Positions 1 to 64,000 of a DNA stretch of 64,000 bases are shown piece by piece. Positions within the stretch are counted from its first letter, which is position 1; each line of letters begins with the position of its first letter. Below the pieces are notes generated by a model. That model had not been told where the DNA came from. It saw only the letters and a list, made by a program, of their open reading frames with translations, and ran no database searches. Origin of the DNA: Ministeria vibrans ATCC 50519 (taxonomy: Eukaryota > Protista > Filasterea); assembly GCA_943704425.1 (NCBI GenBank), contig CALSCP010001679.1, positions 35,813 through 99,812 of the forward strand, given 5' to 3'. The position numbers and the translations under genes are program-made.

Positions 1-82
1 AAAAAAAAAACGAAAAACGCAGAAGACAAGAGAAAAGAGCAATGAAGAGGGCGCGACGGGGCGTGAGGATGGAAGGGAGTAC

Positions 83-271
83 CTTGGGGAGGGTGTTGAC
101 AAGCATGACCTGGTCGGCGGGGACGGTGACGGTCGGCGGTGCCTTCTTCTCGTCCGTCTTTCCGACACGCCTGATCACGACCTCCGTGTCGCTAATGCGC
201 TCAATCGAGCCCTCATGGAAGCAGTCCGCGCCCCCTTCCAGCCAAACCTTGTCACCCTCTGCTAGTACCAT
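83..271 (-). CDS. First exon of a probable myosin heavy chain (N-terminal SH3-like domain); the gene continues off the left edge
   Basis: ATG at 271 reads MVLAEGDKVWLEGGADCFHEGSIERISDTEVVIRRVGKTDEKKAPPTVTVPADQVMLVNTLPK, then a GTAC donor at 82. The GDxVW...F..G.I...V.V...V..N pattern resembles the myosin N-terminal SH3-like domain. Not in the ORF track. Confidence 0.55.
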
Positions 272-405
272 GCAAGAAGGGAGTAGGGGGCAAAATTGTA
301 ATTGGGTTGTTTTCACTTTTCAGTGACAGCGAGAAAATGATAAAACTACCAGAAGACGTGTCGTATTGGTTCAGGCTTTGAGAAATATTATTACTTTATG
401 TTTTG

Positions 406-2362
406 TTATTGAGGAAAGAGTAACTGTGCAGCAAGGTTGGGATCGCCATTGGAGGCTTGAAGTGCCTGGAGGACAACATCGCGAGTCATGCCGGTCGTCT
501 GCATGAGCTCCGTCACAACTGACTCATTGATGGTGGCACTTTCAGCTGCTGCTGTTGTCGACACTGTTGTCGTTGTAGTAGCAGAAGTGGAAGTGGGAGT
601 TTCTGGGGGAATCTCTTGGTGTCGCTCGGAAAGGGGAATTTCGTTCTCGGAAAGAAAGGGAGTCTCCGCGCTCGTTGTGCCAATGCGCAAAACACCCTTT
701 GCCAAATCAATGCAGCACTAACCAATCCCTCAAGTTACAAACAATACTACTGATAAAATTTAGTGGTACCTGATGTCGCTTGAGCATATCGAGCCCCAAG
801 AGCATCTCAATGGACTGGTTTTCCATGACAGAAAAGGCCGTGGTGAGAAACGAGTCGCCAACCTTCAACTAAGAGCAAAAAGAGAAGAGATAGACAAAGA
901 GATAGACAAAGAGATGAGAAGGGATTCAGTATATCAGGAATAGATAGATATCAATCAGAGTGAGTAATCTGTCTCAACCTGTGCGCGATGAACTCGCCCC
1001 ATAATCTTGGCCGAGCCCACTCCCAGTGCAGTGCCGGCAAACGCCCGGTCCACCAGATGCAACAGATTGCACCGTCGCGCACATTGATCGTTCATAATGG
1101 TCATTTGCGCCCCGCTGTCTACAAAGGCCTAAAAGAAAATAAATGACACACCCTGAAGAAAAGAATATTAACAAGATATTTACTTTGACTGGGACTCCGT
1201 TGACTTCGCAGTTTATGTACAGCATATGAACTTGTCCAAATACCTAACAAACGAGAGAAGATATCTGAGTCGACACACACGCACTATCACTTTGGTTCTC
1301 TCTCTCACACACGTTGTTTCTCACTCACAACTTGTCAATCTCTGTCACTCTGTCTCTCTCTCTCGCTCTCACTGATTGTGCTCGTACTTCTGGATTATGT
1401 TCAACTGCCTCATTGCGATTGGCAATGACATTCTCCATCTGAATCTTCTCTTCAAGGTAGCGCTGTGCTTCGACATCAAACGGATTCTGTTCGGCCCGTC
1501 GCATCATTTCCATCTCTTTTGCCTTTGCCTCCTGTTTCATGCGCTGCTGTTCCTTCATAATCGCCTTAAACTTCTCAAGGTCATCCCCTAGAACCGCCTC
1601 GGCCATTGCTGGATTGTTCTACATAGCGGCACAGTATCTGAGAAGAACGCTCTGACACACAAAAGTTTCTCACCGTTTTCAGAACACTCAAGGTGTACGG
1701 ATCGCTGCGAAAATGATCACGCAGCTTTATAAACTCGGCATCTTCTCGAGACTGCTGCGCCGCAACCGCATTTGCTCCAGCATTGCCTGGCACGCGTATT
1801 CTAATTTGGACGACGACAACGCCAAGTTCAGCCGGGTTTTTGACTCTGTTGCTCCTCACATCCCGGTTTTGACTTACCCTCGGGCAAGAGAGCCCAGCAT
1901 GGACGAGAGGGCATCGGGTTGGATGGCAGGGGCAGGCGCAACAGGCGTCTTTTGGCTAGAACGCAATTTGATGTTTCAGGATTGTTCTCAACAATTTCGA
2001 CCAACCTCACTAGCACCATAGAGTTCTCGCTAACGCCCGCGTCGGACAGGGTGAGGTTTCCGTTGGTGATTTCAGAACCCCCAAACAGCGAGAGGTGCTG
2101 AGACGCAGCCGGAATGCCAGTCTGGAGCGACTTTGTCAAAAACACATCTTTTCCTTTTCTTCAACTCACCACATTAGCAAGCATTGCTTTCAGTTCGTCG
2201 ACCTGAACAGAGAAGGGGGGAGAGAAGAAGGCGTGGGATTAGGGGGGGAGGATGTCGGGGCGAGGGTGAGCGTGTGAGGGAAGAGAGAGGACGAACTTTG
2301 GCGGTCGGTGCAATGTCGACCGGAAAGACATTTTGAGTGCGATCGAGGACGGTGATTCGCAT
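406..2362 (-). CDS. DDI1: DNA damage-inducible protein 1 (UBL, retroviral-type aspartyl protease, UBA), multi-exon
   Basis: UBL start [22 protein letters not shown]; [20 protein letters not shown]; [26 protein letters not shown] protease motif; C-terminal UBA ([19 protein letters not shown]). Confidence 0.93.
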
Positions 2363-2573
2363 TGGAGAGCAGCAAAGAAAGCACTGTGTATCAGTATGGA
2401 GGACGTATATTTGAGAAAAGAAAATAGTATGATTAAAATTTTTATCACAAAACAAAAAGCGCTCAGAACCACTTTCTAAATAAGAGAAATGCAATGCTTC
2501 CGCCATCGGTTAACCGGTAACCCCAAGAAGATTAGAAGATGGAGACCCACAAATAGAACTATGAGCTACTGCA

Positions 2574-5500
2574 TCATTTGTCAAAACCGTGTTTCACACA
2601 AAAGAGCCACTCAAAAGCCCGCTTCTTTCCACCAGCATTCTTCTCTGCCTTCTCTTGCTCTTCCTTCAAAGCCAAGACAGCGTACTTGCCATCCTTTCGC
2701 TTACGCACCCGACCGTGCGCCTGGATACACTTGCGTACAGTCTGGCTCGGCTCGGTGCGCACCACCAACTGACAGCTGCTCACATCCATACCCTCCTCCA
2801 CCACGTCTGTGGCAACAAGAATGTTCGTCTGGCCGTCTTCCGTGAAATCTTTCAGTTTCTCTTGCTGAATTGCACGCGACATACCCCTCATGTGAGGCGT
2901 ATCAGACTGACCCGTAATAAAGTCGGTGTAGAGCCCATGCTGTTGGTGGCGCAGGACCCACTCGAGGAGACATGTCGCGAGTTTCTCCTGTGTGAGCACA
3001 AGGATACGCTTCGCACTCGACTCGTCGGCTTTGAGGTTCTCCAGCAGCTGGTCCACAAGTGAACTGGTCCCCTTGCCTTCACTGCGCGCCGCTTTCACAT
3101 AGTTCACTTGGCCCAGCGTGAGCGGTGTCTTCGCATTGCCCACTCGCTGAAGACAGTCAGACAGGTAGACAGCGGCGGCACGGGCACCAAGGTTCTTAAG
3201 AACACAGAGCGCCAGGCGCCCAACACAACCTAGCGGTGTCTTCGTGGCGCCAGACTTGGCTGTTGGGCCTTTGGTGAGCATCTCGTACAGATGGAGCTCA
3301 TGATGGTCAGGTTTCCACTGCCATACCGCCGACGGCACATCAGTTGCATAAGCTTGCAAGACATCGCGATACTTGCTTGGCGGGCACAAAAAAACGGCAG
3401 GCACTGTCGGTATCACCGCTAGATTTCTCATAAGCGTCTGACGACCAGCTTCAAACGTATCCCTCTGAGCCCACTTCTCATCGGCAGTCGGAGTGGCAGA
3501 CAAGGCGAGCACACGCAGTGAAGGCGCACATTTTGCATTTGAAGTGCGGTAATTTTCTCGGATAAGACTCATAATCGCTGAGTACTCCGACTTCTACACA
3601 AGTAAATGCATGGATACTGGAATGAGAAAATCGGAAGAGAAATTATTCAAATGTACCTTTCGCGTGTGGTGAGCTTCATCAAAAATGATTAGCGAGACAT
3701 CGTCAAGGGAAAGAGCGGGCTTCTGCAAATCGACAGAAGGACCAGCTGAACCAGACAACAAAGAAGAATGTGGTTCTGTAGCTGAAGACGCAGGTACTGT
3801 GGAAGACGTAGTGGTTGTTGTTGAGGTTGTTGTTGTGGTTGTTGCTGAGCTGCTGGTGATGGTGGTGGTGGTGGTGGTGGTGGTGGAGGTGGCGTTGACT
3901 AATAGTGTGGGTGCAATGGTCTCACGGAAGCAGGCGGGTGTTGCAAAGAAGACGTCGTACGAGTCCGTCGAGAGCCGTTCGAGCATGTTCCGGTCAGTGA
4001 TAGTGGTCGAGCGTGCCTCCCAATGAGCATCAAAGAAGCGCTTCTGCTGGAACACTGGAAGAAAAAATTTAATAATAAAATATTATTAATATAATTTTAT
4101 TATTATTATAATATTAATAAAGTAATATGTAACGATGTCAGTCACACTTTCTTTTTGGTTTGGTTTGGTTTGGTTTGGTTTGGTTTGGTTTGGTTTGGTT
4201 TTTTTGTTTTTTTTTTTTANNNNNNNNNNTGGTTTTTTTTTTTTTAGTTTTTCTTGTTTTTGTTTTCTTGCTTTTTCGCATACCAAGTTGGTTGGTCGGG
4301 GCCAAAAAGACAATTTTCTTCGTAGAGTCGAAGTGAAAGACCTTGTGGGCCCAGTGAAGAGCCACAAATGTCTTACCTGCGCCGGTGGGCAGGTAGAGCA
4401 GAACGGATTTAACGGAAGGGTCGTCGCTCTTCAGTAGTTTTTTAAAGCAGTCGTTCTGGAAATCATAAAGAACAGGCAGTTTCTTCTTCTGCTCATTCGT
4501 TCCATTGCATTTTTCTGAGTCGCTTCTGATCTCTTTGTCTCGCTCGTATTCTGCATCTGCTCTGAGTATCCGATCGACTCTCTGCATCTCGTTCTTCGAT
4601 CGCTTTCGTTCTGCTTCCTCCTCCGTGCCTTTGACGTTCTCGGAAATGGGCTCGGGTGGCTCCCACGACATGGCGGGCACAAGGTTGGGAGCGGTGACAC
4701 GAAGGATGATTTCGTCGCGATCGGAGCGGCCGACAATGTGCCAGGCGTAGGCGCGACCGGAGTTGGAACCTGAGCTGGAGGCAGCATTGATAACAGAAGT
4801 AGAGTTGCTGCCATCGACCTTAAGCTTGGAGTTGTCTTGCTTGACAGGCTGTCCTATCGAAAGCACAGTAGCATCTGAGAACCGCTTTGCAGGAAGGTGG
4901 ATGTATCCGAAGACGAGGCAGGTGCAGAGGGTGCACTTGTTGCCGAGTGGATCGGCACCGCTTGTGACGCCTGTCACAAAGTACACTGACTGAGTGGCTT
5001 CGTCGTCGTCAATCTTGTGCGAGCAGCAAGTGAACTTGAGATTTGGATGACGTGTTTCACCGACAATGTCGCCGACTTCGGGCTCGTGTTGCTGGTCGCT
5101 GTACCACGGCAGAGTGATGGTGAACTGGCCCTCAAAATCGGGGTCGAGGTCACTGGCGTCACATGTAAGTCTGCGGACGACTCTGGCTTCGCTGAATGAA
5201 ATGTGCGTGCGTTGTGATAGGGCTTTGAGGTCCTCTAAATAGCGTTGACCGTCGGGCAAGGGCAAGGACTCAACAACCTCCCGCATGAGCTCAAACAGGC
5301 TGCGGTGCTCGCTTTTCCCAATCGGCGTGGCGCAGGTGAGATGACACACATTGTCATTGCGAAACTTGAGCAACTTTCTCAATCCAGAACGAGGAAAGGC
5401 ATCGCCTCCAATGCGCGTGTAGACAAAGAGTGCGCCGAGCTTTGAAAAATCGTGCTCTGACAGCTTTTCGCCCAACTCGGGACTGATGGTACAATCTTGC

Positions 5501-5901
5501 ACGAGCATGAGGAGGCGCGCGGGGGTGCTCGCAAGGTGGACAATGTGCTGGGCCAAGTCCTTGAATGTGATTGGGACGCGAGTTTCTTTCTTCTTATTCT
5601 TTTTCTTTTTGCGTTTCTCCTCACTTTCAGTTTCCGTTTTAGTTTCTACAATGAGCGGCGGGAGAGCAACATCAAGCGACAGTTTCGACATAAAGGCGGC
5701 GCACCCATTATCTTGAGTATGCTTTGTAGGAAATGCCGTGTGGAGTGCAGCAACGTCGAGGGCGGTGGGCGTTGGCCCAATTCCAGATATCACCGCCTCA
5801 AACGCAGTATCGGCTGCTTTTTGCAGGGCCGGCAGCACATGAAAGAAAATGCCATGGTACGCCAACAAGGCGTATGACTTAGGGGGGGAGATGTCGGACA
5901 T
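2574..5901 (-). CDS. RIG-I/Dicer-family SF2 helicase with N-terminal putative HEPN domain, paralog A (~1011 aa; exons 5901-4284, 4054-3657, 3593-2574)
   Basis: Spliced frame is continuous through all helicase motifs: LPTGAGKT (I), LAPTNQLVFQQ (Ia), IIFDEAHH (II), LALSATP (III), ILVLTQ (IV), ILVATDVVEEGMDVSSCQLVVR (V), CIQAHGRVR (VI). N-terminal helical region contains KFRNDNVCHL. Confidence 0.88.
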
Positions 5902-5940
5902 GGAAATGAAAAATAATTATGATTAATTTTTACTTGGAGT

Positions 5941-8839
5941 TTAGTGCGTCTCTTTCCGTATACTCGAATAGATTCGTTGAAAGACAAGAAGATTGCCAAG
6001 GGCATTCTTCTCCGCTTTCTTTTGCTCGTCGGGATTCTCTGTCAAGACAGCATACTTCGCTTCGTGGTAGTTCACCTCGCGAATTCGACCGCGCGCCTGC
6101 ACACACTTGCGCACCGTCTGGCTCGGTTCGGTACGCACGACCATCCGACAGCGACTCACGTCGAGGCCCTCCTCCACTACGTCTGTCGCTACGAGAATGT
6201 TGGTATTACCCTCTTTGCGACTGAAAGCAGACCGCTTCTGCCCCAGCATACTCTGCGACATTCCCTTCATGTACAGCGAATCCGATTGACCTGTGATAAA
6301 GTCAGAGGAAAGTTTGTGCTGTCGATGGCGCAGAGCCCAATCAAAAAGACGCGCTGAGAGCTTCTCCTGTGTCAACACAAGAATACTGTCCGCGGCAGAG
6401 TCATCCAGTTTTGACAACAAAGTCTCTGTCAGCGAACTCAAGTAAGGGGACGTCCGGTTCCGTTCACGCGCCATTTTCACTTGATTCATTTGGCCAACCG
6501 ACAGCGGCATTGGGTGCTCAACAAACTGAAAACAGTCTGTAAGGTAGACGGCGGCAGCTGGAGCTCCAAGAACTTTGAGCACGCACAGTGCAATGCGCGC
6601 AATATGGTTCAGCTGGGAAGCAGCAAAGGTGAGCAGCTCAAACATGTCACGTTCGTGTTCGTCGCGAGTCCAATCCCACACGTCCGACTCTACTTTGCTC
6701 ACATAATCTTGCAGTTCCTCCATGTACTCGTGCGCGGGGCACACAAAGGTCGCAGAGCACATTGGATCGGCCGCAATGTTCTCCAAGAGAGCGCGGTACC
6801 CATTCATAAAGTCAACTTCTGTAGCGTACTTGTCATGAGCACACGGTGTCGCTGTGAGACCCAGCACTCGCAGCGCAGAGGTGCCATTAGATGCAGCGAC
6901 GCTTGCGCGAATCATTTTGGCAATGTCGTGGTAAGGCGCGCTCTGGGAAACGTCATTAGCAAAAAAGAAAACATGGGGACGAAAGTATCAGTTCAAAAGC
7001 TCGATTGTTTCATCACACCTTGCGAGTGGCATGCGCCTCATCAAAGATCACCAGAGAGACGTCGTCAAGATTGATGGCGGGCTCAACCAGAGAGAGGTTG
7101 TCGTTGTTCTCAAGGGCATTCTTGAAGCAGCCGGGAGTGCAGAAGAGCAAGCGGGAACCAGAGGGAATGGGCGTCTCGTTCAGCTCCTCTTCCATTGTCA
7201 GCGTCGAATGAGGCTGGTTGAGGTGCGATGTAAAGTAATACTCCTGCTGTAGCACTGAATCATATCAAACAAACACGCATTTTTAAAAAGTATGTAAGTA
7301 GGGACTTAGTGAGAGGGAGAGGTGAATACCAAGTAAGTTGGTCGGCGCAAGAAAGACCACTTTCTTATTGGGGCAATCGTGAAGGGCTCTGCGAGCCCAG
7401 TGGAGAGCCACGACTGTCTTTCCGGCGCCAGTGGGCAGGTAGAGAACGTGAGCACGCACGGAGAGGTTGCTCTCCAGCTGGTCGTAGCAGTTTTGTTGGT
7501 AGGAGCGTAGCTTTGGAAATGAAATGTTGCCACTGGGTGTCTTGTTGTTGTTGTTGTACCGGAAGTCAGCTTCCTTGCGGTCCTCCCGAGCCTTGACGGC
7601 CAATTTGAGTTTCCACTGTTGCACATTGGAGTTGCCGACGGTAGAGGAGGCGGGGGCGGACCATAGCAAGGGCGGAACAAGATTCGGGGCTGTCACACGA
7701 ACGATGATCTTTCCACTGTCGTCGTTGGATAAGCCGGCAATGAACCACGCATAGGCGCGACTGTGCGCAGCGTCAGATGTGGCGTAGCCTACACGACTGC
7801 CCTTGTCGTCACCATAGTCTACAGCTCGGAGAGCTTGGCCGACTGGTAGAATGTCGGCGTCCGAGTGGAACCGGTCGGTGTTGAGATGGATGTAGCCAAA
7901 GACGAGGCAGGTGCAGCGGATACAAGGGCGCCCGCTTGGATCTTCGCTGTCTGCAATGGCCGTCACAAAGTACGTGGGACCGTCGGGCACAAGCTTGTAC
8001 GAGCAGCAAGGGAAGTTGAGTTGCGGATGAAGCATTTCACCGACAATGCCGCCGACTTTGGGCCTGTGTTGCTGGTCGTTGTACCACGGTAGGGTGATGG
8101 TGTATTGACTCTCAAAGGTAGGATCAAGATCGCAGGCGTTGCGTGTCAATGTGCCGACCAATTGAGTTCGGGCACTGAGAGGAAGAGAGCGGGTGCGTGA
8201 CAAGTCGTCCAATTTGGCGACGAGCTCTTCCTCGCCGGGATGCAGCGCCTTGACAACCGTTTTCATAACGGAAAACAATTCCACGAGCTTCTCCTCATCA
8301 ATTTTTTTCGGGTTCGTCAGGTGGCACACGTACTCTGCACGAAATTTGAGCAGTTGGCTCAACTCGTCGCGGGGAAATCCGTCGCCGCCGATGCGGGTGA
8401 AGCTGAACAGGGCGGCAAGTACAGAAAAATCGTAGCATGAGAGCTTGTCGCCCTTCGCTGGACAAAAACTTAAGCCCTTAACGAGCATGAGAAGGCGCGC
8501 TGGCGTGTCCTCAAGATGAACGTAGAAGAATTGTAATTCCTCAAATTTGATTTCGGGAGACAAGGAGGCAACGCAAAGCGACAGCCTCGACATGAACTGA
8601 TTGAACTCGCGCTGGGAGTCTTTGAGTTCTTTCTTGTTAGGGTTAGAGTTAGGGTTAGGGATCTTGGGAAACGCCGTGTGGAGTTCGGCGAGGGTGCGGG
8701 CTTTCAGCGATGGCCCAAGTTCGAGGATGAGCTGCTGCGCTTTGGTGTCTGCCGCCCGTTGCAACGCCGGCATCACATTAAAGAAAATACCCATGTAAGC
8801 CAACACGGCGTACAACTCGGGAGGAAGAATGTCCGGCAT
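5941..8839 (-). CDS. RIG-I/Dicer-family SF2 helicase with N-terminal putative HEPN domain, paralog B (~915 aa; exons 8839-7330, 7254-7019, 6942-5941)
   Basis: LPTGAGKT, LAPTNLLVLQQ, VIFDEAHA, LGLTATP, ILVATDVVEEGLDVSRCRMVVR, CVQARGRIR. Same two intron positions as paralog A. N-terminal KFRAEYVCHL. Confidence 0.88.
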
Positions 8840-8947
8840 GGGAGAAATATGACTGTTAAAGTAAAATAATTTAATTATGAATGATCCAATAATTACTTGA
8901 TTCAATAAAATCAACTCCACTTCTTTCGATTGCCACGTAAGCCGAAA

Positions 8948-9547
8948 ATGTCATCAGGCACTGATAAGGAGCCCAAGTCGGATTCTCCACGGATGTATCC
9001 TGCTGTTCCTGCGGTGAGGAAGCGGGGCGGCAACGCTACAGATCTGGCGATACGTTTTTGCTCATTGTTGACATGATTGTGTTGTAGTTCTCTCCATCGT
9101 CGATAAGTGGACTTTCCGTAGGCCAAGTGAAACTATGGTGCACCTGTGGACTGAGCAAGAGTCAGCCTTGGTGTGACGGTAAGAGAAAGTGACCGTGAGG
9201 CCTCAAACGGGCGTAACGTGAACGCACGCAGGTTCGCATCGCGGGACGTCGTTCCAGCCACTGGTGTGGAAAGTCCCAGGCACCCTCAAGGTTATACAGA
9301 TCGCGCTCTTCGTTGTAATCTCTGACCAACTTAACAAGGCCATTGTCGTGTGTAGGACGGCAAGACGCAGTCGCGGTATTCGATATGCTCGTGCAAGTAC
9401 ACACAATCACCGCCTTACTGCGACGCCACACACACTTCATTACCCCTCGAGATTCTCGAACGGCAGAAACAGTGCACTCAATCACCGCACGCGGCAGTCG
9501 AGAAGCTTTGTACCGGCTGTGGCTATTCGCCCGCCTACGATTGGTAG
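8948..9547 (+). CDS. CISD3: CDGSH iron-sulfur protein with two CDGSH domains (CISD3/MiNT-like); exons 8948-9013, 9088-9178, 9232-9290, 9356-9547
   Basis: Spliced translation contains WCTCGLSKSQPWCDGSH and ICSCKYTQSPPYCDATH. All introns are GT-AG and keep the frame. Missed by the ORF track. Confidence 0.87.
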
Positions 9548-9659
9548 GGAAAAGCAGTGCTCGAAACCTTCATAATGTAACAATGTAACAGTAACCATAT
9601 AAAAAAGGAGGGGGGTGAGAAAGAAGTAAAAGAGGTGGATTGCATTGTACAGGGGTTCT

Positions 9660-11929
<2,270 letters not shown>

Positions 11930-12082
11930 GATTGTTTTTTTGACATTTTGACTACGATCTGATTGCTATTTAATTGAGAATCAAATAATCATAAAATTCA
12001 CTGCTACTCGAGGAATACACACGCTTACGAACGTATTGTTTGATCAGGCTTTGTGCGAGCACCTCCTCTCTCCCTTAAAAAC

Positions 12083-13314
12083 ATGGCGCGTTTTCCGTGG
12101 CAGACGACCGAGTTCGTCCAAGCAACCGCATCGAATGCACCTCCAAAACTCGGGCCCTCCGTCGCACCCGAGCCCATCGAGGCTTCCATTCGATGTGTCC
12201 AGGATCCTTCGGTGTCTTACTCGCGCGTCTACGCTCGACGCGACCCCAGAGCCCGTCCACACCGTCCTGCAGCTCAGGGCGATTCGCGCCTGCCAAACTT
12301 GAATCCTGACTCACTCTCACCCACTCCAACACCCTTTTGCGCACCCGCTCCTCTTCCCCTACCACGTGAAGTGGGACACTCTGCCGATTTCCGTGCCGTC
12401 GTGCCTGCCAAACCGTCAGTGGCGACCACACCAGCTGCCAAAGCAACTTCCGCCATGCCAACTGTCAAAGATTCATCAAGTCGACCGCTCTTCTCTGCCT
12501 GGGCAGACACCGGAATGCGCAACGCCGTTCCCGATCCCTTGCCTTTCACTGGTAGCAGGAGTCACCACAGCCACGACAGCGCTGCACGCCCAAGAGAGCC
12601 ACAACCACCAACTGCGAAGTCCCTGTCAAAACATGCAACACTCGTCTCCTCTCCCGCCGCCGCCTCTGCCACCGCCTCCACCACCACCACCACGACTACT
12701 GTACACTCGCCGCCTCGTCGCACTGCACCACCCGCACCTACAAAGAAGTCACAGCCACAGTCCTCGCGCAGTCGCGACGATCCACTCTTCACCAACACCA
12801 ACATGAGCTATAGCGAGCCACCACCAACCAAACTTCATCGCGACGGCATGAACCCAAATGCTCACTACGACGAGACGGTGCCCCGCTTCACTGTTGACGC
12901 CTGTGGTGTACCCACCTTCTATCCCACGCACGAAGAGTTCCTCGACTTTTCGGGTGTCGTCAGTGCCATGGAGCGCGCGGGTGCTCTCAACGTTGGCATG
13001 GCCAAGGTCGTCCCGCCCGCAGGCTGGGTCGCTCGCGCCGACGGCTACAACAATCTTGGTCAGATGGAAATCCCCGTGCCCATCTCTCAACATATCTCAG
13101 CCGCTGGCGACACCTTCACCTGCGTCAACTACGAACAGCGCGCCACCCGAGTCGCTGCCTTTGTTGACGCAAACAATCGCAGCGAGAAACGCCCCCCTCC
13201 CAACTTGTCCGCTGAACAGCTTGAACTGCGCTACTGGCGATGCATTCGTGCACTTCCCTACCCCGTCTACGGCGCAGATGTCCTTGGCTCACTCTTTGAT
13301 CCAAGTCAAGTACG

Positions 13315-13377
<63 letters not shown>

Positions 13378-15614
13378 TTTCTCACCATGTTGCTTTCCCA
13401 CAGAAATTCTGGAACGTCAATGAACTTCCTAGCATTCTCAGCATGCTTAAAACCCGCACGACCACAGGCGCCGCCACTACTACGACCACAGGTGCAACAG
13501 CACCTCCACCACCGGGGTCCGCCTCCTCCTCCTCTTTCACCTTCCCCGGTGTCACTGCTGCCTATCTCTACTTTGGCACCTGGCGTTCCACCTTTGCATG
13601 GCACGTCGAGGACATGAATCTGTACAGCATCAACTACCTGCACGCTGGTCAGCCCAAGGCCTGGTACTCCGTTCCGCCGGCCTTTCAGGCGCGCTTCGAG
13701 AAGATGGCCCGCACTCTCTTTCCCGCCGACTACCAATCCTGTCACGAGTTTCTGCGCCATAAAATGTCCATCATCCCACCGCGTGTGCTCGACGAGCGTG
13801 GAATCCCGTACTTCCGTACCATCCACAATCCTGGCGAGTTTATGATCACCTTTCCGTGCGCCTATCACTCTGGTTTTAACATAGGCGTCAATGTGGCCGA
13901 GTCGGTCAACTTTGCCCTTGAGAGTTGGATTGAACATGGTCTGCGTGCTCGCATTTGTGCCTGTCGCAGCGACTCTGTGCGCATCAACATGGAGCCCTTT
14001 GTCAGGCTCTACCGTGGTATCGCCAGCGGTGGTTGTCCTGCTCCAGCGGCACTTGCTGCGCCTCCTGCTCCAGCATCATTTGCTTTTCCTCCCACGCCAG
14101 CAGCACCTGTTGTTTCTTCTGCTCATGCTGCACTCGCTCCCATTGTGGTAATGTCACACAACGACGGCGATGATGAGGAGGAGATTGTCGTGGACGCAAT
14201 TACGCCCTTGTCGTCGCCGCCCCGTGTCAACAACCTCTCTGGACCGCTTGGCACGACTTGTGTGATGACCCTGGAGGACTGTGTTCGCGAAGATGAGGAG
14301 GAGGAGAGACAGAGCATGTTGCAAGTGAAGAAGGACAAGCAAAAGAAGAGACGGGCCTCGAATGAGAAGGGGGTACCAAGGCAACCGCCGCCCAAGAAGA
14401 AAGGTCGACAGCACGAAGAGGGGCGTCTGGAGGAAGAAGAGAAGAAAGAAAAGAAGAAGAGAAGGAGAAATGGTGTGGAAGATAAAGAAGAAGGCGAAAA
14501 GGAGGAGAAGAAGAAGAAGAAGAAAGTGAAGACTGAGGAGGTGGCACCTGGAAGCGATCGTCAGAAGCTCACGGATGAAGTTATTCTGAACGATCGGAAT
14601 CTGTTGGTTGTTGCGGACTATTGCGACGCGTCCCAAGCGGAGCGCGATGCCCAGCGTGTGCTGTCCAATGATGCAGGCTTATTGTTTTCCAGCGACCTTG
14701 CTGGCAATGACGATGCGAGTCTCGAGTGGCTCTTTCGCAGACGCGCCCCATTGCGCTCGTGCAAGGTCAACGAAAAGGGCGGACCTGTCGGTGAGAGTGC
14801 TGCGTCGTTGCCTGCCTCGTCGACCAGAGCCTCAGATGCACCGTCCGTGGCGGCAGCAGCAGCATCAGCATCAGCAAAATCATCATCGACGGCTCACACA
14901 AAAGTGGCCAAGAGAAAGACACGAGAGGAGACAGCGGCCGCCGAGGCCGAAGCAATTGACGTGACCTCCAACGAGTTTGCTCATCGCCTTGTCGAGGGAA
15001 AGGCTACTTTGAAGAAGTCGCTTGTGTTTGCACGTGTCGACGAGGACAGCGGAGACATTGTGCGTAGCTTTCTTCAGTACGACATTGCGGAAAACGACTC
15101 ATTCACGACAGCCATGAAAAAAGTGCGTGCGCTGAACCGCATCGCGTCGAAGCGTCCCGACGTGTTTGCGGGACCTGTCTGTGGTGTGTGTGGCACCGAC
15201 TACTCGACACCCTGTGAGTACGATGCCAATGGCGATGTGATCAAGGAGGCGCCCACGGACCCTACGCCTACTCTCAAGTGCACCGCATGTGCCGTCGTGG
15301 TTCACCCCGAGTGCTACGGTCCCAGTGTGCTTCCATCGGGCGAGCGCTTTACACCGGTACGCGAAGAGCACTGGAAGTGCACGCGCTGCCTTGCCAACCC
15401 ATCCACTGTCACTGCGTGTGCCCTCTGTCCGTCTCCTGTTGGTGCTTTTGTGCGATCCAAACAAAAAACGTGGGTCCACGCCAGTTGTGTTGCGTCTATT
15501 CTCGAGGTATGATTTGTATACGGTGCAGAGCTCCAGCAAACCCTTCTTCTTCTTCTTTCTGCATTTTGGCGAAGACACACACTTTGTCAGCATGACTGTG
15601 ACAGNNNNNNNNNN

Positions 15615-15648
<34 letters not shown>

Positions 15649-17021
15649 CTCGTAGATTGTGTACCAGGCAGACGGGACTCCTGTTGATTTGGATTCTCTC
15701 ATTTCTGGTCGGTCCAATCTGGTGCGTGATCGAGAGAATCCGTCACAATCAATGACTTATACTGATGAATTGACTACGTAGAAATGCGTTGTGTGTCGTC
15801 GACTGGGAGTGCCGCACACCAAACTGTCTGCGTGTGTGCAGTGCACGGAAGCAAAGTGTGTTGTTCCGGTACATTTTCAGTGTGCTCTTGAAGAGAAGAA
15901 ACTGTGCATTGGAGGTAAATGCACTCGCGTATTTAGCACGCGGTAAACGTTGAATCATGCACTAATTTTCTTTTTTATATGTCTTGTGCATAGTGTCCCG
16001 TGATGAAGACGGTAGCATTCGTCACATGGAAATTCTGTGTCGGCGACACACTGAGTTGGCAGCAAAGCGTCAAGCGACTGTGAAGAAGAAGAAGAAAGTG
16101 TCGGCGGTAGAGACGAAGGGGGATGACGATGAGGGTGCAGACGCAGATGATGATGATGATGATGATGATGATACTGATGATGATGGTGAGGAGGAGGATC
16201 GTGAGGAAGTGGTGCTGGGAGCGGAGGTGTGGGCGCGTAGCTCTGCTTATCCCTCTTACTTTGCTCATGGGAAAGGTACAACATCACAGAGATATTGTAA
16301 TATATTATAATATTATAATATAATTATAATAATAATAATAATTATTATTATTATTATATTTTGTGTGTGTGTCAATATGTGTCGTGATTCAAATATGGTG
16401 TTTCTTTTGTAGTGGTTGGGTTTGGCACAATTGAAATGATGCTTGTGCGAGACAACAAGACTGGTAGGAAGAAGGAGTGTTCGCGAAGAGAGGTGATCTC
16501 TAGTCGCTATGTGGAGTGGGCGCGACGAGTTGCGAGTGGGAAGGAGCCAGTGCCAACGATGGAAGTAGAAGAAGAAGAAGACGATCGAACGCACACGCGA
16601 CTGACAGTGGGTTCGGTAATGGAGGCGTTTTTTGAGTCGCATGGTGGCGATGTGTTTGGTGTAGGCGACTCTGTCTATAAGCTGTAAGAATTCATATGCA
16701 ATTGTATGTGCGCGTCTATAATAATAATAATTATAATTGAAAAATTTTTATTAATAATAATTATTATTATGATTGTGTTGTAATAAACTACTATATTGGG
16801 TGTTTGGGACACTAACACAATCTCTCCCCCCTCTTTTTTTTTGTAGGCGGCACTGGACTGCTTCGACTGAGGGCACTGTTGTCTCGACGCGTTCTGTTCC
16901 TGCCGTTCTTGTACAGTTTGAACACGACAGTCAGCCCGACCAAGTGCCCCTGAGTGGCGTGTACACTGTGAATGATGCTGCCACACGTGTTCCCGCGATC
17001 AAGCGCGTTCATTTCGAGTAA
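12083..17021 (+). CDS. KDM4: KDM4/JMJD2-family histone lysine demethylase (JmjN, JmjC, PHD, ePHD, probable Tudor pair), multi-exon; start codon uncertain
   Basis: JmjN VPTFYPTHEEFLDF...GMAKVVPPAGW; JmjC YLYFGTWRSTFAWHVEDMNLYSINYLH...YHSGFN with intact HxE...H triad; PHD CTAC..VHPECYG..WKCTRC; CALC..WVHASC; Tudor-like C-terminal exons. Confidence 0.92.
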
Positions 17022-17120
17022 CACAAAATTAATAATTATTATAATAATAAAGACGTATTGTAAAAAGTATTATCAAAAATGTTCAATATCTGGTGCAAGT
17101 GTGTGATGCACTCCAGCAAG

Positions 17121-20100
17121 CTATGCCTTCTTGGAGAGACGTTCGAGTCGGGCTTTCTCGAGGAGCGCTCTTTTCTCCAGGGCCTTGGCCTGTTTGGCCT
17201 CCAAACGACGTTCTGCCTGGCGCGACTGCTCCTCCAATTCCTCGAGAATAGCATCGCGATAGGCATCAAAGCCTTCTTCAAACTCAACGACGTCATTGTC
17301 GCCCACCACCCACAGGACCGAGTCAGTCTCCTGAATCAGACGTGCGTCGTGTGTCACTGTGATCACGCCCCCTTCAAACGAATTGATACCCTCAATCAGC
17401 GCATTGATCGATTCCATATCTATGATATTTTTCGATAGAGAAAGAGAGAGAGAGAATGAGACAACCTTTTTGGAATGCAAACAAGAAACAGGAATCACTG
17501 CATACCTAAATGATTTGTGGGCTCATCAAAAATGAGAATGTGAGGCTTAAGAAAACTCAAATGGGTAAAAACGACGCGGGACTTTTGGCCGCCACTGAGG
17601 TCACGGATAGGAATGGTGTGAGCGGGGCCGTCAAGACCAAATTTGCCCAGGCGCTGACGGGCGTCCTGGTACGTGCAGCCGTTTTGCTCGTGTTCGCGCT
17701 CAAGGTACTATTCGGGGCAATTGGATGAGAGAGTGAACAGAGAGTGTGTGTGACAGAGTAGTAGAGTCCAGAGAGAAAGAGAAAGGAAAAAAGAAACAAA
17801 GTGACAAAGACAAAAAGAGAAAGATTCACAATATATATAATAAATATAAATTTACAATAATTATACAATATTTTGAGAGTGGACACTGGCGAAAGAGTTA
17901 CCTGAACTGGGGACACGTCCATGTCAAGCTGGTCTACAAAGTGCTGGTTGTAGCGGCCCAGACGCAGTTTGCGGTTCATACGCACTTCGCCCTTGGTGGG
18001 TTCCAGAGTGCGGCACACCAGATCAAGAAGAGTCGATTTGCCCACACCTGGAAAATGACAAAAAAAAAAGGTATTATTTTAGGTTATGAGGGGGTTTTGT
18101 GTCTTGTTTTATCGTGTGTGGTTTGTAGGGTATATGCTCCTACCGTTAGGACCGACAATGGTAATGCGCGAGTCAAGATCAAGACCAAAGTTGACCTGAT
18201 TGAACAGCATGGGACGACCCTCATAATGAAAGTCAACATCAAGAACCTAAAAAAGCACACATGAACACAAGTTAGAGGACGCTATTGTGAGTGAGTGTAC
18301 GTGTATGTATATTACCTCAATGATTGGTGGAGGAAGCGGAGGCGGAGACTCAAAGAAGAACTTAACAACGTACTCCTTGCGACGCTGCAGCAGCTCTGTC
18401 TTGGTGTCTGAGCTTTCCTGCACCGACTCACCCTTGCCCTTCTTGCCCTTTTCCTTCTTGGCCCCACCAGCACGCGCCTAGAGAGAGGGAGAAAGGAGAG
18501 AAAAATGAGAGAGAAAGGAGAGAGAAAAAAAAAGTGATAGAGTGAGAGGAGAGAAGGAGAAAAAAAACAAGCAAAAAGATGATAGAGAAAGCAGAGGGGT
18601 GTCAAAGAAGAGTGTGCACAAGAATATGGGCCGATTGTGTGAGAGTGAAAGCGACTGAGCAAAATTAACATGTAAGAAAATTGACGTACCTCCCGTTGCT
18701 TGAGTAACTTTGCGTCCGCCTGTGACTTGCTCGCTCCTCCCTGCTTCAGTGCTCGCCGGGCCTTCTCTTGCTTCTCAAAGGATTTGTCAAACTCGCGCAC
18801 TTTCTATCACAGTCCGAAGAAGAGTGAGTCAGTGACTGCAATGACCATGATTGAAAAGAAAAGAAAAAGAAACCTGTTTGTGCATCTTCATGAAATCGTC
18901 AAAGTTGCCCTTGTACGCAACCACCTTCTTGCTTTCAAGGTGAAGCACGTCGGTGCAGACGCTGTTGAGGAAGTCCTGGTCGTGCGAGACGACAAGAAGA
19001 ATCTTCTTCCACTTCTGCAGGTAGTTGTCCAGCCAGATGACGGCGTTGAGGTCAAGATGATTCGTCGGCTACGAGAGAGTGGTCGAGTGAGTAAGACTGA
19101 GTGACGAGTGTCGCTAAAATTATAAATTATTATTATTATTATGGTTATTATTATGGTTATTATTGTTATTATTGTTATTATTGTTATTATTATTATTATT
19201 CTCATTATACCTCATCGAGAAGCAAAAGAGACGGCTCAATAAAAAGAGCACGGGCCAATGAGACACGCATGCGCCAGCCACCTGAGAATGACGACGTCAC
19301 ACGCTCCTGAGCTGCCTCATCGAACCCAAGACCAAACAGAATGCGCCTGTACGAAAACAAAGAATAAGTGTTCAAACTTCTGACTTCCTGTCACACACAT
19401 ACACACTAATTCTCTCTGTCTCTGCATGCGATTGGGTTGAATGTGTACCTGGCACGGGGCTCAGCACTCTCTGCGCCAATAAGAGCCAGTTCCTCGTAGA
19501 TGGCCTGCAGACGGTCGTCCATGTCGCCCGTGATGCGCTCGGGACTCTTCTCCATCAGTTGTGTGAGCTCTTTCTCCTCTGCAAGCAGTGACGCACGCTT
19601 GGCGTCTGCTGCGAGAACCGCCTCAATGACAGACATGTCAGTGGCGGCAAACTCTTGTTCGACAAGAAGACAGTCGAGATTGGATGGGATGGCAAGTGAG
19701 CGATTTGCAAGTTGCTTGAGCAGAGTCGTCTTTCCCTTGCCGTTGGGCCCCACCAGACCGTAGCGGCGCCCTTGCACAATGGTCAGCGACGCATTCACAA
19801 ACAGCTCACGACCTCCCGCCGAAATGCTAAAGTTCTCAATGCGCACAATGCTCGTGTCGAGATTCTCATTGGCGGCCGAGCTGAGCTGCTGCGTGACTGA
19901 AAACTGCGCGCCGTCCTGCGATGCCTTGAGCATGGCAGCCTCGCGGTCCTCACGCTCACGGTCCTCCTTGAGTTTGCGTCGCTGCTTGTTCGTGAGGCGT
20001 GGTGCACTCGAAGTCGTGCTGGTCGCAGTTGTTGTGTTAGAGCTAGGACCAGCAACGTCGTCGTCGTCATCATCATCATTCTCATTCACGTCCGCCTGGC

Positions 20101-20825
20101 CTTCCTCCTTCACTTTAACAACCTCCTTTGCTTTGTCCTCCTTCACTTCGACTGTCTTTTCCTCCTCCTCCGCCACAGGCGTCTTTTCCTCCTCCTCTAC
20201 CACAGGAGCCTTTTCCTCCTTAACCTCCTCGTCAAGCACATCCGTGCCCAGCTTCTTCTGCTTTCTCTTCTCCTTCTTCGACAGTGTCTGTGCTGCCTTT
20301 TCCTCCTCCTCTCCCTCCTCCTCCTCTTGCGACTGCTCACCTGCCAAAGCCGATGCTGCCGCCGCCGCCGCAGCAGCAGCAGCAGCAGCCTCCTTCTCTT
20401 CGGCCTCCTTCTGCGCAGCCTCCTCCTCGTCGCTAAGGTCATCAATGTCGAATGCCTTCTTCTTGCGCTTCTCCTTCTTCGACGCCTTGCCGCCACCGCT
20501 GGCCGACGCGGCGTTCGCCTTGGCAGCCTCTTCGGCCTCCAGCTCCTTCTTCATGGCCTCAATCGGGTCGAGCACGTCGTCGTCGTCGTCGTCGTCGTCG
20601 TCAGCGCCCGCACTGCGCTTGCCCTTCTTTTTCTTGCCGCCCTTTTTCGATGATCGACCCGACGCCGTCGACGACGCCACAGTCGACGTGCTTCGCGCGT
20701 CATCCCCGTCGTCGCCATCCTCCGCCCCCTCCTCCTCGCCATCGTCGTCGCTGTCGCCTCCGCGCTTGTTCTTGCGCCGGTCCTTCTTCGACACGCGGCC
20801 ACCCGACGATTTCGCAACGCCCTGC

Positions 20826-20857
<32 letters not shown>

Positions 20858-21076
20858 GCGCTTGCCCTTGGACGTCTCCGCCGCGCCCATCTCGTTGTCG
20901 TCGTCGTCGCTGCTGTCGTCTCCGCCCCGACGCCCCTTGCGCTTCCCTTTGCCCGTCCCCTTACGCGTCCCCACACTGTCTCCCTCGCCCCCACCCGCCG
21001 CTCCCTTCTTCTTGCGCACCGCCGCAGCCGGCGCCACGTTGTCGTCGTCGTTTCGTTGGGCTTTACCACGAGCCAT
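17121..21076 (-). CDS. ABCF1: ABC-F family protein 1 (ABC50), multi-exon
   Basis: Long K/E/D-rich N-terminus, [46 protein letters not shown], second Walker [16 protein letters not shown]. Confidence 0.93.
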
Positions 21077-21242
21077 TGTAGTGCGAAATTTAATAATGAA
21101 TGATGAAATGAGTCAAATGACAGAATTACAGAAACGTGAATGTGGTGTGAGTAGAAATATTTTTTCAAACTTGATAATCAATTATTACAGATAAATCACT
21201 TGAATTCACTTCAGAGTTGTTTCGTTCATCTTTATCGTAATC

Positions 21243-21785
21243 ATGGAATTCCTTGTTCAATTTTGTGCCAACTGAGACGGTGGCCAGCAGGCAAGCTACT
21301 GTGTGTGTGGTGGTGGTGGGGAAGAGTGTCTTATTCAAGATCGTCGCTATAATAATATAATTATTATATGGTGCCATGTCGTATTCTGATTGATTTGCGC
21401 CACTCTGAGCCTCTCTCTCGCACGCCCACGCCATTATGTGGCCCCACTGCAAGCCCTTGGTCGCGTGCGCTGTGGCCGTTTGCTAATGAATATGCGCAGG
21501 AAGCGGACGCCGCAACGGATGCCATCCTGCAGGCCAAGCCGGACGCTGTGGTGAAGACGAAGCGAGTCAACGAATACCCGATCATGGTTAAGATCACAAC
21601 GGGCCGAAAGACCGTGTGGGAGGGGTACCCATATGCAAATCACATTTTTGACTTCAAAAACATTCTTATTTTTTTATTCACTCTTCTCTTCTCTTTCTTC
21701 CTTCTTCAGATCTCAAAAAGATCTGTTCCGAAAGAATGGTCACAGAGCCAAACCTGTGATCACGGCGGCTGTCAAGGCCCTGTAG
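21243..21785 (+). CDS. Small Rdx/SelW-like selenoprotein (CxxU), ~82 aa; exons 21243-21290, 21500-21624, 21710-21785
   Basis: MEFLVQFCAN-U(TGA 21273-21275)-DGGQQEADAATDAILQAKPDAVVKTKRVNEYPIMVKITTGRKTVWEGSQKDLFRKNGHRAKPVITAAVKAL. The beta-strand-CxxU start is typical of the Rdx family. CTAAT branch site precedes the acceptor at 21499, and a SECIS lies downstream. Confidence 0.82.
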
Positions 21786-21835
21786 ATCCCTTTCTCTCTG
21801 GATCGCCCGGTGTTATTCTCCCTATCTCTTTATGT

Positions 21836-21900
21836 GTATCTGTGTGACTCTGCCCTTGAAAGAAACCTCTTCGTGAGGCCTTTGCGGCGGATGATGATGC
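21836..21900 (+). promoter_or_regulatory. Eukaryotic SECIS element (type II, GUGA core variant)
   Basis: Helix I GTATC/GATGC; core GTGAC (21844-48) / TGAT (21892-95); helix II TCTGCC/GGCGGA plus AAAG/CTTT; unpaired AAA (21863-65); apical mini-stem CCTC/GAGG. Lies ~50 nt after the stop of a UGA-containing ORF. Confidence 0.82.
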
Positions 21901-21962
21901 TATTGTAATTGCTGATAAACAAAAGAGGTGATAATATCATTGTGGTAAAAATAAATATACAG

Positions 21963-22655
21963 TTAAAGGAGACGACGACGGTCGCTGTCATCGTCGTCCA
22001 AGTCGATTTCATCCAACTCCAGATCGCCCAGCGCCATTGTGATATCCACACTCTCATTCTCAAGCGACTCCTCATGACGCACCGCACGACTGCGACTCGA
22101 TGATGATGCGACAGCAGCAGCAGCAGCAGCTTTGCTTCGTGGATGGTGTTCTCCCTTGAATACGTCCCGCCCACCATCAATGTCGTCGCCCAGCGCATTC
22201 AGGCGTTCCCACTTGCGCCTTCCCACGCCCAAGCGCGCCTTCTCGCGTCGCAGTGAGTTGCGGTGACGACGCAGCGGCACATCCACCACCCCATCAAGCA
22301 TCACTTCACCCACACTAGTGCCATCCGCAGTCATTCCCCTCTTGCACAGCCAACACGCGTCCGTCACATCCTCAAGAGACCCTTCAGCTGCAGCAGGTTC
22401 ATCCCCACTCTTGCGCGTCGCACTAGAGCGCACCTCTTCCTCCTTCTCAACGGCCTTCAGCATCACTGTCGTGCGATAGGGCACTGCACCCGTCAGCAGC
22501 GGAGCCTCCATTTTGTTCACCAAACACACAATCCTCCACGACACTCCGCGACTAAAAAAAAATCCTCAACAAGAATAAAATTAATAAGTCTGCAAGTGCG
22601 TGTGCTTGGTGTGTATGTATGTATGTATGTATGTATGTATGTATGTATGTATGTA

Positions 22656-22714
<59 letters not shown>

Positions 22715-24760
22715 TGGTGGTGGTGGTGGTGGTGACACTGGACTGCATCATTTCTGACCGTGGTTGTGTTTCAGGCAGTGTCTCAAGCATCACACGCACT
22801 TTCTCATGCACAATTCCCTGAAGCTCGACCAGTTTTCGTTCAGATCGTCTAAACCAAACCAATCAGTCTCAGTACAACACTATGATTAAGACGCAAAAAT
22901 GAATGTACGTTCTGTAGGCCGCGAGAATAGGCAGACAAAGACAGCAGGTAAGGCACGAGAAGCCAAGGAGACACGACTCAATCTTCCACCGTCTTGATTG
23001 CGCTTTTGACATTAGTGCAAACGGTTCGTTCATTCGTCGTACCTACAAAAACAACAACAGCGCCACACACTCAAACTTTAGGGTTTTTGTTCTTCTCTCG
23101 TTGACTGCTGCCTGAATCTCTCTCTCTATCCCTTTTTTTCTTTCTCTCAACGTTGTTCTCTCCGTCTCTTCTTTTTCTTCTTGAAACTCTTTATCACTCC
23201 TGCTCTCTTCTGCTACGTCTTTTTTTTCTTGTTTTTAGCGTACCGCAGAGCAAAAGTCGGCGGGTGAAATGCGGTTGTCAAGGTCAACATGAAAGTTGTC
23301 GTAGAAGAGCTCTTCAAGGCAGAGATTGAGAGTGCGGATGGCACGGGTGGGCTGGGAGGATAACGGAGTGGTGCGAACAAGACGTAGGCAGACGGAGGAA
23401 CAGGCGGAGCAGAGACGTGCGGGCGGGGAGGGAGTGGGTGGAGGAGAGAGGGGCGGAGGTGGTTGGCACGGAAGCATGTGCCAGCGCAAGGAGGCGCTGG
23501 TGGCGGGAGTGGTAGTGGGCTCAAGGGCAAGCGAGAGGATCCCATAGTCACCGGCAAGCACAAGAACATTGTCTTGCGCAATGCAGTACCACAAACGCCC
23601 AAGATTGCCAAAGTTGTAGTTGCCCAACACAAGTGCATGGTCGCGTTCGCTCACTTGTGTGTCTGGGTGACGGCCTGTGCGATTGAGTTTGTGCAAACTG
23701 AGAATGCGCAGTGCTCCTGTGCGACTGCAACACACGACAAGCGCTTCACTGTCGGGCAGATACAGTCCGTGGGAGATCTGAAGAATAAACAGAACGGTTT
23801 GTATCCATTCGCACTGCAATCTAATCTTGTTTTTTTCTTACTTCGCCAATGTCCGATTGAAGGAAACACACGCGCTTGAACTGTTGCAGCCCGTCCCACA
23901 CGCGAACGTTGCCATTGTCATCGCCAGTAATAAGCCACAAATGACTGCCGGTGTCGACAAACTCACACCACGAGCACATGTTGGCGTGTCCGAGACGCAG
24001 CGGTGGGATGTTGGTGCGATCGTCAATGTCGAAGACGGTACAATCACGCGAGAGTGACGCAACGCAGATGTATCGACCATTGTCGCGAGGGCTCACCGTC
24101 ACATACATGCAGTAGTGCTGACACATAAAGTAGCGCTCCTTTTTCCACTGCAACGCCAAATGGTGTGTGTGGGTAAGCAGATAGTGCGTCTAATGAACTG
24201 TCTTTACCTCTCCGTCCACACTCCCAGACGTCAATCGCCACATGACGACTGTCTGATCATCGCTTGTGGTAAATACAATGTCGGGGCGCGAAGGATGCAT
24301 CCGAATGCAGCGGATGTAGTCGAGATGGGCTGAGACAACAATTCATTAGTTGGCAGTAAATCACAAGTTTGAGTACCTTTGAATGAGTGAACCACAGCAA
24401 GATCCTCGCTGTCCAACACGTACACCGTATACTTGTCGTTTCCAACGAGAATCCGATCGGCTGAAGCGATGCAGACTGCAGAAGGAAAGAAGTCGGTAAG
24501 TTACCAAACGTGCACAAAAAACAAACGAAGAAATTTTCCAAACAGCTCAAGTTCACAATTTCACCTGTTCGAATGGGCACACTGTCAACTTTGGTTCGCA
24601 TGGCAATCACCCGGCCAACAAGGTCGTACACAGCGACGCTTCCATCATACAGAGTGACCAGAATTTTCTCGCCGCACGGAAAGAAGGCAAGACTCTTGAC
24701 ACGCGTCGAGTATTCAACCCAGTGGCGCCGCAGCGTCCACGGCACAAGATTGTCGTCCAT
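21963..24760 (-). CDS. Divergent beta'-COP-like WD40 protein with C-terminal Erf4/GOLGA7-like Cys-rich domain, multi-exon
   Basis: STRVKSLAFFP..ILVTLYDGSV, VPIRT, AHLDYIRCIRMHPSRP and LITGDDNGNVRVWD parallel the COPB2 N-terminal propeller. Later FHVDLDNRISPADFCSAVRRMNE...ESCLLGFSCLTCCLCLP...RGVSW resembles Erf4. Confidence 0.65.
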
Positions 24761-24978
24761 TAAATGAAAAGAAAAGGATCACAAGTAGAAAACGTTCACA
24801 AAAGAAGTAATAATTATTAAAACTGAATAATGAATAAATTCAATATAGAGTAATAAATACAATGCTTCCGCCATAAGCGATTGACTAAGGCCACAAAGAT
24901 GAAGTGTTCTGAAATATGGATCATGGTGTATGTTATTATTGATAGATTATTTACAGAAACGATATAATTTTTCTCGAC

Positions 24979-27900
24979 TCAATGGTTGATCGTCGAATCA
25001 CCAGTCTCAGTGCGCTCGAGCGCCCACTCAGTGTGCGCCCCGCGCGTTTGACGCTTGACAATCCTGAACTTGGTCAGGTCAAAGCGAGTGACCATGCCAC
25101 GCACCTGATTGAAACGATTCACCACGACCAAGTGACGTAGACCCATGCCACGGAAGAGACGGAAGGCGCGCGACAGGGCCGATCGCTCGCGAAGTGTGTA
25201 CGGCGTCGCGTTGAGGTAGGGCCGTAGGTCAATGACAAAATCAGAGTCGCTTTCGTTAACGTGCACCGATTCAATCTTGGGGTAGCGCGGGTAGTCTGCC
25301 TGGAAATCCTCTAGGGTGAGTCGCTTCGCCTGCACCGTCACCGAGTTGCCTGTGTTTATTGCAACGCCGTGCGCGCGATGGTTCAGCAGTGTGATGAGCT
25401 GTGAGCGCATAATGATGCCGCAAAAGGTGCCGTACGAGTGATCCTGATCAACCCCTTCAAAATCGTGCGAGACGACGGGGAAGGCATGGTGGGAGGAGCG
25501 CAGCAGCGTGCGGTAAACACTTCCCACAGTCTCAAGCTGCTGTAGACACTCGACATGCTTGGCCATGACGTCGCCCACACGAAAGTTTTGCATGTGGAAG
25601 GGTGCCTCCCAGGGCAGTAGTGGAATGCGCGCCAGGTGAATGTGGATGTCGTAGATGCCCTCGTTGAAAAGATCACCAATTACTTTGCTCACAACAATGG
25701 TTAGCATAAGAGGCAAACCGTACGCCACATTTCCTGTCGCCTCCATAATGATGACTGTCAGCGAAATGGTCATGCGCACTATACCCGCCAGCACAGCAGC
25801 AGCACCAATCAGCGCATACTTGCCCGGATCCACCCATGTGTAGTCGGGCAGGAAATAGAACAAAACTTCCCCAAAAAGCCGTCCAAAGGCAGCACCCGTG
25901 AGCAGCGACGGCACAAACAGACCCGAAGGCACACCGATGCCATACGTGACAACCGACAGGCAGAAGTAAATGACAAAAAAAATGGCCAACAAATCCATAT
26001 GATAGTCACCTAAAAATGAATGAGAAACGAAGTAAGTTTTGTTTGCGTGCATGCGTATTTGAAAGAGAGAAATGAAAAGTGACAGTGTGTGCATGTGAGT
26101 TCTCTTACCAGGTTGAGCGTGAAAAAGACTCTTGATGGACTCTTCAGGAGTGTTGAAGAGCAAGGATGCCATTTGGTTGTATTGTTGCTGAGGACAAAAC
26201 AGCAAAAACTGATGGCCCGACGGAGCGTGTCCTATCAAGAAGAGAAAATAAACATAATAATTATTATAATATAATATTATATAAATAATATAATAATTAT
26301 TATTATATTATTATAATTATAATATAATTATATTGATATTGATTGATGTATTATTGTGTGAACTGAGAGACAGTATATGCTGCGCTATAGAACAACTCTG
26401 TGCATGTGTGGTACCTTGAGGGAGACAATCGTTAACGCCGTAGACAAGTGCAAAAGAGATGGTTGCAGTAAAAATAGAAATAGCCAGCACTTCCATTAGT
26501 CGGTAACTCGGTCTATTAAAACAATGTCAACGTGAGAACTCGTGTGACATTGAACAGACAATGCAGTACACAACACACAGAATCACGTTTGTCAACGATT
26601 CTCTCTCTCTCTGGGCCTGCCTCCGCCCCTCTCAATCTCTCTCATTGAGTACTTTGAGAAATGATGTCTGCGTAAAATGGTGAGACGGGTGTTGATCATG
26701 TTGAAAAGTGCACCAATGAGTCCTCCAATGACTCCCATGATCATGAAAATCGGCAGTTCCTCCAAATTGTACGTCGCAAGTGCAAACGATCCGAAATTGA
26801 GCAAACCGGGCGAGGAGAGAGAGCCAAAGCCCGTCAGATAGGTTGAACGCAGGACATTCAGAGTAAACGTGGCAGTCATGCTCGCAAAAAAAATGCGCCA
26901 AGTCAGTGCCTGATTCCAGAAGGAAGCGCCTGAAACAAACCCAACATTCACACACACACAACATAAAAGCAGAGGTGAAAACCATGTCATTTTGAAAATA
27001 GCGGTAGTCTACCTTCTTCAAGGGCAAAAAGAACCCCGCCAATGGGTGCGCCAAAGGCAGCAGATACACCCGCAGCCGCGCCGGCCGAGACAAAGTCGCG
27101 TTTCTCTTGGTCGTTGCGGAAGGCACGAAACCACTTAAGGTCCAGTTTGAACGACGTTGCTTTGCCCTGCGACACTCCTGCAGCCACAACAGCCCCCGAG
27201 TGGATCATTGGACCCTAAGCAAAAAACCCCACAAAAAATGAGTCTGTGTGCACATTCGAAACTATCGAACCTCTTTGCCGACTGCGAGACCACCACTGAC
27301 ACTGAAGAGCACACCGACTGCCTTGGCCAGGAGCGTCTTGATGCGCACCACATGAGGAATTTTAATGCCGTTGAGGTAGCATTTGATCTCGGGAATGCCC
27401 GAACCGGCCGCGAGAGGCTACACACGCAGAGAAAAGAAAAAAAAAAGAAGAAGAAAAAAGAAGAAGAAGAAGAGGGAACAATCAAGAGTGGTTTCGCTTT
27501 GGCTGTTTCAACTCACCTCTACCAACGTGCCAAGAATGCCACCGATTGAGGTGTAGCCGACGTTGATAGCCACCCAAATAAGAAGGGTCTCCCACAGACA
27601 GTCGCCAGCCGTGCACTTGTCCATCGACTTGCCGAGCGCGAGAAACTTGAGGTCAGACAGGTAGCGAATGCACAAATCAATGGCAGTCGCAATGGCGCCT
27701 GTGATGATCCCAACGAGCAGACAGATGAGCCAGCGGGCACCCTCTAGTTTCAGATGGTCCTGCGCACGGAGGGGGAGGAGGGAGGAGCGGTGGTTCGTGG
27801 CGTGTGTAGCGCAGAGGAAATGAGAAAGAGATTTCTGCGAAAAACTTCTCTTTGGTTCGGTTACCTTTTCACTTCGCGTTGCTGCTTCGTCGAGGAATAC

Positions 27901-28220
27901 TTCGCTCTCAAGCACATCGTAGTCAAGGCTCTAAAGAAAGGGGCGAGCAAGAGAGAAGGGACCGATGAGATGAAATAAACGGGACGAGTGACTTTTTTGT
28001 GTCATGAGTGAACCTCAAACGTTTTTCCCGCTGCATTTGGGAGTCTTCGTTGTCTCAGGTTGGCCGAGGCGCCTCGAGTGCCCAAGAGAGGAGCGTGCTG
28101 TATAAGCAAAATAAGAGGGAGAGGGGTAATGTGATGTCGTAAGAGAGAGAGAGATGAGAGACGTCTTGATACCTCGGAGTCTGGCAGGGCGCCGTCAGAC
28201 GAAGAGACGTCGCCTCGCAT
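24979..28220 (-). CDS. CLCN7: CLC chloride/proton antiporter CLC-7, multi-exon
   Basis: [71 protein letters not shown]-terminal CBS domains ([13 protein letters not shown]). Confidence 0.94.
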
Positions 28221-28364
28221 GGAAGAGAGTGAGAATAAGAAACGAGACGAGGGGAAGAAAGAAAAAATTCAAAAAAATATGATAGATCAATTTTCAGATG
28301 AATGAGATAGATCAATAATTAATCTTTAAATTTTTGAAATCTTGAGACATCCGTCATACACCAA

Positions 28365-28998
28365 ATGACAGAGTCGACTGAAAATCAAGTAGATCGACAC
28401 GATCAACACGATCGTGCTCGCTCTTGCGTTGTTGACGTTGTTTCTTCTTGGAATCTCGACGTAACAATCGAAAAGCAATCTCTTCTCCTCATTGCCATTA
28501 GTCACCGATCATTGCTTTCCCCACCCTGCATAGAACAAGTGGAAGTATAATTTGGTTGTGGTGGACGAGGGTGAAACAATCACTCTCGTTCAAGGGTATG
28601 GAATATAAATCATTTTCTCTTACTCACAACTCTGTCACTCACTCCCTCTCGTTATGTCGTTTCTTACCCATCAATTACCTACTCTCTTCACTCTTCAGGC
28701 AATTCTCTATCCCAACACCCACCAAGCCAATCCCACAAGCGACCGCCTACGTTGATTTTCGAGTGGTTGCCCCTGACAACGCAGTGTTTTACACTCTCGA
28801 GGGAAGCCAACATTCGCACAATGCGCAAACACCCTGCCACGAGGACTGGCTACAGGTCAGTACAAATAATTTACTGATCATTCATTCTATTCTCTTTTAA
28901 CACGTTTAATATCGTAGAATGTTATTCGATACAAGGTGCGTGTCGCTTCTTCGAGCGCTGTTCTCAATCCAGACCCAAGAGGGATTCTGAACCACTGA
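28365..28998 (+). CDS. AKAP14: AKAP14/AKAP28-domain ciliary protein, 4 exons
   Basis: Spliced translation ...VVSSWNLDNKWKYNLVVVDEGETITLVQGQFSIPTPTKPIPQATAYVDF...FYTLEGSQHSH...HEDWLQNVIRYK. The SIPTxxxPIPxATAxVxF motif is characteristic of AKAP14. Confidence 0.72.
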
Positions 28999-29241
28999 GG
29001 CTACCTGTGTCTATGTGTGCGACTGCGCGTGTATATATAGTACTTTTCCGCTGGTGTATATATAATAATTATATGTATTTAGAACTTATTTACGTGTATA
29101 CGTGAACGTGTGGCGAAGCATGTCAATAACCTCGATTACGAGTTGGAAAGCTTGTTTCTCATGGGGGATGGGGGGAGTTATATATATATATATATAATTA
29201 TATTAATTTTATTATGATTATTATTTTTATTATTAATTGTT

Positions 29242-30064
29242 TTACACTGCGGAAACGGAGCGCAATCGAATTGACATGTCCTTGGCCGGAAAGCGAGTCA
29301 ACGACGTTTGCGAGCGTGTCAGCATTTTGGGGTCCTTTGCATCGCATTGCGCCACAAAAATCGACACCTGAAGCTCCTCGAGTTGGTCGACAATGCGCAC
29401 AAAGGAAGGACGCATGCGCGGCTGGGAGTGCCAACATTGCTCAATAAGCACGCGAATCGACTCGTACGTCGCATCCTCAAGGTAAAAGTGTGGTCGCTGT
29501 CCGCGCGTCACTGCCTCCTCGACATCCCATGTGTTCTCCAGCTCCTCAAAGGGCAGTCGTCGCTCAAGCAGCTCATATAACACAATACCAAAGGAGTACA
29601 CATCCGCCGGCGCACCATATGTGGCTCCCTTCAATATCTCAGGACTACACAGAGTATCAGCTCCAAAACACACCGGAAATAGTGTTCGAGTTCGTACCTT
29701 TGCCACAACAGTGTCCCCACATAGGTCGTGAGAATCCGGTTGTTATGGCTCAGGCTTGCCTGCGGCACAGCCGCCGTTTCCAGTCCATCGCGCGTCTTCG
29801 GGTTCTGTCGAAGTCGCGACCGACACGACCCCTCTCCACAAATACCGTCTTCTTCCTCCACTGCCTCCAAGTTGCACAGCAGTCGAGCAGTGCCAAAGTC
29901 TACAAAAAGGAAATAGAATAAAAATAACAATAATATAATTATAAGAAAAAAAAATTATTAATAAAGAATCAATAAAATAATATCAATAATAATTAATAAT
30001 AAAATTAAATTTTATTATTATTATTATTATTATTATTTTTAAAAAAAGAAAAAGAAAAATATAC

Positions 30065-30110
<46 letters not shown>

Positions 30111-33100
30111 GTAATAATAATAATACACTCAACAAACTCCGCTGTGAGTTCAGCCGTCTCATATACTACTTACCTGCAACTTTCACAATATGACCGTGAC
30201 CCACCAGCAGATTGCGTGACTTGAGGTCGCGATGCATAATGGGCGGCACAAGGCCATGAAGGAAGCGCATTCCCTTGGCCGCGTCCACGGCAAAGCGTAG
30301 TCGTGTCTCCATGGGAAGCAGGTCTTCACACACAGTTCGCTCCGTCTCATCGCCATAGAGGATCGAGTAGAGCGAACCGTATTCGAGATACTCCGTAACG
30401 AGAAACGGCACTTGATTGGAGGTCACACCACTGCCAAAGAACAAGACCAAATTTGGATGTCGCACACTCCGCAAAAACCGCACTTCACGATCAAACTCTT
30501 GCGACGCCAACGAGTCTGATTCAAGCACAGCGCGTCGCAACATTTTAACCGCTACCACACGCCCACTCCAGTGCGCCTGATACACATCCCCAAATGCCCC
30601 ACTGTCCACCAGCGCTAAATCAGACAGTTCGCTCTCGGGAATGTGCCACACTCGCTCCAGTTCGGCCACATGCGCGCGCGACAAATCAACCTCCTCGTGT
30701 GCGTCGTCCAACAGTCGCTCATACAAAGAGTGCTGAAGAAAAAAAAAATGTAAATAATAATGTCTTGTGAGTGAGTAATTATAATAATATTTTGTGTGTG
30801 CGGTTGTGTGTGTTTGGGTCTGACTTGATAAGTGAGCTTTCGAGATCGGCGCGCCACAAGTGTGATAATCACAATGCAACCCACAAGCAGAAAAAAAGCA
30901 ACAATGCCAATAATGACCCAAGGAGTCTGACAGTGATCACTGGCCAGGTAGCCAAAGGGACAGTCACATAAAATGCCCAATCCCTGACTCAACACGCGAC
31001 ACTGACCGGCGTGACACGCTCCCTCGTCACACACGCTGCAATCGCTCTGGTCCACTGATCCAGTGCTGGGCGTACTCGCGTGCACAGGACACTGCAGACA
31101 CGAATTCATCCCCAAATCGGGCGAGAAGGTCCCAACCTAAGAAATAAGTTGATAATGATCATCGATCGTGATTGAGAGCAAAAGAGGCTTACTTCACAGG
31201 GTAAGCACGGCTCGCTGAAAAAGTTTCTTGACGAAGTGCCCAATTCGCAGGCTGGTGTAAACTCAAGTGTGCCCGCAAATGGTCCGGGGCCGCCAAAGAA
31301 GATACTACATTTGCCGACAAGTCAAATTTAATCCTTATAAACGCACAGAACACACACACACAATATATATATATACAAAACACTTGACTCTTTCTCACAC
31401 ACTTTCGTACAGAGTAACCACTTGAGTGCTCGTCGCATTCACATCAATGGAACGCACTCCCTTGACTGCATACAGTGGCGCAGGTCGATCGGTCGTCACA
31501 AGCTCATACCATTGTTCAGTTATCACATCGAACTGAAAAAAAAAACATAATTATGATTTAATCATTGTTAATTTGAGTATATTACCTGCCACATATCATT
31601 GAAGATTATTCCGTTCGTTCCACGACCACCAAAGACAAATACTTTTGATGGAATTGAAACCATTGCAAAGAATGTTCGGTTTTGCGGTCGATACGATGGA
31701 AAAAGCTACAAAATTCAAAGATGAGGGGGCTTCGACCAATTAACGAATGCAATATACCTCGGTCCAAAGGTGAGTTGCTGCGTCGTATAGCCATCTATAA
31801 ACACGGAAAAATAAAAATAATATCAAAACAAAAAATTCTCACTTGCTCTATCTCTATCTCTTGGTTACTCCTTCTCTATCTTTCTCTTTTTCTCCCTCCT
31901 TTCTCTCTCTATCACTTTGTTTCTTTCTCATCTCTCTATCACTTTGTTTCTTTGTCCTCTCTCTCATTTTGTCGTACAAATCATTGAGAATGAACTCTGC
32001 GGCATCTTCAACGACCTGACCGGCAAAGAGCAGAGCTTGCGTGCCACTGCGCACACTCGCAATTCCATGACCAATGCGATCGCGGGGCGTGTGTGGACAC
32101 AGATACGACGTCCAATGAAGCGTCTGCAGATTCCACTCGTACGTTATGGGCTGACGGTCTTCAATAATAAAGTTGCCACCGCCAAACATGAGCATCAGTG
32201 GCGCGCCCATAGTGCTGGTCAGGAGTGCCCCAACCGCACTCGCGCATACTCCAGGCACATCCCCAGTCGACGTGACACTCTGCCAACCCGTCTCAAACTC
32301 AAACGTCCACGAGTCATTGATAGGACCGGACACGCCAAACCCACCAAACATGTACACTCGGTCGTTCCATGTAGTCCATGCCATGGAACGACGCGCGGGA
32401 GGCACAACGGGAAAAGCCAACTGACGCCATCGCGACTCACTGTCAAGAATCCACGAGTCTACAATGTACACAATAGTTGTGTGTGTGTGTGTGTTTTTTT
32501 TTTTATTTTTTTATGTTTGGTTTGTTGGGAGCGAGAGAGTTTGTGTTGGGAGCGAGAGAGTTTGTGTTGGGTACGATCGTATCTTTTACAATACCTGAGA
32601 GCATATTAAGTGGACCCTGCGTCTGACTGCCACCGAAGGTGAAAAGTCCATTCGAGAGCATGGAAAGCAGGTGAAACTGTCGCTGAGGGGGCTGGGATGG
32701 AGGATCAAGTGACTCCCATTGGTTCACACTCTGAGATGGATGGTACGCCCAAATCTGCGACGTAGGCGAGTAGATGCCGCCAATCTGTTCGCCGCCAAAA
32801 AGAACAATGTACTTGGACGTGCCCAAGGTAGCAAAGTCACGCATATTCAAGGGCATACTCGTGGTGGTGCGCACTGTCCAGGTGTCGGTGGAGGGCGAGT
32901 AGGCGTACGACTCGAGAAGGAGGGTGGAGAACGCGGCGCCAAAGACAAAGAAGTTGCCGTCGTACGCGGCCGAACCTTGCCACGTAAATGTGGTGGGGTC
33001 AACAAAGGGTGCTGTGAGTGACGCAAGCGGGGTCCATGTCACCTGCGATGCATTGAATCGCCACAAGTCGCTGAGTGGAGCGCCAAAGGAGTCGAGGCCG

Positions 33101-33865
33101 CCACCGAGATAGGCAATTCCATCTACCACGGAAGATTGGCCTTCATAGCGTGCAGCAGGCCAGTCCGTGGGCGTCTTATAGAGACGCTCCCAACGATTCA
33201 ACGACGGCTCATACTGCCAGAGATCGTCGAGTACCGCTGACGAGACGGACAGGCCGCCGAACACAAAAAGTTGCGGAGTCGTGACGTTCACAACAAAGGC
33301 CAAGTGGCGTTCCCGTGGGGCGGGTCGAGGCTGAAGCTGAGGGAGCAGAGTGTACGCGACGGTACCGTCGACGTGGTTAGCGTCGAGTCTCCACAGAGTG
33401 TTGAAGAGCGTCGGTCCGCTGTGGTTCGCCGGCTGATTCACGCCGCCAAAGAGAAGCAGACCAGGACCGCCCGGAATGAACGACAGAGTCGCGCCTGACC
33501 TGGCGGTGGGCACGGCCGTCGTCAGCGGCTCGAGATTGAGCCAGAGACCCACCTGCGTGCGCCACATCCACGCTCGACCAAGCGAGCAAGCGCAAGTGTA
33601 GTTGTACCCTCCAAAAATCACCATGTTCGACGCGTTGGTGATGGCTGCCGCCGTAAACCCTCTCGCATACGGCTGGTACGGAAAGGTGGCCGCCGTGTTG
33701 AAGTTGTTAAACACTTTGGTCGCGTCCAGTGGCTGTAGGAGGGCGGAAGGAGAGGCAACGGAGGAGTTGAAGGTGAGTTGAAGGTGAGTTGTCGAAAAAT
33801 TGTCGCACCAGAACCACAAGAATCACAATGATTGCCGCGACCGCGCGGAGAGGCGCGTGTATCAT
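29242..33865 (-). CDS. Single-pass receptor kinase: signal peptide, Kelch/galactose-oxidase-type repeats, Cys-rich (GCC2/GCC3- and EGF-like) region, TM helix, TKL kinase; multi-exon, 3' end approximate
   Basis: MIHAPLRAVAAIIVILVVL signal peptide; repeated FGG...W Kelch units (LLLFGG, LFVFGG, VYMFGG); CLQCPVHAST..DC..C..CDCPFGY; TM WVIIGIVAFFLLVGCIVIITLV; SGAFGDVY, VAVK, HRDLKSRNLLV, DFG, DVYSFG. Confidence 0.88.
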
Positions 33866-34002
33866 GCAGGTGGCACACACACACAAAGTAAAATATTATA
33901 ATTATTAATTATTTTAATTTTAAATAGATTATAGAGTGAGACCTGAACGAATCACGCAAGAAAACAAAAATCAGAGTTCACACAAGTTTGTTTGTTTTAT
34001 AT

Positions 34003-37000
34003 ATGCAAGACAGAGGAGTCCGCGTCGTGGCACGAATTCGACCGTTGCTACAGCCCGAGGTCAGTCGTGGCTCGGTCGAGGCGGTGACCGTTGGAAGCGA
34101 CAAGAGTGTGTCTGTCAAGGTAATATTGATCCTTCATTGATCCAGCGAACGGGCCTGGCGTATGATCTTGGCGCACACCCCCTTGACCAGTGGTTGCGCA
34201 ACGCTCTTGGCACACAATTGCTCGCTTGCAATTGCTCGCTGTGCCAACGCCAATTCATGTCAATTTTCCATCTCTCTCTCATAGGACACCTCTACGACCA
34301 TGTCGTTTATCTTTGACAGAATATTTCCACCCACCACCACACAGCGGTCTATGTTTGAAAGTGTTGCAGCTCCTCTCATCGAAGGTGAAAACACTTTTGG
34401 TTTGTGTTCAAATTTCAATTTTTGCCTTTGATTCAGACGTCTTTAGCGGCTACAACGGGACCATTTTAGCGTACGGTCAGACGTCGAGTGGCAAAACACA
34501 CACGATTGAGGTAACACTCCTTACAGTACTGCTGTGAGCGCAGCGATTGCAAAATTACAATTTTATCATATAATTATGTGACTCTTTGCTTTACTCCGTT
34601 CTCCTCTCCTCTTCTTCTACTCCCTTCTTCCTCCCTTCTCATTCCCCTCCCAGGGCTCCGACAGCTCGGCAGATGGCCGTGGCCTGACACCACGCATTGT
34701 CGACACCATCTTCCGCTACATCAAATCGGCACCGGACGTCCTTGAGTTCACAGTGAAGCTGTCGTACGTCGAAGTGTACCTCGATCACATTCGCGATTTG
34801 CTTGATCCATCCAAGTCAAACCTGGAAGTACATGAGAGCGCCAACAAATCTCGAGGGGTCTATGTCAAGGGTGCAAGTGAAGTCTACGTCGGATCAACTG
34901 CCGAGACTCTCTCGGCTATTGCCATGGGCCGGCGAAATCGTGTTGTCGCTCAGACGAGTATGAAAGACGCACAATTCAAGCGAATTTTTTTTACGCGATT
35001 ATTTGCTTTTTGCACAGAAATGAACGCGGACAGTTCGCGAAGCCACTCAGTCCTCTGGCTGGTGATTACACAAACCAACACGTCATCCATGAGCCAGCGC
35101 ACTGGAAAACTGAGTATTGTCGATCTTGCCGGCTCCGAAAAGGTACTTTACTGAAACTTTACTCCGGTTTTGCTTGTTTGGGTTGATTTGAACATCAATA
35201 ATGAGACACTTTGATTACATGGCTAGATTGGCCGCTCCGGCGCGGAGGGACAGACGTTGAAAGAAGCTCAGCAGATCAACAAGTCACTGTCGGCACTGGG
35301 CAATGTGATCAACGCTCTTACGCGCAAAACGACGGGCGACAAGGCACACATTCCGTACCGCGACAGTAAGCTCACGCGAATGCTACAGGAGTCACTGGGC
35401 GGCAATGCACGCACCACAATTATTATCAACTGCTCACCGGCTGCCGAGGATGCAAAGGAGAGCATTTCATCGTTGCGTTTTGGAACAAGGTACTGCTTGG
35501 CTAGATCAGAGATGTTCTTCCGTATTTTCATATACGTAGAGCTGCTCATGTGACAAACAATGCTGTTGTAAATCGAGAACTGAGTGTTGAGCAGCTGAAG
35601 GAGCAGTTGCGTCGTGCAGAGGCGACATCACGGGTGTACGAGACAATGCTTGGTCGGGCGGTGGAAGAGCTGGAGCGGTGGCGGAGCGGCGAGCAGGTCG
35701 CCGAGGCGGATTGGGCACATTGTCTGGAGATGGGTGTTGATTTGAATTTGATGGGGTTAGAGGTACTTAATGTTGAAGGGGGGCGTCGATCAATGCAGGA
35801 AGATGCGGAGGAGGTGTGTGGTGAAGCAGGTGAGACGTGTGTGGGGACTGCTCCGGCTGAGAAAACTGAAGAGGTATAAATAATTACTTGATTATAGTAA
35901 TACTAATAATAGTAATCATAATAATAATTAAAGGCACTCGTGGCGGTGGAGCGAGCAATAACACTCGAAGGGAAATCAAACTCGCAGGTGCTTGAGCGGG
36001 CGCGTCAGGAGTTTTTGGTGCGCAAGAATCATTTGATGGAGATGGTGGAGGACCGGGATGAGCGCATTCGCGTGTGTACAGAACAGCTAGAGGATTTTGC
36101 TCGGGTGCAAGCGCAGCTGGAGAAGGTGAGATTAGCTGCAGCCCAGGGCTAAGAATTATTATTAATTTTTAAAGTGTGCGGCCTGACTGACATAATCTCC
36201 TAACTTGGTCTTTTATTTGATAGGTGGAACAGGAGAAGACGGAGCTGGAGCTCGAGGTTCAGCGGACTCAGATGCGACTGTCTGAAATGACATTCGCTTC
36301 GGAAGAGCAGGGAACCCACGCGGAGTTTTTGCGCGCGACCAATGCGACACTGTCGGAGCGAGTGCGACGATTTGAAGAAGAGTCAGCGGGAAGCCGAGCA
36401 CATGCGGCGCGGCGGAAAACGTCGAGCCATGGCCGACCCTTGTCAATGAATGTGGCTGCGTCTATGATGATGGAGGAGCAGGAGGATGATGCGGAGGCAC
36501 TGGCGCGCGCTGAGCTGGAAGTGTTGGAGGTGGTGTCGCCGGGGTCACTGTCGCCGCTGAAGGCACGACATTATGCGGGGACCGAGGAACAAGAGCAAGC
36601 GCAGCATGAGCGGCTGTCGCAGCGACTTTCGCGGCGCACTAGTTCGCTGTTGTCGTCCGTGTCGCCTTTGTCGTCGCCAGAGAAAAAGAGGACAGAGTCT
36701 CATCTGCATGACACGGACGGGCCAAGTGTGATGGAGTTGACGGAACGACTAGAAGAGACCGAGATGCGGCTGACGGAGGCGCGAGATGCTATGGAAAAGC
36801 TTGTGCAGGAGCACATTGGAGAACTGACGACGCTGAAACGACGGGTGCAGGAGAAGATGGCGGGTGTGGAGGCATCGCGTGCGGAGATGGAGCGACACTT
36901 AGCAGCACGGATGGCGCGCGTCAGTGAGCTTGAAGGACTGTTAGCGGAGAAGGAGGAGGCGAAGCAAACGACGTCATCGAGTACGGGAAGCGAAGGGAAG

Positions 37001-38125
37001 CGAGTGGCCTATCTCGAGAATATGATGGAGGAGTTGGCGCAGAAGCGATTGGCACTGCGAAAGGAAGTGGAGGAATTACGTTCGCGAAATCGCGAAATGA
37101 GTAGCACAGTGCGCACGCGACAACAGCGCATCGAGTCACTGGAGGAGATGGTGCGACGCACCAACGATCAAATGAGCCTTGAGCGGAAGCAGTAAGAATC
37201 GAGAGTGGGAATAACAATTAATAATAATTATTTAAAAGTGCGCGAATCGATTCATGAGATATAAGGGCTTAGTACTTATCCTTTTCGTGTAATTGTTATA
37301 ATTATTACTATTCTTTTTTCTCTAATTATTACTATAATTATATAGGCACGAAAAAGCGTTGTTCGATGCGTTTGCAAAGCAGTCTAGTATAGGAAAGAAA
37401 TTATTACTAATCATATGACTGAATTCCACGAGTGTGTAGAGATCGGCGATCAGTTTGGAGGACGAATTGCAAAACCCATTCGAGGACAGGGAGGGACACA
37501 GACGGATTTGGGTGCGAGAAGGACTAATGCATTGATGGAGGGACTAGACGGCCATGTGTTCAATGGTAGGATACTTGATTATTTTTATGACGTGTATTGA
37601 TTGAGAAAATTCATAATTAGAGGGAGAAGAAGATGACGAAGAAGTACCGAGGAAGTTTTGGACGTTTATGCAAAGGCGAAATTCAGTGGTAGCGGAGAGT
37701 GTTTCGCGACGGGAGAGTCTGGTGGGAAGTGTTGTAGAAGAAAAGGAGGGAAAAGAGAAGGTGCTAGCTGCAGCTGGGGTGCTTGTGGAGGAAGNNNNNN
37801 GTAGAAGAAAAGGAGGGAAAAGAGAAGGTGCTAGCTGCAGCTGGGGTGCTTGTGGAGGAAGAAGAGTCGGAGGCGGAATTAGAAGAAAAGGAGGGAAAAG
37901 AGAAGGTGCTAGCTGCAGCTGGGGTGCTTGTGGAGGAAGAAGAGTCAGAGGCAGAATTCGAAGACGAAGAAGAAGAGTTGGAAGAAGCTCAGTCGTTAGC
38001 TGTGCCACTGTCTCCCGCAAGTAAGGAAAAGAATGCATTTAGACGGCGGTTAAAATTGGAATAATCAATAATATAATGTTGTTTTAGGCAAGAGAGTCCT
38101 TCCGAGTCTGCCAGTGAAGAAATGA
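34003..38125 (+). CDS. Kinesin-1 heavy chain-like, multi-exon; 3' end approximate
   Basis: [68 protein letters not shown], coiled coil, and the IAKPIRG autoinhibitory tail motif. Confidence 0.9.
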
Positions 38126-38247
38126 AACGATCAAAAATTATACTCTTTCTTACTTGAATGAATAAGAAAAAGAATGTACAAAATTAATGATTCTTATTTT
38201 ATTACGTTTATTCCTCCAATCAATGAAACTGTGCGATTGTAAAGGAA

Positions 38248-39629
38248 TTAGCGCTTAAGGACGCATTTAAGGTATGCGAGTGTCTTGACAGCGTCGAGGT
38301 GGACGTAATCGCCGAGCTCGAGACGGGCGTCGCTTCCGTGCTTTTGCATATCGAGAAGATCGTCGAGACAGAACTCGTGAGTAATGATAGCGCACTCGCG
38401 ACCTGAACGGAGGCGCAACAAACGAGGTGTGAGAAATATTAACTTGGTGCGTTGAGTGTTTACCGCGGTAGTGCAGTGAGGCAATGTAGCTACTGGCAGC
38501 CGGAGACGAAAAGATAAGATAGACTCCATTGCGACTGTGCATAAGAGAGTGAGTGTAAGGCAGAAGAGACAGATAGGTGTATTAATAATATTATGTTTAT
38601 GTTACCGAGCTTCTGGAATTCGATGACACACAATCATATTTTCCTTCTCGAGTGCCGGATAGTACACTTTGCCTGAGGTGATGACGGTGCTTGTGGACGA
38701 CACTTGTCGCCACAGTCCTCCAATGCGCTTCAGAAGAGAGGCACTAAAAAAAGAATAAAAAATAAAAAAAGAATCAATCTTTACTCGCGAGCGAAGAGTA
38801 TATTGTGTGTACCGAGCGGGACCAACACTCTGTCTGACGTTGTCAAGATACTGCTGATAAACATCGAGTTGAGTCTTGAGGGTCGCGTTGCTCTCGACGA
38901 TGACACTGTGCACTTTCGTCAGTTGTGACAGTTCTTCGTTCACAGACGCAATGTTGGTTCCAAGTGAAGCAAACCGCTACAAATAGGAGGCAGGGAGGGA
39001 GAAACAAAGTGATAGTGAGAGAGAGAAGGAAGAAAGAAACCAAAAAAGTGATAGTGAGAGATAAACAATGTGTGTGTGTGAGAGAGAGAGAGAGAGTGAG
39101 TGACAAGTGACATACCGTCAAGACAAGGTCAAAGATGACTCTCCGTCCGCCCTCCACCAGTGCACCTGTGCCCTCCAGCTCCTGTAAAATCTCCCGCACG
39201 CGATGCGCATCCGCAGACGCACCCAGTGTCTCATTACTTGCAATGTCAAGCAGTTCTTCCAGCGTCGAGGGAATTTGGTCAATCTGCGTAAAATTTTAAT
39301 ATTAGAAATTGTCGGTTTCTTTCTTTAAGCCTCTCTCTCTATCACTTAGTTTCTCTCTATCACTTTGTTTCTCTCTATCACTTTGTTTATCACTTTGTTT
39401 CTCTCTCTCTCTATCACTTTGTTTCTCTCTCTATCACTTTGTTTCTCTCTCTCTATCACTTTGTTTCTCTCTCTATCACTTTGTTTCTCTCTCTCTATCA
39501 CTTTGTTTCTCTCTCTCTATCACTTTGTTTCTCTCTCTCTATCACTTTGTTTCTCTCTCTCTATCACTTTGTTTCTCTCTCTATCATTTTGTTTCTCTCT
39601 CTCTATCACTTTCTCTCTCTCACTCTCAC

Positions 39630-39669
<40 letters not shown>

Positions 39670-41559
39670 AAGGTGAAAAAGATAACCTTTGAGCAGAGTA
39701 GACGGAGAATGCGAAGCGAGAGCGACGCAATATCAACCACGCACACTTCCTCGTATGAAAGTGAGCTGTGCAAATGAAATGAATCCCCCAACTTTCCACC
39801 CACTGCAAAAGAAAATGGGCATGTTTGAGTATGGTACAACTAGCTAGAATGTGATTGCGTGAAATGTTTACTTGGGACTTGGCCGCCGCTCCAGCGGCCA
39901 AGGACGAGCGAGACAACACAGTCTTCGTCACGCGAGACAAGTTCGGGTGCGGGTCCCATTTGCACGACCAAATCGTGAAATGGATCGTTTCCTTCAATCT
40001 ATATCACAATGCATGTAAGTGTGTGTAAAAGTGAGAGTAGGTGTGAGTCAATTGTAGAGTGAGTGAGAGCAAAAATATAAGAATCAAGAGGCGTATCAGT
40101 GTGGAGGTGAGAAAATTCAATGTGTTTGCTTTTCGAAAGAGATTCAGGTAATGTGTGCAAGCCAGCAAGGGTATGTCTGAGATTCAAATTTGAGTGTGTA
40201 TGAATCTGATGCAAGTGAGAGACACAATGTTTTTTTTTGTTTTTTTTGCTGGGGTATAAACTTACGACTTCATCGCAATGGGTCACAAACATCTCATGGA
40301 GCGAGTAAATCTCGTTGAGCGTAATATGGATAATCTTCTCGCGCCCATATGCCGCATTGTACTTGTCCTTCTCAAGTGCGTCGGAGATGTCGTCTACTTT
40401 GCACAGATCGAGCAAGAAGTGCTCCATGCGACGCTGGTTGTCCTCAGAGAAGAACGCTAGCGCCGCCATATGTGGCACTTTAAGGAAGGCAGAGCGATTT
40501 GCAAGCATTTGGAGTGCCTTGGCAAACTATACAAAAAAAACCGTATTAACATTTCTGTCGCTCTCGTCTCTTTCCCTCTTGCTTGCTCTCTATGTGTCTC
40601 TCTCTCCATGTACCAGAATAAGATTGCGCTTTCCGCGAGGGTTTGAGTTAAGGGAGCTCTGGTCGTCTGGAGTCATTATGGCAGGATTAACATAGCGCAG
40701 AAGAAAAAAACCACCAATGAGAGAGGTCACTTGCTCAGCGGGCGATTCAGGGAAATTTTGCTGCAGAGAGAGACAGACAGACAGAAAAAAAGAGAGAGAG
40801 AGAAACAAAGTGATAGAGAGAGAGAGAAACAAAGTGATAGAGAGAGGAGAGAAAAAAAAAACAAGGTGATACAGAGAGGGAGGAAGAGAAAAAAAAACAA
40901 AAAATAGTGATAGAGAAAGAATATGCGCATGTGAGAAAAACAGGCGAAGAATTGATAGGCTGAATAGACTTACTTCCATGAGAAGTTTGATTTTCTTGCA
41001 GAGGTAACGAATACCAAAAGGAACAGTGTCAAGTGTGGAGATAAGACGGGTAAGGAATTCCTCAAGCATTGCGTTGAAGGTAATGAGACGGGCATCGATG
41101 GTGGTTTGAACCCAGGTGACGTCGGAGAAGGAGGCAGGGCGCCGGGAGGAGGAGGAGGACGGGTGGGAAGTGGCGGCAGAGTCAGAGTGATGGCGGTCGC
41201 TTTGGGGAGGGAAGGACGGGAGTTCGTCGACTAAGGAAATTTGGGAGTGCTGTATGGCGGAAGTGTCAAGGGACGATGAGCGAATGACGTCGTTGCTGAG
41301 GTCATCGTCGGAGGAAGCAACAATAGAGGAGGAAGGAGGAGGAGGGGATATGGAGAGTGGTGTGGCAGCGGTAGTCATCATGGTTGAGTCGGACACACTG
41401 GCGATGCGGGTGCGAGTGGAGTTAGACGCGTTGCTGTGACTACCCACGGCTGGCTGTGACGTGCTGGGGTGCACAGCAAAAGTAGAACCACTAGCTCCAG
41501 GGAGTGTTGCTGCTGCTGCAGCAGCAGCAGCAGCTGTTGTCGTTGTGGTGGTGGTGCTG

Positions 41560-41613
<54 letters not shown>

Positions 41614-43258
41614 TTATTGATGTGCGGTAGACTTGAGCTTTTGAGTCCTTCACGTTTGGACACCTCTTCAGCCACCTGCCAAAATAAAAATGAACATTTC
41701 ATCTCAAATCTTAGTTGTCTGTCCTTCAGGGCACGTACAAACACCGGATCGATTTCAAAGTTAATTTCGGGATCATGAACAATACGCTGAACGGTCTCCT
41801 CAATGAGATCACGGAGGTACTTCTGGCCTGGACCGCGGCGTGTGTAGGTGGCCATCATGCGCGAGACGGCCGTGTTGCCACGCAGCACTGTCTGTGACTC
41901 CCTGGCACGTTCAAACTCCAACTCCAGCGCAAACTAAAAACAACCGACAATAGAGGGGAGGGGGGGGGGGAGATAGAGAATGGGTATAATGAGAGCTTTG
42001 TGTTTTTGAGTGTGGCTTGGGGACAAAAGTCCACTGACCTCAAACATGGAGAGGAGAAGGTGCTCTTCACGCGACACATACTGATTTCCGTAGATGGTAA
42101 ACATGATGATGTGCATGAGTTTGTTGACGTTATCGGGGACGGTGGTGTGTGCCAGTTTGGCCAGGTACATCGGGTTGTTTTGAAGAGCATACAAAAAGTG
42201 TCCGTATTGCTGAAGAGAGTTTGAAGAGAAAGGGACACAATCAAAGAAGCGAAAAAAATAGGCGAGATTTTTTTTTTTTTTTTTTTCCTTTTACCTCTCT
42301 GAGACGTTCGTCGTTGATTTCGCCCTTGCGCCCCGACGCCGAGGCTTCACTCATGTTGTGAGAGTTGTTTGAGATGTCGGCTTCGAGCTATGGAGGAAAG
42401 TGTGAGCTTTAGATCGCACCTTAAGAAAAAAAAATAGGCTAACTCCCAAAATACCACAAAACGTACTTCGGTTGATTTGTGAGTGACAAGCAGCGCAATG
42501 CGCTTGTCGATCAGTCGCAGGTCGTGCAGAAGGGCATAGTTGCGCTTGCTTTCCCAGGATATGTTGTGTTTGAGCTCGGTAAGGCGGTTGTTGGCTGCAC
42601 AAGCGAAGCGAGAGAAGAGACATTAGTGAAAAAAAAAAATCTGGTGGTTGTCACAAAAACAGACGCCGGCAATAATACGGCGCACGCGTGCGGGAAGCGC
42701 CTCAAGCATCAGGCTGTTTATCGCATAGAGGGCAGCGCGTGAGTGTACGCGGGTGTGCAAGATGCAAGTAAACATTCCGTTGTTGATTTGCGCGACAGGC
42801 GTTGGGCATCTGACGCGTCTGCACAGCCCACAGACACAAGGCATGCACAGTGAAAAAGGGCACAGTGAAAAGGCACAGGCGAGAGAGTGCGCTGGTTGTG
42901 CGAGTGCAAACACGCAAAAGGAATGTTGCCCTCTCTGTCAGATGAAAGCGCACAAGGCAGGCGTGCCGGCACAAAACAAGCGTGGCACACTATGCACCAT
43001 GGTGTACCAGTGTGGGCGAGCGCCAGAGAGGGACGGGTAAGGGTTGCTTTTTTTTTTTTTTTCTCGTGTTTGGGATAATTATTCTTCTATTGGAATATGC
43101 AAAAGTCGACAAGAGAGTCGAATGAGCACGGGAGACGGCTGCGTACCTTTGGCCAGCTCATCCTCAAGCGTCTGTCCTGCGCCAGAGGCTGTAGTGAGGT
43201 CGAGAACGGCCAGGAAGTCGGCGAGGTGCTGAATTGTTTGGGCAAGCGCATCCGTCAT
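38248..43258 (-). CDS. Ras GTPase-activating protein (Gap1/Sar1/IQGAP-related, RasGAP plus RasGAP_C), multi-exon
   Basis: LQNNPMYLAKL, FTIYGNQY..REEHLLLSMF, LRGNTAVSRMMATYTRRGPGQKYL, VPFGIRYLCK, LIGGFFLLRYVNPAIMTPD, IHITLNEIYSLH, C-terminal LDDLLDMQ. Confidence 0.9.
39338..39612. repeat. Intronic minisatellite, roughly a dozen copies of CTATCACTTTGTTTCTCT(CT)n
   Basis: Directly visible. Related units occur at ~31900-31950, ~39004-39056, ~40800-40910, ~44520-44680, ~52500 and ~55410-55470. Confidence 0.9.
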
Positions 43259-43721
43259 GACTGAAGCAGACCGGAAGTTGACAGGGCGCTCAGAGAATGG
43301 CCAGCGCAATACGATCACAATCCAGAGCTGTCTAAGTATCTGCAATCAGGTATTCAAGGAAATGACTAACTTTCGCTTATATTTATTTGAGATCTAACAT
43401 CCAACGGGCAGTCACACCACCAAGTAGCAGATTATATGTATTTGAAACACAATAACAGGCAGGTACACCAGTAGCGGATTGTATTTATTTGAGATCTAAC
43501 ATCCAAATGATGCCTTGCGCACCAAACACAATAACAGGCAGGTACACCAGTAGCGGATTGTATTTATTTGAGATCTAACATCCAAATGATGCCTTGCGCA
43601 CCAAACACAATAACAGGCAGGTACACCAGTAGCGGAATATATGTATTTGAGATCTAACATCCAAATGATACCTTGCGCACCAAACACAATAACAGGCAGG
43701 TACACCAGTAGCGGATTGTAT

Positions 43722-45369
<1,648 letters not shown>

Positions 45370-45613
45370 CGCAACTTCAACTTCAGCCTAAGTCAGAGTC
45401 GAGACACACATATGAGATATTATCCTTTTTGTTTTGTATCTGCTGTAGTCCTAGTGTTACCATTGGTTTGAAGTTGTCGCTACTGCGCGCGCGAGACAAA
45501 ATAGAAAATAATAATAAAAGAATTATGATTGATCGATCATTGATGATTGATGAATGATGAGCGATGAGACGATTGGAACATTATGATTCTTCATTAAAAA
45601 TCTTATTAAACGG

Positions 45614-46115
45614 TCAAAGAACCGCTTCAGGAAAGAGATTGCCAGAAGGATAGACAAAGGAGTAGAGAGCTAGACCGGAAAGGAAGCCTGTGAGATGGGC
45701 AGCGACATCAACACTGGCAATGGAGCCCGACTGGGAGAGAAGCGCATCCGCCACAAAATGGTACAGCACAACGTGAGCCGCATTCACTGTGTGACAGTGA
45801 GTAAAAAACAAAATGAGTATGTGGATCGGTGTCTGAGTAAGTATGTGGATCAGTGTGTCTGAGTGAGTGTGGGTGTGTGGATCAGTGTCTGGGTAAGTAT
45901 GTGGATCGGTGTGTGATGGTGTGTGTGTACACGTATGTGCACGTCCCTATCTGTTTGTGACTGTGTGGCGACAAAAAAAAATGAATCATTACCATTGTAT
46001 GTGCCAAAGACAAAGTTGCGCAGTGGATTGGATGCAATTTGGTAGCCCAAGAGCGCATTGATGGCACCACTGGCACCAAGAGCACAGTCGTGCCAGCGCC
46101 CACTAAAACACACAC

Positions 46116-46148
<33 letters not shown>

Positions 46149-46535
46149 AGAACACTCAGTATAATGCATGTGTGTGAGTGAGTTGGGACTCGCATTAACC
46201 TCAATATTCTGGCGACCAATGAACCAAAGGCAGAACAGACTATTCCCATTGTGTAAACATACGCACAAGTGAGAGTCGAATGAGATTGGGCCATTTGAAG
46301 GCCAAGTACAGCCAATGAGACGCAATTCATTATTAGATGCATTAGATCTGCGAAAAGAGGAAAAAAATGTTAAGGTTGAACCGAACTTCGACGAAACTGA
46401 CCGGCGTGACTAAACGCCGCTGTGAAAATGGTGTGAATGCGAAAGAGACGGAAAACGCCAAAGGGTGAGTTGGAGAAGTTGGTTTCAAGAATGCTCCCAA
46501 ACGCAAGCGCATTGCGATTGTGTAGCTACATCACG

Positions 46536-46576
<41 letters not shown>

Positions 46577-47213
46577 AGCTGAGTCGCACTCGTTTTTCTC
46601 TTCTTCTCTCTTACTTGCCAGAGAATTCCAATGACCACGTTAACAATGATCAGATGTTCAATGAGTTGAGAAGGCGTCAGATGGTCAATGTACGAGCGCA
46701 CGGAGAGCACTGGACCTGACTTGGCCAGTGCTCGATAGAGCTAGGACAGAACAGAGTCGCAATCCTAATGCTTAGTGCATCTCCAGTCAGCCACAAAGGT
46801 ACCTTTGGGACGGGCAACCAGTGACCCGCCAGGCCAATAAAGGTGTTCTTTTTAGTGTCTGTCATCTATTAAGGGGAGTGGTCAGAAGAGCCGCTAGCGG
46901 GGCTCGTCGTGGAGCGTACGAGAGAGAAGAGCGCCACGTTCAAAAACCACTTGGGTGGGCCTGCCAAACACAACGCAAGTCAAGGCGCACTCGTTCAAAG
47001 GGCTGGTGGCCAAACCACAGTACCTTGACGCACGGGCAGGCTCAGCACCTCAGCATAGCCGTCGAGGCGTGTCTGCAAAAGACCTTCGTGGAAGTTCTAA
47101 CATAACATATGAGTGAGTCACAACTTTGGTACAAGGAGTGAAACCTTTTCACGCGGCACCGTGAGTGCCAGACAGACGCAAAGGGCGGCTGTGAAAGCGA
47201 CGTATGTCTTCAT
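45614..47213 (-). CDS. Rhomboid-family intramembrane serine protease with N-terminal extension, multi-exon; 5' exons tentative
   Basis: HLIMN, LGASGAI (catalytic Ser), VDVAAHLTGFLSG (catalytic His). Upstream spliceable exons start at MKTYVAFTAALCVCLALTVP. Confidence 0.8.
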
Positions 47214-48087
47214 CACGTAAAAAAAAAAAAAAGTAAAGACTAAAGTCTCTATTGACTGACTGAATCCATGATCTTTTAGTGATCGATCACTGATCACTCA
47301 GTTCTGTACGAATGAAACAAACGTCGTGGGCTCGCATGAGCATTGGGCAATGATCAATGCTAAGTTGGTACTGGGTACCCTGTCAATACTAAGTCTATCT
47401 TATGACTTGTGTTTGTGTTCACACTAAACCATCTACATTTAGTACGCATTATCATAAACTCCCACTGTACACATATAAGGCAGATGAACCTTTTGAAACT
47501 ACACACTAAATTGAACTGAACTGAACTTATCGTGAGAATTCTCAGAGACTTATACTAGTCCTTTCCGTTGTGTATTGATAGTGATGCGCTTAGACAAACA
47601 GGGGATATTATTCTTACATGCAGAGGTCTTCGGAGTGCGTTGTCGCCATGTAGGCGCGCCATTGTGACTCAAAAGTACCCCTCCCTTCTTCAGGCTCCTC
47701 GTTCGCGAAGCAAGCCTATGACAAGAAGATCAATACACAATAAGACCAAAGAGGTTGACGGTATCTGAATGAGTGCTTACTTCGGAAACGGTTGAGGGTT
47801 TTCTCAAGGGCGACGGCGGAGGCGCTTGCGGTGCAAGTCGTTCCATTAGAATGTCGGTCGAATTGACGAGGCATGCAGCTGCACAGCGAATGCGAGACAG
47901 TCAGCAGATCACTCCAAAAGCGCATTCGAGGCGCCAGAGTGGCCCAACGGCGCACCCTGGACACAAAACAACCCCTCCACACAACATCATAACACACACC
48001 ACTAATGTACATGCGTCATCCGACACACCATATATATCGCGTTTCGATAACACCCAAAGTCAACGCCTGAGAGGTCANNNNNNNNNN

Positions 48088-49224
48088 CACAGGCCGAGTA
48101 CAAGGATACTTTCAAGCCTACTCCTCCGCTTCATCAACACCCCCCTTGCGGCGCCTCCGTCTGCGTCTGCCGCTGAGCCGGCGGCCCGCTGGCTGCGCGT
48201 CGGTGCTCTCGTGCGCTTCCTGGTAGGCTTCCTCGCGACGTACGTTGTCTTTGCGCTCGCGACCGCCATGCTCTTCGCCTCGTCCGTTGCCGACGGCGCC
48301 CGTCTCGGCTTTGGCGCCCTCTTCATGGCTGCTGGCTTTCTGGCCTGGTCGGGCCGTCTCGATCCGCTTGCGCTGCCCGTCTTTGCCGATCCGCTGCTCA
48401 TGGGCTTCTCGTATGCCCTCCTCGTCACCGTCAACCCCTGCACCGTGCCCTTCCTGGCCTTTGTCCTCTCCCTCCACACCCACCATGCTCTCCCGGCCCT
48501 CCTGGCCTTTGGCTGTGGCCTCGTCTCGCCCGCCGTTGCCTTTGCGATCATCGGCCGTTCGGCTCTCTCCTTCTTCCGCCGCAACGCACAACTCCTCAAC
48601 CGCCTCAACCGCCTCATGAACATCGTGCTCTTCTGCAGCGGCATCTACGTCGCCGCCGGCACCTGGCTCATCACACCAGCCAACACCGTCGTCAGCGGCG
48701 TCTGTCTCATCGCCTCACTGCGTCTCCTCTTCACGCGCTCCTTCGATCCCGCTCTGCCCACCACTCGCTGGCGCCAACTCGCCCTTGTGCTTGCCTGCAC
48801 CACCACCTCCATCTTCATCACCCTCTGCCCCCTGCCCTTCCTCCACGACCAGTCTCGCCACGCCTTCATCGCCCTCGTCCTCAACACCGACCCTAGCACC
48901 AGCCACTCAGACGACTCCTTAGACACCGACGACGACGACTCATGGCTCGCCACCGTCAACACCACCACCACTGCGACAGACCTCAACGTAACCTCCGACA
49001 CACCTACGCTTACCAGTGACTCAACTCTTCCCTCTCTTCTTCTCCCTTGCGACCCCCAGACGTCACTCAGTCCCACCGGTGGCTGTGCTCCAATCGACTT
49101 ACTCGATCCATGCGATACATGTCAAGTCTGTCTTGCGCTCTATCTGCTTGCCGTCGTCTCCGTTGCGCTCTCGCTTGCAATGCACTTGAGGGCCACTCTC
49201 AAGAAACAAGCATTGCCCACGTAG
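48088..49224 (+). CDS. CcdA/DsbD-like (cytochrome c biogenesis-type) polytopic membrane protein; 5' end lost in the N gap
   Basis: Intron-free, GC-rich, hydrophobic ORF with GFSYALLVTVNPCTVPFLAFVLS...LLAFGCGLVSP...NRLMNIVLFCSGIY, matching the pattern around the second conserved PC of CcdA. C-terminal Cys cluster and a TM helix follow. Confidence 0.55.
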   Translation, partial: HRPSTRILSSLLLRFINTPLAAPPSASAAEPAARWLRVGALVRFLVGFLATYVVFALATAMLFASSVADGARLGFGALFMAAGFLAWSGRLDPLALPVFADPLLMGFSYALLVTVNPCTVPFLAFVLSLHTHHALPALLAFGCGLVSPAVAFAIIGRSALSFFRRNAQLLNRLNRLMNIVLFCSGIYVAAGTWLITPANTVVSGVCLIASLRLLFTRSFDPALPTTRWRQLALVLACTTTSIFITLCPLPFLHDQSRHAFIALVLNTDPSTSHSDDSLDTDDDDSWLATVNTTTTATDLNVTSDTPTLTSDSTLPSLLLPCDPQTSLSPTGGCAPIDLLDPCDTCQVCLALYLLAVVSVALSLAMHLRATLKKQALPT

Positions 49225-49412
49225 AGGAATCATTGCAAGAAAGATCAATATTGTACTTTAGTATTAGTGATGATTTGTATTTGTGCTCTTTTGCACACAC
49301 ACACACATACCTTTTGTTTGGGATTGATAGTAAACTAACTATGACTTTTGTTACATAAAATAACGCAAATGTCTTCATTCTCACACAATACATATCCTGT
49401 TCTCTTTATTAC

Positions 49413-50858
49413 TTACAAATAGGGCAAAAGTGGCTCTCTCGTCTGCACTTTGCGCTCTCTCTTTTTGCGTTCCGTTTCCGTCAGCTCAGCCAATCGTACT
49501 TTGCGCTCCCACAAACTCACTTTCCGGCGCATTTCCGTCACTTCCCCCTTCAATCGCACATACTCAATCACATCGGGCGCTCGATGCGTTTCCCGCATTT
49601 TCCGCTCCCTCTCGTTCACTCGTTCCGCTCTTTCCCGCTCCTTTTCCGCTCGACCTAATTCCGTCTCAATCCGTCCAATCAGATCTTTCCGCTGCTCCAA
49701 CTCACTCTGGGCCCTTTCGCTCGTCCGCAGTGCTTGTTCTAGCTCCTCTTTCAGTCGCCCCAATTCCTGTACACCCAAATTAAGAATATAATATAATAAC
49801 AATATTCATTAATTTTTATTTTTATGATTGGTTCAATTTATTTTGTTGATTGTGTGTGTTTTAAATGTACCTTTTGTGACTTTGACGCAATCACTTTCAA
49901 TCGACTCGTTTCTGCATTTTTCTGCTTCACAATTTCATGTCGTTCATCAATTTCAATGCGCATCCGATCCATATCGACCGCATGAAGAACCTTAAAAAAA
50001 ATTAATCATATTCGACTGTAACATCCATGTCATTTTTTTGTACCTCTCCCTTCTCCTCCTTTTCTTTGATCAATTGAAGCGTGCGCAAAATCTGTCCTCT
50101 CAGTGTTCCATTGCGCAAGCGCAGCTTTTCAATGGTTCCGTCGCGCTGGCGTTGCTTCTCTTCGTGAAAGCGGATGAGTCGCTCGGCCGACACTGCGCCA
50201 CTTTGACTGGTGCCCTCCGCCGCCTTCCGCTCAAGACTACGACGGAAATCAAACTCAAACATGCGCTGATCCAGCGTGGACTGCTCGTGTTCTTCGCACA
50301 CAGACCGAAGAGTCGAAACCTACAAGTGAAATATACAATTATATTATAAGAATGATGATCAATGATGTAATGTTATTACTATCATTTATAATCATAATAC
50401 TAAATGATTCTCTCTCTCCGATCTTCTTTACCTGTCGTTGCATCTGCTCCTTTGCTCTCTTGTGCAGCTTCTGAAGACGTTCAAGTTCCCCATCGGCAAT
50501 GAGAAACTTCTGCTCAAACGTCAGAGTGAGCTCGTCACACTGATCGTCCGAGACTGAATCAACAGTCTCGTGCATGCGCTGCTGTTCCTGCTCTCGCGAC
50601 GCTGTCGACACATTGTCCCACGTTTCGTCGTCGTGCCCGCTTGCTAGATACGACTCAAAAAGTTGATTCTCAAGCTCAATCTCCTGCGAAATATATAAAA
50701 GCGATGGTTGCCAAGGAAACCAATGTGTGTGTGTTTGTTTTTACCTTATTGCGCCTTCGCGCATCCTCTAACATGGCCTCCAATTCACCCGTGGGGTACT
50801 GGTCCAACGTGGCCGTAAGGTCAACGAGTGTTTGCTCAGTTTCTTTGATTGATGTCAT
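49413..50858 (-). CDS. CCDC113: Coiled-coil domain-containing protein 113 (ciliary), multi-exon
   Basis: LTFEQKFLIADGELE, AERLIRFHEEK..RDGTIEKLRLRN..IKEKEEKGEVLHAVD, APDVIEYVRLK..WERKVRLAE. Confidence 0.88.
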
Positions 50859-50925
50859 TGTACAAACAGAAAAAATAATAAAATCCAATCGATTATCAGA
50901 GAAGAAAAATTGTACATTGTAGTGA

Positions 50926-53900
50926 TCAACTCTCTGGGTCCGTTCCGTACTCACTCTCGTCGGTGCTGAAATTCACATCGAGCAACGGCGCACTCAGCTC
51001 TTTCTTGACGACGTCGGCATACGTGAGCGGACACAACACTCCCTCTGCGTCTCCCACCGCCTCCTCCCCCTCCTTTGTGTTCTCGTCCACTTTCTCTGTC
51101 GGCATGGATGTGTTGCGTATCGTCTCAACACTCGCACGAATAGGACGGGGCAGGCAGAAGCGGAATGGGTAAAGGAGACGCGCAAGACGGAGGGTCTCCG
51201 ACGAGTCCTGGAGCACGTCGCGCGCACAGCGAAATGCCTCGAGAAAGTGCGACATGTCACTCTGAAAGCACTCAGTGGTCAGTTTGTCGGGCGACGAGAG
51301 GGTAAAGAGCAAATTGGAATAGTGCATAACATAGCGACGGGTCGCAGTCAGACGCAGAGTGGCATCGACCATCAAGTGGCGCACAGTCGAGCGCAACAGG
51401 TCATTCTGCGCAAACCGCAGTCCGTCAAAGGTCAACAATGACTCCTCCACTAGCCCAAAGAGCAGTTCTTCTGTCTCCTCCACAGGCAGCGCAAAGACCG
51501 AGGCAGCCGCACACGGGTCAAACGGAGTGGCAAAGATCGAAAGAAGCATCATGGAACTCTGAACGAGAGAGAGAGTCAGTATATCACGAGATCGATGAAA
51601 GAGTGAAAAGGACCTTTTGCTCTTGTTCGAGCAGATTGAACGTCTCAATGAGCCCAATGGATTCGGCGAGTTTCGCTTTGGGGTGATCTGCAGACTCATC
51701 GGGCGCACTGAGGCGCGCAAGAACACCCTCAATGCGACTGAGTGAGAGGCGTTTAAGCTGCGAGCTGAGCACACGAATGGCAAGTGGGAGGAAAGACGCA
51801 GCACGAGCAAGTTGGAGGGACAGCGAAGCAGTTAGGGATGGTAGGAAATAATGCACGAGCGACAGACTAGTAAAAGTGATGGAGAAGGGAAAACGAACAG
51901 AGAGAGAGAAAGAGAGAACGTGATGGAATTGAGTAAGTGATTGACTAAAGTGTGTGTTTTTCTACCTTGATTCCTCTGATAGCTCACCAATTCGCCTAAA
52001 CCACACACACACAAAAAAAAAAACAATATTAAGCAAAAAATAATAATAACGATAACTTTGGTACAGATTGAGTGCGTTTGGCGCAAAAGACTCAATTTCA
52101 ATGCGACGCCGCGATGTCACCAACACAAGAGCATCGTGTGCGCGCGGAAGAAGATCCTATGTTGACACACAACATTCATCATCAAACACCAAAAAAATTA
52201 TTATGGTCAAAGTGCGTGACTCTTACAGTGACAAGAGAGAGATTGGAACAGTTTTCAATCACAAGAATTGAACGTTTTCCGCTAAACACGTGGTTGTATT
52301 CAGAGCGAATATGCCCACTGTCCTTTCGATCAATGTGCTACAAGAGAGAAAATTCAATTCGATAAATTAAAACTTGATTCGTTTGATCACTTGTTTTACC
52401 TTTTCCGGGAATTTGGTGTGAATAATAATCGTCATAGCGTCTTCAATGGATAAATACTGGAGCAAAGATAGAGAGAGAGAGAAAGGAAGGAGAAAGAAAC
52501 AAAGTGATAAAGAGAGAGAGAAAGAAAGGAAGGAGAAAGAAACATAGATAGAGAATAAGTAGTTAATCTATTGCAAAATCGACAAAATTAAAAGACGAAT
52601 AATTTAATGTACTTTGTCGTTTTCAAACCCTTTGAGACTGACAAAGAGCCAATTGTGCGGGAAAATGGGTCTGAAACGCTCAGCCAATCTCTGAGCGAGA
52701 GCGGATTTACCCGCACCGGCAGGACCAAAGAGACAGACCACGTGACAGCTCACGCGCGAAGACGAAAAGACGCGCTGTTCAATCAACTAACAGACAGCAA
52801 CAGAAAAGTAAGAAGGGATAAGGAACAACAAAAAGAGATAGAGGAAGGCAGGGAGGGAGAAGAATCGTAAAGGAAGAGAAAACAAACGAGAAAGCGTGAG
52901 GGTCAAAATTGGCACAATAATGAAACACACAAAGATAAATTAATACTACTAATCCTACATGACAATCAGGTAGATAGAAAAAACTTTACACGTAGTATTG
53001 TAAAATGACAACCCGGCATAAAAAGGGGGTTTGTTTGTACCTTAATTTCGGATTCTCTGCCAACCAATTCCGGCGAGACAATCTCAGTGTCCTCATTCGC
53101 ACTTGCGTTGACTTTCCACGCGCGAGACAGTCTCTCTTGCACAAGTGACACATCTAGTACCTGAAATAGCCAATAATTAAAGAGGCTTCTGACGCTTCGG
53201 TGGATCAGATTGTGCTCTCACTTCAACAGAGCCGTCGCGTTTGATGAATGCGTGTCCTGTGTTGTTGAAGTAGACGGGCGAAATTCCCTTCGAGACATGA
53301 ATCTCGAGAACAAAGAAGTCCGGTTGGTCGTCTGCGTTGTACTCGCGACGTCCCTTGCGCTGCTGCTGCTGGTGGTGCTTGGACGACGCAACTTCGTCAA
53401 TGTACATCTCAATCTCGTCGTCGTGTAGTCGTGCGCCTTTGCGTCCCTTTTTGCTTTTGATTGGGGATGTGGGTGATCGAGCTTGCTGGGGATGGTGGGA
53501 TCGTTGTACAGGTACAAGGCGGACGCGCAACAATGACGGATCAACCTACAACAGAGTCTGCACAGTGAACTTATCACTGGAGTTTCATACCTGAGGACGA
53601 AACTGCCCAATCTACAAAAGCGAATGCAACAAATGAGTCCAACGCACCCCCAATCGGTTGCCAGTGCACCCAAGTACCTGTGAGTCGATAGTCAAGTGGA
53701 TGTCGTCGCGCTGCTTGCGCGTAAGCAGCATTCCGCGCACAACGCCATTGTCTACACACCACACGAACTCACATCGACCAAACACCCACTAAGCACCACA
53801 TTCCGCGCACCTTCAATGCCGCAGTACAACGTCCCGCCGTCCGTATTCTACAAAGACGCCCCAGGAGTCAGCCGCAGTGCCGTGGGAGCGCACAGAGAGC

Positions 53901-54055
53901 GTACGAGAAAGGCATTGACATATTTCTTGACGTGCACAGCGACAAGACCCGACGTGCACCGCTTGAACTCATGGTACCGGTCCTCCTCCATCACCACTCG
54001 CTCCCCTTTGACATAGAAATCACGTTCGTCCATAACGACAAAAATTAGGAGAAAG

Positions 54056-54089
<34 letters not shown>

Positions 54090-54820
54090 GGCTGACACGA
54101 GAAAAAAAAAAGGAAGAATAAGGAGTGAGACGTACGGATGGGGTCAGCGGGGAGGGAGGGGGGTAAGAAGTCGTGGAGGAAGTGGTGGTCCAAGTCCATG
54201 GGGTCGGGGTGGTCGGGGGCGGACAGGGGCGGACTGGCTGCCGCTGTCGTCGGGTTGGAGACGGAGCTGCGTCGGGAGCCAAAGCTCGACGGCGTCTCGT
54301 CGTGCGAGCAGCCCGCCGTCCATGCCCGCACGTCGCTCATCCGGTCGCACCACGACGCTACACCATCCCGTTAGTATTGCGCAGCCGATGAGTCACGCGA
54401 TGAGAAACGCTTTAAAAAAAATTTTTTTTTCACACACACACACAGAGACAGAAGGAGACGCAACAACCACTCGGACTCCATACCGGTCTGTAGCATAGTG
54501 GTCCAGTACGCAGGGGCTGACGTGCTATCCGTGAAGGCGCCTTTCCTTCGTTTCTATAAGCAGAGTGTTTAATATATTCAGCGTGTCGCATTTTTTTTTT
54601 TTTTTTTGAAAAAGCAATGAGGAGAGCGTACGGAGAGGGAATGAGGGAGGGAGGCAGGATCGACATCTTCGGGGGCAGCATCGTCGAAGGTAGACGAGCG
54701 GCGTTTGTGCGAGCGACGGCACGAGATGGAGATAGGGAGACTCGAGCCAAAGGCGGGCGCGCGCTCTTCGGGCGGCGATGCGGACGTCCACGAGCCGCTC
54801 GAGGGCGAGGGGGTATCCAT
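50926..54820 (-). CDS. Schlafen (AlbA_2, SLFNL1-type) domain fused to a STAND/NB-ARC NTPase, multi-exon
   Basis: EEDRYHEFK..KYVNAFLNTDGGTLYCGIEDNGVVRG..FRPQV..VLEIHV..AFIKRDGSV. Then LVGRESE, GPAGAGKSALA (Walker A), FSGKRSILVIEN (Walker B), DLLP..VLVTSR, FLPLAIRV, FNLL..F..PFD. Includes a 21-nt microexon at 53591-53611. Confidence 0.85.
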
Positions 54821-54964
54821 GGAGGGCGCGGGGGGAGGGCTGTGGTGGACGGGTCTGTGGCTTGGTTGAGGCGATGGGGAGACAATATTTGATTGAAATA
54901 AGGATTCATTTATTTGGGATTTTGGGTCGAATGACAAATTATTATTGATAAAGGTTGACGATTT

Positions 54965-54995
<31 letters not shown>

Positions 54996-55168
54996 TAATA
55001 ATAATAATAATAATAATAATAATAGTGTTATAATACGGCGGTCTATCCGCTGTCGGTGGAAGTATTGTGCTGCTCAGCCTGCTCTTTGTTTTGTACACGT
55101 TTTGTATGAACAGTATAGTACAATCTTACTTTTTTTCGTATTATAGAATACAATAATATTATTATGAT

Positions 55169-58100
55169 TTACATCCATTTGTGGGCATACGACGTGGCAA
55201 GTTTGGACCAAGAAGAGACGGCGGAGCCCTTTGAAGAGGAAGCAGATGTCGCATCGCATACCGTCGAGATAACTTCGGATCGCTCTTCCGGACTAAACTT
55301 GAGCAGCTCTGCCAGCACTGGCACCACTGCCGGTCGTCCCTTGGCATCCAATGCAAACTTCAACACCACATTCTGAAAAATAGAGAGAGAAATAAGGGAG
55401 ACAAGCAAACAAAGTGAGTGAGAGAAAGAAAGAAAGGAAGGAGAAAGAAAGAAACAAGAGAGAAACAAAGTGATGGGAAAGAATCAAGATTATACAAAAG
55501 GGAATGAGAAAACCAATGATCGAATAGTGAAATAAAATACTATAATTATATTATTACCTTGAGATACTCAAGGTTGACCGACTCCTCTTCGCGCTTGGCA
55601 TTGCGCTCGAGGCGACGAATCTCCTCCTTGAGAACCTTCTCCTGCATCAATGCACGCCCCACATCTTGCTCATACTCATGGACCATTTCCCGCAGTCGCG
55701 CAATTTCCTCCCGCTCAGCCTCCGCCAGAGCCGCAGTGCCCTCATCATCGAGCCTTGTGCTACTCTGAGCTGAGTCGCGTCCTGTGCCATTGCGTACACC
55801 CTTTGTGAGCAGACGCGAAAGGAACACAGATGGGTTGAGCACAGCACCAGACAAGCGCGTGCTCTCCTGCGTCTCCGGCTCACGCCCACTTGTATCGTGC
55901 TCCTCCGCACTCGACTCAGATTCTACCCCACCCTTCTTCTTCTCCACACTCTGCTGCTGTCTCAATCGCTCCTGATCCCTCAACCGCTCCAACTGCTGCT
56001 GCAAGTCCACCGCCTCACTGCGCATCTTCCGCACAAGCTCACCCGAACGCGTCTCCCGCTCCACAGCCTTGGCCTCGGCTGCCGTCACGCGCGCCCCCAT
56101 TGCCGCCAACTCAGTCGCACGCGCACTCAATTCTCCTTCCATCTCGTGCATTCGCGTGCGATACTTGCCAGCCGCACTCTCACTCGTCACAACAAGTGCC
56201 TCGCGCGCTCGCACGGCCTCGTCCCGCTCTCGCTCCGCCCGCGACACCCGTTCCTCCACCTCCTCCTCGAGTGCCACCAGTCGCTCGCACGTTCGCTCCA
56301 GCTCCCCTCGTGTCACCGCCACTTCATTTTCCAACTCCCGTACGCGCCCCGTCGCCGCCACAAGTGCCTCAAGTGAGGTGCGCGACGTAGACGACAATGG
56401 TGTCGACGGTGCACTGCCAGACTCCACCACCACGACGCGTGTTGCCTCTCCCTCCGTCTCCACTGCCGCCTCCTCCACAACCGAAATGGTCTCGGCGTCC
56501 CGCTGTCGCTTAAGCACTGCCTGAGCTCGCACCTGGTAACTGCGGTACTCCTCACGGACCCCGTCGAGCTCCTCTTGCACCTCCGTTGCGCGTTTCCGAG
56601 CGCTCCGCGCACCCAACTCGGCCGACTCCAATTGCACCTGTAGCTGCGCTGTACTCTCAGCCGTCGTCACACGCAATACATCATACTCCTCACGCACCCG
56701 CTCATACTGCTCACGCGCCTCTGTTGCACTCGTCTCCATCACCGCCATCTTGCCTTTGAGGTCATCCACTTCCCGTTTGAGTCGCACGAGCAGGCCGCGC
56801 ATTTTCGCTCCCTTGTCCGTTGTCTCCACATGCGCTGCAGTCTCTCCCGCCAACTTCTCCCGCAACACCCGTGCCTCCCCCTCCGCCGCATCACATGCAC
56901 TTGTCTTTGCCGCCAACTGCGCTGCAAGCGCCTCGACACTCCTCGAGGCGTCCTCCAACTCCAACTGCAACATCGACTGTGCACTCTGCACGCTGCTCGC
57001 CTGTCCTTCTTTCTCCCTTTCTAATTCCCCAATGCGTCGCGCGCTCACCTCCAACTCAGCCACAAGCGTTTCCACTCGTGCCTCAAGTGCACCACACTCG
57101 CGCATTTTCTCCTCCACACTGCCCTCCAGTGTCCCCACAAGTCGCTCGGCCGTCGCAGCGCGTTCCTCTATAGCACTTGAAACAGCTTGGGTCTCGTGCA
57201 TCGCCCGCTCGTGCGCCTCACTCGTCTCTTCCAGCTCGCGCACTCGCGTACGTAAAAGCCCAATTTCTTCTTCAGTGGGCGCCACACTAGTTGTGAGTGG
57301 AGTCTCATCGACTGTTCTCCGGTCACTCAGTTGCGCCTCCAGCTCTGCAATGCGCGACTCGCTCGTCTGCTGTTCTTCCTCAAGTCGCGCCTCTAGCTCT
57401 GCAATGCGCGAATCACTCGTCTGTCGTTCTTCCTCAAGTCGTGCCTCCAGCTCTGCAATGCGCGACTCGCTCGTCTGCTGTTCTTCAAGTCGCGCCTCCA
57501 GCTCTGCAATGCGCGAATCACTCGTCTGTCGTTCTTCCTCAAGTCGTGCCTCCAATGCAGCAACGTCCCCAACACTCGCCAACAGTCCCTCTTTGGCGCG
57601 CGTCGTTTGGGCCTCGGCAGTCGTGAGCGCCTCTTGCAGAGCAATGAGAGCCGCACCGTCGTGTTCGATCGCACCGTCGCCCTCCGCTTCCTTCTCCTCG
57701 ACAGGCGATCTCCTTTGCAGGGCCTTAATTTCATCCTGCAATGCCGCAATCTTCTCTTCGGCAGCTGTGGCAGCTGTGGCAGCAGCAAGCGTGGTACTGG
57801 CAGCGAGTGCCTGTGACTGGGCGAGCGACTCTTCGAGGTGCTTGATGCGATGCGCATCCTCAACCTGCTCTGCTGCGGCCGCCTCAAGACGTTCGACGGT
57901 CTCTTGGCGAAGCCTCCGCTCCGACTCAAGCTCGGCGCTCTTCTCTTGCAAGTCGCTCTTTGTGTTGGCCAGAGTTTGCTTCAGCGTGAGCAGTGCACGC
58001 TTCATTTTCGCATTGAGATCATTGACGCGTGTTAGTTCTGCGTCCGGCACTGTTGCGTCAGCTGTCGTTGTAGTTGTAGGGGTAGCGGAAGGATGAGAAG

Positions 58101-58632
58101 AAGAGGACGAGGCGGCGCTTGGCGGTGGCGTAGCGTGCTCGAGAGAAGCACATCGCGCGGTGGCCTCGTCGTACTTGACCTTGAGCTTTTGCAGCATGAG
58201 CGTTTGTCGTCGAATGTGCGCATGCAGTTCTTCTTTGGTGCTGTCGGCGCCCGGTCCGCCAGAGCGGCGCAGCGATGACGAGGCGGGTGAGACGGGTGCA
58301 GACTGTGGCACAACAGCCTGTGGCGTACGGCGGCGCGGTGGTGTAGCGGCGTGGGGGCGAATGGGATGGAAGCCATCGTCGTCGTCGTCGTCGTCGTTGT
58401 CCTTCTTGTCGCCCTTATCGCGGTTGCCGTCGTCATGGGCGCTCTTGGCAGCCACGTCCGCGTGCGCATTGCTGTGGCCCTGCGTCACGCCAATGGCTGG
58501 CGGGGGAGCGTGGGCGGGCTCGTCATCATGGGTGGGTTTGGCCATGTTGGATTTCGTCGCTTTGCTTGGCGACACTGCCCCATCAATGTCTTTCTCGACG
58601 TCTCGCAATGCATCTCGAATTGCCGAGAACAT
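55169..58632 (-). CDS. GCC2: GRIP-domain golgin (GCC185-like)
   Basis: Long coiled coil; EEYRSYQVRAQAVLKRQ; C-terminal GRIP VNLEYLKNVVLKF..VVPVLAELLKFSPEE. Confidence 0.82.
57330..57556 (-). repeat. In-frame coding tandem repeat (~4 x 51-54 bp; TS[DE]SRIAELEARLEEE[RQ]Q)
   Basis: Visible in both the DNA and the translation. Confidence 0.9.
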
Positions 58633-58829
58633 TGTTAAGCCAAGAGGCAAAAGCCAGAAAGATTTGATCATTGATGAATGATGATCAGCAATCGTCTCAC
58701 TCTCACTTTAACAGTTGACTCTCCGTTTTAGTCTTCTACTTCTTTTTCCCCCCTTTTTTGAGCTTACTGCTTCATTTTGCAGTTCTTGCCTTTTTTTTTC
58801 GATCGAGTCGCTTGGAGGTCAAAACAGCC

Positions 58830-59728
58830 ATGAGCGATCACGAAGGGGATGTAAGTGCTTGGCGTTGACTGGTCGTTTGCTCACCTCCCGCCCTTGCCTC
58901 CCCTGCCCTTTCCTGATGTGTAGGGCAACGCAGAGGAGCATGAAAAGTACGACTACTCTGCCCTTGGCCGGCATCGCTTTAAAATCGAGGTAGGCTGACG
59001 CTCAACACAAAAACGTCGTTTGATGCTGTTTTTTTTTCTCCCTTCCTTTTTTTTTTTTTCTCTTCGTTCGCAGAAACTCATGAAGAACATTGAGAAGCCC
59101 GTGTTTATTGCCGAACAGAGAAAGCCCAAGGAAGGGGGTATCCTGGCGCCGCGTGAGAACCGCAATGTTCAAGGTAGGATTAGCAAAGGGAAAAGAGAGA
59201 GACAGAGAGAATGTGTGTTAGTGTGTTTGTGTGTCTTAATTCATTGTGTGTATATGTTCTGTGTGTAGGATCAACTGCGGGTGCTGGCAGTGGCGAGTTT
59301 CATGTGTATCGACAGCTGAGGAGACGCGAACAGGCTCGTCAGGGGTACATGAGACATCAGACGATGGTGGAGGAAGCAGACCAGAAGTTTGAAGAGAAGC
59401 GAGCAGCGATTCAAGCGCAGGAGGTACCCATTGGCCTACTTGTGCACTGTTGGTCTTGACACGTTTCTTGTGACGCGCGTAGGAGTATGCACGAGCAAAG
59501 AAGCGACTGAAGCGTCAAAGAAAGAAACAGGGCAAGCGGAAGGGTGGCAAAGGGAGCGGAGAAGGAGAGGACGACGACGATGATGATGATGATGAGGACG
59601 GAGCCGATGGTGCGGGTGCGTCGAAGCGGAAACGATCTGAGGGGGGAGCAGACGGTCGTCGTGATGATGGCGATGACGATGATGGTGGGGCGGTCCACGA
59701 GCAAGTGTTTACTATTCAGAGAAAGTAG
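58830..59728 (+). CDS. PRKRIP1: PRKR-interacting protein 1 (DUF1168, spliceosomal), multi-exon
   Basis: [39 protein letters not shown], followed by a basic/acidic tail. Confidence 0.92.
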
Positions 59729-60074
59729 AAAAAGAAGCGAATGTAAAAGTTGTTAATTGTTTTGATCATATCATCCTTATAGCTGTTCTCTCTTCTATCT
59801 ACGTCTGAGGAGTTCTCACTGGCATTTACATAAGTTAACTCAATTTATGGAGACATTAGGTTAATAATTATTTTTCATCATCCACATTGACTGGAGCAAC
59901 GCAAAACACAAATGGGGCAAATCAGGACATTTTTCAATGCACCCATCATCGTAATAAGAACCCAGCGTTAACCGGCAAATTTAAATATTTCGCACAACAA
60001 TTATTCAATCAATCAAAAATATAATTATTATTCGAAATTGAACTGAAACTTTTTCTCACTTCTTTTTATTCACC

Positions 60075-60945
60075 ATGGACATGGACGGTATCAGTGCTGC
60101 GGCCGATAGCCTGGCAAAAGAATTTGCCGAGCAGAAGGTACTGTTGGAGCGCGAAATGCGATTGAGAGAAGTGCTCAAGGTGAGAACGACGAAAGAACGA
60201 CACGAAAACGACAAGCAATCCATTAATCAAAAAGTAATCCATCCATGCGTCTAATGGGGTGGTGCTCTAGGTTAGAGTTGCTCTGAATGAAAAGAAACTG
60301 GCGGAAATCAAGGTGATTACTTCTTTTTTCTCTCTCCATTAATATATTCTTTGACTCGCCGCCAAAATTCTCGTTGCATTCATATACTGCAGATTGAAAA
60401 CGCTCGCATCGAGTCAGCGTGTCTTCAGAGCGTCTCCGATTGTGAGGCACTTGCTCTTGAAATCAAAGAGCACCTTGATGAAATTGAGCAAAAGACCCAA
60501 GCGATTGCAACGCAGCGAAGTTTGCAGCGACGAGACGAAGAGTTGAAAAATCGACAGAGGTACCACAATTGCAAAAAAAAAAAAAGCACAGCAAACACAC
60601 AAAAAATAGTTGGGTAGATACACTCTTTACTAATTGCGTTACAAAAGAGGCTACGCGGTTCTTCAGGAAAAGATTCGGATGCACGCGCAGGAGCGACTGA
60701 AAACAAGCCAAAAGCTGGCGTGTGAGAGTGCGGCAGTCGCAACCGCGCAGGCGCGACTGGACCAAACGCGTTCGCTGTTTGCTTTGCTTCCGCAAAAGGC
60801 GCAGCAGTCGTTGGAGGACGATATTTCGACGCTCGACGCGTGTGTGATGCTGCTGGTCGACGAAAAGAGCGATTTGGAGCGACAGACGGCGTTTCTCAAG
60901 ACAGAGTGTGCGACGCTCTTTCAAAAGTTAAAAAGTCGCCGATAA
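60075..60945 (+). CDS. Uncharacterised coiled-coil protein, multi-exon
   Basis: ATG in a CACC context (MDMDGISAAADSLAKEFAEQK), GT-AG junctions and heptad-rich exons. No diagnostic motif recognised. Confidence 0.6.
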
Positions 60946-60956
60946 TTGGTGCATTG

Positions 60957-62463
60957 TTACAGAAGGGAAAAGCGGATTTGCAGTGAAACATGATCAGAGG
61001 GGATGTGTTCGTTTGGTGCGGGACCGTATGGAATCAATTGACTGAGACGCAGAAGGCGACGAGTCTGGTAGGAGGAATAAATAGGAAAAGGCTGTTAGCG
61101 ATGCACAAGTATAATATTAATTATAAACAGTTTGTTGTACGTGAGTGATGCGAAGCGAGGGCGACAAAAGTGCATAGTCGACGTAGCGAGCGTCTTCGGG
61201 GGAGATAAACGTGGTGACGGGCGGGTCTGGGTCATCGTAAGCGGGGACGGGGTAGGCCGAGCGAAGTGGAGAGAGGGCCAAGGCGCCTGCACGTGCGTCG
61301 ACGTGATCGCCGTGAAGACCAAGCGTGCGGAAGTGTGCTGTAAGGTCCTCCTACACACACATATATATACAAGGGAATGTCTGAGAGAAGAGGATCCTTG
61401 ATTGGTGCAACAAAGTGTTGTACCTGACGAACAATTTGACGAGCTGAAAGCTCCGCCTGTGTGTGGTGTCCCGAGAAGAGAGCACGGATGGAACCGATGT
61501 ACTCAAAGGAACCTTCCGTGATGAGTTGATACAGAGGCGAGTGGGCGACAATATTAAAGTCGCCACACAACATCTGATGGGGGGTTTCATGGGCGGCGGC
61601 GATTTCGTCAATGGCCGCGCGCAGACGAACGTACTGGAGCAACTTGATGTCGCCCCGTCGTGGATTGTACAGAAGATGGGTGGTTGCCAGCACAAGTGGC
61701 GGTGTCGATGGAGGCATCTGGCGGTCGCGTAGAACCACAGCAAGAGCAACGTTCTCGCGCTGCAAATCATCGGGTAATGCCTGAAACAAGTTCGAGAGAG
61801 AGAGAGAGCAACGTTGAGTAGGAAATTAAGAGTGACGCAAGGTGTGCCATACTTCAGAGCCGAGCCAAATAGAGTGGTGCGCGACAAGATCAAAGCGCTC
61901 GGGGCGGTAGAAGATGGCACAGCCGTCGGGTTTGTCGCCGTGACGATTGTAGTGCAGGCCGACAAAGCCACGTCGTCCCAGCATCGGTTCAAACCAACGC
62001 TGAAACGCACCCTCTTCGCACTCTTGCAAACAGACGACATCGGCCCGTGCGTCGATGATGTCGCGCAGCAGAAGGCGGCGGCGGTTGTTCCAAGCCAAGT
62101 TGTCGCGTCGCGTGTGCGTGTACAAGAAGCGATGATCTTGCAAAAGCCGATCGCTCAGAACATTCAGCGACACGAGTGTCGCCGGCCGATCGACCGCGTG
62201 TGTCCGCGGCTCTCGCGACGGCACCCACTGGCGTCTGAGTTCGACAGGGACGGGATCGGGCGGGGGACGTGCTCGTCGCGCCATTTGCTCAAACCCTTCT
62301 CGTCCCAACGGTGCCACCTGGTGCAGTAGCCGGCGCGATCCCGTGCAGCGTCTAGCGAAGTGCTGAAGAGACAATATCGTGTTTGAGGAAGAGAAGACTG
62401 GACTCACATGAGTGAGTACTGAGTGATAAAAGTCACATCGCACTCACACTGCAAACCACTCAT
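60957..62463 (-). CDS. ANGEL: ANGEL-like CCR4/EEP-family phosphatase, multi-exon; start uncertain
   Basis: LVSLNVL..LY..LAWNNR..ADVVCLQE, DGCAIFYR, THLLYNPRRGDIKLLQ, LCGDFN, VDY, C-terminal PNEHIPSDH. Confidence 0.87.
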
Positions 62464-62735
62464 CAGTGTCGAATGTGTATTGACGTGCACAGCCACCACA
62501 TCCGAATAACACCCATTACCACATATGCCACCAATACGATTAGCGTGTATCTGTGGCGCGATCATTCATCGACCATGCGATCTCCCATCACATCGCATTC
62601 GTCACTAAAAAAAGACTCAGTCGAAGAATGAATAAAAACAAAAGAAAAAAATCGATTCACCATTTTTCGTCTCTCGAACACAATTGGACTTCACCCTTCG
62701 CCAACGGTCCTCAACGGATTTCACAACACTTCACA

Positions 62736-64000
62736 ATGACAACATCGGCACAGACGCCCGCCATGACGGGCCACAAATACGCAATTGTCATCGGACGAAC
62801 ATTTTTCAACTCGAACACGCTCGAGCTTGATACGCTACCAGGGGTCGGGGCGACGGTGCGCAACATGGCGGTTGNNNNNNNATGACGGGCCACAAATACG
62901 CAATTGTCATCGGACGAACATTTTTCAACTGGAACACGCTCGAGCTTGATACGCTACCAGGGGTCGGGGCGACGGTGCGCAACATGGCGGTTGACCTTGT
63001 GCGCAACGGGTTTAAGACGGTCGTGCTCGCAGACACGCGCATGGCGCTGTCGCAGCGCTCGTTCGACTCGCCGACGCTGGAACAACACTACGTCGACTTT
63101 GCGGTCGATGCGACGCAGACGCAGAAGCTGTCGTGGGTGCAGGCGGACACGACACGCCCACACATCCGCACGGCACTCGTTGGCCTGGCTGCCATGGGCT
63201 CTGGGCACCTGCCGGGTCCGCTCGACGACTTGGTCATTTACATCTGCTCGCACGGCGTCCTCAACGCCAGCGACGGCTCGTACGGCGCAGCACTCGCCGA
63301 CGTGCGCTGCACCAAGCCGAGTGTCACCGATGCGAACGGCGACGTTGTGCACCCCGCCCAGTATGCCGACGCGTACACGATGGAGCAGTTGCGCGACGAC
63401 TTGTGCGTCGAGCAAGAGCAGCGCTGGCGCAACACTCTTGTGGTGCTCGACACGTGCCACTCGGGAGGGGCGTTTGATGCGACGGAGGTGTCGTTGCGCG
63501 ACTGTGGCACGCAGAACACGCACGACATGCAGAGGGTGTTCCAGAAGGAGTCGTACCAGTGCTTGGCGGCGGTGCCCTGTTCTGCGTCGGCGTTTTGTCT
63601 GGAGCGCGGCACGGTGCTGCACATGGCGCTGCGACGAGCATGGCTGTCGCCTGGTGGCGATGGTGGGGCGTTTGCGCGAGCGCGCGAGGGAGCGGCGCGG
63701 TGGGCGACAATTGGACGCGTGGCGGACCGTGTCAATGTGGAACTGACGTCGCTGATGACGGAGATTGTGCAGAAGATGCCGGCGCATCTGAAGGAGCCGG
63801 ACGACGCGTACTTCTTCCGACAGACGTGTCTGTTGGGCCGACTGCCGTGGCGCGTGGCGCACAACACGGGGGAGTTTGTGGTGTTCAACGGGAAGTACAC
63901 GGAGCGCAACAAGCTGGCCATGGTGCCTGGTGTGCCGGCGAGTTTCACGGGACGCGCGAAGGAGTTGAGGCAGTTGGAGGCGCGACTGAAGCAAAGTGGG
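62736..64000 (+). CDS. Caspase-like (peptidase C14) protease followed by the start of a probable STAND/NB-ARC domain; truncated by the window edge and interrupted by an N gap
   Basis: KYAIVIG..LPGV, LVIYICSHG (catalytic His), LVVLDTCHSGG (catalytic Cys), then MVPGVPASFTGRAKELRQLEARL. Reading frame is open from 62882 to the window end. Confidence 0.8.

Follow-up and report, generated by a model that had tools for sequence, protein, structure and literature searches.

RNase L and Ire1 carry HEPN-type RNases that are activated by dimerization; both use a (pseudo)kinase, and RNase L also uses a 2-5A messenger from OAS. The KEN domain of these proteins is counted among HEPN domains (PMC3710099), and a preprint on human CXorf38 reports that HEPN catalysis depends on dimerization and proposes an H167-D134 dyad. 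HEPN domains of the DZIP3/hRUL138-like (PF18738) and CXorf38-like (DUF4559, PF15112) families, found in animals and Capsaspora, are placed N terminally, ahead of an NTPase sensor. Members of these families, and relatives that include effectors at the N termini of NACHT immune receptors and dsRNA-binding domain (dsRBD) fusions in animals, have NACHT, TPR, ankyrin, CARD, DEATH, LRR, RING, or dsRBD partners (PMC3710099, Table 1; PMC9646362; PMC8260672). RIG-I-like receptors (RLRs, namely RIG-I, MDA5, and LGP2), which according to a review are not found outside animals (PMC6723221), and nematode DRH-1 join an N-terminal effector to an SF2 helicase, and Dicer carries an RNA motor and an RNase on one polypeptide. 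HEPN domains have also been described in single proteins with EcoEI-like SF2 helicases (bacterial DUF4145) and with an inactive Vasa-like ATPase (nematodes) (PMC3710099).

The window analyzed here, 64,000 nucleotides of a Ministeria vibrans ATCC 50519 contig, contains two tandem minus-strand genes, A and B (Table 1), whose products were 42.5% identical over 1029 aligned columns. The initial annotation had described paralogues with identical intron positions, and this was borne out. Both introns of A coincided in alignment position and in phase with those of B (intron 1, phase 1, 3' of motif Ia; intron 2, phase 0, 3' of motif II), all four had GT..AG borders, and three of the four were joined exactly in contigs of public runs (A intron 2 and B intron 1 in one of four runs each and B intron 2 in three of four). 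A intron 1 contains repeats and an N gap and was bridged by no run contig; run contigs ended at position 4054 and began at position 4284, the two ends of this intron. Neither spliced frame contained an internal stop; gene structure and splicing, like domain order, were thus shown for the pair. For the three domains (N-terminal, middle, and helicase), dN/dS between A and B was roughly estimated at ~0.19 to 0.33, with dS near saturation, and this comparison of coding regions showed both genes to be under purifying selection. The flanking genes were housekeeping genes, spacers at the locus were compact and introns short, and the sequence was also present in a seawater run, features that suggest a marine protist.

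Table 1. Positions in the window of genes A and B and their features
Feature	Position	Strand	Description and basis
Gene B	Exons 8839-7330, 7254-7019, 6942-5941 (span 5941..8839)	minus	915 aa, open spliced frame
B N-terminal helical domain, aa 1-232	8144..8839	minus	Folded core ~aa 1-205; predicted HEPN (CXorf38/DZIP3-like); atlas, fold search, homodimer model
B motif R167-A-x4-H173 (RAEYVCH)	8341-8321	minus	Sequence; partner Asp137 at 8431-8429
B middle domain, aa 233-392	7664..8143	minus	Beta-rich; 5 Cys and 3 His common to A
B SF2 helicase	5944..7519	minus	Motif map, Pfam, PDB profile search, trees
B helicase motifs	I 7438-7415; II (DEAH) 7042-7031; III 6855-6847; IV 6381-6367; V 6189-6160; VI 6099-6079	minus	
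Spacer, stop of B to ATG of A	5902..5940		39 nt, AT-rich
Gene A	Exons 5901-4284, 4054-3657, 3593-2574 (span 2574..5901)	minus	1011 aa, open spliced frame
A N-terminal helical domain, aa 1-241	5179..5901	minus	Lys/Glu-rich insert; predicted HEPN via homology to B
A canonical motif R181-N182-x4-H187 (RNDNVCH)	5361-5341	minus	Sequence; partner Asp151 at 5451-5449
A middle domain	4672..5175	minus	Alignment with B
A SF2 helicase	2577..4479	minus	Motif map, Pfam, alignment
A Thr/Ser-rich insert, ~55 aa, motifs Ib-II	~3760-3905	minus	Alignment
A helicase motifs	I 4392-4369; II 3680-3669; III 3500-3492; IV 3002-2988; V 2813-2784; VI 2723-2703	minus	

Both proteins consisted of an N-terminal helical domain, a Cys-rich beta domain of ~160 aa that the initial annotation had missed, and an SF2 helicase. 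Pfam searches of A and B returned only ResIII/DEAD and Helicase_C and no CARD/death-fold, RIG-I C-RD (PF11648), PAZ, or RNase III domain, in agreement with what had been proposed, and the chains end 42 (A) and 45 (B) residues after motif VI, compared to 194 to 195 aa in two amphioxus RLRs. The label "RLR" was not retained, because proteins lacking the RLR C-terminal domain (CTD) are by definition not RLRs. A and B resemble RLRs and DRH-1 in SF2 family, motifs IV to VI, and the presence of an N-terminal effector but differ in lacking the CTD and CARD/DED, in a shorter insertion domain, and in a predicted nuclease in place of the signaling domain. Dicer provided the closest helicase matches, but its nuclease, RNase III, lies behind the helicase, whereas that of A and B is a predicted HEPN domain before it; neither tandem RNase III nor PAZ, DUF283, or dsRBD was found in A or B by Pfam or motif mapping. 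Unlike in RNase L and Ire1, sensor and nuclease would share one chain that has neither a kinase nor ankyrin repeats, and activation would likewise be by dimerization of the HEPN RNase. The bacterial and nematode fusions have helicases of other families (a DNA restriction motor and an inactive DEAD-box half, respectively) and other HEPN families. With DZIP3/CXorf38-like HEPN proteins A and B have in common a predicted N-terminal HEPN domain ahead of an NTPase sensor, R-x4-6-H, and local duplication. The described partners of those HEPN domains do not include a Dicer/RLR-type helicase, and no single protein with both was found in the literature searched. The N-terminal half of A and B had no homologues among 1.84 billion proteins.

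The helicase at the C terminus was confirmed as complete, with intact ATPase motifs (I to VI), an insertion between the RecA lobes, and top solved matches that all belonged to the RIG-I/Dicer/Hef/FANCM family. It is compact, with 253 to 260 aa from motif III to motif VI; the same stretch takes up 287 to 334 aa in six reference helicases of the Dicer, RLR, Hef, and FANCM-like types. Its best sequence match was a red-algal Dicer, and a profile of exon 3 (C-terminal lobe) searched against PDB scored highest with a reconstructed ancestral Dicer (65.4 bits), followed by RIG-I (51.4), MDA5 (50.4), LGP2 (48), DCL4 (45.6), Hef (40.2), and FANCM (26.9). Motifs V and VI had the Dicer/RLR form, motif VI being QxxGRxR and not the QRxGRTGR of FANCM/Hef. 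Motifs Ia, Ib, and III resembled FANCM/Hef, and the N-terminal RecA lobe was not decisive (motif I-Ia stretch, FANCM 24.1 versus LGP2 22.3). Whole-helicase profile scores were tied (FANCM-like, 75.8/75.6; RLR, 73.5/67.6; Hef, 72.8; Dicer, 72.3), and the best NCBIfam model was Hef, in a prokaryotic library without a competing Dicer/RLR model. Hef and FANCM were split from A and B in three trees (support of 99/98, 96/99, and 95/96), in which long branches meet and the references were one Dicer, two near-identical RLRs, and two FANCM-like sequences; a grouping of the query with FANCM was rejected (AU test, P = 0.028). These analyses place the helicase, on a long branch and with a thin reference set, on the Dicer/RLR side and away from FANCM/Hef; the branch order among RLR, Dicer, and A/B had support of 73/63.

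The middle domain (56% identical between A and B) matched no family in Pfam, NCBIfam, PADLOC, or PHROGs, even at E values up to 5 to 10, and did not match the CTDs of two amphioxus RLRs. Peptidase G2 (PF11962) was considered and rejected (hhalign probability of 0.2% and E value of 0.28 against seven phage domains); its profile scored -0.5 bits with A, a score matched by 26 of 500 shuffled sequences, and left B unscored. Speculatively, this domain could fill the ligand-binding or autoinhibitory role of the RLR CTD.

The N-terminal domains (50% identical) contained the motifs RNDNVCH and RAEYVCH and the upstream DFSxL...LLKF pattern as originally described, with R-x5-H located after a predicted helix (residues 157 to 170) in both. 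Asp, Arg, and His were equally spaced in the two proteins, with an Asp-to-Arg distance of 30, similar to the 28 of CXorf38. The proposal that R-x4-6-H is a HEPN signature here held in part: the motif is present in both paralogues, but taken alone it is at chance level. When the 240 N-terminal residues were shuffled 10,000 times, R-x4-6-H arose in 78% (A) and 45% (B) of the sequences and R-[NDH]-x3-5-H in 14% (A) and 6% (B). The motif of B is degenerate, which the initial annotation had overlooked. A polar N, D, or H follows the Arg in HEPN domains (PMC3710099); Asn182 of A fits this rule and Ala168 of B breaks it, conservation of the Arg and His being judged on these two sequences.

Assignment to DZIP3-like/CXorf38-like HEPN domains, also suggested initially, was favored by three independent predictions (atlas, fold search, and homodimer modeling) but not by profile HMMs: Pfam, NCBIfam, PADLOC, and PHROGs gave no match to the N-terminal domain even at E values up to 5 to 10, nor did PF18738 or PF15112 match the domains of either protein, full length or trimmed, at E values up to 10. 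In the atlas of language-model neighbors, the best cluster for residues 1 to 240 of B scored 0.97 (218 of 256 features in common; DUF4559/CXorf38 on 11% of members), where shuffled sequences get to 0.95 about once in 100. The next clusters scored 0.96 and 0.95 (HEPN_DZIP3 on 11% and 21%), 0.94 (HEPN_DZIP3, 38%; DUF4559, 37%), and 0.87 (HEPN_Swt1, 92%). Recognition of the B N terminus was 1970, below the mark of 2300, and just 3 of the 10 best family matches were in the same clan as the top one.

AlphaFold2 models of the N-terminal domain were poor (pLDDT of 36 and 43). In a wide search of 48,161 chains with the pLDDT-43 model of the B domain, 12 of the 50 top rows were HEPN folds, mostly aligned to residues ~1 to 205, all with Z scores of <8, which between helical bundles may reflect common arrangement alone. 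Csm6 (4rgp; Z = 6.7, RMSD of 4.9, 110 residues aligned) and AF0298 (2hsb; Z = 6.1, RMSD of 3.3, 98 of 126 aligned), which were the top-scoring natural chains, both have the HEPN fold, and ranks 1 and 2 were designed GPCR-like bundles. A single-sequence model gave no recognizable HEPN row, and Foldseek returned nothing for the N-terminal model at E ≤ 0.001. The ESMFold2 homodimer of B residues 1 to 240 scored 0.54 (best of three controls, 0.00), with at least 38% of contacts in common and pLDDT of at least 59 in repeat runs. It reached a mark that 21 of 30 homodimers and none of 23 monomers attained among microbial proteins and that 17 of 29 homodimers and none of 30 monomers attained among eukaryotic ones, although the score may draw on memory of solved HEPN dimers (one of seven eukaryotic homodimers without a solved relative passed). 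The modeled interface comprised helix 1 and residues 134 to 139 and 171 to 177, with D137 contacting H173 of the opposite chain. A HEPN fold and a homodimer with a cross-chain His-Asp pair are predicted from these models, the HEPN-fold rows and homodimer score speaking for this fold and the low Z scores and the Foldseek result against it.

The best reading of A and B, which we hold tentatively at somewhat under even odds, is an RNA-triggered, dimerization-activated defense RNase. One chain with a predicted HEPN RNase, a beta domain, and an intact Dicer/RIG-I-type ATP-driven helicase would likely form a self-contained defense switch. Foreign RNA, double stranded or structured, would be bound by the helicase, multiple copies on one RNA would draw the HEPN domains into contact, and the resulting dimer would build a joint active site and cut RNA. 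We infer the RNA ligand, clustering trigger, RNase activity, and antiviral purpose from knowledge of the families; specificity for dsRNA is less secure because A and B have neither CTD nor dsRBD, and the housekeeping nature of the flanking genes counts against a defense role. Gene B, with R-A-x4-H, may be weaker, or it may serve A as partner or regulator.

The same proteins could be Dicer-like processing enzymes, in which a particular dsRNA or structured RNA, derived from a transposon, an antisense transcript, or a precursor, is threaded by the helicase into a HEPN dimer that is constitutive and cleaves no other substrate, for silencing or RNA maturation. This reading is unlikely; it is consistent with the Dicer matches of the helicase, with literature in which the Dicer helicase binds dsRNA at blunt ends and feeds it to the nuclease by threading, with the modeling of the isolated HEPN domain as a dimer without ligand, and with splicing of both genes in several unrelated runs, but ~58% divergence after tandem duplication and the lack of detectable homologues better suit a fast-evolving conflict gene, and the nearest HEPN families are immune effectors. 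It is improbable that the HEPN domain is dead, a dimerization or RNA-binding module, or an unrelated helical bundle, the protein being a dimeric RNA helicase or sensor with partner-mediated signaling, perhaps through the middle domain. The chance-level motif, the R-A of B, the HMM results, and the middling fold scores fit such a protein, as do inactive nematode HEPN-helicase fusions proposed as RNA receptors (PMC3710099), but Asp, Arg, and His kept their spacing at 50% identity and meet over the two-fold axis of the homodimer model. A diverged FANCM/Hef-type DNA translocase that responds to branched or foreign DNA, for example from stalled forks or a giant virus in replication, and is coupled to an RNase toxin, as in bacterial HEPN-SF2 restriction fusions (EcoEI-like; PMC3710099), is less probable still, the level whole-helicase scores, motifs Ia, Ib, and III, and the NCBIfam match to Hef being opposed by the trees, the AU test, the low rank of FANCM in the C-terminal lobe search, and motif VI.

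The defense RNase reading can be extended, more doubtfully, to a one-protein antiviral system of a single-celled eukaryote, in which viral dsRNA is sensed by a Dicer/RIG-I-type helicase that lacks a CTD and clustering directly switches on the HEPN RNase without messenger or adaptor. In this reading A and B may pair into a heterodimer of an active and a regulatory chain, with the middle domain perhaps a new ligand-sensing fold. Such a protein would be a stand-in for OAS-RNase L or RIG-I-interferon. The DZIP3/CXorf38-like HEPN family would gain a simple system, assayable in vitro, with trigger and RNase on one chain, and a dsRNA-gated single-polypeptide RNase could serve as a detection tool. Outside animals, too, the Dicer/RLR-type helicase would have been used as a sensor module whose effectors can be exchanged, which would inform the divergence of RLRs and Dicer. 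A and B would bear on how single-celled eukaryotes may detect viral RNA beyond RNAi.

Two tandem paralogous genes, A and B, were modeled head to tail on the minus strand with a spacer of 39 nt, and their predicted proteins shared 42.5% identity over 1029 columns, with both intron positions and phases in common. Contigs from public sequencing runs joined A intron 2 in one of the four runs compared, B intron 2 in three of the four, and B intron 1 in one of the four; A intron 1, which contains repeats and an N gap, was unbridged, and contigs terminated at both of its borders. These joints indicate that A and B are transcribed and spliced as modeled, directly for three of the four introns. At least half of the sampled words were present in 8 of 16 listed runs, including one seawater metagenome run, and the small word shares in runs X10 to X12 were counted as no evidence. 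A single-gene model was rejected, since the B stop lies directly before the spacer and A ATG and no joint skips that stop. Introns and spacers are short, suggesting a unicellular eukaryote as the source. Rough paralogue dN/dS ratios were ~0.19 to 0.33 for the N-terminal domain, the middle domain, and each of three parts of the helicase (dS, 1.0 to 2.6) and 0.54 in the short tail, with no computable value for the linker. Neighboring genes were housekeeping genes (Ddi2-type, diphthamide synthesis, JmjC, ABC, CLC, kinesin, and RasGAP), with Pfam matches in 12 of the 15 neighboring fragments scanned, and A and B were the only tblastn matches within the window.

Window positions of genes A and B, of inserts within gene A, and of other loci
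Feature	Positions	Strand	Description
Gene B	exons 8839-7330, 7254-7019, 6942-5941	minus	915 aa; no internal stop
Gene A	exons 5901-4284, 4054-3657, 3593-2574	minus	1011 aa; no internal stop
Insert, first helicase lobe	3760-3905		Thr/Ser-rich, ~55 aa; gene A alone
Insert, N-terminal domain	5575-5660		Lys/Glu-rich; gene A alone
Kelch/kinase locus	29242-33822	minus	Kelch repeats, Cys-rich EGF-like stretch, transmembrane helix, TKL-type kinase
Membrane protein ORF	47773-49224	minus	long, intron-free, GC-rich; multi-pass membrane protein with C-x-x-P-F motif; interrupted by N gap
Fragment	53848-54336	minus	YHEFK...KKYVNAFL pattern; no Pfam match at E ≤ 0.01

Each protein comprised a helical N-terminal domain of ~230 aa, a beta-rich domain of ~160 aa, and a helicase (paralogue identities, 50%, 56%, and 45 to 63%, respectively), and ATPase motifs I, II (DEAH), III, V, and VI were intact in both. 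Motif VI was followed by 42 and 45 residues in the two proteins versus 194 to 195 in two amphioxus RLRs, and this short tail indicates that neither A nor B has a CTD. Pfam matched only ResIII/DEAD and Helicase_C in A and B. The initial annotation was right to describe a helicase lacking a CTD and had overlooked the beta-rich domain.

Of 7,993 candidates screened with an exon 3 profile, seven were distant matches: one Dicer, from a red alga, two proteins labeled FANCM-like here by their domain content and motifs, Hef, two RLRs of amphioxus, and one SNF2 protein. Whole-helicase scores were tied (75.8, 75.6, 73.5, 72.8, 72.3, and 67.6 bits), with SNF2 at 42.1. Among solved structures, the top match to the C-terminal lobe was an ancestral Dicer obtained by reconstruction (65.4 bits; reconstructed ancestors tend toward high scores in such rankings), followed by RIG-I, MDA5, LGP2, and DCL4; Hef scored 40.2 and FANCM 26.9. 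The short stretch from motif I to Ia gave a tie (FANCM, 24.1; LGP2, 22.3). Motifs IV to VI were Dicer/RLR-like, and motifs Ia and Ib were FANCM/Hef-like. One tree had 19 rows. Of 26 Hef loci, 12 were hand-picked for it and one of these was then dropped for lack of a motif match; P0004 was added, and SNF2 was excluded. In this tree, Hef plus FANCM split from the query, RLRs, and Dicer at 99/98 (order inside the latter group, no better than 73/63), and the split persisted when Dicer and five Hef rows were removed (96/99) and when the RLRs and the same five Hef rows were removed (95/96); every tree carried a long-branch warning, and the RNA side consisted of three rows only. A clade of query plus FANCM was rejected (AU test, P = 0.028), so the FANCM grouping that the initial annotation had named as contrary to its reading was recovered neither by this test nor by the three trees. 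Its RIG-I/Dicer-type assignment held as regards the Dicer/RLR side, within the long branches of these trees, and failed as regards an RLR proper, given the missing CTD. The helicase is of Dicer/RLR type and not an RLR, and by sequence comparison it is likely an RNA-type enzyme.

For the N-terminal domain, an R-x4-6-H motif arose in 45 to 78% of shuffles and was uninformative by itself, and no match was found in any profile library searched. The A motif is canonical (R-N-x4-H); the B motif (R-A-x4-H) has an Ala where the rule given in PMC3710099 calls for a polar residue after Arg. In an atlas of language-model neighbor clusters, B residues 1 to 240 neighbored eukaryotic clusters with DUF4559 (CXorf38) and HEPN_DZIP3 on 11 to 38% of members (scores of 0.97, with 218 of 256 features, 0.96, 0.95, and 0.94), and a bacterial cluster of Swt1-like HEPN scored 0.87. 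The recognition value of 1970 lay below the tool mark of 2300, which makes this moderate evidence. At that strength, the atlas named the same HEPN families as the initial annotation. A fold search of 48,161 chains with a weak AlphaFold2 model of B (pLDDT, 43) placed 12 HEPN-fold proteins in the top 50 rows, counting two Csm6 chains, 2jpu, Roquin, HepS, 1ufb, and 5yep, which we take to be HEPN folds. The best natural chain was Csm6 (Z, 6.7; rmsd, 4.9; 110 aligned), followed by 2hsb (Z, 6.1; rmsd, 3.3; 98 aligned). For helical bundles, a Z below 8 counts as weak, and seven-helix membrane proteins scored here in number as well. For the other five of the 12, PMC3710099 lists 2hsb, 2pbe, and 3c8g as HEPN structures and names GlnE and AbiF as HEPN families. 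Foldseek with the N-terminal model gave no match, and a fold search with single-sequence AlphaFold2 of exon 1 (pLDDT, 36) gave no row recognized as HEPN.

An ESMFold2 homodimer of B residues 1 to 240 scored 0.54, versus 0.00 for the best of three controls, with at least 38% of contacts shared between runs and pLDDT of at least 59. The mark was reached by 21/30 microbial and 17/29 eukaryote homodimers, by 0/23 and 0/30 monomers, but by only 1/7 of those eukaryote homodimers that lack a solved relative. The modeled interface consisted of helix 1 and residues 134 to 139 and 171 to 177, and D137 contacted H173 of the partner chain, so that the model has the kind of joint site that a HEPN dimer should form. 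A preprint (10.64898/2026.05.28.728550) proposes a matching dyad, H167-D134, for CXorf38. Resemblance to solved HEPN dimers may account for the homodimer pass, which so supports the fold more than binding. The atlas, fold search, and homodimer model agree on HEPN despite the null profile and homologue searches, and the N-terminal domain probably has a HEPN fold, as judged from these predictions.

The middle domains of A and B shared five Cys and three His residues. A peptidase-G2/beta-clip identity, proposed by eye, was rejected on testing, and RIG-I CTD and Dicer DUF283 gave no match (hhalign, 0.06% and 0.09%, respectively, with shallow alignments). The atlas returned beta-trefoil lectin-like clusters (0.92; 93 to 113 of 256 features; recognition, 1511), weakly suggesting such an identity as a lead only.

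No homologue of B residues 1 to 400 was found among proteins of 882 to 2515 aa (5,342 candidates), and an HMMER profile of the A and B N-terminal and middle domains gave 0 matches at E ≤ 0.001 among 1,835,955,588 representatives. A 78-column motif core gave 0 matches at E ≤ 10 among 521 candidates, and no homologue was found in the metagenome and viral contigs searched, in plasmids and phages (tblastn), or in PDB sequences. Being based on a profile of two sequences or on exact words, these searches do not show absence of homologues. Bacterial Swt1-like HEPN, sought as a reference, was found in 0/5 genomes and 0/14 controls. The architecture has been seen in one lineage so far.

Run X13 contained exact contigs of A and B and also, across window positions 2938 to 8945, contigs ~80 to 87% alike to both genes at a depth unlike that of the exact contigs, one of which continued into the start of the neighboring gene at 8945. 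Both motif codon ranges fell within unaligned stretches of these copies. Run X7 had a B-like contig, likewise diverged, with a joint at the intron 2 donor. These contigs mean that there are further paralogues or that the locus has another, diverged copy, whether in a related strain or species or as a duplicated segment. One contig of run X1 (5403 to 7255) started in gene B, crossed the spacer, and extended ~500 nt into gene A; the 3' end of the B transcript may overlap the A start, or two transcripts may have been merged. Two low-depth X1 joints within gene A (5164 to 5221 and 5332 to 5385) had GT..AG ends on the plus strand, with 29 and 21 letters on their short sides, and are possibly a spliced antisense transcript; one of them spans the A motif codons. 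Elsewhere in the window, the Kelch/kinase pieces look like one receptor kinase, the membrane protein motif is reminiscent of DsbD/CcdA, and the fragment pattern is reminiscent of the Schlafen/AlbA_2 RNase domain.

HEPN RNases require two HEPN motifs to be brought together (same preprint), and Dicer-type helicases are described as clamping dsRNA. DZIP3/CXorf38-like HEPN domains in animals are N-terminal effectors of NACHT receptors or are fused to dsRNA-binding domains (PMC8260672, PMC3710099, and PMC9646362). The simplest reading of the A and B proteins, which reaches beyond domain anatomy and is held at somewhat less than even confidence, is a one-chain sensor-effector: RNA loading would cluster the helicases, the HEPN domains would then pair, and the paired domains would cleave RNA of the invader or of the cell itself. 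A Dicer-like processing enzyme is unlikely, a scaffold with a dead HEPN or non-HEPN domain is slightly less likely, and a DNA-triggered version is improbable. 

The literature searched, which excluded most subscription papers, contained no description of HEPN joined to a Dicer/RLR-type helicase. PMC3710099 describes bacterial fusions of HEPN with SF1/SF2 helicases of the restriction type and a nematode fusion with a Vasa-like domain that is inactive; "RIG-I" is absent from its main text. In PMC8195603, TRADD-N domain partners in cnidarians and brachiopods include HEPN and RLR-like receptors, and its source data could hold a protein with both. A HEPN effector combined with an NTPase sensor is already known; new relative to the literature searched is a Dicer/RLR-type helicase as the predicted sensor, in a non-animal, with a middle domain matching no family tested.

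Follow-up and report, generated by a model that had tools for sequence, protein, structure and literature searches.

A candidate CxxU selenoprotein gene with a SelW-like layout in Ministeria vibrans

Organisation of the locus

The window analysed in the present study, i.e. the whole stretch of 64,000 nucleotides taken from the 29.7-Mb eukaryotic assembly of Ministeria vibrans, contains a candidate gene of three exons on the plus strand, flanked by two genes of the minus strand—an ABCF1-like gene with its ATG at 21076 and a second gene ending at 21963. The ATG of the former is separated from that of the candidate by an AT-rich spacer of 167 nt, representing a shared promoter region, and on the other side the 3′ ends are convergent. 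The first exon of the ABCF1-like gene covers the positions 19406–21076 (minus strand) and has a long, charged front of low complexity; the best named relatives of the protein are animal ABCF1, exhibiting 53–57% identity, a hint that the species stands nearer to animals than to algae. Runs of GT and TATG microsatellites are present at 22600–22740, within the downstream gene's intron or spacer.

Exon 1 of the candidate (21243–21290, plus strand, 48 nt) reads MEFLVQFCAN*DGGQQ, as it was given in the initial annotation. Its ATG (21243–21245), with an A in position −3 and a G in position +4, is followed by the hydrophobic EFLVQF, by Cys8 (TGT, 21264–21266), by a TGA as codon 11 (21273–21275) and by DGGQQ. 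A CxxU motif—MEFLVQF-C-A-N-TGA, codons 8–11, 21264–21275—is found directly past the putative first strand.

Exon 2 (21500–21624, plus strand, 125 nt) consists of 41 full codons and two further nucleotides, coding for EADAATDAILQAKPDAVVKTKRVNEYPIMVKITTGRKTVWE plus GG, whereas the coding part of exon 3 (21710–21785, plus strand, 76 nt) begins with the A that completes the codon of Gly58, continues with SQKDLFRKNGHRAKPVITAAVKAL and ends with the TAG at 21783–21785. The sum of the three pieces, 48 + 125 + 76 = 249 nt, corresponds to 82 codons and the stop, and the in-frame splicing claimed originally is thus borne out as far as the frames are concerned. It has to be corrected, however, with regard to intron 1 (21291–21499, plus strand, 209 nt), which is of the GC-AG kind and for which other frame-compatible donors exist. 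The donor of this intron, CAG/GCAAGC, agrees well with what the GC-AG class requires, its acceptor is GCGCAG/G, and a branch-like site CTAAT is located at 21483–21487. An alternative GT donor, also compatible with the frame, lies 12 nt downstream at 21303; it would add four residues (ASYC), resulting in a product of 86 residues, so that the CxxU exon reaches the frame of exon 2 with either the GC or the GT donor. Judged from the sequence, intron 1 is nevertheless the weak point of the predicted gene model, since its donor has to be either GC, which is rare, or GTGTGT, which is weak. GT runs occur inside this intron (21300–21320), as they do in another locus of the genome (L008) and in the microsatellites of the downstream gene. 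Concerning intron 2 (21625–21709, plus strand, 85 nt), its donor is GG/GTACCC, and its acceptor CTTCAG/A is preceded by a long pyrimidine tract; a donor of the GTAC type is also present in the glutathione peroxidase (GPx) gene of the same genome.

A possible polyadenylation signal, the AATAAA at 21950–21955 (plus strand) read directly from the sequence, is positioned 50 nt past the hairpin described below, immediately before the stop at which the convergent gene of the minus strand ends. No transcript or splice support was found for the candidate in public read-derived data, the sole contig found for the species, from the Logan collection (run SRR23272272), being genomic DNA in which the neighbouring gene is unspliced, 99.75% identical to and collinear with the positions 19175–20384 of the window.

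Coding signal of the exons

The codon log-odds of exon 2 amount to 12.6 bits, this frame being the best of the six and exceeding the 95th percentile reached by chunks drawn at random from the genome. For exon 1, the proposed frame is again the best of the six, with 3.9 bits, a value without significance, and exon 3 is neutral (−0.3 bits). It should be noted that, in the frame of exon 2, no stop occurs upstream as far as 21356, and that this open segment contains an ATG at 21368. The in-frame segment 21368–21499, corresponding to 44 residues, scores near 0, however, and has a non-coding-like make-up; coding therefore begins near 21500 and not at the ATG 21368. Without reading through the TGA as selenocysteine, the longest ATG-led product in the frame would have 38 aa or would start with the 44 non-coding-like residues.

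A SECIS-like hairpin downstream of the stop codon

The initial annotation had placed a type II SECIS about 50 nt past the TAG. A SECIS-like hairpin of 65 nt with the type II layout is indeed located there, at 21836–21900 (plus strand), 50 nt past the stop codon; its core is, however, GUGA and not AUGA, and the Rfam model remains silent. Helix I is formed by 21836–21840 pairing with 21896–21900 (GUAUC/GAUGC) and is followed by a short internal loop on the 5′ side. The GUGA of the 5′ core (21844–21847) is opposed by the UGAU of the 3′ side (21892–21895), G-UGA-C facing U-GA-U. Helix II, UCUGCC/GGCGGA with a weaker extension, has only six solid pairs beside the core. The AAAG at 21859–21862, 11 nt past the core, is succeeded by AAA, and the upper stem consists of four pairs (21866–21869 with 21875–21878, CCUC/GAGG) closed by the five-base loop UUCGU. 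All the elements of a SECIS are found in the hairpin, i.e. the UGA/GA quartet, helix II, the unpaired AA 11–15 nt from the core, and helix I. Its folding energy is −19.4 kcal/mol (z −2.4), a value equalled by 5 of 200 shuffled sequences. Part for part, the hairpin agrees with the SECIS of the GPx gene (L011:2006-2081), in which AUGA is followed, after 12 nt, by AAAG and later by UGAU. Cores with GUGA are reported to prevail in some green algae and in sponges (PMC3473315).

Other SECIS elements of the genome served to draw up a descriptor, demanding a core R(U/G)GA, AA(A/G)G 11–15 nt further on, (U/C)GAU 40–70 nt from the core, and duplex energies of helices I and II at least equal to the strength of the weakest seed; the SECIS of the second GPx gene (L010) was left out of the seeds. 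When 264 kb of the genome were searched on both strands, 528 kb in all, three matches were obtained, one of them being the candidate hairpin. About 0.001 matches are expected per 3′ UTR of 180 nt, 0.004 with a wider version and 0.08 with the loosest pattern, all to be read with the thresholds having been fixed after the candidate hairpin had been seen; the descriptor misses the SECIS of the PRXL2C-like gene. As regards the other end of the candidate gene, the expected number of ATG-led CxxTGA starts followed by an open frame is 0.022 in the 260 nt available. That such a start motif and a seed-like SECIS (0.001–0.004) should coincide at a single locus has a joint chance of at most about 1e-4.

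The Rfam model SECIS_1 gave no match at the candidate locus, at the clear SECIS of the GPx gene or anywhere in the genome. Since the same model misses that GPx element and the rest of the genome as well, its silence at the locus carries no weight, and selenoprotein screens depending on this model would see nothing here. Two covariance models, one derived solely from the GPx SECIS (R1) and one from the GPx and PRXL2C-like elements (R2), retrieved neither the candidate hairpin nor the SECIS of the deiodinase-like gene; having missed both, they are too sequence-bound to judge by. The top match of the two-seed model, at 26375–26446 of the minus strand (15.3 bits, E 0.028), lacks the UGA core (CGUUAACG) and was rejected as a SECIS.

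Selenocysteine decoding in the genome

The genome of M. vibrans decodes selenocysteine. Concerning the tRNA-Sec, for whose presence the initial annotation had wished the genome to be inspected, a candidate at G000:C2383:9718-9814 (L001:1501-1597) reaches 55.3 bits against Rfam RF01852, over the cut-off, with a TATA box, TATAAATA, lying some 35 nt upstream and a run of T downstream; this tRNA is missed by ARAGORN. A gene for SepSecS is present with five exon matches. The genome further contains two GPx genes with an in-frame TGA at the catalytic position, a PRXL2C-like gene with an in-frame TGA in a TGA-x-x-Cys exon, and a deiodinase-like gene. The GPx, PRXL2C-like and deiodinase-like genes pass the cut-offs of curated families, whereas the candidate gene matches no family.

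For the second GPx gene (L010:2326-2700, G000:C2371; NVATY-TGA-G), no SECIS was accepted by the descriptor. At about 2388–2435 of the same locus there is a stretch GUGA...AAAC...UGAU, with a weak helix II. A tRNA of 73 nt with the anticodon UCA, located between tRNA-Asp and tRNA-Gly at L003:1499-1571 (G000:C1523), was called tRNA-SeC by ARAGORN; judged by its sequence, it looks like an organellar, UGA-reading tRNA (perhaps tRNA-Trp) and not like a nuclear tRNA-Sec.

Searches for relatives and the predicted fold

In the scans against Pfam and NCBIfam, carried out separately with the 41 aa of exon 2 and the 24 aa of exon 3, neither PF10262 nor TIGR02174 was matched at E values up to 10. A match to MmoB/DmpM (E 0.02), below the cut-off, was taken as noise. 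The same two families, PF10262 and TIGR02174, searched for in six frames of the whole genome, gave no match at the candidate locus or elsewhere. Genes for SelW, SelT and SelH are widespread among selenocysteine-using eukaryotes; in this genome, they are either missing, split into short exons, or diverged.

Exon 2 found no match among the PDB sequences and in the ESM Atlas, and it was equally blank in the paralogue search within its own genome, in a word search with two length ranges, and against 1.84 billion representatives. These blanks mean that there are no near kin in the collections searched, and nothing more, since a query of 41 aa reaches close relatives only. Exact-product look-ups for the ORFs of the locus found nothing on record. 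With two degenerate DNA patterns, nothing relevant was found in metagenomes, and no aligned Cys or Sec; the two matches obtained, both with one of these patterns, were discarded as chance, lying in bacterial DNA rich in GC and being preceded by a stop at a distance of two codons. The initial annotation had supposed that homologues are annotated as truncated proteins; this was not confirmed, as exon 2 found no homologue of any length, within the reach of short queries that detect close relatives only.

An AlphaFold2 model of exon 2 alone (mean pLDDT 75) predicts a helix at residues 4–12 and strands at 17–23, 26–34 and 37–40, in the numbering of the exon. By this fragment model and the arithmetic of the exons, the predicted strands of the candidate begin 22, 31 and 42 residues after Sec. 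The corresponding distances in the structure of MIEN1 (Rdx12), counted from the second Cys, are 21, 32 and 41 residues (PMC3527542). When the fragment model of exon 2 was used for fold searches, the outcome was unspecific, with only generic matches to a helix plus three strands. Residues 2–7 of the candidate may form the first strand, as suggested by their hydrophobic pattern only.

Interpretation

Based on the above observations, the candidate is probably a real three-exon gene, in which UGA codon 11 is recoded via the SECIS at 21836–21900 and which encodes a small cytosolic CxxU thiol-selenol oxidoreductase of SelW-like build. This reading, and with it the hidden selenoprotein gene of the initial annotation, is favoured on four grounds: the CxxU start, the frame-compatible splice to a coding-like exon, the well-placed SECIS-like hairpin matching those of the genome, and the presence of the selenocysteine machinery.

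It has to be weighed against the view that there is no gene at all, the segment consisting of spacer and of the UTRs of both neighbours on the minus strand. The pieces of ORF, the CxxTGA and the hairpin would then be coincidences, picked out by a reader in search of such features. Hundreds of genome windows have been read, and rare coincidences are therefore bound to appear somewhere; the loosest SECIS pattern, taken by itself, is expected 0.08 times per 180 nt, but the combination of the start motif with a seed-like SECIS brings the chance down to the joint value given above. Similarly, while the lack of coding signal in exons 1 and 3 speaks for mere spacer, exon 2 is coding-like solely in the proposed frame, and it is followed by an intron with a strong pyrimidine tract and a strong acceptor. 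Neither a homologue nor a transcript has been found, as would be expected from spacer DNA; on the other hand, an AATAAA is present past the hairpin, and removing the candidate would leave a gap of 700 nt within a gene-dense region. On balance, the absence of a gene seems unlikely.

A small gene without selenocysteine has been considered, too. The ATG at 21243 and the TGA would then delimit an upstream ORF of 10 codons, with the protein starting later—at the ATG 21368 without intron 1, or at a Met within exon 2—or the transcript would be non-coding. The ORF from 21368, made possible by the frame of exon 2 being open to 21356, is what ordinary gene finders would choose; it is at odds, however, with the near-zero, non-coding-like score of its first 44 residues, whereas a start at an internal Met leaves only 38 aa. 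Since, moreover, the SECIS-like hairpin and the CxxU right past the start codon would both be left unexplained, this possibility is regarded as quite improbable, still more so than the absence of a gene.

Returning to the selenoprotein gene, we infer its splicing, its expression, the insertion of Sec, and the fold and redox role of its product as follows. The hairpin at 21836–21900 would act as a SECIS of the 3′ UTR, recruiting SBP2, eEFSec and Sec-tRNA(Sec), and owing to this recruitment UGA codon 11 would be decoded as selenocysteine instead of a stop. The product would be composed of a hydrophobic strand and Cys8-Ala-Asn-Sec11, succeeded by one helix, three strands and a second helix at the C-terminus, as in SelW and MIEN1, whose fold is the minimal thioredoxin-like one typical of the Rdx group. 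In the reaction, Sec11 may attack the oxidised thiol or the disulfide of a partner and then pair with Cys8 as a selenenylsulfide, to be reduced by glutathione or thioredoxin.

Whether the candidate founds an unnamed, lineage-restricted family—a minimal CxxU selenoprotein of the thioredoxin fold, too diverged for the profiles of SelW, SelT and SelH and the sole such protein in the genome—is a more doubtful matter, and we hold this idea with low confidence, as possible rather than likely. The kind of gene is familiar; it is the family that might be the new part. If real, the gene would add one more selenoprotein to the count of a little-known microbial eukaryote, would be a further instance of small Sec genes being missed by ORF calling, by the Rfam SECIS model and by protein family scans, and would offer a test case for the limits of divergence of the SelW-type minimal redox fold. 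Because CxxU selenoproteins with a type II SECIS are of a familiar kind, the practical consequence beyond the annotation of the organism is small.

Comparison with known selenoproteins

In the Rdx family, Sec is followed by Gly or Arg plus an aromatic residue, and the third strand is GxFEV-like. The candidate is without these motifs, having U-DGGQQ and YPIMVKI instead; the comparison is a weak one. With this reservation, the difference from canonical SelW/T/H pointed out in the initial annotation holds, YPIMVKI standing in place of the GxFEV-type strand.

The candidate is like SELENOW in its size of about 85 aa without a signal peptide, in the hydrophobic first strand (predicted in the candidate) right past the Met, followed by the CxxU near residue 10, in the succession of CxxU, helix, three strands and C-terminal helix (these elements being predicted for the candidate), and in having the UGA in exon 1 and the SECIS in a short 3′ UTR. 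It is unlike SELENOW in that its exon pieces show no match to PF10262, TIGR02174 or PDB sequences; as leads only, it has DGG after the candidate Sec in place of Gly/Arg plus an aromatic residue, and YPIMVKI as the candidate third strand in place of the GxFEV type. In SelW (Dikiy et al. 2007, as cited in PMC3316567), strand 1 and the CxxU near residue 10 are succeeded by one helix, three strands and another helix at the C-terminus.

With MIEN1/Rdx12, the candidate would share, by its predicted elements, the order of strand 1, CxxC (CxxU in the candidate), helix 1, strands 2–4 and helix 2. MIEN1 differs by having Cys and not Sec, as well as by its N- and C-terminal extensions; no sequence similarity to it was detected, and the comparison is that of a model of exon 2 alone. 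Of the Rdx/SelW-like assignment made originally, the layout with its MIEN1-like spacing and the length of about 82 aa can be retained; the layout does not establish membership in the family. PF10262 and TIGR02174 match neither the short exon pieces, scanned apart, nor the six-frame translation of the locus, and the candidate locus is not filed as a member of the Rdx family.

Concerning the GPx, PRXL2C-like and deiodinase-like genes of the same genome, the candidate is like them in carrying an in-frame TGA at a catalytic site or adjacent to a redox Cys, in its short introns, and in the type II layout of its SECIS-like hairpin; in their SECIS elements, the AAAG or AAGG is found 12–14 nt past the core, while the 3′ side carries U/CGAU. 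It is unlike them in the core of this element, which is GUGA in the candidate and AUGA or AGGA in the others. As modelled here, the candidate thus resembles SelW and MIEN1 in size, in the position of the motif and in the spacing of the elements, and may be described as SelW-like by layout only.
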